Assembly: GCF_963921235.1 (NCBI RefSeq)
Contig: NC_086097.1
Location: 135,596,001 to 135,660,000, forward strand
DNA: 64,000 nt
Direction: 5' to 3'
Source of the DNA: Mobula hypostoma
Lineage: Eukaryota
The first letter of the stretch is position 1. Each line of letters starts with the position of its first letter. Position numbers and translations under genes: made by a program. The notes under the pieces were generated by a model. That model searched no databases, was not told where the DNA came from, and was given only the letters and a program-made list of their open reading frames with translations. Below, one piece after another: positions 1 through 64,000 of the stretch.

Positions 1-49
1 GTTAATTAGCTGCTGTAAATTACCTTTAACGTAGGTACAATCCGAATCA

Positions 50-550
50 GGTAATAATAATCCTGGTATATGTTGTGAAATTGGTTGATTATGCAGCAGC
101 ATTGCAAAGTAATACATAATAATAGAGAAAAAGTGAATTACAGTAAGTATATATATAAAATAGTTAAATTAAATAAGAAGTGCAAAAATAGAAATAAAAA
201 AAAGTAGTGAGGTAGTGTTCATGGGTTCAGTGTCCATTTAGAAATCGGATGGCAGAGGGAAAGAAGCTGTTCCTGAATCACTGAGTGTGTGCCTTCAGGC
301 TCCTGTACCTCCTCCCTGATCGTAACAATGAGAAGAGGACATGTCTTATTGGTGATGGGGGTCTTTAATGATGGATGCCGCCTTTTTGAGGTACTGCTCC
401 TTGAAGATGTCTTGGATACTATGGAGGCTAGTGCTCATGATGGAGCTGACTAATTTTACAACTTTCTGCAGCTGACTTCGATCTTGTGCAGTAGCCACCA
501 CCCCCTCCCCCCGCCATACCAGACAGTGACGCAGCCAGTTAGAATGCAGT
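50..550 (-). mobile_element. Rex1/Babar-type LINE, 3' end fragment
   Basis: Closely similar to 10197-10730 and 44740-45060 (gggaagaagctgttcctgaatcactgagtgtgtgccttcagg...). The 10197 copy continues into recognisable RT sequence. Confidence 0.6.
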
Positions 551-1365
551 TAGAAAGTTTTGAATCTGGGATGAAGAAAATGTGGGAGAAAATTCATTAA
601 AAAAAAACGCGAAGTTAGTGAAGGATTATTGTGAGTGGGTGTTTGATGTTTCGCCTGCTTCCATGATGTGTGACTCTATGACCAAATCAGAACTCCAGCC
701 AGAGTAAAGGTTTACTCAAGAGTGCCACTGCCTGAAGGAAATGGGACCACCCAAGTGAAACCTGGGATTAGCTCTTTCTGTTGTTGTAGGCCTCCTTGTC
801 ACAGAGATCAAAATATGAAAGGTTTTTGAAATGATCGCACAAACAAAGCAATTGATTTTAGACTGTGAAAGGGTTTAATTGGTGTTAACATTCTAAGCTG
901 TTTAGGTCTCACACAAAGGCTGCTTAATCAGTCCAAACAAACATTGGTTCTCCAGAGGTAAAGTAATCCAAATGGAGATCGAGGCAGCTCTTTGGCTGAA
1001 TTGTCCCTGAGAACCAAGGTCCCATACATAGACTCAACAAGAGCATTATGGAGTGTATTAAATGGAGTGAATAATGTAAAACGATGCCCACATTGTAACC
1101 AAAGAAGAACCTTGCTGATCTGACTGTGGTTTGATGGCTGAACTGCCAACTTCAACAATGCTTTTGCATTTAGAGTCTGTTTCTCAGCTTTGGGTCTCTG
1201 GATGCATGGATTCACCACCACAGATTCCTGCTTTAGCTAAATATATTTAGCTAATACTCCAAGGTAAAAAGGAAAGGCTCAAATATCCATCTGAAAGCAT
1301 GAACCGCATTACTGTACAGATGATAATAATTCTTGAAAAGTGTTGAGAATTTATTTATCTTTTTT

Positions 1366-1990
1366 CTTAGATTATGAAGACATGCAATCCTCTTTTATTG
1401 TCATTTAATAATGCATGCATTAAGAAATGATACAATATTTCCTCCGGTGTGATATCACAAAACACAGGACAGGACAGACCAAGACTGAAAAAAACTAACA
1501 AAACCACATATTTATAACATATAGTTACAACAGTGCAACAATACCATAACTTGAAGAAGTCCATGAGCACAGTAAAAGTTCAAAATTTCTCAAATGTCCC
1601 ACATCTCACGCAGACGGGAGAGGGAAGAAAAACTCTCCCTGCCATACCTGACCACGGTCCGACTCTGAGTCATCTGAAAACTTCGAGCTCTGATCAGCTC
1701 TCCGACACGGAGTACTGATCGCCATCTCTATCCAAATGATTCGACCTCCATCTCGGTCGCCAACAGCAGGCAAAGCTGGGGATTTTGAGGCCTTCCCTCT
1801 GAAAGCTTCCCAACCGCGCAGTAATGACAGCAGCGAACGAACGTTTCAGAAAATTTTCCAGATGTTCCTCTGTGCTTTCACATCCATCTCCATCAAATCA
1901 GAATTGTCCACAGCCCTATTTAACGGATATATCGTCATTTTTCACTGGAGGGCTGTGCACACGTGGCACGCTGCTTCTCTCTCCTCCCGC
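1366..1990 (-). mobile_element. Non-autonomous retroposon (LINE-UTR-derived, aatct-type tail), apparently full length
   Basis: Homologous to 51576-52151 (-) and 13801-14006 (+). All end ...gacaataaa(a/g)gagga...cataatc(taatct)n. GC-rich body with no credible ORF. Confidence 0.55.
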
Positions 1991-2019
1991 TGCTTTGTCA
2001 GCTTCATAAAATATCTGCG

Positions 2020-2490
2020 CTTTCCCACTCAGTGCGACTCAGCTCAATATATGTCCTCACCTTCCATCATCACCCTCTGGTGCTCTTCCTCCCCCTTTTC
2101 CCATGGTCCACTCTCCTCTAGATTCTAGATGAGATTATTTCTTCTTCAGCCCTTATCTCTTCTACCCATCACATCCCAGCTCCGACCTCATCCTCTCCTC
2201 CCACCACCCTCCTTCTGCCTCATCCAGTCTCACTTATCTCCTGCCAGCTTGTACTCCTTCCTCTCAATCCACCCTAACACCTTCTGCCTCTTTCCTTTCC
2301 AGTCCTGATGAAGGCTCTCAGCCCCAAAACTACAGCGGTTTATTTTCCCACCCGGTGTGACTCAGCTCAATATATCTCCTCACCTGCCCATCACCATCCT
2401 CTGGTGCTCTTCCTCCCCCTGAGTTGCTGAGTTGGTCCAGTATTTTTTGTGTGTCGATCCAGTTTTCCAGCATCAGCGGAATCTCTTTTG
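2020..2490 (+). mobile_element. Degenerate Penelope-like element 3' (pseudo-LTR) fragments
   Basis: Pyrimidine-rich tract, decayed hammerhead motif agtcctgatgaaggctctcagccccaaaac (~2301), and tail gctgagtt...ccag...ttccagcatc as in 5880-5950. 2020-2095 is partly repeated at 2345-2420. Confidence 0.5.
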
Positions 2491-2494
2491 TTCA

Positions 2495-2850
2495 TATCAC
2501 AGGCACATCACTCCCCATCATCAAAAACGAGACGCTGCCTTGGGAAGACAGCACCTATCATCAGAGTTCCCTACCATCTGGGCCATGCCGTCTTCTCACA
2601 GCTACCCTTGGGCAGGAGGAACAGGAGCCTGAAGTCCATCACAGGTTCATCATGTCCTTCAATGCACTCTGTCGTCATGATGCATTGCTTTGGGAAGGCT
2701 AATGGAATCGTCAAGGATACCTGTAATCCTGGCCATTACCTTTTTACTCTTCTATCAAGTTCTTGTGTCTGGGAGATGCAGACATTGAAAGCCTGCAGTC
2801 CAGACTCAATCATAGCTTCTTTCCCACTGCTGTCAGACTTCTGAACCAAT
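2495..2850 (+). mobile_element. Decayed Rex1/Babar LINE C-terminal fragments
   Basis: atcacaggcacatcactcccc...ggccatgccgtcttctcacagctaccc...aggaggaacaggagcctgaag resembles 17740-17860. Confidence 0.45.
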
Positions 2851-2972
2851 CACCTTTCTCACCTCCTTCCTGGTAGTACCACCACCTTCCCAAATCTGAA
2901 TTCTATCTCTATCTGTTATTCTATTTATTATCACATCAGCATTTACTTTTGCACTGCTTCAAATCACACTGA

Positions 2973-3437
2973 AACACACACACACAAAATGCTGGAGGAA
3001 CTCAGCAGGCCAGGCAGCATCCATGGAAAAGGGTAGAGTTGACGTTTCAGGCAGAGACCCTTCAGCAGGACTGGAGGGAAAAAAGATGAGGAGCAGAGTT
3101 AAAAGGTAGGGGGAGGAGAGGGAGAAACACAAGGTGATAGGTGAAACCAGGAGGGGGAGGGGTGAAGTAAAGAGCTGGGAAGTTGGTTGGTGGAAGAGAC
3201 ACAGGGCTGGAGAAGGGGGAGTCTGATAGGAGAGGACAGAAGGCCATGGAAGAAAGAAGAGTCGGGAGGCAATGGGCAGACAAAGAGATAAAGAGGAGAG
3301 GGAAAAGGGGATGGGGAATGATGCAGTGGGGGCCCTCTCACCTTATCTTCTTGCCTGCCCATTGCCTCTCTCTGCTCCTCCTCCCTTTTCTTTCTTCCAC
3401 GGCCTTCTGTCCTCTCCTATCAGACTCGCCCTTCTCT
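2973..3437 (-). mobile_element. Penelope-like element 3' region with an inverted partial copy
   Basis: 2975-3320 is the reverse complement of the PLE tail seen at 57520-57860. 3335-3437 is the same sequence in + orientation, forming an inverted repeat. The hammerhead core is mutated (CTGCTGA). Confidence 0.65.
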
Positions 3438-5196
3438 TGTTTCAAATTGCCTTCTTTGTACCATTCTAATGTTCTGCACTTGTCGTTGTGCTTGTTGTTG
3501 TATTTATTGTTGCCACGTATACCATTACTCTGTGAGCTTCATGTGAACAAGGAATTTCATTGCACTCTGGTCTTATGTGACAATAAACTAATCTAATCTA
3601 ATATATTTAACAATGGAATCAAGCACACTCAGATTTCGATTAAAAATTGCCTCAACTCCATTTGATTCGAAATGGGGGTGGGGGGAATGTGTCCAAGGTC
3701 AGTCCTGCAATTTTCATCCCTCTGTTTGCTCTGCCTCTTTCTCCCCTTCTTATCCCACATCAAGAGGTATATGCCACATATATACAATGGAGCAGGATAA
3801 AGGCCAAGGAACCTTCTAAAGGCTCAATCAAAGCAATCTGCTCTGAGGTACCATGTAGGAGCCGGTGAGGTGATTTAGTATTTAATTACTAACTAGGCCC
3901 AGACGGGATAACACTCAGAAGTTAAAGCTTTGAAGTGGCAAGGGCCAAATGAGGATGGTGACTTCTGATGGAGAATATTCATCTCATCCTTGAAGTCAGG
4001 GTGTTTGGGTTTACGGGTTGGAGTTTCACCACAATTCCAGATGCAAGGTGATGGAAAGAATTGCAAGCAGACACCCACCCCCCCCAAAGAAAAGTTACAG
4101 ATTTTACCTTGGGAATGGCAGTATCTAGCAATACAAGTTTAAAAACATTTTCCGTAGTAGCTACAATTTAACCAATTAGTGGATCTTTAGTGATAGTGCT
4201 TACTGTTCAGAGTCATGAAATTAAGATAAGGACAGAGAACCTACGGTTACTTCTAATGATATTGAAAGGTATAATCTTTGTTCACTGAAACATCAGCCTC
4301 TTCTGCAGTCTGTGATGAATCATGAGAAAAGCAATCATGAGAAAAACAAAAAGAAATAAATTAAAATGTTAAGAACTTGCTTATGGGGACAGCCCATCAA
4401 CTTTGTTTTTACAAAATTAACTAATTTATTTTACAGCAATTAGATGGATGTGACTCATAGACCATATTTTACATATGTACAGTCATTGCATTTGTACAAC
4501 AATGTCTGGAGCAGTTTGTGAATAAACCACTTGCATCTGGTTCAGCAGGAGACCTCTGCTTGACAACTGCTTGCCAAATTTCTGACATCAGTAGTCATAT
4601 TCTGCATTACTGAGTGGGTTGAGAGAAAACTGTTGCCTTCAACATTATGTTACCTCATTCATGACCTACCATGCAAGGCGAATTGGTTCTCACCAGTCTA
4701 CACGGACATGGGCGGTTCCAAATAGGATCTGATTGGGACAGATGCCCATTTAAGGAGTGGCTGACAAACCTCTTCCGTGAAAGTGGTAACCCATCAAATA
4801 GCAGACCACTTAATCACATCACTTCCTCAAGATATTCTTGAAATAAGTTTCCTGTCTGCAAACCCTAAGCAGTGACTCAAAGATCTCGGAATCATTTTAT
4901 GAATGTTGTTCCATCCATAAGAAAAGAATCATTGTCATAGAGAGATATAGCACAGAAATAGGCTCTTCAGCCTGATGAGACTATTCTAATCAACCACTAA
5001 GCACATCTTTCCCTCCCCCCCCCTCTCTGCATTCCGCAGGGATCGCTCCCTACGCAACTCACTTGTCCATTCGTCCCCCCCATCCCTCCCCACTGATCTC
5101 CCTCCTGGCACTTATCCGTGTAAGCAGAACAAGTGCTACACATGCCCTTACACTTCCTCCCTTACCACCATTCAGGGCCCCAAACAGTCCTTCCAG

Positions 5197-5523
5197 GTGA
5201 GGCATCACTTCACCTGTGAGTCGACTGGGGTGATATACTGCGTCCGGTGCTCCCGATGTGGCCTTTTATATATTGGTGAGACCCGACGCAGACTGGGAGA
5301 CCGCTTTACTGAACATCTACGCTCTGTCCGCCAGAGAAAGCAGGATCTCCCAGTGGCCACACATTTTAATTCCACATCCCATTCCCATTCTGACATGTCT
5401 ATCCACGGTCTCCTCTACTGTAAAGATGAAGCCACACTCAGGTTGGAGGAACAACACCTTATATTCCGTCTGGGTAGCCTCCAACCTGATGGCATGAGCA
5501 TCGACTTCTCTAACTTCCGCTAA
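5197..5523 (+). pseudogene. PLE GIY-YIG endonuclease domain (C-terminal end of PLE ORF)
   Basis: FTCESTGVIYCVRCSRCGLLYIGETRRRLGDRFTEH...PVATHFN...EEQHLIFRLGSLQPDGM: VIY/YIG motifs with the intervening CxxC typical of PLE endonucleases. No RT upstream. Confidence 0.85.
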
Positions 5524-5820
5524 GGCCCCACCTCCCCCTCGTACCCCATCTGTTACTCATTTTTATGCACACATTCTTTCTCTCACTCTCCTTTTTCTCC
5601 CTCTGTCCCTCTGAATATACCTCTTGCCCATCCTCTGGGTCACCCCCCCTCCTTGTCTTTCTTCCCGGACCTCCTGTCCCATGATCCTCTCGTATCCCCT
5701 TTTGCCTATCACCTGTCCAGCTCTTGGCTCTATCCCTCCCCCTCCTGTCTTCTCCTATCATTTTGCATCTCCCCCTCCCCCTCCAGCTTTCAAATCCCTT
5801 ACTCACTCTTCCTTCAGTTA

Positions 5821-5854
5821 GTCCTGACGAAGGGTCTCGGCCTGAAACGTCGAC
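5821..5854 (+). ncRNA. Minimal type I hammerhead ribozyme motif in PLE 3' repeat
   Basis: GTC-CTGACGA-AGG(GTCTCGG)CCT-GAAA-C-GTC^GAC. Has the CUGANGA and GAAA core, stem II AGG/CCT, stem I (A)GTC/GAC(T), a GUC cleavage triplet and a loop-less palindromic stem III (ACGT). Confidence 0.75.
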
Positions 5855-6588
5855 TGCGCCTCTTCCTATAGATGCTGCTTGGCCTGCTGCGTTCACCAGC
5901 AACTTTGATGTATGTTGCTTGAATTTCCAGCATCTGCAGAATTCCTGTTGTTTGCATTCTAATCAACTGCCTATTTACACTAATCCTATATATATCCTAT
6001 TTTAACAACCAATTGGTTTATCTACATCAGCGGTCCCCAACCACCGGGCCGTGAACCGGTACCGGGCCGCAAAGCACGTGCTACCGGGCCATGAAGACAC
6101 GATATGAGTCAGCTGCACCTTTCCTCATTCCCTGTTGAACTTGAACATAGAGTTGCCAACTGTACCCTATTTGCCAGGACATCCCGTATATTGAGCTAAA
6201 TTGGTTTGTCCTGTATTTCCCCTGCTAAGGTAGAGCGTTCCTATGAAACCTATCGTGCCAAAATGCTGTGAAGTGAAGAAGCAATTACCATAAATTTATA
6301 TGGGAAAATTTTTTGAACGTTCCCAGAAAATAACCTAACAAATCATACCAAATAACACATAAAACCGAAAGTAAATAACACTAACATATAGTAAAAGCAG
6401 GAATGATATGATAACACACAGCCTATATAAAGTAGAAATAATGTATGGAAAGTATAGTCGGGAAGAGGAAGGCAAAACCGATTTGTGGGAAAAAATTCGG
6501 CACGTATGCGCATGCGCACACAGGTGCTCGCACAAGGCTTCATGGTCATGGTAGTCTTTCCGGGGGTAAAGTGTCCCGGGATTTGACT

Positions 6589-6767
6589 CCAACAGTCTGG
6601 TGAACGCAGCAGGCCAGGCAGCATCTCTAGGAAGAGGTACAGTCGACGTTTCAGGCCGAGACCCTTCGTCAGGACTGTCGACGTTTCAGGCCGAGACCCT
6701 TCGTCAGGACTTGTCGACGTTTCAGGCCGAGACCCTTCGTCAGGACCATCAACTTTTATGTGTGTTG
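6589..6767 (-). mobile_element. Short Penelope-derived insertion carrying three tandem hammerhead motifs
   Basis: 13-bp direct repeat ccgggatttgact at 6576-6588 and 6768-6780. Contents match the PLE tail at 5821-5915. Confidence 0.85.
6642..6746 (-). ncRNA. Tandem triplet of identical 34-nt minimal hammerhead ribozyme motifs
   Basis: gtcgacgtttcaggccgagacccttcgtcaggac at 6642-6675, 6677-6710 and 6713-6746. The reverse complement equals the motif at 5821-5854. Confidence 0.75.
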
Positions 6768-7479
6768 CCGGGATTTGACTGCTACTTTTGTCCCTTGTTT
6801 GGGGGTGAGAAAGTTGGCAACCCGAACTGTAAAAGACATGTTGAGGTGAGTTTAACCCTACTCGAACAACTCCCCCCGCCCCACCCCACAGTCGGCTGGT
6901 CCACAAGAATATTGTCAATACTAAACCGGTCCGCGGGCCAAAAAAGGTTGGGGACCCCTGATCTACATGCTCGTCTTTGGGATGTGGTGTAATAAATTTT
7001 GTAAAAATACAGGATGAAAGTCTGAAAATTCCAAGTGATACTGTGAGCTCACAGCATGTAAGGTGGTTGTATAAGTTAAATGCTATAGATTTGTCAAATG
7101 TTTGCTCAGAGCAGCTGGATTCTTTCTTGGCCTCAGGCACAGTGGCATGAAAACAAAAGACCAAATGGTTTGTCTCTGTGTGTCTCGCTGTGCTTGTGGA
7201 TTGAATCCCTACTTATTGAGGCACCTTTCACTCAGTTCTTGGGACTTCACTTAGACCAAGGAATCAGGGTGATTTCACAAGTTAGAATTTGGAGTTCCGT
7301 TGACAACAGCAACGATCAAGACCCCTGACAACAGCAACAATCAAGTGGAGCTCTGAAAGCTTTGTAACTTACTACAAAGTATTTAATGTGGTTTATTTGT
7401 GCCTTCTGTTTTATGCTAACAAATTAGACTTAACATGGTTTGTTATGTATTTATTTCCACATCTCCTGAACACTTGAAT

Positions 7480-7640
7480 TGTTTGGGTCTTTTGGGTCTG
7501 ATCAGCCCATTATAGCAGGTGACTTGAGCACCAAGAGGGAACCCACATGGTCACAGAGAGAATAAGCAAACTCCACACAATTTGTACCTGAGGCCAGTAC
7601 TGAACGTGAATCTCTGGAGCTGTGACTTGGTGCCGCTATG
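7480..7640 (-). mobile_element. Decayed tRNA-derived V-SINE (HE1-like)
   Basis: gagggaacccacatggtcacagagagaataagcaaactccacaca resembles the reverse complement of the V-SINE central domain. Confidence 0.45.
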
Positions 7641-8369
7641 GGAAGACAGGCATACAGCCTTTCAGATTAATGTTAAATAATGCAGCCTCTATAGATTCAC
7701 ATTCTCAAACTGATAAAGTTAATAAAAATCCCAATCAGAATCTTTTGAAATCCCAAGGAGAGGCTAAACACCTGCCCTTGACATTAAGTGGTATTGCCTT
7801 ATTCTAGTATGACGTTCAACAAGTGTAAACATCTAATTTATCACATCTTGTCATAACTTTGAAGACTTAATTGGTAGAAAAGTCTGATGTCCCACACCAC
7901 TGGGTTCAGGAACAGCTATTTCCTGACAACTGTAATGTTGTTGAATTGACCTGAACAACACTGATCCTACCTCAGCAATGGAATATTACCAATCACCTCT
8001 TGCACTACCATGGACTTGTCTCTAACTGTGCTCTTATTTTGCACTTGTCTTGTTTTAAACAGTCTTTTTCTTAACTGTCTTGTATATTTTATATTCTATT
8101 ATCGGTGCCTATGTACTGTGATGCTGCTCAAGCAAGTATTTCATTGGACCTGTACTTTACCATAATACAACATCATACAACAAACCTGACTACTTCCATT
8201 AGGTTACTCCTCAAAATTTCTTAAATTTAAATTTCTATTTTATATTTTTGTATTGTACTGTAGCTGCAAAATAACATACTTCATGTCATTTAGGTCAGTG
8301 ATTTGATTAAGAACCTTATGGTAACAGGTTTGACTAGGGAGCTCAAGGTGAAGGAACAGTATAGTGCAT

Positions 8370-9115
8370 GGTTCATGCATTTTGGTAGAAGGTTTAAAGG
8401 CATAATCTAGTTTCTAAATGGAGAGAACATTCAAAAGTCAGAGGTGTATGTGATCTTGGGAGTCCTCATGCAGGATTACCTAAAGGTTAACTTGCAGGTT
8501 GAATCGGTGGTAAGTAAGGCAAATACAATTTTAGTATTCATTTCAAGAGGATTAGAATTTAAAAGCAACGATGTAATGCTGCGGATTTATTAAACATTTT
8601 TTCAGTCTGCTCTTGGAGTATTGTGAGCAGTTTTGGGCCCCTTATTTAAGAAAGGATACAATGGTATTGGAGAGGGTCCAGAGAAGGTTCATGAAAATGA
8701 TCCTGGGACTGAAAGGGTTAATGTATGAGGAGCATTTGATGGTTCTGGGCCTATATTCACTAGAGTTTAAATAAATAAGAGGCGATCTCATTGAAACCTA
8801 TCAAATATTGAAAGGCCTAGGCAGAGAGGATGTTTCCTATAGTGGGTGAGTCTAAGACCAGAGGGCACAGCCTCAGAATAGAACACAAATGAGGAGGGAG
8901 ATCTTTAGCCATTAAGTGGTGAATCTGTGGAGTCCATTACCACAGAGGCAGTGGAGGCCAGGTCATTTGGTATCTTTAAAATGGAGGTTGTTAGGTTCTT
9001 GATTAGTAAGGACATCAAAGGTTTTGTGGAGAAGGCATGAGAATGGGGTTGAGAGAAATAATAAATCAGCCATGATGGAATGGTGAAGCGGACTCAATGG
9101 ACTGAATGGGATGAT
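8370..9115 (+). mobile_element. Old CR1 LINE 3' fragment
   Basis: Decayed ORF2 end (ggagtattgtgagcagttttgggcccctta, gatctcattgaaacctat, gtggtgaatctgtgg) colinear with 31790-32560. Confidence 0.75.
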
Positions 9116-10196
9116 TTTGATTTTGGAGATGCAAGAGACTGCCTATTGTTTGGTGCTAAGTTTCTGTTTTCAGTACCTGCTTTTCAGTTTTTAATTCCCA
9201 GTATCGTCAGAGGGATGCTTAGAAGGATGCTTCCCTGAACTCAAGGGTCTAGAACTAGAGACAAGTCTCAGGATAAGGCAGAGACCACCTGCCGGTGGTC
9301 GTTCTAAAAGGAGTACAGCCATCTCAATTCTAAGGGACCTTAGAATCAATACAGCCGCACCTTTATTCACCTAGAGACACGAGAGGCTACAGATGCTGGG
9401 ACCTGGAGCAACAAACTATCTGCGGGAGAGTGAAACCCTGCAACAAGAGCCTGTTTGGTCTGGTTTCAACTTGCAAAGACAGCATTTCCTTTCCTGCCAC
9501 AGATACTGCTTGGCCTGCTGAGTTCCTCCAGCAGATTGTTTGGTGTTGCTCTCATTCACCTACTTGGCAAAAGCTCACCCTTATTATCTAGAAAATCCTC
9601 ACATCAGCCCGACATCCACCCAGGGCTGCAATCAGGATGTGTCGAGTGTGTAAAACTGGGTGGAATGAAATTGCCTCAGATCCCAGCCCTGTTTTCCATC
9701 TCACTTGGGGCTGAGCTCTGAGGAGTTCTGGCTCCAATGGAAACCTTTTCTTTCTAGAACTGGGCAACTTTCCAAAAGACAACTAAGTTTTCCAAAAAGC
9801 AATCAACTCCAAAAGTGAGTGAATTAACACACATATATAATAGGTTAAATTTCTGACACCCACATCTGTCAACTCAGTGAATTCTAGTCAGCACTCTAGG
9901 CTATCCAAGTTCTTGCAAGCACTTCACTCGTAGATGTTCTCATATTCTGGCATAGACAATCAGGGTTCAGGAAGATCCTACCCCTCAGTTTCCAGCACAT
10001 CGATGGAAAAAAATCAATAGTAACTTCTCTTTGTTGTTAATGATCAGGTGATTGAAATATTAATAGCACATTTCTGTTAATCACAGAAATTTCCCTGCCC
10101 TAACAATTAGTCTCCGTGGATGGCTAATATGAATTGAGAAAAGAAAGAATAGGAGGAAGGAACTGGAGCTATATTTTTTCTCCTTTTTAAAATAAG

Positions 10197-11170
10197 TCAG
10201 AGTCAGAATTAGGTTTAATAGCTCTGGCTATGTCGTGAAATTTGTTAACTTTGTGGCAGCAGTACAATGCAATACATAATAATAGAGGAAAAAGTCTGTG
10301 AATTACAGTAGGTATATATATATATATATAAAATAGTTAAATTAAATAAGTATTGCAAAAATAGGAAATAAAGAAGTCGTGGGGTAGTGTTTATGGGTTT
10401 AATGTCTATTCAGAAATCGGATGGTGGAAGGGAAGATGCTGTTCCTGAATCATTGAGTGTGTGCCTTCAGGCTTCTGTACCTCTTTCCCGATGGTAGCAA
10501 TGAAAACAAGGCTTGACCTTGGTGATGGGGGTCCTTAATGATGGATGCCACCTTTTTGAGGCATCGCTCGTTGAAGATGTCCTGGATACTATGCAGGCTA
10601 GTGCCCATGATAGAACTGACTAAATTTATAACTCTCTGCAGCTGACTTCAATTCCGTGCAGTCGTCCTCCTTAACCCTGCCCCCCCATACCAGATGGTGA
10701 TGCAGCTAGATAGAATGCTTTCCACTTGAAATCTGTAGAAGTTTTCAAGTATTTTTGGTGGTATATCAACTCTTCTCAAACTGCTAATGAAATATAGTTG
10801 CAGAGGTGCCTTCTTTGTAGCTGTATCAATATATTGGGTCTGGGTTAATCCTCAGAGATATTGACACCCAGGAATTTGAAATTGCTCACTCTTTCCACTT
10901 TTGATACCACTATGAGGACTGGTGTGTGTTCCCTGCCTTACCCTTTCTGAAGTTCACAATCAGTTCTTTCGTCTTACTGACGTTGAGCTCAGGGTTGTTG
11001 CTGCAATACCACCCAACCAGCTGATATTTCTCACTCCTGGATGCTCTCTCGTCACCATCTGAAATTCTGCCGACAATGGCTGTATTGTCAGCAAATTTAT
11101 AGATGGCATTTGAGCTGTGCCTAATCATACAGTCATCGCTTTACAGACAGCAGAGCAGTGGGCTTAGCAC
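10197..11170 (-). mobile_element. Rex1/Babar-type LINE, 5'-truncated
   Basis: ORF 10910-11128 SSNAIYKFADNTAIVGRISDGDERA...LNVSKTKELIVNFRK is the RT (F)ADD region. The 3' UTR ends in a tctgac-type repeat. Confidence 0.8.
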
Positions 11171-12308
11171 ATATGCAGGCAGTGGAACCTTGCTCAGCAT
11201 GAACATGTTGGGCTAAAGGGTCTGTTTATGGACCTATGAATCTGTGAATCTATGTGAGGGTCGTTCTCTATTACGCTTTACTAAACAACTTAGCAATGAC
11301 TCAGAGATCAGTCTCCAAATATCTGGAGACAGAAGCTGGACTGCATACTTCAAGCATGAACTTGATGCGATTCTTGCTCTGAACTGGATGTGACACAGGG
11401 TGGACAGAATCAAAATCAGATTTATTATCACTAACTTATATGACGTTTCCCATTTTTCCTGCACATTGTGTCCACTCACTGACAAGCTTGTTGGAGTCAA
11501 GATGCAAATCTGTGCAAGGAAGACTGAGCAAAGAAACCACTGGGCTAAAGGACAGCCTCAATCCCACAAATACAAGACTCCTGAATGATAAAGATGATCC
11601 CCTTATCTCCCAGTTGACCTCATCATGGCTGGCCATTGCACTTTATTTGTCCACCTGCACTGCACTTTCTCCGTAACTGTAACGCTATATTCTGCATTCA
11701 GTTTTATCCCCCCATTTTGTACTACCTTGATGCATGGAATAATTTGCCCGCATGGCATGCACACAAATGCTTTTCACTGCATCGCCCTGCACGGGATAAT
11801 AGTACACCAATTACCAGTTGTCAGAGTGCTGGGGCAAAGGCACAGCCTTGTTTGACACCACTCGGTCCTGAGATTGACTCCGCCGTGGACCCTGGTTACT
11901 GTATGCACGCAACATATACCAGGCAGAGGATGGAGGTGAAGAGTAGGCACATTTGAAAGTAACTCTCCATAGTTCCTCTTGAGTCACAGAATGAAAGTCC
12001 TTTATGCAATCAGAACAGCCCATGCATATTCTCTCATTGGCAGGCTCCTGTAATTATGTCCACGAGCCATGAAAGTAAATGATGCTTGATGTATGGAATA
12101 ATCTGTATGATTTGGAAAAGCTTGTGAGTTCCCCTTGTTGATCATAATTCGACTGCTTGTGCATTGAAGTAATAATCTGTTACATGGCAAAGTGCCTGGT
12201 GATACTAATGAATGATTAGAAGACTTAAATAAGATGACTTCAGCCTTAAATCAACATGCTCCAGTTAAAATCTTGGCCCGTTTGATTGCTAATTTTACTT
12301 GCTTTCAG

Positions 12309-12374
12309 AAAGACGGGAACCACTGAGGCATGTCATTATTGCACTGACCTGTTTGGAGTTGCTGTATTGCAGAG
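12309..12374 (+). other. Candidate 66-nt internal exon of an unidentified host transcript
   Basis: Branch-like gctaat, then ttttacttgctttcAG acceptor and AG|GTAATG donor. Two frames are open (RREPLRHVIIALTCLELLYCR or KTGTTEACHYCTDLFGVAVLQ). Product not recognised. Confidence 0.25.
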
Positions 12375-12489
12375 GTAATGGTTACCATATTTAATTACAC
12401 TGAGAGGCTCCATCGGACCCTGCAGCTTGGAGCTCCAAGGCTCAGGACAGGGGTCAGGAAGTACGTCAGGGAAGTTTCTTGGACGGCTA

Positions 12490-12820
12490 AATTGGTAAAT
12501 TGGTTTATTATTGTCACGTTGTCGAGGTACAATGAAAAACTTTGTTTTGCATGCCACCCATGCAGATCATTTCATCAAATCAGTGCATTGCAGTAGTACA
12601 AGGGAAAAGCAATAGGCAGAATCCAGGAAAAGGGTTACAGTTACAGAGAAGGTGCAGTGCAGGGAGGCAATAAGTTGCAAGGCTATGCCAAGGTAGATTG
12701 TGCAACCTGGAGTCCATTCTCATCATACTAGAGTACCATTGCATAGTCATATGAAAGTGGGATAGAAGCTGTTCTTGAGCTTAGTGCTTTCAGCTTCCAG
12801 ATCTTCTGGCGATGGGAGGG
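12490..12820 (-). mobile_element. Rex1/Babar-type LINE 3' tail
   Basis: ttggtttattattgtcac...gggatagaagctgttcttgagc, shared with the 27790, 29575, 47200 and 60590 copies. Confidence 0.55.
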
Positions 12821-13800
12821 ACCATGCTCCTTTGGAATTCTCTCTCTAGAGGTATGAGGATGCTCAGCTGCTGAGGGCATTGAAGGAAACAGGGATTGGA
12901 CATGAGAAGTGAGCTAAGAGTTAAACCGTGATCTTCTTGAATATTCAAGTCGGTGCAAGGAAGCTGTACACAATAGAATTAAAATTACTTCTGTAAAGGA
13001 AGTACCTCAGAAAAGGTTTATTCTACAAGGAGAAATCGTAATATAGAAATACTCATATACAGTGGGCTTTTGCATGTGTTGGGATGTCTAGACCATAAAA
13101 AGTCTCATGGGATCATAGAGTCATACAGCCCAGCAAAAGGCCCTTCAGCCCACCTTCTCCATGCTGACCATTGTACTTGCCTATCCGAGTGCCATTCACC
13201 TGCATCTGATCTGTAGCCTTCTGGATTTTGTTACTTTAGCTGTACCAATGGGTTGTATTTAATGCTTCCAATGGAGAACATCGTCAGTGAATGTTCCTCA
13301 AGAAACATCTGAGCTTTTAAAGTTGGAGGAGTATCCAGAATACTTGAATTCAAGAAAAGACTAACAATGTTGTGGCAAGCAGTGGTTGGATTGGCTGCTG
13401 AAGCATAGGGTTTACTTCTCTGCTCCGCTGGGCCATGCATAAACAATATAAAGTTCAAGAGCTGCCCAGGGAGAGAATGAAAAATGTTGCACTCATAAAG
13501 TAAATCATTGAGAAATGTTCACAGATGTTTGATATGCCTGATTGCATGATTAGTCGTTGATGGGGGACTGCAATGGGAACTGGATTTACTCATTCTTCAT
13601 TCTGTTTGATGCCTCCAATGGTTCCAAAGCTTTCATGGGAGCTTTGATCAGTTGATTGCATCTAAAATCAGATCACTTGTCTTTATCACCTCCTTGGAGT
13701 TAAGGAAGGACACAACACAGAAATTGGCCTTCCAGCCCAGAGTCCATGCCAAGAATGATGCATATTTTTACACTAATCCTACTGATAACCAATTTATTCC

Positions 13801-14006
13801 CATGGTCTGTTCTTATCAAATTATGGTATTGCTTTGCACTGTTGTAACTACACGTTTTAATTATGTGGTTTTTGTCGGTTTTTCAGTCGGTTTGTCTTGT
13901 GTTTCTGTGATATCATTCTGGAAAAACATTGTATCATTTCTTAATGCATGCATTACTAAATGACAATAAAAGAGGACTGCGTGTCCTCATAATCTAATCT
14001 AATCTA
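13801..14006 (+). mobile_element. 5'-truncated copy of the aatct-tailed non-autonomous retroposon
   Basis: Reverse complement of 1366-1566. Ends gacaataaaagaggactgcgtgtcctcataatctaatctaatct. Confidence 0.65.
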
Positions 14007-14234
14007 TTCTCACCCCAATCCCATCAGCTCCCCCAACACTTACCTATATATTATGGCAAGTTACAGTGGTCAATTTAGCTATCAACACACATATTTTTGA
14101 GATGTGGGGGGGAACCTAGAGCTCCCAGTGGAAACCTGTGTGGTCCAGGATTGGACCTGGATGACTGACATTGTGGGGCAGCAGTGATCTCCACTGATGT
14201 TCAGCACTATCACTTGTGAGGAAAGCTTTCATGT

Positions 14235-15222
14235 AGAATGGAAGGTTAAAGGTGTAAATACAGGAGGTGATCTCTTTGAGAATGGGATTTTTATGTCATA
14301 TGTGGATTTGCAGAGGAAATATAACTTTGTAGATAAAGGGAATACTTGGAAGTATTTACAAATAAGACATTGCATTAGTAGCATATTTAAGAACGGTGAC
14401 TCACAAAGTAACTCTAACTGAATACTTTACATTACCACAGGAAGTTCATAAAGCATCTGTTTTTTATAAAATGTTCAAGCACTCTGTGGGTGAATCGTGT
14501 AACAATCTCAAAGCAGGATGGCAGAAGGATCTTGGAAGCGATATTGAAGATAATGAGTGGTCAAATAGTTTATCAATGTGGGTAGACATATTAGGGAAGC
14601 AAGAGGGAAATTTATTCAGTATAAGATAGTACACAGATATTATTGGACACCAACTAGACTGTAAAAACGGTGATTGTTGAAAATAATTTATGCTGGAAAT
14701 GTAAAAATGAGGTGGGCACATATTTTCACATGATTTGGGAGTATTCCATGGTTCGTCCATTTTGGTGCAAAGTTCTTGATTTGTTGGGGAATTGGTCGGG
14801 TTCCACACTGTCCTTGTGCCCACAGCTTTGTCTCCTGGGTGATAGGACAATGATACCTAATGAAAACAATGACAAATTTACTATTTTAAAGGTGGGTCTC
14901 ATCACAGTTGCAAGAATTATATTGCAAAACTGGAACAAACCCAGATGTCCCACTGTGAAGGAATGGACTGAGGAAATGATTAAGATTTCATCATATGAAC
15001 ACATGTTGGGAAGAATTAACAGTGAGGGAAAAGTGGGATGGGATCAATTTTGGTTGTATGTTAATTTAAACTGAAATTAGAACTTCTTTCTGTCTCTAAG
15101 TTTTATTTGTTTTCCTGTCATGGAATGACTGTGTAAATATGCTGTACTGTATCTGCTCTGTTGTATGCTGTGCTGCTTTGTAAACTAAAAATAAATAATA
15201 ATAAAAATTTGAATTAAAAAAA
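14235..15222 (+). mobile_element. 5'-truncated L1/Tx1-clade LINE
   Basis: WKYLQIRH, WQKDLG and the C-terminal zinc finger CWKCKNEVGTYFHMIW. AATAAA plus A tail. 16-bp TSD aggaaagctttcatgt (14219-14234, 15223-15238). Confidence 0.9.
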
Positions 15223-15419
15223 AGGAAAGCTTTCATGTTTTCTGTCTGGTGATGCAGAAGCTGGCATTTAACCCTTTGCACAACCCAACTCTGTCTCTTC
15301 CTTCTCTCCATTTCCACCATATTATTATTACCTTTGACCTCTACCATGGCGTTTGGCTTCAGCTTCCCCTGATGGGCACGTAGCACCTGCAGCACAAGGA
15401 GTTCTAACACATTTGACTG

Positions 15420-17965
15420 CCGTTATACTATGAATAGGAATGCCTACTATTCCATCCCTAGGCAGCATTTTGGGAAATCTGAAAATCTGGCTACCACCCT
15501 TCTACCTGCATCCAGGCAGAGGCTGAAGGCCAAGACTCTAGAGCTCTTCTGTCTACCGTGACCACCCCTTTGGTGCTCTGTCTCCAAGATTGCTTTGAGT
15601 TGGTTGACTGGGCCATGCTCAAGGGCTTATCAGAGGATCTGAATCAATACCCCTGGTTGTAAAGGACTTTATACAGTCATAGACGAGTGTGTTCCCACAA
15701 AACCATTCAGAGTCTTCCCCAACTAGAAGCCCTAGATGAAGCAAAAAATCCCTTATTTGCTAAAGGCCCTGATCAGTGACATTCAGGTCCTGCAACTAAG
15801 TAAGAGACAAGAGGTCCAGGTACAACCTCTGGAAAGTCATCTCAGATGTGAAGTTTCAATTCCGGACCAAACCCGAATCACTGAATGATGCTTGACAGCT
15901 GCAGCAGAGCTTGAATGGTATCACCTCCTACAAAATCAAACCAAGTGAAATAGGTGGCAACAAGGTTTCACACCCATATGAGCTCAATACATTTTATGTT
16001 CGCTTTCACTGTCAAAACAGGGAGGCAGTTTCACAAACTCACACAGCCCCCAAGGACCCTGTGATCTTAGTCCTTGAGGACGACTTGAGAGCATTCTTTG
16101 GGAGGGTGAACCCACGGTAAGCATCTGGCCCAGGGAGGCTACCTGGCTGAGGGCTGAAGACTTGTGCTGAGCAACTGAGCGTTCGTTGATATCTTTAATC
16201 TCTCACTTCAGCAGTGTGAGGTGCCCACCTGCTTCAAACAGGCTTCAATTATACCAGTGTCTAAGAAGAACGTTTAGCCTGCCTCAATGCCTATCCTACA
16301 GTAGAACTTACATCTACTGTGATGAAATGCTTTGAGAGGCTGGTGATGAAACATATTAACTCCTGCCTGTGGAGCAGCTTGGATCCATTCCACTTTGACT
16401 AGTGTCACAACAGGTCAACAGTAGATACCACTTTGTTGGCTCTTCACTCAACTCTGGACAGTGAAGATACATACATCAGGATGCTCTTCATTGACTACAG
16501 CTCGGCATTCAATACTATCATCCCCTCAGAACTAATCAATAAGTTAGGCCTTATTACCTCTTTGTGCAACTGGATCCTCAATTTCCTCAGCTGCAGACCC
16601 CAGTCAGTACAGATTGTCAACAACATCTCCTCCACATCTCCATCAGCACAGGTGCACCACAAGGCTCTATGCTCTGCTCGCTTTATACTTATGACTGTGA
16701 GGCTAAGCACAACCCAATGCCATATTTAAGTTTACTGATGACACCACTGTGGTAGGACAAATCAAAGGAGGTGACAAATCAGCATATAGGAGGGAGATAC
16801 AGTATGCTATATGGGGTCACAACAACAACCTCTCACTCAATGTCAGCAAGACCAAGAAGCTGATTATTGAGTACAGGAGCAGGAAACCAGAAGTCCATGA
16901 GCCAGTCCTCATCAGGAGATCAAAAGTGGAGAGGGTCAGCAACTTTAAATTTCTCAGTGTTATCATTTCAGAAGATCTGTCCTGGATCCAGCATGTAAGT
17001 GCCATTACAAAGAAAATACAGCAGTACGCCTACTTTCTTAGAAGTTTGTGAAGATTCAGCATGTTATCTAAAACTTTGACAAGTTTCTAAAGATGAGCAG
17101 TGGAGAGTATATTGACTGATTGCATCATGGCCTGGTACGGAAACACCAATGCCCTTGAACAGACAAGCTTACGAAAAGAACCTTTACACTTATGACTGTG
17201 AGGCTAAGCACAACCCAATGCCATATTTAAGTTTACTGATGACACCACTGTTGTAGGACAAATCAAAGGAGGTGACAAATCAGCATATAGGAGGGAGATT
17301 GAAAATCTGGCCGAGAGGTGCCATAACAACAATCTTTTACTTAATGTCAGTAACATAAAGGAGCTGATTACAGTATTGACTTCAGGGGGAAGAAATCGGA
17401 GGCCCGTGAGCCAGTCCTCATCAGGGGATCAGAGGTGGAGAGGACCAGCAACTTTAAGTTTTTCAGTGGTATCATTTCAGAGAACCTGTACTAATTACAA
17501 AGAATGCCCCACAGTGCCTCTACTTCCTTCGGAGTTTATGAAGATTTAGCATGACATCTAAAACTTTGATAAACTTCTATAGATGTGCGGTGGAGAGTAT
17601 ATTGATTGGCTGCATCACAACCTGGTATGGAAATACCAATACCCTTGAACAGAAAATCCTGCAAAAAGTAGTGGATACGGACCACCCCAGCACTGGGCAG
17701 ACTTACATGGAACATTGATGCAGGAGAGCATCATCAGGAATCCCTACAACCCAGGTCATGCTCTTTTCTTGATGCTACCATCAGGAAGAGCATACAGGAG
17801 ACTCAGGACTCACACCACCAGGTTCAGGAACAGCTACTATCCCTCAACCATCAGGCTCCTGAACTAGGGGGGATATCTTCACTTGTCCCATCACTGAACT
17901 GTTCCCATAACCTATAGGCTCACTTTCAAGGACTCATCACCTCATATTCTTCACATATATAGCTT
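15420..17965 (+). mobile_element. Long decayed Rex1/Babar LINE with an internal duplication
   Basis: RT motifs [36 protein letters not shown] and ERVSNFKFL across broken ORFs 15911-17051. The 3' UTR resumes at ~18715-18910. Confidence 0.85.
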
Positions 17966-17969
17966 ATTT

Positions 17970-18470
17970 ATCTGTCAGACAATGCTGAGGATGTTCTACG
18001 TGTCTGTGGTGACCAGTGCTATCATGTTTGCTGTTGTGTGCTGGGGCAGCAGGCTGAAGGTGGCAGACACCAACAGAATCAACAAACTCATTCGTAAGGC
18101 CAGTGATGTTGTGGGGATGGAACTGGACTCTCTCACGGTGGTGTCTGAAAAGAGGATGCTGTCCAAGTTGCATGCCATCTTGGACAATGTCTCCCATCCA
18201 CTACATAATGGACTGGTTGGGCACAGGAGTACGTTCAGCCAGAGACTCATTCCACCGAGATGCAACACAGAGCGTCATAGGAAGTCATTCCTGCCTGTGG
18301 CCATCAAACTTTACAACTCCTCCCTTGGAGGGTCAGACACCCTGAGCCAATAGGCTGGTCCTGGACTTATTTCCTGGCATAATTTACATATTACTATTTA
18401 ATTATTTATAGAGCAACTGTAACGAAAACCAATTTCCCTCGGGATCAATAAAGTATGACTATGACTATAA
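17970..18470 (+). mobile_element. Younger Rex1/Babar LINE 3' fragment with (ctatga)n tail
   Basis: Intact ORF end MLRMFYVSVVTSAIMFAVVCWGS...HPLH...CNTERHRKSFLPVAIKLYN, then aataaagtatgactatgact. The tail continues at 18689-18716. Confidence 0.85.
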
Positions 18471-18471
18471 C

Positions 18472-18688
18472 ACACCAAAGTTGCTGGTGAATGCAGCAGG
18501 TCAGGCAGCATCTCTAGGAAGAGGTGCAGTCGACGTTTCAGGCCGAGACCCTCTGTCCTGACGAAGGGTCTCGGCCTGAAACGTCAACTGTACCTCTTCC
18601 TAGAGATGCTGCCTGACCTGCTGCGTTCACCAGCAACTTTGATGTGTGTTGCTTGAATTTCCAGCATCTGCAGAATTCCTCGTGTTTG
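18472..18688 (+). mobile_element. Penelope pseudo-LTR insertion forming a ~80-bp hairpin, with a hammerhead motif
   Basis: 18471-18552 is the reverse complement of 18565-18646. Hammerhead at 18555-18588. Flanking repeat ctatgactataac (18459-18471, 18689-18701). Confidence 0.85.
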
Positions 18689-19509
18689 CTATGACTATAA
18701 CTATGACTATGACTATTATAATTATTATTTTCTTTTTTTGTATTTGCAATTTGTTGTCTTTTAAACACTTGTTGTCTGCCCTGCAGGTGTGGTCTTTTGT
18801 TGATTCTATTATGGTTATTGGATTTCTTGAGTATGCCCACAAGAAAGTGGATATCAGGGTTGTATATGGTGACATATATATACTTTGATATTAAATTTAC
18901 TTTGAACTTTGTATGCTGAATAATAAAAGGAGGTGATGGGTAGGTGAGGAGAAGAGAAGGGGCAAGGGGGAAACAGAATGGGAAATAGAAAAGGAGGGAA
19001 GGAGGAGGGGATGAATGAACTGGAAGTTAGTAATATTGATGCTCATGCTATCAGCTTGGAGATTATGAGATGTTGCTCCTCCATCTTGAGTGTGGCCTCA
19101 TTATGGCTGATCTCTCGCATGTGCAGAATCTCTTGTGTTTGTTATGCAAATCTGTTGAAACTTGTCAGAGTTTTGGTAACTTTATTACTGATTCACATGG
19201 GCTGTGGTGTCGTAATATGGAATTTGAGGATCCAGTTCCAGAGGGAGGTGCAGAGGCCAAGGTTTAGAAGCTTGCTGATTAATTCTGAGGATATGATGAT
19301 GTTGAATGCTGACCTGTGATTATTTACATATAGTCTGACATCAGTGTAAGGAAAATGCTGGGATTTATTTGGGAAATAGCCAAGGTTCATTGGGACAGTA
19401 ATAAGATCGAGCAAAGTCAAAATTGAATAATGAAAAGAAAAATCATGTGACAAACTAGTTCAAGAGATTTGATGTAAACTAGGGTAATCCAGTGGATGTG
19501 GTGCTTTTG

Positions 19510-19831
19510 GACTGTAAAAGATGTGATAACAGCACATTTGGAGAGTGGTGAAATCATCGGACAAAGTCAGCTTTTATAGATATGTGAAAAGAAAAAGATT
19601 GGTTAAGACAAATGTAGGCCCCCTACAGACAGAAACAGGTGAATTGATTATGGGGAGCAAGGACATGGCAGACCAATTGAATAACTACTTTGATTCTGTC
19701 TTCACTAAGGTGGACATAAATAATCTTCCGGAAATAGTAGGGGACAGAGGGTCCAGTGAGATGGAGGAACCGAGGGAAATACATGTTAGTAGGGAAGTGG
19801 TGTTAGGTAAATTGAAGGGATTAAAGGCAGA
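19510..19831 (+). mobile_element. Internal fragment of the young CR1 family (no 3' tail)
   Basis: FYRYVKRKRLVKTNVGPLQTETGELIMGSKDMADQLNNYF..., nearly identical to the 22110-22375 and 54110-54390 reverse complements. Confidence 0.85.
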
Positions 19832-20074
19832 GAAAGAGTGGATGGTAGTCCTTGCATCACTAGTGACATCTATACCCTGCTAACCAATATGAAAAATCGG
19901 AACATTGAAGAGACACAGAGGTATCACGCTCCATGCTGCACTTGCTGGTTAACTTATCGTATAAGGGCACCATTCAATCTCGACACCATTTACCTCCTTA
20001 GGCTCCAAAGGAAGTAAAGAGGCTGCTGCTCCTTCCTTACGATTGCATCTATGTGGTGGGCTCACTACGTATCA

Positions 20075-20534
20075 TCTGATATGTTAAAGCCCAGGAATTT
20101 AAAGCTGCCGACTCTCTCCATCGCCGATCCCCAAATGTAAATTTTTGCCTCTCCCTTTCCCTTCCTGAAGTCAACATTCAGCTCTTTGATTTCGCTGATA
20201 TCGGGTGAGAGGTTTTTGCGGCATCACTCAGCAAGGAGACTTACCTCGCTTCGGTAAGCTGATTCATCACCACCTTTGATTTGCCAAACAATAGCAACAT
20301 TATCGGTGAACTTGAAGGTGGCGAGGGATCAGTGCTAAGCCACACAGACATATATGTATAAAGAATAGAGCAGGGTGCTAAGTGCACAGCCTTGATGTAC
20401 TCCTGTGTCGATGGTCAGTGAGGAGGAGATGTTGCTTCCAGTCTTCTTGGATGGAGGACTGCTGATGAAGAAGTCAAGCAGAGTTGCAGAGGGAGGTACA
20501 GAGGCCCAGGTCTTGAAGCTTGGTGGATGAGTTT
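20075..20534 (-). mobile_element. Decayed Rex1/Babar RT fragment
   Basis: ISSSLTIDTGVHQGCALSTLLYSLY in ORF 20335-20595. Confidence 0.65.
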
Positions 20535-22556
20535 TAGAAACATAGAAAATAGGTGCAGGAGTAGGCCATTCGGTCCTTTGAGCCTGCACCGCCATTCATT
20601 ATGATCATGGCTGATCATCCGACTCAGAACCCTGTACCTGCCTTCCCTCCATACCCCCCGATCCCTTTAGCCACAAGGGCCATATCTAACTCCCTCTTAA
20701 ATATAGCCAATGAACTGGCCTCAACTGTCTCCCATGGCAGAGAATTCCACAGTTTCACCACTCTCTGTGTGAAGAAGTTTTTCCTAATCTCGGTCCTAAA
20801 AGGCTTCCTCTCTATCCTCAAACTGTGGCCTCTCGTTCTGGACTTCCCCAACATCGGGAACAATCTTCCTGCATTTAGCCTGTCCAATCCCTTTAGGATC
20901 TTATACGTTTCAATCAGATCCCCCCTCAATCTTCTAAATTCCAACGTATATAAGCCTAGTCGATCCAGTCTTTCATTATATGAAAGTCCTGCCATCCCAG
21001 GAATCAAGCTGGTGAACCTTCTTTGTACTCCCTCTATGGCAAGAATGTCCTTCCTCAGATTAAGGGACCAAAACTGCACACAATTCTCCGGGTGTGGTAT
21101 CACCAAGGCCTTGTCCAACTGCAGTAGTACCTCCCTGCTCCTGTACTCGAATCCTCTTGCTATAAATGCCAGCATACCATTCGCCTTTTCCACCGCCTGT
21201 TGTACCTGCATGCCCACTTTCAATGACTGGTGTATAATGATACCCAGGTCTCATTGCACCTCCCCTTTTCCTAATTGGCCACCATTCAGATAATAATCTG
21301 TTTTCCTGTTTTTGCCACCAAAGTGGATAATCTTAGTTATCCACATTAAATTGCATCTGCCATGAATTTGCCCACTCACCTAACCTATCCAAGTCACCCT
21401 GCATCCTCTTAGCATCCTCCTCACAGCTAACACTGCCACCCAGCTTTGTGTCATCCGCAAACTTGGAGATGCTGCATTTAATTCCCTCGTCTAAGTCATT
21501 AATATATATTTTAAACAACTGGGGTCCCAGCTCTGAGCCTTGCTGTACCCCACTAGTCACTGCCTGCCATTCTGAAAAGGTCCCGTTTATTCCCACTCTT
21601 TGCTTCCTGTCTGCTAACCAATTCTCTATCCACATCAATACCTTACCCCCAATACCGTGTGCTTTAAGTTTGCACACTAATCTCCTGTGTGGGACCTTGT
21701 CAAAAGCCTTTTGAAAATCCAAATATACCACATCCACTGGTTCTCCCCTATCCACTCCACTAGTTACATCCTCAAAAAATTCTATGAGATTCGTCAGACA
21801 TGATTTTCTTTTCACAAATCCATGATGATTGTCCGATGATTTCACTGCTTTCCAAATGTGCTGTTATCACATCTTTGATAACTGACTCTAGCACTTTCCC
21901 CACCACCGATGTTAGGCTAACCGGTCTATAATTCCCTGGTTTCTCTCTCCCTCCTTTTTTAAAAAGCAGGGTTACATTAGCCACCCTCCAATCCTCAGGC
22001 ACTAGTCTAGAATCTAAAGAGTTTTGAAAAATTATCACTAATGCATCCACTATTTCTTGGGCTACTTCCTTAAGCACTCTGGGATGCAGACCATCTGGCC
22101 CTGGGGATTTATCTGCCTTCAATCCCTTCAATTTACCTAACACCACTTCCCTACTAACATGTATTTCGCTCAGTTCCTCCATCTCACTGGACCCTCTGTC
22201 CCCTACTATTTCTGGAAGATTATTTATGTCCTCCTTAGTGAAGACAGAACCAAAGTAATTATTCAATTGGTCTGCCATGTCCTTGCTCCCCATAATCAAT
22301 TCACCTGTTTCTGTCTGTAGGGGACCTACATTTGTCTTTTCCTTTTTACATATCTATAAAAGCTTTTACAGTCAGTTTTTATGTTCCCTGCCAGTTTTCT
22401 CTCATAATCTTTTTTCTCTTTCCTAATTAAGCCCTTTGTCCTCCTCTGCTGGACTCTGAATTTCTCCCAGTCCTCAGGTGAGCCACTTTTTCTGGCTAAT
22501 TTGTATGTTTCTTCTTTGGAATTGATACTATCCCTAATTTCCCTTGTTAGCCATGG
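20535..22556 (-). mobile_element. Young CR1 LINE, 5'-truncated ORF2 (RT)
   Basis: [47 protein letters not shown] and FFTQRVV over three frameshifted ORFs. (tttctatg) tail. Confidence 0.95.
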
Positions 22557-22945
22557 TGATGATGTTGGGCTTGGTGTTTGCTGATGCTGAGGTAGATGTC
22601 GTTGATGTTGGGCTTGGTGTTTGCTGATGTTGAGGTAGATGTTGTTGATGCTGAGGTAGATGGTGATGATATTAGTCGGTGTTTACTGATGTTAATGATG
22701 TTGGGTTTGGTACTTGCTGATGTTGAGGTAGATGGTGATGATGTTGGGCTTGGTGTTTGCTGATGTTGAGGTAAATGTTGATGGTGTTGGGCTTGGTGTT
22801 GTTGATATTGGGGTCAATGATGATGATACTGGGGTTGGTGTTGGAGTTGATGTTGGTATTAACGTTGAGGTCAATGTTGATAATGTTGGGCTTTGTGTTT
22901 GCTGATGTTGGTAATGATGTTGGCGTTGATGTTGTTATTGTTAGG
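22556..22945. repeat. Degenerate GT-rich minisatellite (~42-nt unit gatggtgatgatgttgggcttggtgtttgctgatgttgaggta)
   Basis: gatgttgggcttggtgtttgctgatg recurs several times, decaying rightwards. Confidence 0.8.
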
Positions 22946-23959
22946 GTTTGTGTTTATATTCAACTAGGTCTTTTCTGCTGGTGGTCTATCTCAGTCCAAG
23001 CTCTCTCTCACTCAATGACTGAAGATTATGGAAATAGGCAGGTCCTGTTATAAAAGTGAGAGTGAAAATAGGAGCAAATTGGGTCCTCCTGACAAAATAA
23101 GGATTGTTATTACTATTTTTTTTTAACAATGAACAGCTTGGTAATACATGAGAAAACTCGACTTGTGTTAATCCTACTCAATTCACAATTACATTTTCAC
23201 CCATGATTTTGCACTTGTAAAACAAATGAACAGGTGGGTTTTTTCAGTAGAGTTCAATGGGAGTATAAGCATTCTTCTGGCTACTATTTGCCCCTGTGAT
23301 AGTTACAACATACGTAACATGATTATCTCCAGGAAGCTAGCACTGCGAAATTATGTTTGATTGATAACCGCTTTCATTCCTCATTTAAAATAGCAGATGG
23401 TCAGAGGTATATCTTGATGCAAATTGAAGCCCACATTTCTTAAGTCTGCACAACCCCTAAATCAAGTTATATGCAACTGTCAGTTAACCCCATCCATCTG
23501 TTATCCTGCAGGTCGCCTATTTTGCTTCTGCTTGGGAAATGAACTGTCTGTACAACAATTTAACGTCATTACTAAAGAGATAAAATGGTACCAGTTATAC
23601 TTTAATGTTCTCCAATCTTCCATCATACAGCTCTCTTCAGGAAGACACCACACAGACTCTCTCATGTGAATCACTGATCTGCATTTTAGTGCTGGGTGAA
23701 TCAGGTTTGAATTTAGAACATTTAAAGAGCCCCTTTCTCTCTTGTTGGTGGAAGCAGCTGTTAACGATTGTTAGAACCATTCTCAGGCTCGTCCGAGCTC
23801 CAGGATTCCCAATCACCTGGCCTTCTCCTCCCTCAATTTATTCATTGTTAACTGTGGGTGTGATGTACACCAACAGACTTCTTTCACGGCCCTTACTCAC
23901 TCTGTCGAAGCACTGGACTTGAGAGTCCCACTTATTAAGGACCAGTCTTAACACGGCAA

Positions 23960-25482
23960 TCAAATCTAAAAAGTCTGGAGGTTTAGCCTTACCTAATGTT
24001 AGGCTTTATTACTGGGCAGTTAATATATGATATCTTACGTTTTGGCTATATTTTATTAATCTTGTAGACCATCCGGTATGGGTTTCTTTAGAAGTTAACT
24101 CTGTTAATAAATTTTCTATTATTTCTCTTCTTGGATCCTCACTTCCTTTATTTGTAAGTAAACTAACTGATAATTTAATAGTTAAACATACTCTGACGAT
24201 CTGGATCCGATTTAGAAAACACTTTGGTTCATTGAGATTTTCCCTTTCAAGTCCCACTTTTTTTTTAATACCCTCCATGACTGATTTAATTTTTAAAGAA
24301 TGGGACAGGTTGGGTACTAAATGTTTTTGGGATCTGTTTGTTGAAGGAAATCTTTTTTCATTTGAGCAATTGTCAGCTAAATATAGCTCACACAAAACTC
24401 ACTTTTTTAGATATTTACAAATCAGAGTCTTTCTCAGATCTCAATTATGCACATTTCTTATAAGCTCAGATAAGAATTTACTAGGTGTAATTTTCAATTT
24501 GACACCTTTTCATAATGGTTCAATATCTAATATTTATGGCATGTTACTGGAGACAAAGAATGTTCCTTTAGACAAAATTGAGAATCTCTGGGAACAAGAT
24601 TTATAGACATCAATATCTGAGGAAACTTGGAATGAAATTTTTAAACTGGTTAATACTTCATTGTTATGTGCTCGCCATTCCCTTGTACAATTTAAGATGG
24701 TACGTAGAGCTCATATGACTAAGGATAAGCTATCTCGTTTTTATTCAGATATATCTCCCTACTGTGACAGATGTAATAATGGAGAAGCTTCATTAATTCA
24801 TACGTTTTGGACTTGTCGGAGTCTTGAAAAATATTGGAAGGAAGCTTTTCAAACTTTTTCTTTACTTTTCAAAGTCAATTTTAAGCCTAATCCTCTGACG
24901 GCCCTATTCGGTATTGTTGCAGGACAAGATATCAAGCTGAAGACATCTGATTTACACATTCTGGCCTTAAGCTTTCTTACAGCTAGGAGGGTGCTTTTGT
25001 TTAAATGGAAAATTGTTTTTCCTCCTACTCATGCTCAGTGGTTATGCGACGTTATGTCATGTTTAGATTTAGAGAAGATTCGTTGTTCAATTTCTGAATC
25101 TTGTCAAGACTTTCAAACATTGTGGGGGACCTTTTCTGAATTATTTTCAAAACCTTCAATTCGTTGTCTAAATTCAGATGTTGACTATTATTACTTTTTA
25201 TTATATGAGAAGGTATTTTACCTTTTTTTCTCCTTAATAAACAACTTCGGTCTTGGTAGGGGTTAGATTCTTTTTTTTGTAAAAAATTAGTATAATTCAA
25301 TATAACTATTGATTAATTTACATGAATTCAGGGTAATGAGATTGTTATTATGGATAGATATAATGTAATTGGTAGTTTTAAAAAATCTTTTTTGACGTTT
25401 TGTATATACTTTCTTATACTGTTTTCTTCTATGTAGAAACTAATAAAAATATTGGAAAGAAGAAAAAATATTGGAAAGAAAA
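23960..25482 (+). mobile_element. 5'-truncated L1-clade LINE (fish-type)
   Basis: GGLALPNVRLYYWA, FFRYLQIR, WEQDL and the zinc finger CDRCNNGEASLIHTFWTC. AT-rich 3' UTR with AATAAA and an A-rich tail. Confidence 0.9.
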
Positions 25483-25659
25483 CCGCTGACAAAAGCAGCA
25501 CCATTATTGTCATTAGAGGCAAGATCAACTCTCCCTGTGAGGCTGAAACTCAGCTCTCTAATGCCTCCTAAATTTTTCTTTGTTAATTACTTGTTTAGAA
25601 CGTGCACATTGTTGGAAGGAAGTGATGAGCTGTCTTCCAGAACTATTTAGACTTTCTGG

Positions 25660-26990
25660 TGTGGTGCTCACACTGTGCTGATAACAGAAGTGCTGTCCCA
25701 GGATTTAGACCTAGTGACAATGAAAGCATGGCAATGAATTTATTGTACAAACTTGGATCTACTGTAGGGGAACCTGCTGGTGGTGGTGTTCCAGTGTGCC
25801 TGAAGCCTTTGTCTTGGTGGTAGAGGTTGTGGTCTAGAAGGTGCTGTGGGAACATCCGTGATGTATTTTGCAGGTGTCCATCAACTGTGTGTTGGCGATG
25901 GAGGGAACAAAACGCTTAGGGAGTTGGAAGGGGTGCCTGCCGATCAGCGGACTGCTTTGCTCTGGGTAGTGTTGAGCTAGTTGAGAGATGTTAGATCTAC
26001 ACTCATTTTGACAAGTGTGGTGTATTCTATCAGATTCCTGACTTGTGCCTCATGGATGGTGGAAAGGAATCATTCACTTCCATAACAGGATACTCAGTAC
26101 CTAACATGTAGCAATGGTGATTTATGTGGCTGGCACTGTTGAGCTTCTGGTGAATGGCACAACGATGACGGTGAGATGGATCGGCTGGAGATTGGGTGCA
26201 AGAAGGTGCAGAGAGAGTTAGGCACGGCCCTCTACCACTGACAGCATCAACAGTAGGTGCTGCCTATCATCAGGGACCCCATCATCCAGGTCATGCCTGC
26301 TGCTGTTGAGGGACAGCGGGACAGCTTCAGTCCTGTGACTGTCAGGTTCTTGAAGCAACCTGCACAACCCTAGCTCAGTACCAGAACACTACAGGCAACT
26401 TCTAGCAATATCATAGACTTGCTTCAGCAATTTCTGTCTTGTTTTTGCACATCTTTTTCTTCACTATCTTGTATAATTGATGTGTAATTTTCACATTACT
26501 TATGTTCTGTGTCTCGTTGTCTCAAGCGCCCTGCCTGAGATGCAGCTGCAAGTTTGCATCGTACCTGTACCTCACTGAGCTTGGGCAGATGGCAATAAAC
26601 GTGACTTAACTTGAATTTGTCAATTTTGTCATTAGCTTTCAAATTTAGCATTGCTGAAACAGAGGAAGTTCTCGAGCCTCTTCCTCCAGTTAAATGTGTA
26701 ATTGTTAGCCACTTTAACCAACTGAATGTGAAGGGATTGCAGACATTTGATCTGATCTGTTTTGTTGTAAGATCCCTTCCCCCTGAACATTGCATGCTGA
26801 TTTTGCAGGTTAACGCACATATAGATCTACAGGAGTTTAAGCATGTTCACAGCATGCACATCCACACCTTCATTGAACCAGGGCTGGCCTCCTTGCTTGA
26901 TGATAACGTTAGCCTCGGAAATAGGCTTGCTCACGAAGTTGTGGATTGTGTCGTTCATTTCTGCCGCTGATAGTCCGGTGCATTTCACAA
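25660..26990 (-). mobile_element. Very old CR1/L2-group LINE remnants (25660-26150, 26830-26990), interrupted by a Rex-type tail (~26200-26590, +)
   Basis: Minus-strand TIHNFVSKPISEANVIIKQGGQPWFNE resembles LINE ORF2 xxPWF linkers. 25690-25850 is similar to 29440-29570. Confidence 0.4.
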
Positions 26991-27789
26991 GTGCCTGACT
27001 CTGTGCTACCAGGTTCAGACTATCTCATTTAGCATGATGGTGGTGCGACACAACACAACAGAGGGTGTTGTCACACTTTCCTCTGGTCCGTGACACCACC
27101 AGTGACAATCAGGCCATTTTCCCTGGAATTTATCCTTCCAGCTCCCAGTTCCCCGGCCAGCTCAACTCACTTCTGTTTTTGCTCCATTGATCCTGGTACC
27201 CTTTAATGTAAAATAGTGTTTCGCCCATTCACCTTGATGTAGATGTTAATGGTCCACATACCAACGTAGCTCTCTGCTGTTTCTAGAGACCTTGAGGCTC
27301 TCTAGGGATGCTTCCAGTCACCTCCTGATCAGTCCTCATGCTTAAATTGATAAATTTATGTGGCTTAAATATTGAAGGATTGTCATAGAACTTTAGATTT
27401 TGCAGTTTTTTCCCAGCTCTCCTCTCCTCTCCTCTCAATGACACCAGGAACACAAAAGGAGATGTCCAGAACATTGGCAAACCAGAGGACATTGGTTTAG
27501 GTGAGAAGGGAAAGGGACCTGAAAGGCAACAAAGGGTCATACGTATATCAGATGAGTTGCCAGAGGAAGTGGTAGAGGTGGGTAAAGTTATCATGTTTGA
27601 AAGTTATTTAGACAGGTTCATGGTTAGGAAATGGTTGGAGGGATTTGGGCCAAATGCAGGCACGTAGGACTAGATGAAGGGTGTCAACCTGAAAGGTTGA
27701 CTGCCTATTTCCCTCCACAGATGCTGCCTGACCTGCTGAGTTCCTTCTGCATTTGCGTGTTGCCCTGAATAGGACTAGTCCAGGTATTG

Positions 27790-28330
27790 GCATGGGTTTT
27801 TTGTTTGTTATTGTCATATGTACCAAGATACTGTGAAAAGTTTGTCTTACGCACAGCTCATGCAGATCAAATCGTTACACAGTGAACTCAGTTTGAACAA
27901 GGTACAACAATGACAATGCAGAATGAAATGTTAAAGGTACAGAGAAAGCACAGTTCAGGTAAAGTGCAAGATCATAATGAGGCAGGTTGTGAGTTCAGAG
28001 TCAATCTTATGCAAGAGGTCCATTCAAGAGTCTAATAATCTGTAGGATGGAAGCTGTCCTTGAGCCTGCTGGTACATGCTTTTAGGCTTTAATATCTTCT
28101 ACCAGATGGGAGAAGGGCAGAAGGGAGAATGTTCAGAATGGGTGGTTTCTTTGATTATGTTGGCTGCTTTCCTGACGCAGTGAGCAACAAAGTCTAGAGA
28201 TGGGAGGCTATTTTTTGTGATGTGCTAAGCTGTGTCCTCAGCTCTCTGCAGTTTCTTGAGATCAGTTGCCATACCGAACTGTTATGCCTCCTGATAGAAT
28301 GCTTTCTATGTTGAATGTTGCAGAGGTAAA
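27790..28330 (-). mobile_element. Rex1/Babar-type LINE 3' end
   Basis: ttattgtcatatgtaccaagatac...gaagctgtccttgagcctg...gccataccgaactgttatg. Confidence 0.6.
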
Positions 28331-29334
28331 CTTCATAAGAGAATAGATCTCCTGGTTCACCTAAAGTTTCCGGTTTGGAATCACCCAGTACACAGTTCAC
28401 AATGCACTTGCTGATAAGTCTATGATGGTGGTGACATATTAATCTATGCTGGCAGCTGAGTATTTGAATATAGGCCATTTTGCCAACTCAAAGCAGTGAC
28501 GTAGAAATTTGCTTGTTTTCTCAGAGCAGCACTGTGTGAATTTCTGTTCTGGATTCTCCCATTTTAGTTTCTGTTTGGTACAGTTTGTGGACAACTTGGT
28601 TGACATTGTATCTATCTACCGGAACAACAGCCTTTCCCTCTCCCTGATGCTTATTCAGACAAATGCAGAGTTTTCATCACACCCCTAATGTGCCTTGTAG
28701 ATGGTGATGGTCAATGAAGCAAGCCAAATTGGCACTTCAACCACATCAGAGGGAAAAGAACAGACTCTGGGGGCTTAAATTGAGTTTTGGATGTTTGGAG
28801 ACTCAGTACATATTTATTGAGGCATCAGAGATCCTGGTCACCCACTGGCATCTAGTCAGTGTCGAATGATAACTAGTGAAAAACTGAGAAGGTGACTCCT
28901 CATCAATTAGATGTGTGTTTCCTTTAACTTTGGATAAGCATCACCCTGCAGGCATGTGTATTGGATCTGGCTACAAACCCTGCATCTCTTTAGCTCTTTG
29001 AGCGCTTAATTAACTCTGATGTTGAGCTGAAACATAGAGGTTGTGCCTCTGTTCTGTGTCCAGCAGCTCATCATTATGACTGTCACTTTGCTTACTGTAG
29101 TTGGTTTCTGGCACATGGATTTTTGTCAAAGCCATGACCTAAAGTAATGCATGATAATTTCACTGAAATAAACAAAGAAATCCATTTACTTTCTGGGCTT
29201 TAAGACTAGGACAGTCATTTTATGCTTGTAGGTTTTAACCTACAAACACGTTTTTAATATAAAGCAACTGCAGAACACATTGTTAATGAGCTGGGGTCAA
29301 GACGCTTAGTTGTGCTGATTTTTTCAGAACTCAG

Positions 29335-30620
29335 CATTGGCAAGGCCAACTTTTACTGCCCATCTCCCTTTCCACTCAAACAGATGGTGATGAGATAGCT
29401 TCTTGAATAGCTGTGGGTCTTCTGATGGAGGTTCTCCCATGGTGCAGTGTGGACTTAGACCCAGTGGTGGTGCAGTATTTCCAAGTCAGGATGATGTGCT
29501 CCTTGGAGGGGAACCAACTGCTAGTGACATTTCCATACACCCACCACCCTTATCCTTCTTATTGATAGAGGTCATAGATTTGGTAACGTATTGCTGTCAC
29601 ATGTACCAAATTACAATGCAAAGCTTTTGTTTGTGTGCCATCCAGACAGATCATTCCATACATAAGTACATTGACATGGTTAAAAGGAAAACAATCAACA
29701 GAATACACAATATAGTGTAACAGTTATGGAGAATGTGCATTTCAGAAAGACAAATAAGGTGCAAGAACCAAGAGGAGATAGATTGAAAGATCATGAGTTC
29801 ATTTTTATTGTACAAGAGGGCCGTTCAAAAGTTCTATAAAAGCAGGTTTGAAGCTGTGCTTGAGCCTGGCAGTGCATGCTTTTAAGTTTCTGTATCTTCT
29901 GCCTGACAGTCGAGGGGAGAGGAGAGAATGACCAGGTTGAGGGGGTCTTTGCCAGAGTAGTTGCCACACCAAGTTATGATGCAATTGGACAGGTGTATCC
30001 AGAGGCGCTGTTGAAGAGCCTTGGGTGAGTAACTGTTGTGAATGTTGTAGATGATACAATTTGCTGGTGGGGGAGGGAATAAACTTTTTGGGTGGTGGAT
30101 GGGGTACTGATCAAATTAACTATTCTGTCTTGGATGATACCGACTGAGTGAACTGTTCTGTCCTGGATGGTGTAGTGTGTTTGAAATGTTGCTGGAGCTG
30201 CTCTCATCCAGACAAGTGGAGTGTTCCATCACACTCCCAACTCACATCTTGTAGATGGTGGACAGGGAGTCAGACGGTGTGTTGCTCACTATAGGAACTC
30301 CAGCTTTATTGCGAATGGACGCTTGATGATCATTGTGGACCAGTGTGACAGCTGGTCCATGAGAATCCTATTAAACTTCTGCATGATAGAAAGTATCCAT
30401 ACAGGTTGTGTCTCAGCTTTGGCTGATACCTGTTCTGCTGTGGACCAACAAAACATCCAGAGAGTGGTAAACACTTCCCAGTCCATTACTACCTTGCCAC
30501 TTTCTTCTATTCAGTCTGTCTTTATGGTGTGCCGCATCAGGAAGGCTAACAGTATCACCAAGGATATCTGCCATGCTGGCTATTCCCTTATCTTTATATT
30601 ACTTTAAAATGTTATGGATA
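29335..30620. mobile_element. Cluster of decayed LINE fragments (old CR1/L2-group -, Rex 3' tail -, Rex ORF end +)
   Basis: tatttccaagtcaggatg motif; Rex tail 29575-29995; LNFCMIESIHTGCV...QRVVNTSQSIT at 30360-30607. Confidence 0.5.
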
Positions 30621-30945
30621 AGTACCTCAGCTTGAAAGAAAAGGATAGGAAAGCTAGCCTTGTAAAAGCTCCTCTAAAACATCACCCTGGTGTCAATTAT
30701 TTAATCACAAGGCAATTCTATTTAATGAGTGATGATGGAGAGGAAATGGTTGAGGACATCTCCTCAGTACTCAAACCCTTGCTAACATGAAAAACACCAT
30801 TAGCAGCATGAAAAACTTACCTGGACATTAACTTCAATCCATGTTTCCATCCATAAATCCTTTCTGAGCAGCTGTCTTCAAGTATAAAATTGACCATGCT
30901 CTCCATCACTGGCACCTTGGTCTTTCTCTCCCTTATGTGAAATAG

Positions 30946-32597
30946 GGTGAAATACATGTTAGTAGGGAAGTGGTGTTAGGTAAATTGAAGGGATTGAAGG
31001 CAGATAAATCCCCAGGGCCAGATGGTCTGCATCCCAGAGTGCTTAAGGAAGTAGCCCAAGAAATAGTGGATGCATTAGTGATAATTTTTCAAAACTCGTT
31101 AGATTCTGGACTAGTTCCTGAGGATTGGAGGGTGGCTAATGTAACCCCACTTTTTAAAAAAGGAGGGAGAGAGAAACCGGGGAATTATAGATCGGTTAGC
31201 CTAACGTCGGTGGTGGGGAAACAGCTAGAGTCAGTTATCAAGGATGTGATAACAGCACATTTGGAAAGCGGTGAAATGATCGGACAAAGTCAGCATGGAT
31301 TTGTGAAAAGAAAATCATGTCTGACGAATCTCATAGAATTTTTTGAGGATGTAACTAGTAGAGTGGATAGGGGAGAACCAGTGGATGTGGTATATTTGGA
31401 TTTTCAAAAGGCTTTTGACAAGGTCCCACACAGGAGATTAGTGTGCAAAATTAAAGCACACGGTATTGGGGGTAAGGTATTGGTATGGGTGGAGAATTGG
31501 TTAGCAGACAGGAAGCAAAGAGTGGGAATAAACGGGACCTTTTCAGAATGGCAGGCAGTGACTAGTGGGGTACCGCAAGGCTCAGTGCTGGGACCCCAGT
31601 TGTTTACAATATATATTAATGACTTGGATGAGGGAATTAAATGCAGCAATCTCCAAGTTTGCAGATGACACAAAGCTGGGCGGCAGCGATAGCTGTGCGG
31701 AGGATGCTAAGGGGATGCAGGGTGACTTGGATAGGTTGGGTGAGTGGGCAAACTCATGGCAGATGCAATTTAATGTGGATAAATGTGAAGTTATCCACTT
31801 TGGTGGCAAAAATAGGAAAACAGATTATTATCTGAATGGTGGCCGATTAGGAAAAGGGGAGGTGCAACGAGACCTGGGTGTCATTATACACCAGTCATTG
31901 AAAGTGGGCATGCAGGTACAGCAGGCGGTGAAAAAGGCGAATGGTATGCTGGCATTTATAGCAAGAGGATTCGAGTACAGGAGCAGGGAGGTACTACTGC
32001 AGTTGGACAAGGCCTTGGTGAGACCACACCTGGAGTATTGTGTGCAGTTTTGGTCCCCTAATCTGAGGAAAGACATTATTGCCATAGAGGGAGTACAAAG
32101 AAGGTTCACCAGATTGATTCCTGGGATGGCAGGACTTTCATATGAAGAAAAACTGGATCAACTGGGCTTGTACTCGTTGGAATTTAGAAGATTGAGGGGG
32201 GATCTGATTGAAACGTATAAGATCCTAAAGGGATTGGACAGGCTAGATGCAGGAAGATTGTTCCCGATGTTGGGGAAGTCCAGAACGAGGGGTCACAGTT
32301 TGAGGATAGAGGGGAAGCCTTTTAGGACCGAGATTAGGAAAAACTTCTTCACACAGAGAGTGGTGAATCTGTGGAATTCTCTGCCACGGGAAACTGTTGA
32401 GGCCAGTTCATTGGCTATGTTTAAGAGGGAGTTAGATATGGCCCTTGTGGCTACAGGGGTCAGGGGGTATGGAGGGAAGGCTGGGGCGGGGTTCTGAGTT
32501 GGATGATCAGCCATGATCATAATAAATGGCGGTGCAGGCTCGAAGGGCCGAATGGCCTACTCCTGCACCTATTTTCTATGTTTCTATGTTTCTATGT
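30946..32597 (+). mobile_element. Young CR1 LINE, 5'-truncated, near-intact RT
   Basis: ORFs 30970-31668 and 31565-32497 join across one frameshift near 31648 ([13 protein letters not shown]...SKFADDTKL). Tail attttctatgtttctatgtttctatg. Confidence 0.95.
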
Positions 32598-33344
32598 TAT
32601 CTGTGAACTCTACTCAGCCCAGTCTGGTTCTCTATGTCTGTTGATGTTTGGTTTCAGTCTGAAGATGCCACCATTGTAGATCTGGTTTAAATGAGCAGCA
32701 ATGTACTTGAGGAGATGTGATCTGAAGATGCAGCTTCTTTGAAGTCTTTCCTGCATTAGCCACAGTTGGGCATGTGTTTGCCATGAACTTGCCTTCTCAG
32801 TTTTGTGCTATTCACTGAAGCAAGATTGTATTCTTTAAGTCCTTTCATGCCGAGGGTTAAGGACTGTCATGATCGCACAGTGTGTTTCCTGGATCACTCA
32901 GCACTGTTTGATCAGAGCTGTTCACGCACATTCACAGCTGTAATTCATAAACATAAGCAGGCTTTGGCAATGATCATCGACTGGGCTCAAATCCAGACCA
33001 AACTGAACAATACCTAGAGAAGCTCTTGATGTGCTGGAGTGCACAGTAGTTCTAGATCAAGAGCTGGTGTCTGGGATAAATCCAAGTCATCCACTCCGAG
33101 GCAGCAAGCATTTAAGAGACTGATTAATGTCTGTCTGTGTCAAAAATTGTCACAAGTTCACAAATAATTTTGGATACAAGTACCACATGGTTTGGACTTG
33201 AACCATCTAGACCAGAAGGAGGCTATATTCATGGTTGCCATCATGGGTTGGATGGAAGTCAGAAATGATCAAGAGGTTGTAATTAGAGATGTGCTTCTAA
33301 TGGAGGGCTGTAAAGGTGGAGTAGTTCTATATATTGTATCATTG

Positions 33345-34200
33345 ACTGTTTTGGTCACCCTGTTATAAGAAAGACACCATTAAACTGGGAAGAGTGCAGA
33401 TCTACGAGAATACTGACAGGGCTCGAGGGCCTGAGGGTGGATAGACTAGGACATGACGCCATGGAACATAGGAGCCTGAAGGATGGTCTTATTGTTATGT
33501 ATGAAATCTTGATGGATGTAGATAGGGTGAATGCACACAGACTTTGCCCTAGGAAAGGGAAACTAAAATGAGAAGGCGTAGGTTTAGGGTGAGAGGAGAT
33601 AGGTTTAAAAGGAACCAGAGGGAAAGCTTATTCACACAGAGGGTAGTGCATATAAGGAATGAGCAGCCAGAGGAATTGTTGGAGGTAGGTACAATAAAAA
33701 TATTTAAGTTGATATGTTCTAAGTATATACTATATATATCACCCTATGCTACCTTGAGATTTATTTACTTCCAGATATTCACAGTAAAACAAAGAAATAC
33801 GACAGAATCAATGAAAATCTACACACAAAGACAGACAAACAACCAATATGCAAAAGAAAATGAACTGTGCAAATAAAAAATAAATAAACTAATAAGTAAA
33901 TAATACAGAGAACATGAGTTGTAGAATCCTTGATAGTGAGTCCATAGGTTGTGGTATCAGTTCAGAGTTGAGGTGAGTGAATTTATCCACGCCAGTTCAG
34001 CAGCCTGATGGTTGAAGGGTAATAACTGTTCCCATACCTGGTGGTGTGGGACCTAAGGCTCTTTTACCTCCTTCCGGTGGCAGCAGTGAGAAGAGAGCAT
34101 GGCATGTATGGTGGCCATGATTAAAAGACATGGGGACAGGTGGATAGATAGGACAGCTTAAAGGGATTCTTAAGATGGGCATTTTGGTTGGTCTGGTCGA
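33345..34200. mobile_element. Old CR1 3' fragment (+) interrupted by a Rex-type 3' tail (-, ~33710-34115)
   Basis: RFRVRGDRFKRNQRESLFTQRVVHIRN. The Rex tail matches 47340-47720. Confidence 0.55.
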
Positions 34201-34630
34201 GCTGGGCTAAGTGATTGTTTACCTGCTGTATTGCTCTCTGATTATGACTGTTTGTAAAACTGAGCTCAAGTTCCAGGAAGGGCTCTTAAGAGCGATTCCT
34301 GTATCACGGCATTTAATTTTGGAATACATTTATTGAAAGTTTCTGTCATTAGTTCCCTCTGGTTGTGTATCATATTTTAAAAAAACTGAAACACAAGCGC
34401 TCATGTATTTTGAAAGGCAGTACAATAGAAACTGTGATTTCCTTGAACACTGGCCTCCACTGAGACCGTCAGTGCTCTTGGCATCTAATACCCATGCAGT
34501 AAAACTCAGAAAGGTGAAAGCAGTCCTCCAAGTCCCCTGCTTATTCGCGCAATCTAATCTAAGTTGTTCTTTTAAAAAAAGTAAAATATATTTTGTTTTC
34601 TTTTTGCCCCTTTCATTGTGATATCCAAAG

Positions 34631-34680
34631 ATCAAATTTTGAAAATCTGGAGTCTTTATTTTTCAGAATCTAATACAGAT
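34631..34680 (+). other. Candidate small exon (50 nt from 34631, or 14 nt from 34667)
   Basis: ctaat branch-like site, long U-rich tract containing TGC, AG at 34629-30 or 34665-66, and a consensus GTAAGT donor at 34681. Lies in non-repetitive sequence. Confidence 0.25.
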
Positions 34681-36734
34681 GTAAGTGTTTTTGGTTTAAC
34701 GACAGAGTGGCTTCTTATATTGTTTTGTGTCTTTCATTGTGCTCTCTTAATTCCTATAATTCCTCTGGTCTCTTTCTTCTGATTTATCTGATTAATTTAA
34801 ATGTAAGTTATACTTTTTGATTCGGCTTCATGGTTAGACGGCATGACTCAGTATCATTGTCCAGTCTGGTTGGTTGTAGAGGCAACTAGTTGCTTGACCT
34901 GCACACTGTTGCCAATAATCTCCTATAGAATGGCAACTCTCAGCTTCTTGATACCAAGTGTGAAAACAATACCAAGCACATTAATGAGAGTATTGGAAAC
35001 AGGAATAACAAATTGAAATACTGCACAGCTGCCTCCCTTCAGCTATTTGGTTCCTGAAGACACTGGCACAATCTTAAAAACTACCTCAGTATAGAAACAT
35101 TATAACCACTTTGACAGCTCTATATCACAAAGGATTCGTTGTTTTAGTTCTAATTGTGTTCTATCATGGAAAATTTTGTATAATTTATGTTTCGCTTGTA
35201 AATGTTGCTGCTATGATGCAACATGCCCACAATTCTGCAGCACGTAAGGTTTTCGTTGCACCTGAGCACATATGCATTTGTGCATTTGACAATAAATTCA
35301 GCCTTGACTTTCAAGTTATCATTATGAGGAGAAATTGTCTCGCTGTCCTTGCTTTCCTTGGAGCAGAGGACGCTGAAGGGAGATTTAATAAAATACCTAA
35401 CACTTTCAGTGACTTAGTACACATGCTTATCATCAACAAAAATGCAACAAATTGAGGTATGGAGTTGTTAATTGGCAAGAGTTGAGCAAAGTTGATGAAA
35501 AGTTATTTGACTCAATCAGTGATGAGGGTCTGAAACTTGCTGTTGGTGCCAGAAACACACTGTACTAAATAAACTCCTTTCTCGGCTGCCGTGGTCCCAA
35601 TACCTCTATTAGGATTCAAATTTCTATGACTTAAGTCCTAGGTCCAATGAAGGAACCTCACAAATTTAATGGGGTAAACTGGTTCTCTCATTTATTCAAG
35701 TACAATTAGACAGAACAGAATATTTTGGGTTAAGTTGTCTTACTAATCTTTGGCACAGAGTATTATTGTTGGAATATAATTGCAAGAAATAGAAGTTTTG
35801 AAGAAGTGATTTTCAAGGCTTTAAATAACTGTAAACCTTCTTTTCTGGAGCTACTTTACAGTAATTGACAGAGATCGATTGTCAGGATAAGTCATCAACT
35901 CTTTTGTTGTTGAGTCACATGATGCCTTCATCGGTAGATGGAACTTAATTGAAATCTCCAGTGAAGTCAAGGGGAATTTTATCAGTTCAGACAACTTTAG
36001 TTAGTATCAGGTGATACGGATCATTGGGTTTGAGCCAGTTGCTCTGGTTGAGTAAGCCAGCCACAAGATTTGATTGTTGGCCACTGTACATCTGTCTGCA
36101 GCTGGACCTTGCTGGGTGGAGCAAGGACAACACAGGCCAGCCAGCAGGAGATTCGTCAGCACCTCCTGCCTCCCTAGAGAGTGCAGCCAGATCAAAGGCA
36201 TCTTACAGGATGAAAGGAACAGAGAGACCAGATACAAATAGTTGAGGGAATGGATAACAAGAGGCAGAACCAGTTGTGGGAGAAGATGAGCCTGAACATT
36301 CTGAAATGAGGCAGTGACCTTATTGCATTGCTGTGGTTTAAAACAAAATGAAACATTTATCATGTTGACATGCATAAGACAAAGATCAAACTGCTTGGTG
36401 ATTTTCCATTGAATTTATATGTGCATTAAATGTTTAGTGAAAAGGTGTAGCATGCCATCAATGTACGTCACAAATTAAGACTCACACTCTTTGTGGATTG
36501 ATCTTGGAGACAACAGAATTCTTTTGAACGATTTCATTGTACCCCTGCACTTTACAAAACCATTGTGGATTAATACTTTATGACAAGACTTATCAAGCCC
36601 TCTACATCACAAACTTACAACTGTTTTAGATTATTCTTGCTACACATTTTGCTCTCTTAACACTGTTTAATCCTTGTTTTCAAGCCACGGTTGAAATGCG
36701 TCCCAAAAAGTGGACATTTCTTAACATTTTAGCT

Positions 36735-37612
36735 TGTTACGTACCCCGTAACTGGGTTGCCAAACCAGCAGAAATGGATCACTCAGTTGGAGTCTGGATT
36801 ACTAGAACTAAGAAAGTTTTATTAAAGAAACAAGCAACACAGAACTCTAATCAAAAGGATAATGAATGCAACAGTTCAGCAATGATAAACATACATGTAC
36901 ACAGAATTAAGACAACAGGATCAATCAAGCTCTATCGTTGTCTAGGGGTAAATGACCAGTTTCAAAGTGACGCAAAGTTCAGTTCAATTTAGTTCAGTTC
37001 AGTTCGCAGTAATGGCTGCCGTGGGAGATGGACAGTGTGAGGGGAAGGAGAGAGAGAGCAAAACGAATGAATATTCAAAATGGCTTCCACACAGACCTTC
37101 GCAGTCAGCTTTCGGGCGAGTCCTTTGTGATGTCATCTGAGGTCACCGTCCGTGACCCCTCCGTTTCCAGATACGATCGTTTCCCTGCGGTGAACCTGGC
37201 ACCCAGGCAAGGGTGGACACACACCAGGTTCCCGCCGATCGTGCCTTTCCACCCTGTGCGTCAATGGCCTGGTCCCGCAACCGGCCTTCCAAAACTTCCC
37301 ACCGACTTGTGAGAGACGCACCGCTTCCAGGGTCTCGTTACCTCGGGGTATCGTGTGTGTCCTGCCTTAGCGAACCTGTCCCTTTTTATCCCCCTGCTGG
37401 GGTATCACCTGTCCATCACTTCAAACAGTTCGGGGTTCAAAGGGGGAGCCGATCTTGACAGCTCTCCTTCCCCTTCATTAACATCTCCAAATGCTGCTCC
37501 ATTGTTTTCCTTATCTCTCTCTCTCCTGAAGACAGGTGGCAGACCAACTGCTGATCCCACTGGTGCCAGCCCAGGCCAGCTAACATCTTAATCTATGTGT
37601 ATTCTTGTCACA
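36735..37612 (-). repeat. 3' LTR (878 bp)
   Basis: Direct repeat of 40783-41662 with termini tgttac...gtcaca. Minus-strand AATAAA at 36818-36823. Confidence 0.95.
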
Positions 37613-37624
37613 CTTCCCCATTTT
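37613..37624 (-). other. Polypurine tract
   Basis: Minus strand aaaatggggaag directly abuts the TGTGACA start of the 3' LTR. Confidence 0.85.
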
Positions 37625-37730
37625 AAGGATTTTTACTGGGGTAAAAATTACAAACATGAATACATTATTTGATACACACAAATATACATCTTTATCAGCT
37701 ATTTGGCTAATACAGTGAATTTGAAGTTGT

Positions 37731-39015
37731 CAACACCTGACAGACAGTCAGCCATCACATTTTCTGTTCCTTTTATATGTGTTATTAATAATCCCTTAGA
37801 CCAGGCTCCAACTTAGCAAACTTCATAGTGGCCAAAAACACTGATGAATTGCGATCAATGTAACCTCTCCTTGGGTTTCGTCCCGGACCACAATAACAAG
37901 GGTCGTCCCATTCCGACTTAGTTTTCTCTCGCAAGGGCTTAGTAGGAGGGGGAGGGGTAGTAACCGCAGAGTTATTGCAAAACTTCCTACAGTACCCCAC
38001 CATCTCCAAGAGCCTTCTGAGGGCCCTCTTGTCTGTCGGGGTTGGGATGTCAAAGATAGCCCGCATTTTAGCTTGCATCGCTGCCAGCTGCCCCTGTGTC
38101 ACTACAATTCCCAGGTAAGTGACCTTCGTGTGGCCGAACTCATTTTTTTCAAGGCTCACTATCAAGCTGGCTTCAGACAGCCGTATTACATCGCCAATAC
38201 ACACCTCTGTGTTCGTCAGCCCTTTAGTCACTGAATTACTCATTCTATATGGATGTTGCTCACTAGGCTGATGTAGTGTAACAAGCACCAGCCAACGTCC
38301 CAGCTCTTTACATCGCCTCGGGACAATCAAACACACGTGTGCGAGTTGTTTAATTACTTCTCCTAAAGAGTCGCTTTGTTCGGGGATTAAGGGAGAGACC
38401 TTATCAGCAGAGCTGGCCAAAACAATAGCCTTCTCCCATCTGGTCGATACCATACTCATCTTTTCAAAATGGTTTTTTTCTCTTATCAGGGGGACCCTAG
38501 CTTCATTGATTTCCACGCTAACACCGACTAGGTTTGTTAGCATATCAAAAGCCTGTGACCGTCTCAGTTCGCGTCGGCCATAATCAATAACATCCTTCCT
38601 CCTGGGCAGCCGGTAAACCTCTTTCATGATTCCACCAACTGTTCCCACCAGCACCGCAAAATGTCCACCGGGGGGTACCTTGTGGGTCAGGTTAAAAACC
38701 TCATCCCCATAACTCTTTTGCACCACCCCCCATTCCTCATCTGCGGGTACGGTACTTGGTTTCCCTTTCTTCCTTAGCACTTCCTCCTCCACACAATAGC
38801 CTACTGGTTCCCTTGTTAATTCTGTGTCAGAGAGAGCTGTCTCCGCCAAAACCATCAGCCCCTTGTCTCGCTCCTGTGCCTGCACAAATTCTTTCCTGGC
38901 TAATGCTACGTCTGTCTCAGCTCCCTCACTACCTCTTGTTTCACTACACTCCTTCTTTTCATTTTCTACCCCCGTCTCGTACAAGACTGGCAGAAACGTC
39001 TCAGCTAAATTTACT
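37731..39015 (-). pseudogene. Condensed pol remnant (integrase Zn-finger region, RT N-terminus and thumb, RNase H end)
   Basis: FVQAQERDKGL; LTHKVPPGGHFAV...KDVIDY; QHPYRM; CIGDV..RLSEASLIVSLEKNEFGHTKVTYLG...LRRLLEMVGYCRKFC; and, after a frameshift, ITHIKGTENVMADCLS. Confidence 0.85.
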
Positions 39016-40684
39016 ACCGCAGTCCCTGATGAACTTGTGAGTCCATGGGCGGGACCTCAATGCTGGCAGGCTGACCTGTCAATCTCACTGCTGGGAACAC
39101 GATTCCCCCGGCGAGGTCATTACCGAGCAAGTCTTCCACGCCTTTTATCGGTAATTCGGACCTCACCCCGATCGTGACTAGTCCAGAGACCAGGTTGCTT
39201 TGTAAGTGTATCTGGTGCAAAGGGATTGCCTCTGTCCCTTCCCCAATACCTTTGACCTTGACCTCCCCAGTCTGGGTCTCTGAGCTAAACTCTAATACAC
39301 TCTTTAGTATCAGTGACTGACACGCTCCCGTGTCTCTCCAGATCCGCACTGGAACTGGTTTTAACCCCTCCTTCACCGACACCAATCCGGCCGAGATAAA
39401 CCTCTCACGCCCTTCCTGAACTTTGGCAGACCTGTCCTGTCCTAGCGGTTCGTTTACCAGCTCGATACAGCCAGTCAAAATTGCCGTTTTTCCTTTTCCT
39501 GTCTCCTTCTTTGGGGCAAAGCACCTGGACGCAAAGCGTCCGACTTTCCCGCAATTATAACAGACGACCTCAGGAGACTTCCAACCAGACTGCTCCCAGT
39601 CTACCTTATCCTTCTCACTAGTCCCCGGCTTACTTTCTGACTTTTCTGGTGGACTCTCCCCGCCGTCCTGACTACCCTTCTGGTAGCCTTTACTCGGGGC
39701 AAACTTCATTTTATGCGTCAATGCATACTCATCCGCTAACTTAGCAGTTGCGGCTAACGTGGCTGCCTCTTTCTCATCTAGGTAGGGTCTCATACCCTCA
39801 GGGACACAACCTTTAAACTGCTCAATCAGGATCAGCTGTAACAGTCTGTGATAATCCCCCTCTACCCCCTTCAAGGCGCACCAACGCTCACAATATGTCT
39901 GCATCTCACAGGCAAACTCTAAATATGTGCGGTCCCACTGCTTCCTCGCATTCCGGAACCTCTGCTGGTATGCCTCCGGGACCAACTCATAAATCCTGAG
40001 GATGGCCTCTTTCACCACCTCGTACCTCTGGGCATCTTCCGCGGACAAAGCTGAGTAAGCTTGTTGGGCTTTCCCTTTCAGTACACTCTGAAGCAAAACA
40101 GCTCACTTATCCCTCGGCCAGTCCTGACTTGTAGCAACTTTTTCGAAATGGAGAAAGTACCGATCCGCGTCGGTATCGTCAAATGGGGGAACCAGCCTAA
40201 CCTCCTGGGTTGCCCGGAACCCTCCACCTTGGTTCGGCACGGGCCGCTGCTCTGCCCTTATCCTTAACTTCTCCAGCTCGAATTCCCTTTCCCTCTGTTT
40301 CTCCTCTCGCTCCAACTGTCTCTCTCTCTCTCTCTCTCTCCTGCCTTTCTAACTCTTTCTCTTTCTTTTGCCTTTCTAACTCTCTCTCCTTCTCTTCTCG
40401 CTCCAACTGCCGTACCCGGAACTCGTGCTCGAGTCTCAGTTTTCAAGCTGCACCTGTACCGCGTCCCCGGCAGGTTTTTCAATAGACACCACCTCCAGCT
40501 CGCCTTGGGGAAACACACCTTTAGATACATAGTGCTCTACGATAGCCCTGTGTATCTCCTCTCTCCTCATTGTTGACTTCCCCTTAGCAAGAGCCAACCG
40601 TTTGGCCACAGCTACCAATTCCGATTTCCTGGCATCCTCTAATGCCTCCAAGGTCGGCGCCTTTATAATTTCCTCAGCCTCCAT
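39014..40684 (-). pseudogene. gag (coiled coil, SCAN-related capsid, zinc knuckle) plus aspartic protease; frameshifts and one stop
   Basis: LVPPFDDTDADRYFLHFEKVA...W; AILRIYELVPEAYQQRFR; LILIEQF; CYNCGKVGRFASRC; IWRDTGACQSLI; LLGNDL. Confidence 0.9.
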
Positions 40685-40760
40685 TTCTGCTGTTTGTCTT
40701 TTCTTTCTTTCGGGAATTTTGACCCAATCAATTTACTCTGTCCCAAATTTAGCGTTCAAA

Positions 40761-40778
40761 ATCCCGGACGAGCCCCCA
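40761..40778 (-). other. Primer binding site, tRNA-Pro
   Basis: Minus strand TGGGGGCTCGTCCGGGAT, the 18-nt complement of the tRNA-Pro 3' end, 4 nt downstream of the 5' LTR. Confidence 0.9.
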
Positions 40779-40782
40779 CTTA

Positions 40783-41662
40783 TGTTACGTACCCTGTAAC
40801 TGGGTCGCCAAACCAGCAGCAGATCACTCAGTTGGAGTCTGGATTACTAGAACTAAGAAAGTTTTATTAAAGAAACAAGCAACACAGTACTCTAATCAAA
40901 AGGATAATGAATGCAACAGTTCAGCAATGATAAACATACATGTACACAGAATTAAGATAACAGGATCAATCAAGCTCTATCATTGTCTAGGGGTAAATGA
41001 CCAGTTTCAAAGTGATGCAAAGTTCAGTTCAATTTAGTTCAGTTCAGTTCGCAGTAATCGCTGCTGTGGTGATGGACAGTGGGGGGGGGGGGGAGGAGAG
41101 AGAGAGCAAAACGAATGGATATTCAAAACGGCTTTCACACAGACCTTCGCAGTCAGCTTTCGGGCGAGTCCTTTGTGATGTCATCTGAGGTCACCGAGTG
41201 TGACCCCCTGCGTTTCCAGATACGATCGTTTCTCTGCGGTGAACCTGGCACCCAGGCAAGGGTGGACACACACCAGGTTCCCGCCGATCGTGCCTTTCCA
41301 CCCTGTGCGTCTATGGCCTGGTCCCGCAACCGGCCTTCCAAAACTTCCCACCGACTTGTGAGAGACACACCGCTTCCAGGGTCTTGTTATCTCGGGTGTC
41401 GTGTGTGTCTTGCCTTAGCGAACCTGTCCCTTTTTATCCCCCTGCTGGGGTATCGCCTGTCCATCACTTCAAATAGTTCGGGTTTCAAAGGGGGGGGGCC
41501 GCTCTTGACAGCTCTCCTTCCCCTTCATTAACATCTCCAAATGCTGCTCCATTGTTTTCCTTATCTCTCTCTCTCCTGAAGACAGGTGGCAGACCAACTG
41601 CTGATCCCACTGGTGCCAGCCCAGGCCAGCTAACATCTTAATCTATGTGTATTCTTGTCACA
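40783..41662 (-). repeat. 5' LTR (880 bp)
   Basis: Direct repeat of 36735-37612 with scattered substitutions and small indels. TATA-like gataaaaagg on the minus strand near 41430. Confidence 0.95.
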
Positions 41663-42669
41663 AGCTAGTGAAATAATTCTCACAAACTTTGATACACCAG
41701 ATATGCTCTCAAAATTTCATGGCCTTGCTGTCTTTGCACTAGTTTCAAAGTACAAGCATGAAAATCTTTAACATGAAATTGGCCTGTATTATTAATCAAA
41801 ATATGTAAAAATGATGAAATTTTATATTGTAACAATACTCAGGTTAACTTTGCATGTCAGGAATATGTGGTTCGAATTTTCAACTAGCAATGTCCTTTTC
41901 CTATCATACGAAACTGCAGAGAGTGGCGGATTCTGTTCAATACATCACAACACATCCCTCCCCACCATTAGTCGTATTCTTAGGAGGCGATGCTTAAGAA
42001 GGAATAATATCTATCATCAAAGATCCCCTCCATATAGGCTATGCAGGCAGCTTGTAGTGACCATTGGGCAGCAAGAACAGAAGCCTAAAGCCCCACATCA
42101 GCAGGGTCAAGAACAGCTGCTTCAACCATTTGGTTCTTGAGCTACCTGACACAACTTTAATCATGAGAGTATAACAACACTATGGTCATTTTGATTACTT
42201 TGCACTAAAATGTGACTTTTTGTTCTCTCTCATCTTACCTCTAATCTTTCAGCCTTTACTTTGCACAAGCATGCCCATATCATTAAGAAATATAGATTTA
42301 TTCAAAGTGTCAGTTAGATTATTGCCAAGTCTTTCCTTACTCACTTACCTGACACTTCACAGTTCCCAAGATGGTGGGCCTTTGAGTTTCCAGATCATTT
42401 GCATTAAACTTTCTTTTCTTCATTCAGGACAGGCCTCTGGTTAATGTTTGCTAGTAGCAGAGGGAATTCCTCACCATTGGAATTGGAAGCTTGACCAGGA
42501 AGACGGAGAAAATTGCCTGTGCTCAGACATTGGCATCACAAGCGCCCGAGTTCCACTGACATTACATGGAATTGCAAGTACAGCCTGGTGCCCCTCCTGA
42601 ACACTTGCTGAGACCACCACCGCATTTGCTAATGTATGATGCACGTTTGGGACACTGCAGCTAAAACAG

Positions 42670-42900
42670 TGGCTGCCTCACCACTGCTGCAACCTGGGTT
42701 CAATCCTGACCTCTCTGGAGTTTGTGTGTGCCCGTTGTGGAGCCTTCTCCCATGTTCAAAATATGTGTGGCTTAGTGGATTAATCAGCCCCAGTAAAAAT
42801 TATCCCAACGTGTAGGTAAATGATAGGATCTGGGTGGAACCCATGGGAGTCTAATTTGATTGAAACGCAATCAGTGTAGATTAGCATAAATGGTTGTTGA
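42670..42900 (+). mobile_element. Decayed tRNA-derived V-SINE
   Basis: gctgcctcac...ctgggttcaatcctgacc (B-box-like)...tggagtttg...ttaat...gtgtagg. Confidence 0.45.
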
Positions 42901-43160
42901 TGATCTGATAAGCCTGATAATTATATATAGGTCCTCCCCAAGTTATGAACACCTGACCTACACACAGCCTGTACATAATTAACATTTGGGAGACTGATAG
43001 AATGGATTTGCCAGCTGCTGTGGTACTGAAGTTACCTTCTCCCATGTGGGAACTTGGTTTGTGACATTTCCAACTTGAGAGATAATTAATTTTTGGTCTA
43101 GTACCGGGTCAAACTGGGTATCACACAATCAAGAAGTATCTTGGATTATGGAGGATAAAG

Positions 43161-43161
<1 letters not shown>

Positions 43162-43204
<43 letters not shown>
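43162..43204. repeat. (AC)n microsatellite
   Basis: Perfect dinucleotide run inside the R4/Dong remnant. Confidence 0.95.
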
Positions 43205-43206
<2 letters not shown>

Positions 43207-44433
43207 ATTGAAGAGATGCAAATATCTGAAGTTACAATGGACATGCTGAAGGAAGTTATAAAAAATACTCACAACTGGAAAAGTACTGCAAGTGATAATT
43301 ATCATAATTATTGGTATAAAAATGTACTTGCCTTCATCTGTAGCTATCAGTGCATATCAGCAATTTTGTTAAAAATCCTAAAAACGTGTCTGAATTTTTG
43401 ACAGAAGGTAAAACATATCTTTCATCTAAAGGGGGAAAATCATAAAAGATCCATTAAAATATCATTCAGTTACTGGTTTAAAAACTATATATCAAATTGT
43501 AACATCATGCATCTTGCAACTAATCACCACAATATACTTACAGAAGAGCAGAAAGTTTGCTGTAAGGGTATGAGAAGATGTAAAGAGCAATTGATGGTAG
43601 ATACTGTAATTCTAAATCAAGCCTAGTCCAAAAGCAGCAATCTTTCACGTTTCTATATTGACTAGCAAAAAGTATTTGACTCTGTCCCACATTCATGATT
43701 AATAGAAGTTCTTAATATATATAAACTACACCCAATACTTGTAAAATTCCTTCAACATCTGATGAAACATTGGAGTACCATAATCACTATCTATTAGCAA
43801 CCAAAAAAGAATAACCACCATTATCAACATAAACCGAGGCATTTTCCAAGTCGACTCTCTAAGTCCGCTATATTTCGGTCTAGTTTTAAACCCGCTCTCT
43901 AATTTACTGAATCTGAAGAAAATTGGGTATCAAATCAGAAACAACCAAATGAATTATTCCTTGACTCACCCTCTGTACTTGGACAGTTTGAAATTATGCG
44001 CTCCTTCATCAGTTAAGCTAAAGCAATTTATTCAAATAGTAGAACTATTTTTGAAAGATATGAACATGATCTTTGGCCTGCATGAATGCAGAGCATTAAA
44101 CATAGAGAAAGGTGCAATAGAGCTAGTAGAATACAAAACAGAGCAGCAGGATACAAAACAACCAATGGATGAATATGAAACATGTAAGTGTCTGGGATAT
44201 CAACAAGCAAAGAAAATAGATCATAGTGTGTTAAAGGAAAAATCTTTTGACATAATTTACTTCAAGGCTTAAGAATATCTGCCAAACAGAGCTCAACAGT
44301 AAAAGTATAACAAAGGCAATAAACACTTTCACTATACCCATATTAACGTATTCTTCAGGCATAATATCTTGGTCCAAAAGTGATCTGGAAAATGTAAAGA
44401 CTGAAATGAAAATTTTAGCAAACATTATGTACA

Positions 44434-44543
44434 TTAGGGCTATGGGCAATCCTAGTAATTTCTAAGGTACGGATATGTTCGGCGCAACTTTGTGGGCTGA
44501 AGGGCCTGTATTGTGCTGTAGGTTTTCTGTGTTTCTATGTTTC
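44434..44543 (+). mobile_element. Short CR1-type 3' tail inserted in the R4/Dong element
   Basis: gggctgaagggcctgtattgtgctgt...tttctatg tail. Flanking repeat tatgtaca (44426-44433, 44544-44551). Confidence 0.7.
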
Positions 44544-44689
44544 TATGTACACTTGAATGCACTTAGATAAACACTACCTCGGATAGAAGGGGGAAAGAGG
44601 AATAACAGACAAAAAAAACTACACGACAGTCAGATATAACTTCTAAGGATATATTTTCATCAACAAGAACAGGATTTAGTACTTGTATT

Positions 44690-45200
44690 AAATACCTAAA
44701 TTAAGAATAGTAGGGCAAAAACAGAAACGAAAAAGTGAGGAAATATTCAGGGGTTCAATGTCTGTTTAGGAATCGGATGGCAGAGGGGAAGAAGCTGTTC
44801 CTGAATCACTGTGTGTGTGTCTTCAGGCTTCTGTACCTCCTTCCTGATGGTAGCAGTGAGAAGAGGGCATGTTCTGAGTGATGGGGGTCCTTAATAGTGG
44901 ACACCACCTTTTGGAGGCGCTGCTCCTTGAAAATGTTTTGGATACTATGGAGGCTAGTAACCAAGATGGAGCTGACTAATTTTACAGCTTTCTGTAGCTT
45001 CTTTTAATCTCATGCAATAGAACACCCATACCGGAGAGTGATGCAGCCGGTCAGCATGCTCTCTACGGTACATCTATAGAAGTTTGAGTGTTTTAGGTGA
45101 CAAACCAAATTTCCTCAAACTCCTGATGAAACATATCTGCTGTCTTGCCTTCTTTATAGCTGTGCTGATATGTTGGGACCAGATTAGATCCTCAGAGATA
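44690..45200 (-). mobile_element. Rex1/Babar-type LINE 3' fragment
   Basis: Colinear with 10400-10860. Confidence 0.7.
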
Positions 45201-47199
45201 CAGCCTGGCCTGTTGAGTTCCTCCAGCATTCTGTGTGTTTCTCCAAAATAAAAAAGTCATTCAGATTTACTCCACTTCCAAACACTCACACATTTCTAAT
45301 AGTGGGATAAAATGTTTCCCTCACCCACTGCTGGTTCACTTAGTCCAAGTTCTTTCTGTCACCCTTTTCTCAAGAGCTTGGTAAGGTAACAGTTTAAAGA
45401 TGGGGAAGGTTTCTGCCTCCATCACTCAGGTGGTGAATTTCTGACCCCCACCATTTCCCACAGTGCTCCCACAAATAAAATATGTGTCGAGTAAGCTCAC
45501 TACCCAGCAATGACTTACATATAGTTCCAGTGCCAAGAAGAAAATTCAATTTACACTCTGTGAGGATAGGCATCTTTTAACCTCCATTAGTGAATGCCTC
45601 ATGAGTAAATGACAGAACTACTTAACACTCTGGTCGCGGCTGAATTTGAATGTTGTAGACTGCAAGTCTGTTATGTTTGAGTAAATTCACTTTGACTGAT
45701 GCAGTCTGGGGCAGGCGCCAGACCTGTGCAACGAACGGTTAGTCAAGTTGTACTTGGACACCAGTCTTGCTGCAGATGTTATTCCCTATTGGAGGCAAGG
45801 AGTAATTCACAGAACGTGTCAAAAACATCAGACAGCATTAGATGGGGCTGTCAGCTATGTACACTATTCCTCTTAATTACCTTAGACTGACTCGTTAACT
45901 GCCCAGCCACAGACACACAAATAGCAGATGGTACATACATGTGTACATTAAGGCTTGGATTAAAAGCCTTGCTATCCCAGAGAGGCTCAGGAATGTGATA
46001 GCAGAAGGCCATTCAACCCTTTACAGTTAAGCCTTGGTTCAAAACTTTCAGAAAGACCCAAGTTAATTTGCAAACTTTGCATGTAATTCAGTGACTTCGC
46101 TGCTGCGCAAGGTGTGGTATGATCACACTGTATAAAGGTGTTCTTCCTACAGTGGAAAAGTATGAAGAGGGGCATCCCACAGAATAGGAAGGAGTAATTA
46201 TCAGAAAGCCTGAACTAGGTGGGAGGACCTTTAAAATTGTGAAGGGGTTTACTAGGGTGGAGGGTGGAAATGTTTGCACTTGTGAAGAAGACCAGGTGTT
46301 GAGGTCACTGACAGCAGTAAATCCAGAAGGGATATCAGGAGTAGTGGAAACTGAAACTCATGAGGGCAGGAACTTAAAGAGAAACTGGAAGGTTATGGTG
46401 ATTGAGTGAGGGGGACACACGTGGAGCACAAACACCAGCACAGGGAATGAGAGTTGCCCATTTCAGAGCTGTGACAGTGATGCTGTTCCATGTTACTTCT
46501 CTCACCTCACTGACACCATCTCACTCTTGACTCCATCTCAGCTGGTTATGGTGCACTGATGTGATGGAACCTGCAAAGAGTGGTAGACACTATCCAGTCC
46601 ATCACAGGCTTGTCACTTCCTTCCATCCAATCCATCTTCGTGGAGCATTGCGTCAGGAAGGTCAATAATGTCACCAAAGATGCCTGGCATGCTGGCCGTT
46701 CCCTTTTCTCTCTTCTACCTTCTGGGAGAAGACGCTGAATACTGAGTTCCTAGATGTCCAGATCTAAGAACAGCCTTTTCTTAACATGTCACATTTTTGG
46801 ACTCCAATTCTCCCTCTGTCAGATATTCCATTATTGTCAATTCAGCCTTCCCTTCCACATGCCCTCATAGTGCACTATGACCTTGGCATGATTTTATGGG
46901 TTTTGTACTTGTCATTGTATCTATTATCTCTATGTATACTGTTTACTCTTTACTCTGTGAGTGCTTCACGTGAGTAAGAAAATACTATGCACCCTGGTGT
47001 ATATGACAATAAACCAATAGCGTCTCATTTAAAGGAAACACCAAAGATCTGACAACATACCCCAACCAACACCTCTGGCAACACAAGAATAAGACGGTCT
47101 CCAATGGAACAGACTGGTGAGGATCAACTCAGCATGAGACAATGGGGAAAAGAGGAGGCCACCAAATCCTTTATCCTCCCACCCAGCCCCCCTACTGAC

Positions 47200-48750
47200 A
47201 ATTGGTTTATTACTGTCACAAGTGCTGGGATACGGTGAAAGTTTTTGTTTGTCTGCTATCCAGAGGTATACACTAATGTAGTAGAAATAGAAAAATAATC
47301 ACAGAATGCAGAATATTATGTTATGGGTACAGAAAATGTTCAAAGTTCAAAGTAAATTTATTATCAAAGGATGCATATGTTATCATATACTACCCTGAGA
47401 TTCATTTTCTTGCTGGGATTCACAGTTGAAAAGAAATACAGTACAGTTTTATGAAAAACTCCACCAAGGCAAAGACTGACAAACAACCAATATGCAAGAG
47501 AAGACAAACTGTGCAAATAAAAAATAATATTGAGAACATGAGTTGTAACGAGTCCTTGAAAGTGACCTTGTAGATCGTAGAATTAATTCAGAGCAGTGGT
47601 GAATGAAGTTATCCACACCGGTTCAGGAGCCTGATGGTTGTAGAGTAATAACTATTCCTGAACCTGGTGACGTAGGACCCAAGGTTTCTGTACCTCCTGC
47701 CCATGGTAGTATCGAGAAGAGGGCGCGGCCTGGATGGTGGGGTCTTTGTTGAAGGATGCTGCCTTCTTGAGGAAGGACCTGAGTCACCCCAACCACAATC
47801 TATTTCAGCTGATACCAACTGGGAAACGGTACCGCAGCATAAAAGCCAGGACCAACAGGCTCCAGGACAGCTTCTTCCACCAGGCTATCAGACTGATTAA
47901 CTCATGTTGATTTGACTGTATTTCTATGTTACATTGACTGTTCTATTTATTATAAATTACTATGATTGCACGTTGCACATTTAGACAGAGACGTAACGTA
48001 AAGATTTTTACTTCTCATGTATGTGAAGGATGTAAGAAATAAAGTCAATTCAACAAATGCCACACTGAGCTGGATTGAGAAATCAAGAGTTCATCTTTGT
48101 CATTTAAGAGGTCTGTTCAAGGGTCTGATAACAGTGAGGTAGAAACTGTCCTTGAGCCTGTGCACATACACTCAATGGTCACCTTATAAGGCATACCTGT
48201 ACACCTGCTCATTAATGCCAAAATCTAATCAGCCAATCTTGTGGCTGCAACTCAATACATAAAAGCATGCAGTTATTGTCGAGAGGTTCATTTGTTGTTC
48301 AGATCGATCATCAGAATGGGGAATGAATGGGATCTAAATGATTTTGACCGTGGAATGACTGTTGTTGCTAGACAGGTGGTTCGAGTATCTCAGAAAAATG
48401 CTGATCTCCTGGGATTTTCAAGCACAGTCTTTAGACTTTATAGAGAATGGTGCGAAAAGCAAAAAAAAATCCATTCTCTATTCTCTATGTGAAAATGCCT
48501 TGTTAATGAAAGAGGTCAGAGGAGAATTGCCAGAATGGTTCGAGCTGACAGGAAGGCAACAGTAACTCAAACAACCAGACATTATAACAGTGGTGTGCAG
48601 AAGAGCATCTTGAAGTAGTTGGGCTACAGCAATAGAAGACTACACATATACACTCAGTGGCCACTTTATTAGGTACAGGAGGTACAATGAGTGTATTTTC
48701 AAGCTTTTGTATCTTCTGCCTGATGGGAGCATGGAGGAGAGAGAATGATT
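47200..48750. mobile_element. Nested stack of Rex1/Babar 3' fragments (both strands) hosting a Tc1 derivative
   Basis: Minus-strand tails at 47200 and 47340; plus-strand tail 47787-48052 ending aataaagtcaattcaa; the host resumes at 48696. Confidence 0.55.
48169..48693 (+). mobile_element. Non-autonomous Tc1/mariner derivative with transposase N-terminal (HTH) remnant
   Basis: TA|cactca...tgagtg|TA. MGNEWDLNDFDRGMTVVAR...ADLLGFSSTVFRLYREW, then RGQRRIARMVRADRKATVTQ. No DDE domain. Confidence 0.8.
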
Positions 48751-50049
48751 TGGGTAGGAGAAGTTCTGACCGGAAGAGAGAGACACCACTGCTAAACACG
48801 TAATACAAGCTGGCAGTGTAGTGTTGTAGCAGGCTGCTTACCCTCTCACCTGGTGAGGTGGTAGGTGGGACCATCCTAGGGAGAAAAACATCTCAGACAA
48901 AATGTGCTTCTTTGTGTCTAATGACCAAGCTTCACCTGCCCTCCATACATGCTTTCTCCTGTATTAGTGACCAGGATGTACAGTTGCTCATTAATAATTA
49001 AATCAAATTGCAAAGAAAATACAAGTAGGACATTTAATATTACAATATTCATTGCAAGCTCTTATTTGCTTTTGACTTCAAATTCAAAAGCTTAATGGTG
49101 GTTTCAAAAAGGAGAACACATCAGCTATTGTTCATTACTCTCAGGACTGTTCTATCTGAAGTAAATGTGTTTTCTTGGCTGAGAAAAAGTGACAAAGTTT
49201 TGATTTTATTATGGCTATGCACCCTCTGAGGGTTAAGGAAAATGTTGGCTTCAAAATATTATTTTGGACAACATAGAAGAACTAGAAATGCTGGAAAGTA
49301 CTAGCAAAGCAGCAGCATGGAACTTATTTATAACATTGTTAAGTAATCTCCCATGGAAGTGTTCACAGGGATCTGAAACACAAATGTAATGCTTGGCTGT
49401 TAACATCCTTCTGTAGTTAACTCTATGTGGAAGTGTTTGATATTGGCTTTCAGTTTAATTGGAGGCTAAATGTTGGCACAGGTACTTTGGCTCCTTGTAA
49501 TTTCAATAATTATTCCTAGAAACCCTAGGTTCAGATCTGAAGTCTACTGGGAAGTTATGTTCTCATTTTGTGCTTGTTTTATGTAAAAGATTGATTGTAA
49601 GTTGCTTATTTGCAATGCCAATAGATAGCAGTTTTGCCTGTAGAGCATTTGGGTCAATCTTTGGGAGTGTATTGTCTTAATAAGTGCACAGGTGAAAAAA
49701 AAGAGCTTCTTGATGCTCTCATGGGCCTGGTAGCAGTAGGCAAGACCGCCAATTATGGAGGCATGAAGATGAGGGTAGGTCTCAAGATCAGAGGGTTGTA
49801 GGGCTGTGGGTGGTGACAGAGAATAGGGAAAATGGAGGGATTTTAACATGAGTATTTAAAATTTGATACGTTGTTGGATAGGAAGACATAAGCAAAGTGA
49901 AGATGAATTCTTCGTCATATTTATGCCGAAGCCCTTACTTGTTTGAAACCCACCCATTCCACTAGCCACTTCATCTACACTCCATGGCTGGCTGTGAAGC
50001 TGCTCTGTATGTCTGTCTGTCTGTCTGTCTGGCTCTGTATGTCTGTCAG

Positions 50050-50226
50050 GACTGATGAAGCTGAGAGATTCCGAAGTGGGAGATTGCTTTGGAAGCCATC
50101 ACTGAAACTGCCTTGGACCTGCTTGATTGTGATATTTCCCCCTAAAGTTGATGAAATAATGGTCTATCATCTTGAACTAGTACAAGGCTCCTTCGGAAAT
50201 TTACTTCTTCATCAAAATGATGGCAG
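50050..50226 (+). other. Candidate 177-nt symmetric exon of an unidentified host transcript
   Basis: (tgtc)n-rich tract then CAG acceptor, and CAG|GTATGT donor. One frame is open (TDEAERFRSGRLLWKPSLKLPW...QNDG). Product not recognised. Confidence 0.3.
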
Positions 50227-50599
50227 GTATGTTGAGCTGTGTGGTGCCTGAAACTAAAGTTCTTACTGGATGCTTCAGAAGGTGATGAGTTTAAGGTGCT
50301 TCTTTGAATCATAGAATTGACCAATGGGGAAACAATGCCTTTGCCCCTTCTTGTCCATGCCCTCCAAGCTGTCTACTTGATCTAGTTCCATTTCCTCATA
50401 ATTGGCCTGTATCACTCTGAATTTTTCCCATCCATGTACCTGTCTAAATGACTTTTAAAAATGTTGTCATTGTAATCTTAGCCTGGAAGCCCACAAGTGA
50501 CCGTGAAAAGTTATGCTAGATGCTGTTTCAGATATGTTGCTAGTCTTCAATCATTAGGTAATTGCATTCAGTTTAAACAGACAGACTGTACAGCCTGAA

Positions 50600-51575
50600 G
50601 AAAACACCAGTCAGCACAACCACTCTGTGAGGATGCATTCTCAGCCCCCGCTCTATTCCTAGTACACTCATGACTGCACAGCCCGATTCTGCTCCAACTA
50701 CATCTACAAGTTTGCAGATGATACTGTGGTGGGCATCTACATCTCAAATAACAATATGTCAGAGTAAGGAAGGAGGTAGAGAGAGAGAGATCAGTGACAT
50801 GGTTTCATGACAACAACCTTTTCCTTAATGTCAATAAAAGAGTTGGGCGTTGACCAGAAAGTGGGATGGTGTGCACTATCTCCTCTCTACATCAACAGTC
50901 TGAGAGGACTGATATCATGGTCAAGAAATCTAAACAATGCCTCTATTTCCTCAGGAGGTTAGGGAAATTCGGCATGACCCTGTTGACTTTTGGCAATTTT
51001 TATCGATGCACCACAGGAAGCATTCTGTCTGAATGCATCACAGCTTAGCATGGCAACTGATCCGCACGTGACCACAAGAAACTGCAGAGTTGTGGCCATG
51101 GCTCAGTACATCACAGGAACAAGCCTCCCCTCCATGACTTTGTCAATACTTCTCACTACCTCAGTAAAGCAGCCAGCATAATGAAAGACCCCACCCACCC
51201 TGGACATCCTCTCTTCTCAGGTAGGGCAGAAGATACAAAAGCCTGAAAGCATGCACTACCAGGCTGTGGGACAGCTTCTATCCCACTGTCATTAGGTTTC
51301 TGAATGGATCTCTTGTATGATAACAACACACATCAAAGTTGCTGGTGAACGCAGCAGGCCAAGCAGCATCTGTAGGAAGAGGCGCAGTCGACGTTTCTTG
51401 TATGATAAGATGGACTCTTGGCCTCAAATTCTACCTCATTATGACCTTGCACTCTATTGTTTACCTGGACTGCTCTTTTTAACACTTTATTTCTCATTGT
51501 TTAATCTGGCTCAATGCATGGTGTAATGATTTTATCTATATCAATAGTTTGCAAGACAAGTTTTTCCACTGTATT
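50600..51575 (+). mobile_element. Decayed Rex1/Babar LINE 3' part
   Basis: catctacaagtttgcagatgatac (YKFADD); QCLYFLRRLGKFGM...NFYRCTTGSILSECITA. Confidence 0.75.
51324..51395 (-). mobile_element. 72-bp Penelope tail insertion truncated inside the hammerhead motif
   Basis: 13-bp TSD tcttgtatgataa (51311-51323, 51396-51408). Matches the reverse complement of ~5846-5917. Confidence 0.85.
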
Positions 51576-52151
51576 TGATTATGAGAACACTCAGTCCTCC
51601 TTTATTGTCATTTAGAAATGCATACATGCGTTAAGAAATGATACAATGTTCCTCCAGAGTGATATCACAGAAAACAGGACAAACCAAAGACTAACACTGA
51701 CAGAACCACATAATTATAACATATAGTTACAGCAGTGCAAAACAATACCATAATTTGATAAAGACCATGGGCACGGTAAAAAAGAAGTCTCAAGTCCCGA
51801 TCGACTCCTGAGTCCCCAATAGCAGGCGGCAAAAGGGAGAAACTCCCTGCCATAAACCTCCAAGGCACTGACAACTGCCGATGCCTTGGAAGTCCCCGAC
51901 CACAGCCGACACCGAGTCCGTCCATCTGAAAACTTCGAGCCTCTGACCAGCCCCTCCGATACAGCCTCCTGAGTGCCATCCTCTGCCGAGCACCTTCAAC
52001 CTAGCCCCGGCCGCCGAAACAAGCAAAGCCGGGGATTCGGGGCCTTCTGCTCCAGAGATTCCGGTTACCATACGGTAGCAGTGGCAGCGAAGTGGGCATT
52101 TCAGAAGTTCCTCCAGATGTTCCTCCATACTCTCACGCCTGTCTCCATCAA
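51576..52151 (-). mobile_element. Second subfamily copy of the aatct-tailed non-autonomous retroposon
   Basis: Colinear with 1366-1897 (shared catctgaaaacttcgagc, ttcaga...ccagatgttcctc, tctccatcaaa). Confidence 0.65.
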
Positions 52152-52785
52152 AGTACATATGACAATAATAAACCAAATCTAAAACAATCCCATATTAGTT
52201 TATGCCCCAGTCCTGACTTCTACCCTCCTCTTCTCTACTGATGACATAATCTTCATTCCCTTCTTTATTTTGTGCTCTCCAGCTTCCTGTTAAAGGTATC
52301 CACCCTGTTAACCTCAACCACTCCAGTGGCTGTGAGCTCACCACACTCAGAATAAACAGATTTCCGTTGAATTCCCTTTGGAGTTTGTACTGGCTAGCTT
52401 ATACAGATGGTTTGCCACAATACCTCAATACATGTCAAGCATTACTTATATCCCAACTCCTTAACCTTTGGGCCGAGCCTTCCATCTTAGTTGAACGAAG
52501 GAAGCTTCATTGATTATAATTCTGCCTGATATTCAGTTATATCAATGAAAGAGATACCTTTCATTTAAACACACAACAGATGAAGGGCGAAAGCAGGTAT
52601 AGTTTGGATACGATTTTGGACATTGTTGAAGTTTGTTGTCCTACATTTTATTCGTTCTCTTTATTGTGCCAGTTCACGTGTGCTACCAGTCACATGAATC
52701 AGAATCAGATTTATTACCAAGAATTTATATGTCATTAAATTTGTTGTTTTGCAGCAGCAGGACAGTACGAAGACATAAACTTACT

Positions 52786-53054
52786 CATCATCATCATTAT
52801 GTGCTGTGTCAATGACGTAGGCAAATTTTTCGACAGAAGTGGTTTGCCATTGTCTTCTTCTGGTCAGTGTCTTTACAAGACAGGTGACCCTAGCCATGAT
52901 CAATTTTCTTCAGAGGTTGGCTCCCTGATATCAGTGGTCTCATAACCAGGACTTGCAATATGCACCAGTTGTTCATATGGCCATCTACCACCTCATACAA
53001 CCAGGGCTTCATGTGACCCTGACTGGGGATGAAGCCATTGCTACACCTTGCCCA
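52786..53054 (-). mobile_element. RTE-partnered SINE-like element (Bov-A/Sauria-SINE-like motif)
   Basis: cagaagtggtttgccattgtcttcttc and caccttgccca motifs; (TGA)n tail on the minus strand. Confidence 0.45.
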
Positions 53055-53059
53055 CCTCT

Positions 53060-56000
53060 GATCTGATCATGGACTCATCTCCACCTACCTGCCTTTTCCT
53101 CATAACCCTTAATTCTCTTACTGTGCAAAAATCTATCCAACATTGTCTTAAGTATATTTACTGAGGTAGCCTCCACTACTTCATTGGGCAGAGAATTCCA
53201 CAGATTCACCATTCTTTGGGAAAAGCAGTTCCTCCTCATCTCCATCCTAAATCAATGCCCAAAATACTGAGGCTATGTCTCTTTGTTCTAGTCTCACCTA
53301 CAAGTGGAAACAACTTTCCTGCCTCTATTCTATCTATCCCTTTCATAATTTTATATGCTTCATAGAAACATAGAAAATAGGTGCAGGAGTAGTCCATTCA
53401 GCCCTTCGAGCCTGCACCGCCATTTATTATGATCATGGCTGATCATTCAACTCAGAACCCTGCACCAGCCTTCTCTCCATACCCCCCGATCCCTTTAGCC
53501 ACAAGGGCCATATCTAACTCCCTCTTAAATATAGCCAATGAACTGGCCTCAACTGTTTCCTGTGGCAGAGAATTCCACAGATTCACCACTCTCTGTGTGA
53601 AGAAGTTTTTCCCAATCTCGGTCCTAAAAGGCTTCCCCTTTATCCTCAAACTGTGGCCCCTTATACCGTTGCACACTAAACTCCTGTGTGGGACCTTGTC
53701 AAAAGCCTTTTGAAAATCCAAATATACCACATCCACTGGTTCTCCCCTATCCACTCTACTAGTTACATCCTCAAAAAATTCTATGAGATTCGTCAGACAT
53801 GATTTTCCTTTCACAAATCCATGCTGACTTTGTCCGATCATTTCACCGCTTTCCAAATGTGCTGTTATCACATCTTTGATAACTGACTCCAGCAGTTTCC
53901 CCACCACCGATGTTCGGCTAACCGGTCTATAATTCCCCGGTTTCTCTCTCCCTCTTTTTTTTAAAAAGTGGGGTTACATTAGCCACCCTCCAATCCTCAG
54001 GAACTAGTCCAGAATCTAAAGAGTTTTGACAAATTAACACTAATGCATCCACTATTTCTTGGGCTACTTCCTTAAGCACTCTGGGATGCAGACCATCTGG
54101 CCCTGGGGATTTATCTGCCTTTAATCCCTTCAATTTACCTAACACCACTTCCCTACTAACATGTATTTCCCTCAGTTCCTCCATCTCACTGGACCCTCTG
54201 TCCCCTACTATTTCCGGAAGATTATTTATGTCCTCCTTAGTGAAGACAGAACCAAAGTAATTATTCAATTGGTCTGCCATGTCCTTGCTCCCCATAATCA
54301 ATTCACCTGTTTCTGTCTGTAGGGAACCTACATTTGTCTTAACCAATATTTTTCTTTCCACATATCTATGAAAGCTTTTACAGTCAGTTTTTATGTTCCC
54401 TGCCAGTTTTCTCTCATAATCTTTTTTCTCCTTCCTAATTAAGCCCTTTGTCCTCCTCTGCTGGACTCTGAATTTCTCCCAGTCCTCAGGTGAGCCACTT
54501 TTTCTGGCTAATTTGTATGCTTCTTCTTTGGAATTGATACTATCCCTAATTTCCCTTGTCAGCCACGGGTGCACTACCTTCCTTGATTTATTCTTTTGCC
54601 AAACTGGGATGAACAATTGTTGTAGTTCATCCATGCGATCTTTAAATGCTTGCCATTGCATATCCACCGTCAACCCTTTAAGTGTCATTTGCCAGTCTAT
54701 CTTAGCTAATTCACGTCTCATACCTTCAAAGTTACCTTCTATAAGATCTCCTCTCATTCTTCTGAATGCCATCAAGTACAGTCCCAGGCAACTCAATCTC
54801 TCCTCATAGTCTAACCCTCTCATCTCTGGAATCAGCCTAGTGAACCTCCGCTGCACTGCCTCCAAAGCCAGTATATCCTACCTCAAGTAAGGAGACCAGA
54901 ACTGCACACAGTACTCCAGGTGCAGCCTCACCAGTACCCTGTACAGTTGCAGCATAACCTCCCTGCTCATAAATTCAATCCCTCTAGCGATGACGCCAAC
55001 ATTCCATTTACCTTCTTGATAACCTGCTGCACCTGCAAACCAATCTTTTGTGATTCATGCACACGCACTCCCCAGTCCTCTGCACAGCAGCATGCTGCAA
55101 TTTTTTACCTTTTAAATAATAATCTGCTCTTTCACTTTCCTTCCAAAGTGGATGACCTTGCAATTACCAACATTGTACTCCATCTGCCAGATCCTTGCCC
55201 ACCCACTTAACCTATGTGTATTTCTCTGCAGACTCTCTGTATCTCCATATCTTCTGCACAATTTGCTTTTCCACTCTATTTAGTGTCATCAGCAAACTGA
55301 CTTAAACCACACTTGGTTCCCTCTTCCAGATTGTTAATGTATATCGTGAACAGTTGCGGGCCCAGCACCAACCCCTGTGGCACACCGCTCACCACTGATT
55401 GCCAACCAGGGTAAACCGATGTATCCCAACTCTCTGCTTTCTATTAGTTAACCAATTCTCTATCCATGCTAATACATCACCCTCAACTCTATGCATCCGT
55501 AACTTCTGGAGAAGTCTTTTATGTGGCACCTTATCAAACGCCTTCTGGAAATCCAAGTAAATAACATCCATCTGTTTCGCTCTGTCCATTAATGTTGTTA
55601 TATCCTCAAAGAACTCCAGTAAATTTGTCAAATAGGACCTGCTTTTGCTAAATCCATACAATGTCTGCTTGATGGATCATTTCTTTCCAGATACCTTGCT
55701 ATTTCTTTTTTAATGATAGCTTCAAGCATGTTCCCAACTACAGATGTTAAACTAACTGGCCTATAGTTACCTGCCTCTTGCCTACATCTTTTTTTGAACA
55801 GTGTTGTGTCATTTGCCATCTTCCAATCTGCTGGGACCTGCCCAGAGTCCAGAGAATTTTGGCAAATTATCACCAAATCCTCTACTGTAACTTCTGCCAT
55901 TTCTTTCAGTACCCTGGGATGCATTTAATCGGGACCAAGGTCTTATCTATCTTCAGGACAACAAGTGTGCTCAGCACTCCCTCTTTAGTAATAGCTATTG

Positions 56001-56760
56001 TATTGAGGTCCTCACCTCTCATCACATCCATAACATCTCTCTTTGGCACGTTAGACATGTCCTCCACCATAAAGACCGACACAAAATAGTCATTCAATGC
56101 CTCGGCCATTTCCTCATTACCCAATATCAATTCCCCCTTCTCATCCTCCAAGGGACCTACATTCACTTTAGCCACCCTTTTCCTCTTTATATAATTATAA
56201 AAAATTTATCATCTGTTTTTATATGTTGTGCTAGTTTATTTTCATAATCTATCTTCCCTTTCTTTATTGCTCGCTTAGTGATTCTCTGTTGCTTTTTAAA
56301 GTTTTCCCTATCTTCCAGTTTCTCACTATTCTTGATGATTTTGTACACACCAGCTTTTAGTTTGATGTCTTCTTTTATTTCCTTAGTTATCCAAGGCTGG
56401 CTCTCCCCATCCTTACTGTTCTTGCCTTTAACTGGAATATACTTCTGTTGAGAGCAGCGAAAAATCTCTTTGAAAGTCTTCCACTGTTTCTCAAACATCC
56501 CACAACATAACCTGTGTTCTCAGTCTACACCAGCCAAATCCTCCCTCATCCCATTGTAGTCTCCTTTGTTTAAGCATAATAAACTGGTTTCAGATTGAAC
56601 TATTGCACCCTCCATTTGTGAGAGAAACTCAGTCATACTGTGATCACTGGAGGATCAAGAGGATCCCTAACTACAAGATCATTAATTTTACCTGTCTCAT
56701 TGCACAGGACTGACCTAAGATAGCACGTTCCCTTGTAGGCTCAGTAACATGCTGCTCAAG
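53060..56760 (-). mobile_element. Older CR1 LINE (ORF2, broken), interrupted by a young CR1
   Basis: Pieces [61 protein letters not shown]. The 3' end lies at 53060-53360. Confidence 0.9.
53361..54737 (-). mobile_element. Young CR1 LINE nested in the older CR1, with ~0.8-kb internal deletion
   Basis: Near-identical to 20535-22556. FDKVPHRSLVCN is fused to GIRGHSLRIK. catagaaacatagaaaatagg tail. Confidence 0.9.
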
Positions 56761-56969
56761 GTCCTTGGGACACCCTGAAAGAGGCCATAGAGATTTAGAA
56801 CACTCTGGCTGAAGGCAGAGATAGAGGGATAACTTAATTATCCAGATAAGTCAGAGCAAAAAAGATTCCGGACCAAATGTGAAATGGATAAACAAACGGG
56901 ATACTTGAAGCCTGTTGTTTCTGTCCTGTAGAGCTCAGGTCCTTTAGCGACTTCTCTCCTGACTCCACA

Positions 56970-57905
56970 GGTAATGGAGTCCAAACACGTCTTTCCCTCT
57001 CCCCTACTTTCTGCTTTCCACAAGGATCGCTCCCTTTGCGACTCCCTTGTCCATTCGCCCCTCCCCACTGATTTCTCTCCTGGCACTTACCCTTGCAAGC
57101 GAGACGAGTGCTACACCTGCCCCTACACCTCCTCCCTCACTACCATTCATGGCCCCAAACAGTCCTTCCACGTGAGGCGACACTTCACCTGTGAGTCTGT
57201 TGGGGTCATCTACTGATTCCAATGCTCCTAGTGCGGCCTCTGGTGTATTGGTGAAGCCTGATGCAGATTGGGAGACCGCTTTGTTGAGCACCTGCGCTCC
57301 ATCTGCCAGAAAAAGTGGGATCTCCCAGTGGCCATCCATTTTAATTCCACTTCCCATTCCCATTCTGACATACTGTATCAGCCTATGGCTTCCTCTACTG
57401 TTGTGACGAGGCCACACTGGGATTGGAGGAGCAATACCTTATATTCTCGGATAAGCCTCCAACCTGATGGCATGAACATCGATTTCTCAAACTTCTGGTA
57501 ATGCCTCCACCCTCTCCTTCACCATTCCCCACTCTCACCTTATCTCCTTATCTGCCCACTACCTCCGTCTGGTGCTCCTCCCCCCTTTTCTTTCTTCCAT
57601 GGCCTTCTATCCTCTCCTATTAGATTCCCCCTTCTCCAGCCCCATATCTCTTTCACCAATCAACTTTCCAGCTCTTTATTTTACCCCTTCCCCCAAACTC
57701 CTGATTTCACCTATCACCTTGTGGTTCTTCCTCCCCTCCTCCACTTTCTTACTCCTCATCTTTTTTCCCAGTCCTGATGAAGGGTCTCGGCCCAAAACGG
57801 CGACTGTACTTTTTTCCATAGCTGCTGCCTGGCCTGCTGAGTTCCTCCAGCATTTTGTTTAGTGTTGCTTTGGATTTCCAGCATCTACAGATTTTCTCTT
57901 GTTTG
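56970..57905 (+). mobile_element. Older 5'-truncated Penelope-like element
   Basis: Colinear with 5005-5520 (FTCESVGVIY*, LGDRFVEHLRS, PVAIHFN). Mutated hammerhead gtcctgatgaagggtctcggcccaaaacggcgac at 57771. Confidence 0.85.
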
Positions 57906-58874
57906 TGAATGGAGGTGCCCTGTTTGTCTTCTCAATCACCAAGGCTCCAATACTTTGCTTTCCTGATCTCAGCCCCTGTTTTCCAGCAAGTTATGCTGCG
58001 TAAACAACATTTTCCAACTGGAAACCACAAGGAAGGAGTCCAGTTGTCAGCGATACAGCACTGCGTCAAGCTCCAGTGCAACTGAAAGCTCCTGAATTAG
58101 CTGGCCCTCTATCCTATCACAACAGATATTTTCAGGCCAGGAAACCAAAGAATGTGTATGGTATGTGTGAGATATTCCAAAGCTAACAATAGTGATGCAA
58201 GCACCATCTCACTGCAGATAAACAATGAAGCAGAATTAATGTTCTAGCTGATGATTGAATTTCTCCTCCCCCGCAACACCTCCCCTCACCACCCGCCTCA
58301 GTTTTGTGGTTATGCTTTTGTGGGGACGTTTCCAGACGAACGCTACCCCTTAACCAGGGGCAATGTGCATGGTCCCTTGACTATTCCCTATGCTGTTCAC
58401 GATGTTGTTTTCCGCACAAGCACCCGCAGGTCCACCCCAAGGTTTTGCTTGGTTGTTTGGCCAGGAGAAGCACAGCTGGGTTTGGGAACTAACGTTGTGC
58501 GAGAGCTCTTTGGGAAATCCACATCATCTCACCGAAGGGGATGAATGGCTCCTGGAATTCTGCTTTTAATAAAGTTCATTAGCACTGGAACTTGACACAA
58601 ATAAACTTTACAGCTGTAAATTCACGGGCTACAGATCTGTGCCCAAGACATGACTCAAAGTCAAAGTCAAAGTTGAGTTTATTGCCATACACTCAAGTAT
58701 ATGTATGCATAGGTGCAATGAAATATTTACCCACAGCAGAATCACAGGCACATAGCATCATACAAGTAGCATTCAGGAGAAAAAAAAATCAAATATGAAT
58801 TAAATGCATCTTTACAAGAAAAAATACAAAAAACACAAAAAAAGGTCAATTTTTAGTGCAAAGTGATCGAAGTA

Positions 58875-59250
58875 GAATATAGAACATTGAACATAGAAAG
58901 CTACAGCACATTACAGGCACTTCGGCCCACCATGTTGTGCTGACCATGTACCTATTCTAGAAATTGCCTAGAATTTCCCTGCCACATAACCCTCTATTTT
59001 TCTAAGCTCCATGAACCTATCTAAGAGTCTCTTAAAAGACCCTATTGTATCCGCCTCCACCACCGTCACTGGCAGTGCATTCCACGTGCCCACCACTCTC
59101 TGCGTGAAAAATTTACCTCTGACATCCCCCTTGTACCTACTTCCCAGCACTGTGCCCTCTCATGTTAGCCATTTCAGCCCTGGGAAAAAGCCTCTGGCTA
59201 TCCACACGATCAATGCCTCCGTCATCTTATACACCTCTATCAGGTCACCT
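58875..59250 (-). mobile_element. CR1 LINE 3' fragment
   Basis: RYKGDVRGKFFTQRVVGTWNALPVTVVEADTIGSFKRLLDRFM. Confidence 0.8.
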
Positions 59251-60589
59251 GATACCGTCAAGTAGTCATAGCGCTGCTCAGCTCTAGTGATTAGCTTTGT
59301 GTCAGTTTGCCCAAGAACTGAATGTTGAGGGGGAGTTAGCTGTTATTGAATCTATTTCAAAGATATCTTGAATGCTTGAGGAGTTGAATGGAGTGGACTT
59401 CATTCCCCTGGAACATAGGACATTGAGGGCTGAACTGATAGAGGTGAAACAGGTTGAAAGCACATACACTTTTTTTCCCAAGAAAGGCAAGGGGGCATAG
59501 ATTTAAGGTCAAAGGCAAGATATTTAAAAGGGACATCAAGGTCAGCTTCTTCACATAAAGTCTGGTGCATATTTGGAGTGAGCTGTCAAAAGTAATGGCT
59601 TAGGCAGGTACATTAGCAGGATTTAAAAGCCATCTGGATAATTACATGAGTAGGAGGGGTTAGATATATGAGACGAACAAGGACAGATAGAACCACCTTG
59701 CTGGGCAGCACAGTGGCATGGTCAAAGTAGGCAGAATTTCTTCCGAATTCTTCTAAAGGAACCTTTGAATTGTTTTAGGGTGGAGTTAACTAAGTATAAA
59801 AAACCACTTAATCAGAAAAATTAACGTCTTGTGGGGGTGCTGGTGAAAAGGCATACTTGAGAAGCCAGAACTAGCAAGGTCCGAGTTGGAAATTGTGATT
59901 AGCGCAAAGCCCTCTTTTGGCTGGCACAGACACAATGGGCCAAATGGCCTGCTGTGTGGCCATACCAATCTGTGGTGCACCTAGATGGGATGCTTTCATT
60001 GGTGCATGCGTAGAAAGTGGTTCGAGTCATTGGACATGCGCTGAATTTTCTTAGTCTTCTGAGGTAGTAGAGGTACTGGTATGTTGTTTATGCTGCTGAG
60101 GCTTTGCCTATCTGCTGGCGTGCATTCTTTAATTTCATGAATCCAGTTGTATTCAGTTTCATTCTGATTAGATATATTGGTTGGTTGATGCTTGGACAGA
60201 GCTATTTTCGGCTGACACAGCTGCCCTTTCTGTGGCCTGCAGGACCGCCCATTGTTGAAAGAGCCTGCACAAAAAGTGCTCGGTGGTCTGGGAAAAGAGA
60301 ATTCCCCTGCAGAGGAAAGCCTCAGAACACCCATCCCTGGGATACAGCAAACTCTACTTCAGCTGAGACCACCACGCTGTGCAGCAGGCTAGGAGAAGCA
60401 AACTGCATCACTAGTACAGAGACAGAGCCTATCATTACTCCGAAAGATCAGAAGTGGCACCATAAACCTTTGGAAGGCTTTTGCACTCCTTGATTAAGAA
60501 CTCCCTTGAAGGTGGCCATGCAAGTGAGGTAGTGTGGTGAAGAAGCCAAAGAGCATGTTTGCCTTCATTGGTCTGAAGAGAGTAATTAG

Positions 60590-61040
60590 TTAGTGGTTTG
60601 CTATTATCACACGTACCAAGATACAATGATAAATGTAGTTTTGCATGCCATCCATACATTAGTACACTGATGTCGTGCAAAGGGAATAACAATAACAGAA
60701 TGCAGAATATAGGGTTACAGTGCAGGTAGATACAAATGTCCAAGAGCTCCGAGGAACCGGACTGACAAATCAAGTGTTCATCTTTGTCTTGTAGGAGGTC
60801 TGTTCAAGATTCTGATAACAGTGGGGTAGAAACTGTCCGTGAGCCTGATGGTACCCATTTTCAAGCTTTCATGTAAAGAGTCAGGAAGTGATGCTGCAGC
60901 TGCATAAAGCCCCAGTTAGGACACACTTTTGGAGCATTGTGTACAATTCCGGTCACTACATTACAGAAAAGATGTGACGGCTTTAGAGTGGGTACAGAAG
61001 AGGTTCTCCAGGATGTTGCCTGGATTAGAGGCTATTAGCT
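60590..61040. mobile_element. Rex 3' tail (-) followed by a CR1 fragment (+)
   Basis: EHCVQFRSLHYRKDVTALEWVQKRFSRMLPGLE at 60929; Rex tail motif gtagaaactgtccgtgagcctg. Confidence 0.6.
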
Positions 61041-61177
61041 GTGCAGTGTACTGTTCTATATTCGACATTCTATATCCTAATTTAAGCAGATCGCTGATAG
61101 AGAAGATAGTTTATTTTTTATTTATGATTTTAATTTAGAAACACAGCACGGAAACAGGCCCACGAGCCCGTGCTGTG

Positions 61178-61340
61178 CAATTACTCCCATCTGGCCAAAT
61201 AACCTACCACGTGGTACACCTTTGGAACGTGGGGGAAAACCTGGAGGAGACACTCACAGTTGGGGGGAGAACGTACAAAACTCCTTGCAGGCAGCCGTGG
61301 GAATTGAACCTGGGTTGGTGATACTGTAACAGCGCCATGG
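61178..61340 (-). mobile_element. Decayed V-SINE
   Basis: ctttggaacgtgggggaaaacctggag...ggagaacgtacaaaactcc...gggaattgaacctggg (B-box reverse complement). Confidence 0.5.
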
Positions 61341-63189
61341 AAATCATCTGCTGGTGTGAGTGTTTGTGAGTAAGCGGGGATGAATGGTACAGAAGGGATT
61401 GTTCTCATACTCCATGGGCCAGGTGGTCTTGTTGGCAGTGATTGAGAAATTTCACTCTACTGAATATTGTCGAAACTGAGAGCATGCAGGAGAATCCAAT
61501 CTTACCCATTTGCCAAGAGCTTCAGCTTGCCCCTGTTGTCGTAAACCATTCAACTCTGGAGGAGAGGCAGTCATTCCTTTTCCTAAATAACAGATCTGGA
61601 AAAACCTTGACCGAGTTCAGTCCAGGTCCACATCCCATGTCCTGTGTCCTGAAACATCCGAGGATGCTTTCAACATGTGACTTACCCAACCAGAGGCCCG
61701 CAACGGTGCACAGTCCTTGAGTGAATGCCCTCAAAAGTCAGCTTGAGTTTGCAGCATCTAATAAATTTCACCATCACTTTACACTCTGAGCCCAAGTGCA
61801 CACTCACCCGAAACCTTCTTCCCTTTCAGTTTAATCCTGACTTTTCTTATTGGCTGTCCAACAGAAGGCACGATCCTCAAAACTCCAATCCTGGCTCTCC
61901 TTACCGGCAACCTTGTCAGAACCCATGATCCTAACCTTTCTTATTGGCTGTCCAGTCAGACTCCATAATTCACACCCTAGCCTTCTTCCTGTTTCTCAGT
62001 CAGGTCACATGATCCTGGCAGTCCAATACTAGCCATTCTTTTCTACAAGTAAGTTAGTGTTCCTCTTTCTTTTCATTAGGATCTTGCTGTTGGCAAACTG
62101 GTCTCATTCTTTTGCTTTGTGATCCAGTCATGTTCCTGCTTCCTGCTGGTAGATCATGAATCTTGTGCCTTTCAGGGGAACCCAGTCACTGAGATCATAT
62201 ATTGACCACAGTTTGCTCAGTGTGCTTTCCTTGGTGGTGGTGAAAAGAGGGCAGTTTTGGCAAAGAAAGTGACAATGTGCAGTACACACCTGGTTCAAAG
62301 CTTGTTGAGTTAGATGCTTCCTCTCCGTATGGGGTTGAGTAGGATCCGGGATCAGGCGTGATGGAATGGCGGAGCAGACTCAATGGCCCAAATGACCTAG
62401 TTCTGCTCCTGTGTCTTATGGTATGATAAGATACTTTTGAAACAATACCTCTATTATATGATAAGGTTTATTGACACTGCACTCAGCCCTGTTTCTTTGC
62501 TCTTGCTCCAGTGACATTTTGCCTGGTGGGCTTCCACTTTTTCCACTGTTACAGGAGTTTCTATGTGTGTTAAACTCACCCTGAAAAGGCTCATAGCCCT
62601 TTTAATGCATGGCGCAAATGGTGTAGGGAGCTGGCTGGGAAACGAGGCATGAGATCTGGATCATTTTCAGCTTTGAAACCAGTGGAAATGGGAATAGCAA
62701 AGACATTATCTCCAGCAGTGGGAATATCAAACACTGAACATGGTGGGATGTGAGACTGGATTCGATCCATTCTTGGGCCTGTCCTAAAGGCTCCCATGCT
62801 GACAGTAGTCTCATTGTCTTCATAACGGATATTCTCTCGACATATAGAATAACTTGCTTGGACTTGATACCGTTAACAGTGCCATAAGTCTTTTTTTTAA
62901 ATTGAAGAACATTCCAGAATTCTTGTGTTTTCTGTCCATAACTTTGCAGTAGCTGGATAAATCAAGTTCTGATCTTCTGGCTTAGATCCTTAGCATTTCC
63001 CTGTTTTTTTCCCCTCTGGAGTTTTGTACACAATGTTCTATATCTTTCTGGAAGAAATTTCAGTTCCAGTATTTCTGCTGCTTAACCCTGTGGATGAAGC
63101 AGTACACTAATGCCCATGGCTGATGGAAAATCCTCCCTCTTTCTAACCGCAGTCTCTTTCCCTTCCCTACAGTCCACATTTCACTTTAA

Positions 63190-64000
63190 TGCATGATCTA
63201 CCTTTGCTTATATCAGAAGGAAAATAGGAGCAGGAATTCTAAGGGTGCCCCCCTCAACCCTGCTCTGCCATGGCTGACCTGGCCCAGGCCTCTACTCCTC
63301 TTCTGTGTCACTTCCCCTTTTCCCTCAATTCTCTGATCATTCAAAGATCAGTTGCAGATATAAAAGCCCAAAAGCATGTACCGCCAGGCACAGGCACAGC
63401 TTCTGACTCACTGCTCTAAGACTACTGAACAATTTCTTTGTATGATAAAATGAACTCTTGACTTTGCAATCTACCTGGTTATGACCTTGCAACTTATTGC
63501 CTGCATTCCCTGTAACTGTATCACTCCATTCTGCATTCTGTTATTGATTTCCCTTGTACTAGCTCAATGCACTGACATGATGACATGATCTGTAAGTGGG
63601 CATGCAAAACAAACTTTTCCCACTGGACTTTGATGCACTTGACAATAATAAAGCAGTTTATCAATATACCTACCACCTCTTTAAATATTTCATGACTTGT
63701 AAAACTGTTTCCAGAAATCCAGCTCCCCCTCCCCGCAGGATAAAACGTTCTAAAAATTCAACACACCCTGCAGAAGAGATTTCTACACACCTCAGTTTTA
63801 AAAGATCATCCCCTTATCTTGTCCCTCAATCCCCTTGTTTGAGACTCTCCCATTGGTAGAAATGCCTCATCATCTGGTGTGTCACGTTTCCATATAATCT
63901 CATACGTTTCAGTAAGATCGCCCTTCATTCTTTTGAACTCCAGAGAAAACAGTTCTAAGTTTTCAACTATTTCTGATAGTTTGAGAGGGTTACCCTGGGA
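63190..64000. mobile_element. Old CR1 3' end (-) interrupted by a Rex tail (+, ~63360-63670)
   Basis: aaataggagcagga...ctctgccatggctgac; gtaagatcgcccttcattcttttgaactccag; Rex tail gacaataataaa. Confidence 0.5.

Follow-up and report, generated by a model that had tools for sequence, protein, structure and literature searches.

Three identical 34-nt hammerhead ribozyme units lie almost end to end within the 64,000-nucleotide stretch of DNA analysed here (the window), and the question raised by this locus is how they came to be there. An initial annotation offered three options: a functional self-cleaving cassette, a copy of a tiny circular ribozyme RNA, or the footprint of template jumps by a reverse transcriptase (RT).

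The hammerhead triplet and its insert

The exact triplet, with spacers of 1 nt and 2 nt, was confirmed in position and identity, and TRF gave a period of 36 and 2.9 copies over it. In minus-strand orientation, a unit opens with the 5' strand of stem I and closes with its 3' strand, and it contains the boxes CUGACGA and GAAA, the cut triplet GUC and an ACGU palindrome; as first described, the unit edges are those of stem I, and each unit is one minimal Penelope-type hammerhead without loop III. Features of a minimal type I hammerhead found in the unit are CUGANGA, GAAA, a UH cut site, palindromic 15.2-16.2 and the lack of loop III. Stem II can also be drawn in an alternative register, 4 bp after an unpaired A, which is that of published minimal hammerheads; the energies of the two registers are nearly equal, the unpaired A after position 9 fits, and the 10.1-11.1 pair is G-U in the triplet and G-C in 34 of 221 arms. 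Rfam gave no match at the gathering score in the whole 64-kb window. The 34-mer occurs in 36,060 exact copies in the 3.48-Gb genome (G000), with none for a reversed-sequence control; because so many exact copies exist, the identity of three young copies requires no selection.

The insert that carries the triplet is 179 bp long (6589-6767). It is flanked by a 13-bp target duplication, includes an inverted arm and skips part of the element internally; it contains no ORF and shows no sign of selection. Its parts, the enclosing host element and a reference copy are as follows, with element (+) positions counted from the hammerhead's first G.

4990-5956, plus strand: separate 5'-truncated copy used as reference, with the end of the GIY-YIG ORF, 3' UTR, hammerhead (5821-5854) and tail
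6028-6960: short, DNA-transposon-like host element, presumably hAT-like, with terminal inverted repeats and an 8-bp target duplication, enclosing the 179-bp insert
6576-6588: target-site duplication, left copy, 13 bp, perfect, identical to 6768-6780
6589-6596, minus strand: 8-nt end piece, of which 6 nt match element +124 to +129, a match that is weak taken alone
6597-6641, minus strand: element +34 to +78, downstream of the hammerhead, 41/45 identical to the copy at 5855-5899
6642-6675, minus strand: hammerhead unit 3, native copy, predicted cut between 6645 and 6644
6676, minus strand: spacer A, same as the native base at -1
6677-6710, minus strand: hammerhead unit 2, putative first re-entry
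6711-6712, minus strand: spacer AA, the native -1 base plus one untemplated base
6713-6746, minus strand: hammerhead unit 1, putative second re-entry, its 5' edge being the first G
6747-6767, plus strand: inverted arm, 21 nt, element +76 to +96, ending at the short-tail priming site
6768-6780: target-site duplication, right copy, its junction covered by an exact contig (run X2)

The four mismatches between 6597-6641 and 5855-5899 fall at subfamily marker sites. The end piece at 6589-6596 probably marks priming at the long-tail site, after which copying would have skipped to +78; this assignment is supported by its fit to the rule of one short and one long arm described below.

The Penelope-like family and its tandem hammerheads

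The ORF of the reference copy matched PF01541 (GIY-YIG) at window positions 4990-5520 (E 6.9e-05, above the Pfam cut-off), and PF00078 (RT) was matched in two other copies, L287 and L278 (E 5.7e-06 and 8.7e-05, both below the Pfam cut-off). A CX4CxxC linker is present in the ORF at 4990-5523; a CX2-5CxxC linker before the endonuclease is reported to be absent in Penelope/Poseidon (PMC8557442). Judged by its sequence features, the family is a Penelope-like element (PLE) with a C-terminal endonuclease, of Neptune/Nematis type by this linker rule. It combines RT and C-terminal GIY-YIG domains with partial tandems bearing hammerhead pseudo-LTRs, inverted arms, a one-sided tail and target duplication. 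In one partial-tandem element (L340; G000:C1:16,879,000-16,888,999, minus strand) the hammerheads lie 3,513 nt apart, and its 3' end is abutted by a second small inverted insertion. No full-length copy was present among the 20 long copies fetched.

Element 3' ends and arm ends cluster near +95-100 and +130-135. The upstream hammerhead of L340 continues past +135 into the ORF, and since its RNA would do likewise, these tail ends are best read as internal priming sites. Every inverted (head-to-head) pair at the fetched loci, 69 of 69, has one arm ending at +80 to +105 and the other at +125 to +135, and paired arms differ at 8% of subfamily marker sites versus 43% in shuffles. These data suggest that each insertion draws on a single source RNA and uses each of the two priming sites once. 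Two internal priming sites have been shown in vitro for another PLE, PAc, with uncut RNA as the dominant substrate (PMC11167929), and endonuclease-positive PLE insertions are described with 5' truncation, an inverted arm and a one-sided 30-40-bp tail (PMC8557442, PMC3846280). The arms of the 179-bp insert obey the same two-site rule as the 69 pairs and PAc. Other copies of the family in the window include a head-to-head pair at 18472-18689 that turns inside the hammerhead, and copies at 2990-3178, 27673-27743, 51324-51397 and 57276-57905. Separately, two long ORFs lie on the minus strand at 37785-40102; we take them to be gag/protease and RT-region pieces of an LTR retroelement.

A genome-wide search for tandem copies showed that the triplet is not unique. 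Exact hammerhead-to-hammerhead junctions with 0-4-nt spacers numbered 30, at 29 loci, the AA spacer being one of the 30. A survey unbiased to whole units gave 138 matches, of which the 100 listed resolve into 65 loci; every count over these loci, here and below, is among the matches listed. The donor edge, where the downstream unit starts, fell at -2 to +1 in 46 of the 65, at -5 to -3 in 10 and further upstream in 9. The acceptor edge, where the upstream unit ends, was variable by script parse: +38 in 24 loci, +34 to +39 in 31 and +18 to +33 in 33. Thus the template-jump reading, with a near-fixed edge on one side and a variable edge on the other among the matches listed, proved the best fit of the three proposed. 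The upstream unit ended at the cut site in 2 loci (3 by stricter parse), compared with 4 at +29 and 5 at +30, and stopped before the cut site in 27 of the 65 by script parse, at least two of these being whole units (L034, L210) misparsed as short owing to substitutions. Tandem periods ranged from 20 to 50 nt, with two whole hammerheads in 19 of the 65 loci and an inverted arm in 45 of 64 among the matches listed. Untemplated letters were present in 27 of 65 junctions. Single inserted letters were G in 14 of 19 cases, or 14 of the 17 in which G was possible (8 expected, P 0.003; among the matches listed). A downstream control 12-mer with 113,073 copies gave 22 tandem hits; at the ribozyme the non-satellite junctions number at least 71, an at least threefold enrichment in raw counts in which the copy number of the hammerhead 12-mer does not figure. 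Tandem forms make up a few per thousand element copies at most. Junctions were locus-specific across the 65 loci, and two junctions differ within the triplet, as they do at L015 (among the matches listed).

At least three units were present at 11 loci (65 matches), L015 and L191 being further triples. Four of the 11 arrays consist of whole hammerheads of the triplet's subfamily, one is of another subfamily, five lack the cut site and one keeps only the first box; judged from sequence, the longest arrays are those without a working ribozyme. Junctions within the array were identical at L114, L117, L191 and L213, which fits later growth at the DNA level, a route that would thus exist in this family. 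Arrays of 3-5 units of 40-47 bp with one repeated junction were seen at C5:177,667,634 (L114), C190:365,087 (L213), C45:88,862,892 (L117), C22:156,787,341 (L191) and C96:2,938,340 (L214). In L191 and L213 a stem I of at least 8 bp between units is predicted to be possible, which would make them better test substrates than the triplet. Three larger arrays were also noted: a 43-bp satellite of many dozens of units at C2:10,826,551-10,831,507 (L038-L060; among the matches listed, 100 of 206), whose units come from a related subfamily's hammerhead region, have an altered core box and are probably inactive; a 44-45-bp minisatellite of about 45 units at C67:45,319,292-45,321,457 (L119-L140), covering element -12 to +30 without the cut site; and a 34-bp minisatellite at C67:62,405,228 (L216), which keeps only the first hammerhead box and the following purines.

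Origin of the extra units

The near-fixed edge of the junctions recurs in single copies. Exact copies of the hammerhead fell from 36,060 to 33,195, 30,421, 27,725 and 23,732 as the match was extended upstream from 0 to -1, -2, -5 and -13; the loss was 7.9% and 8.4% at the first two steps versus 3.0% and 1.9% per nucleotide beyond, so that about 4,260 excess single copies begin at the hammerhead's 5' edge (-1/0). Among 107 tail-anchored arms near the start of C1, a count that includes both arms of inverted pairs and whose edges are blurred by microhomology, 24 ended at -10 to +9 (0.015 per nucleotide versus 0.001-0.007 elsewhere). There was no pile-up of ends at the cut site, either in these arms (1 of 107 at +30 to +32) or in the tandem copies among the matches listed. 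Because 24 of 107 arms end at the front edge of the ribozyme and one at the cut, the template would have been mostly uncut, with copying ending at the front edge; cleaved RNA as the main template was rejected on the same count. Which arm reaches further 5' was evenly divided (7 versus 7 in 15 pairs).

Transcription of Penelope starts in the pseudo-LTR (PMC2377424), and copying of a cap by RT adds G (PMC9341517). A search for such a cap-derived G at target junctions was unrewarding: G preceded A(-1) in 841 of 2,774 non-native cases genome-wide (30%, about chance), and a clean target duplication followed by G and the start was present at only 2 of the 24 loci listed out of 30. The bases at -5 and -1 lie in words that we take, from the consensus, to be initiator-like. 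From these words, the pseudo-LTR start and the G-rich inserted letters we infer that the RNA starts at the first bases of the hammerhead, a strong stop of another kind being the alternative. A 3' splice site was rejected as the explanation for the edge: although +1 follows a pyrimidine tract and AG, no constant exon was found before the edge in tandem or single copies.

We consider it likely, from the sequences at hand, that the two extra hammerheads were made during one PLE insertion, by RT run-off and re-entry on the same RNA, twice. Priming would use the two tail sites within the upstream pseudo-LTR; RT would reach the probable 5' end of the RNA at the first bases of the ribozyme, the edge being a transcription start with a capped end, and would then re-enter the same RNA about 34-38 nt back (about 34 nt at the triplet), twice. 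Pairing of stem I, with the RNA 5' end opposite +33/+34, and small homologies may favour re-entry at +34 to +38. A single unit is a quasi-palindrome predicted to fold as a rod (-10.7 kcal/mol) in which the 5' end pairs with +31 to +34. Since re-entry would take place near the foot of this rod, units would often coincide with the ribozyme fold and no selection for cleavage is needed; any self-cleavage would be a side effect. What the sequences show directly is how the insert is built, that 5' ends pile up at -1/0 across the genome, and that junctions with a fixed edge recur. Some points weigh against parts of this reading: the untemplated letter in the triplet is A, not G, contrary to a capped end; the acceptor edges peak at +38 among the matches listed, whereas the triplet re-enters at +34; and the cDNA hairpin is weak. 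Extrusion of such a hairpin (predicted -2.9 kcal/mol) was rejected as too weak a route. Jumps between two RNAs in a trans dimer have little support, given the 8% versus 43% marker difference between arms; 7 of 69 pairs differ at two or more sites, and units of different subfamily type were seen by eye only at the tandem loci L009 and L034. R2 RT requires untemplated letters for template jumping (PMC8857657), telomerase and DRT2 copy one bounded template segment repeatedly (PMC12039810), and PLE RTs are sisters of telomerase RT (PMC8557442); no demonstration of template re-entry by a PLE RT was found in the portions of the literature available.

It is also possible that a single hammerhead was inserted and then duplicated twice at the DNA level, by slippage or unequal exchange on the quasi-palindromic unit, as arrays that repeat one and the same junction, some of them dozens of units long, would allow. 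We regard this as unlikely, however, because the two junctions of the triplet differ by an untemplated base, the units and target duplication are free of mutations, and the edge that is fixed across loci is the hot spot of single-copy 5' ends, which slippage would not favour. An artefact of assembly or consensus, expanding a single or double unit, is the least probable explanation. The check in raw reads that had been proposed was made through contigs and was only partly successful: the outer and 1-nt junctions were matched exactly, but the 2-nt junction, which is unique, was not found among the contig pieces listed. In run X2, among assembled contigs only, an exact 58-nt contig covers 6722-6779, including the outer junction, with no differences; exact 49-50-nt contigs span the 1-nt junction in three of four runs, all of one sample that is possibly the assembly's source, and this junction is common to two other loci, with L029 expected to yield the same contig piece. 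Run X17 yielded contigs assignable only to the family as a whole. No read or contig crosses all three units among the contigs examined, and the unit count of three is that of the assembly alone. Against an artefact stand these exact contigs, the two different junctions, the clean target duplication and the many similar loci.

Rolling-circle copying of a 35-36-nt circular ribozyme RNA, a miniature retrozyme, is very improbable. Arrays in which five whole hammerheads are joined by the same repeated junction (C5:177.67 Mb and C190) and the derivation of retrozymes from pseudo-LTRs (bioRxiv 10.64898/2026.07.22.740005) speak for it, but one circle would give one junction where the triplet has two, its array is continuous with ordinary downstream element sequence, cut-site junctions (2-3 of 65 among the matches listed) do not exceed those at neighbouring positions, and published units measure 51-972 bp or 150-450 bp. 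The suggestion of a tiny circular RNA thus found no support in single or tandem copies. Equally improbable is a selected cis-acting cassette that cuts host or element RNA independently of concentration. The intramolecular double hammerhead proposed between units 1 and 3 can indeed be drawn, as a nested two-core structure with a predicted outer stem I of 6 bp (two G-U pairs) and an inner one of 3 bp; for units 1+2 and 2+3 the inner stem I is predicted to be only 2 bp. The 6-bp stem ACAGUC/GACUGU that had been assigned to the last unit is real, but in the minimum-free-energy fold it closes unit 3 on itself in an inactive rod, and the stem I of the dimer forms between units. Whole units occur in pairs at the 19 loci already noted, and for a minimal hammerhead from schistosomes, engineered constructs of two or three units showed weak cutting where a single unit showed none (PMC4209133). 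Predicted energies, however, place constrained double-hammerhead folds 19.8-22.8 kcal/mol and single-core forms 12.6-18.1 kcal/mol above the ensemble (12.6-25 kcal/mol for active folds overall), although an ordinary trans dimer shows a similar gap, about 19 kcal/mol; with no terms for magnesium, tertiary contacts or protein, the energies count against a cassette that works efficiently by itself, whereas weak cutting, or cutting helped by protein, would be compatible with them. The insert is moreover young, nested in another repeat and not spread, and tandem forms are rare, with about 40% lacking the cut site among the matches listed. A functional cassette is also disfavoured by the units that stop before the cut site, the longest arrays without ribozyme and the absence of a cut-site pile-up (among the matches listed). 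Tandem boundaries unrelated to the ribozyme, which had been named as evidence against it, gave a mixed answer: the boundaries do bear a relation to the ribozyme, although the end point of copying accounts for one of them.

Protein was required for cutting by the PAc hammerhead (PMC11167929). Folding of the full-length context predicts a helix between the pyrimidine run upstream of the hammerhead (window 5806-5836, plus strand) and both the core box and the 5' strand of stem II; an RNA starting at -1 or -5 would be without this blocking helix.

RT run-off and re-entry would make the triplet a real but probably accidental structure, a variant of known PLE insertion forms, and the locus itself a likely dead by-product. 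The junction set is useful: its nucleotide-level footprints record the completion of first-strand synthesis by a Penelope RT, and they suggest that the RNA starts with the first bases of the hammerhead and is uncut when it serves as template. Whether minimal PLE hammerheads can cleave in cis could be addressed with the natural doubles, triples and five-unit arrays, which are ready substrates. More speculatively, and with considerable doubt, Penelope RT may carry out a crude form of repeat addition, in which run-off at a capped end coinciding with stem I is followed by realignment at +34 to +38 on the same RNA; the resulting ribozyme-only arrays of 35-40 nt would be the smallest possible retrozyme seeds, cut in cis and able to grow into minisatellites.

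Comparison with known systems

Literature searches outside subscription journals and preprint supplements turned up no account of hammerhead repeats that abut one another at the 5' end of a PLE. The units resemble the minimal hammerheads of metazoan PLE pseudo-LTRs (PMC4209133) in their type I core without loop III, ACGU palindrome and short helix I, in thousands of solo copies and in predicted dimer activity. In contrast, the tandem pairs described there lie about 3 kb apart, or 100-700 bp apart on opposite strands, and abutting 35-40-nt repeats are not described in the available part of that paper. Two internal priming sites, an inverted arm, target duplication and an uncut template are shared with endonuclease-positive PLE insertions (PMC8557442, PMC3846280, PMC11167929), for which neither a sharp hammerhead 5' edge nor re-copying of 34-38 nt is reported in the available portions of these papers.

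Animal non-LTR retrozymes (PMC7229834; bioRxiv 10.64898/2026.07.22.740005) likewise consist of tandem units derived from pseudo-LTRs, each with a type I hammerhead, and the triplet contains at least two whole units, as the formal rule of the preprint requires. Retrozyme units, however, measure 150-450 bp (51-972 bp in a vertebrate survey) and not 35-36 nt, and retrozymes form a dispersed family sharing one unit, whereas here periods range over 20-50 nt and junctions are locus-specific. By unit size and spread the triplet, known here from its DNA sequence, is not classed as a retrozyme. The junction set shows how a pseudo-LTR can give rise to tandem arrays that carry ribozymes, a path that the available text of the preprint proposes without tracing (bioRxiv 10.64898/2026.07.22.740005). 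With R2 RT the junctions share jumps with untemplated letters (PMC8857657), and with telomerase and DRT2 a re-copied, bounded segment (PMC12039810); unlike the products of these enzymes, the PLE repeats arise rarely and imprecisely, apparently by accident, and lack a fixed alignment region.
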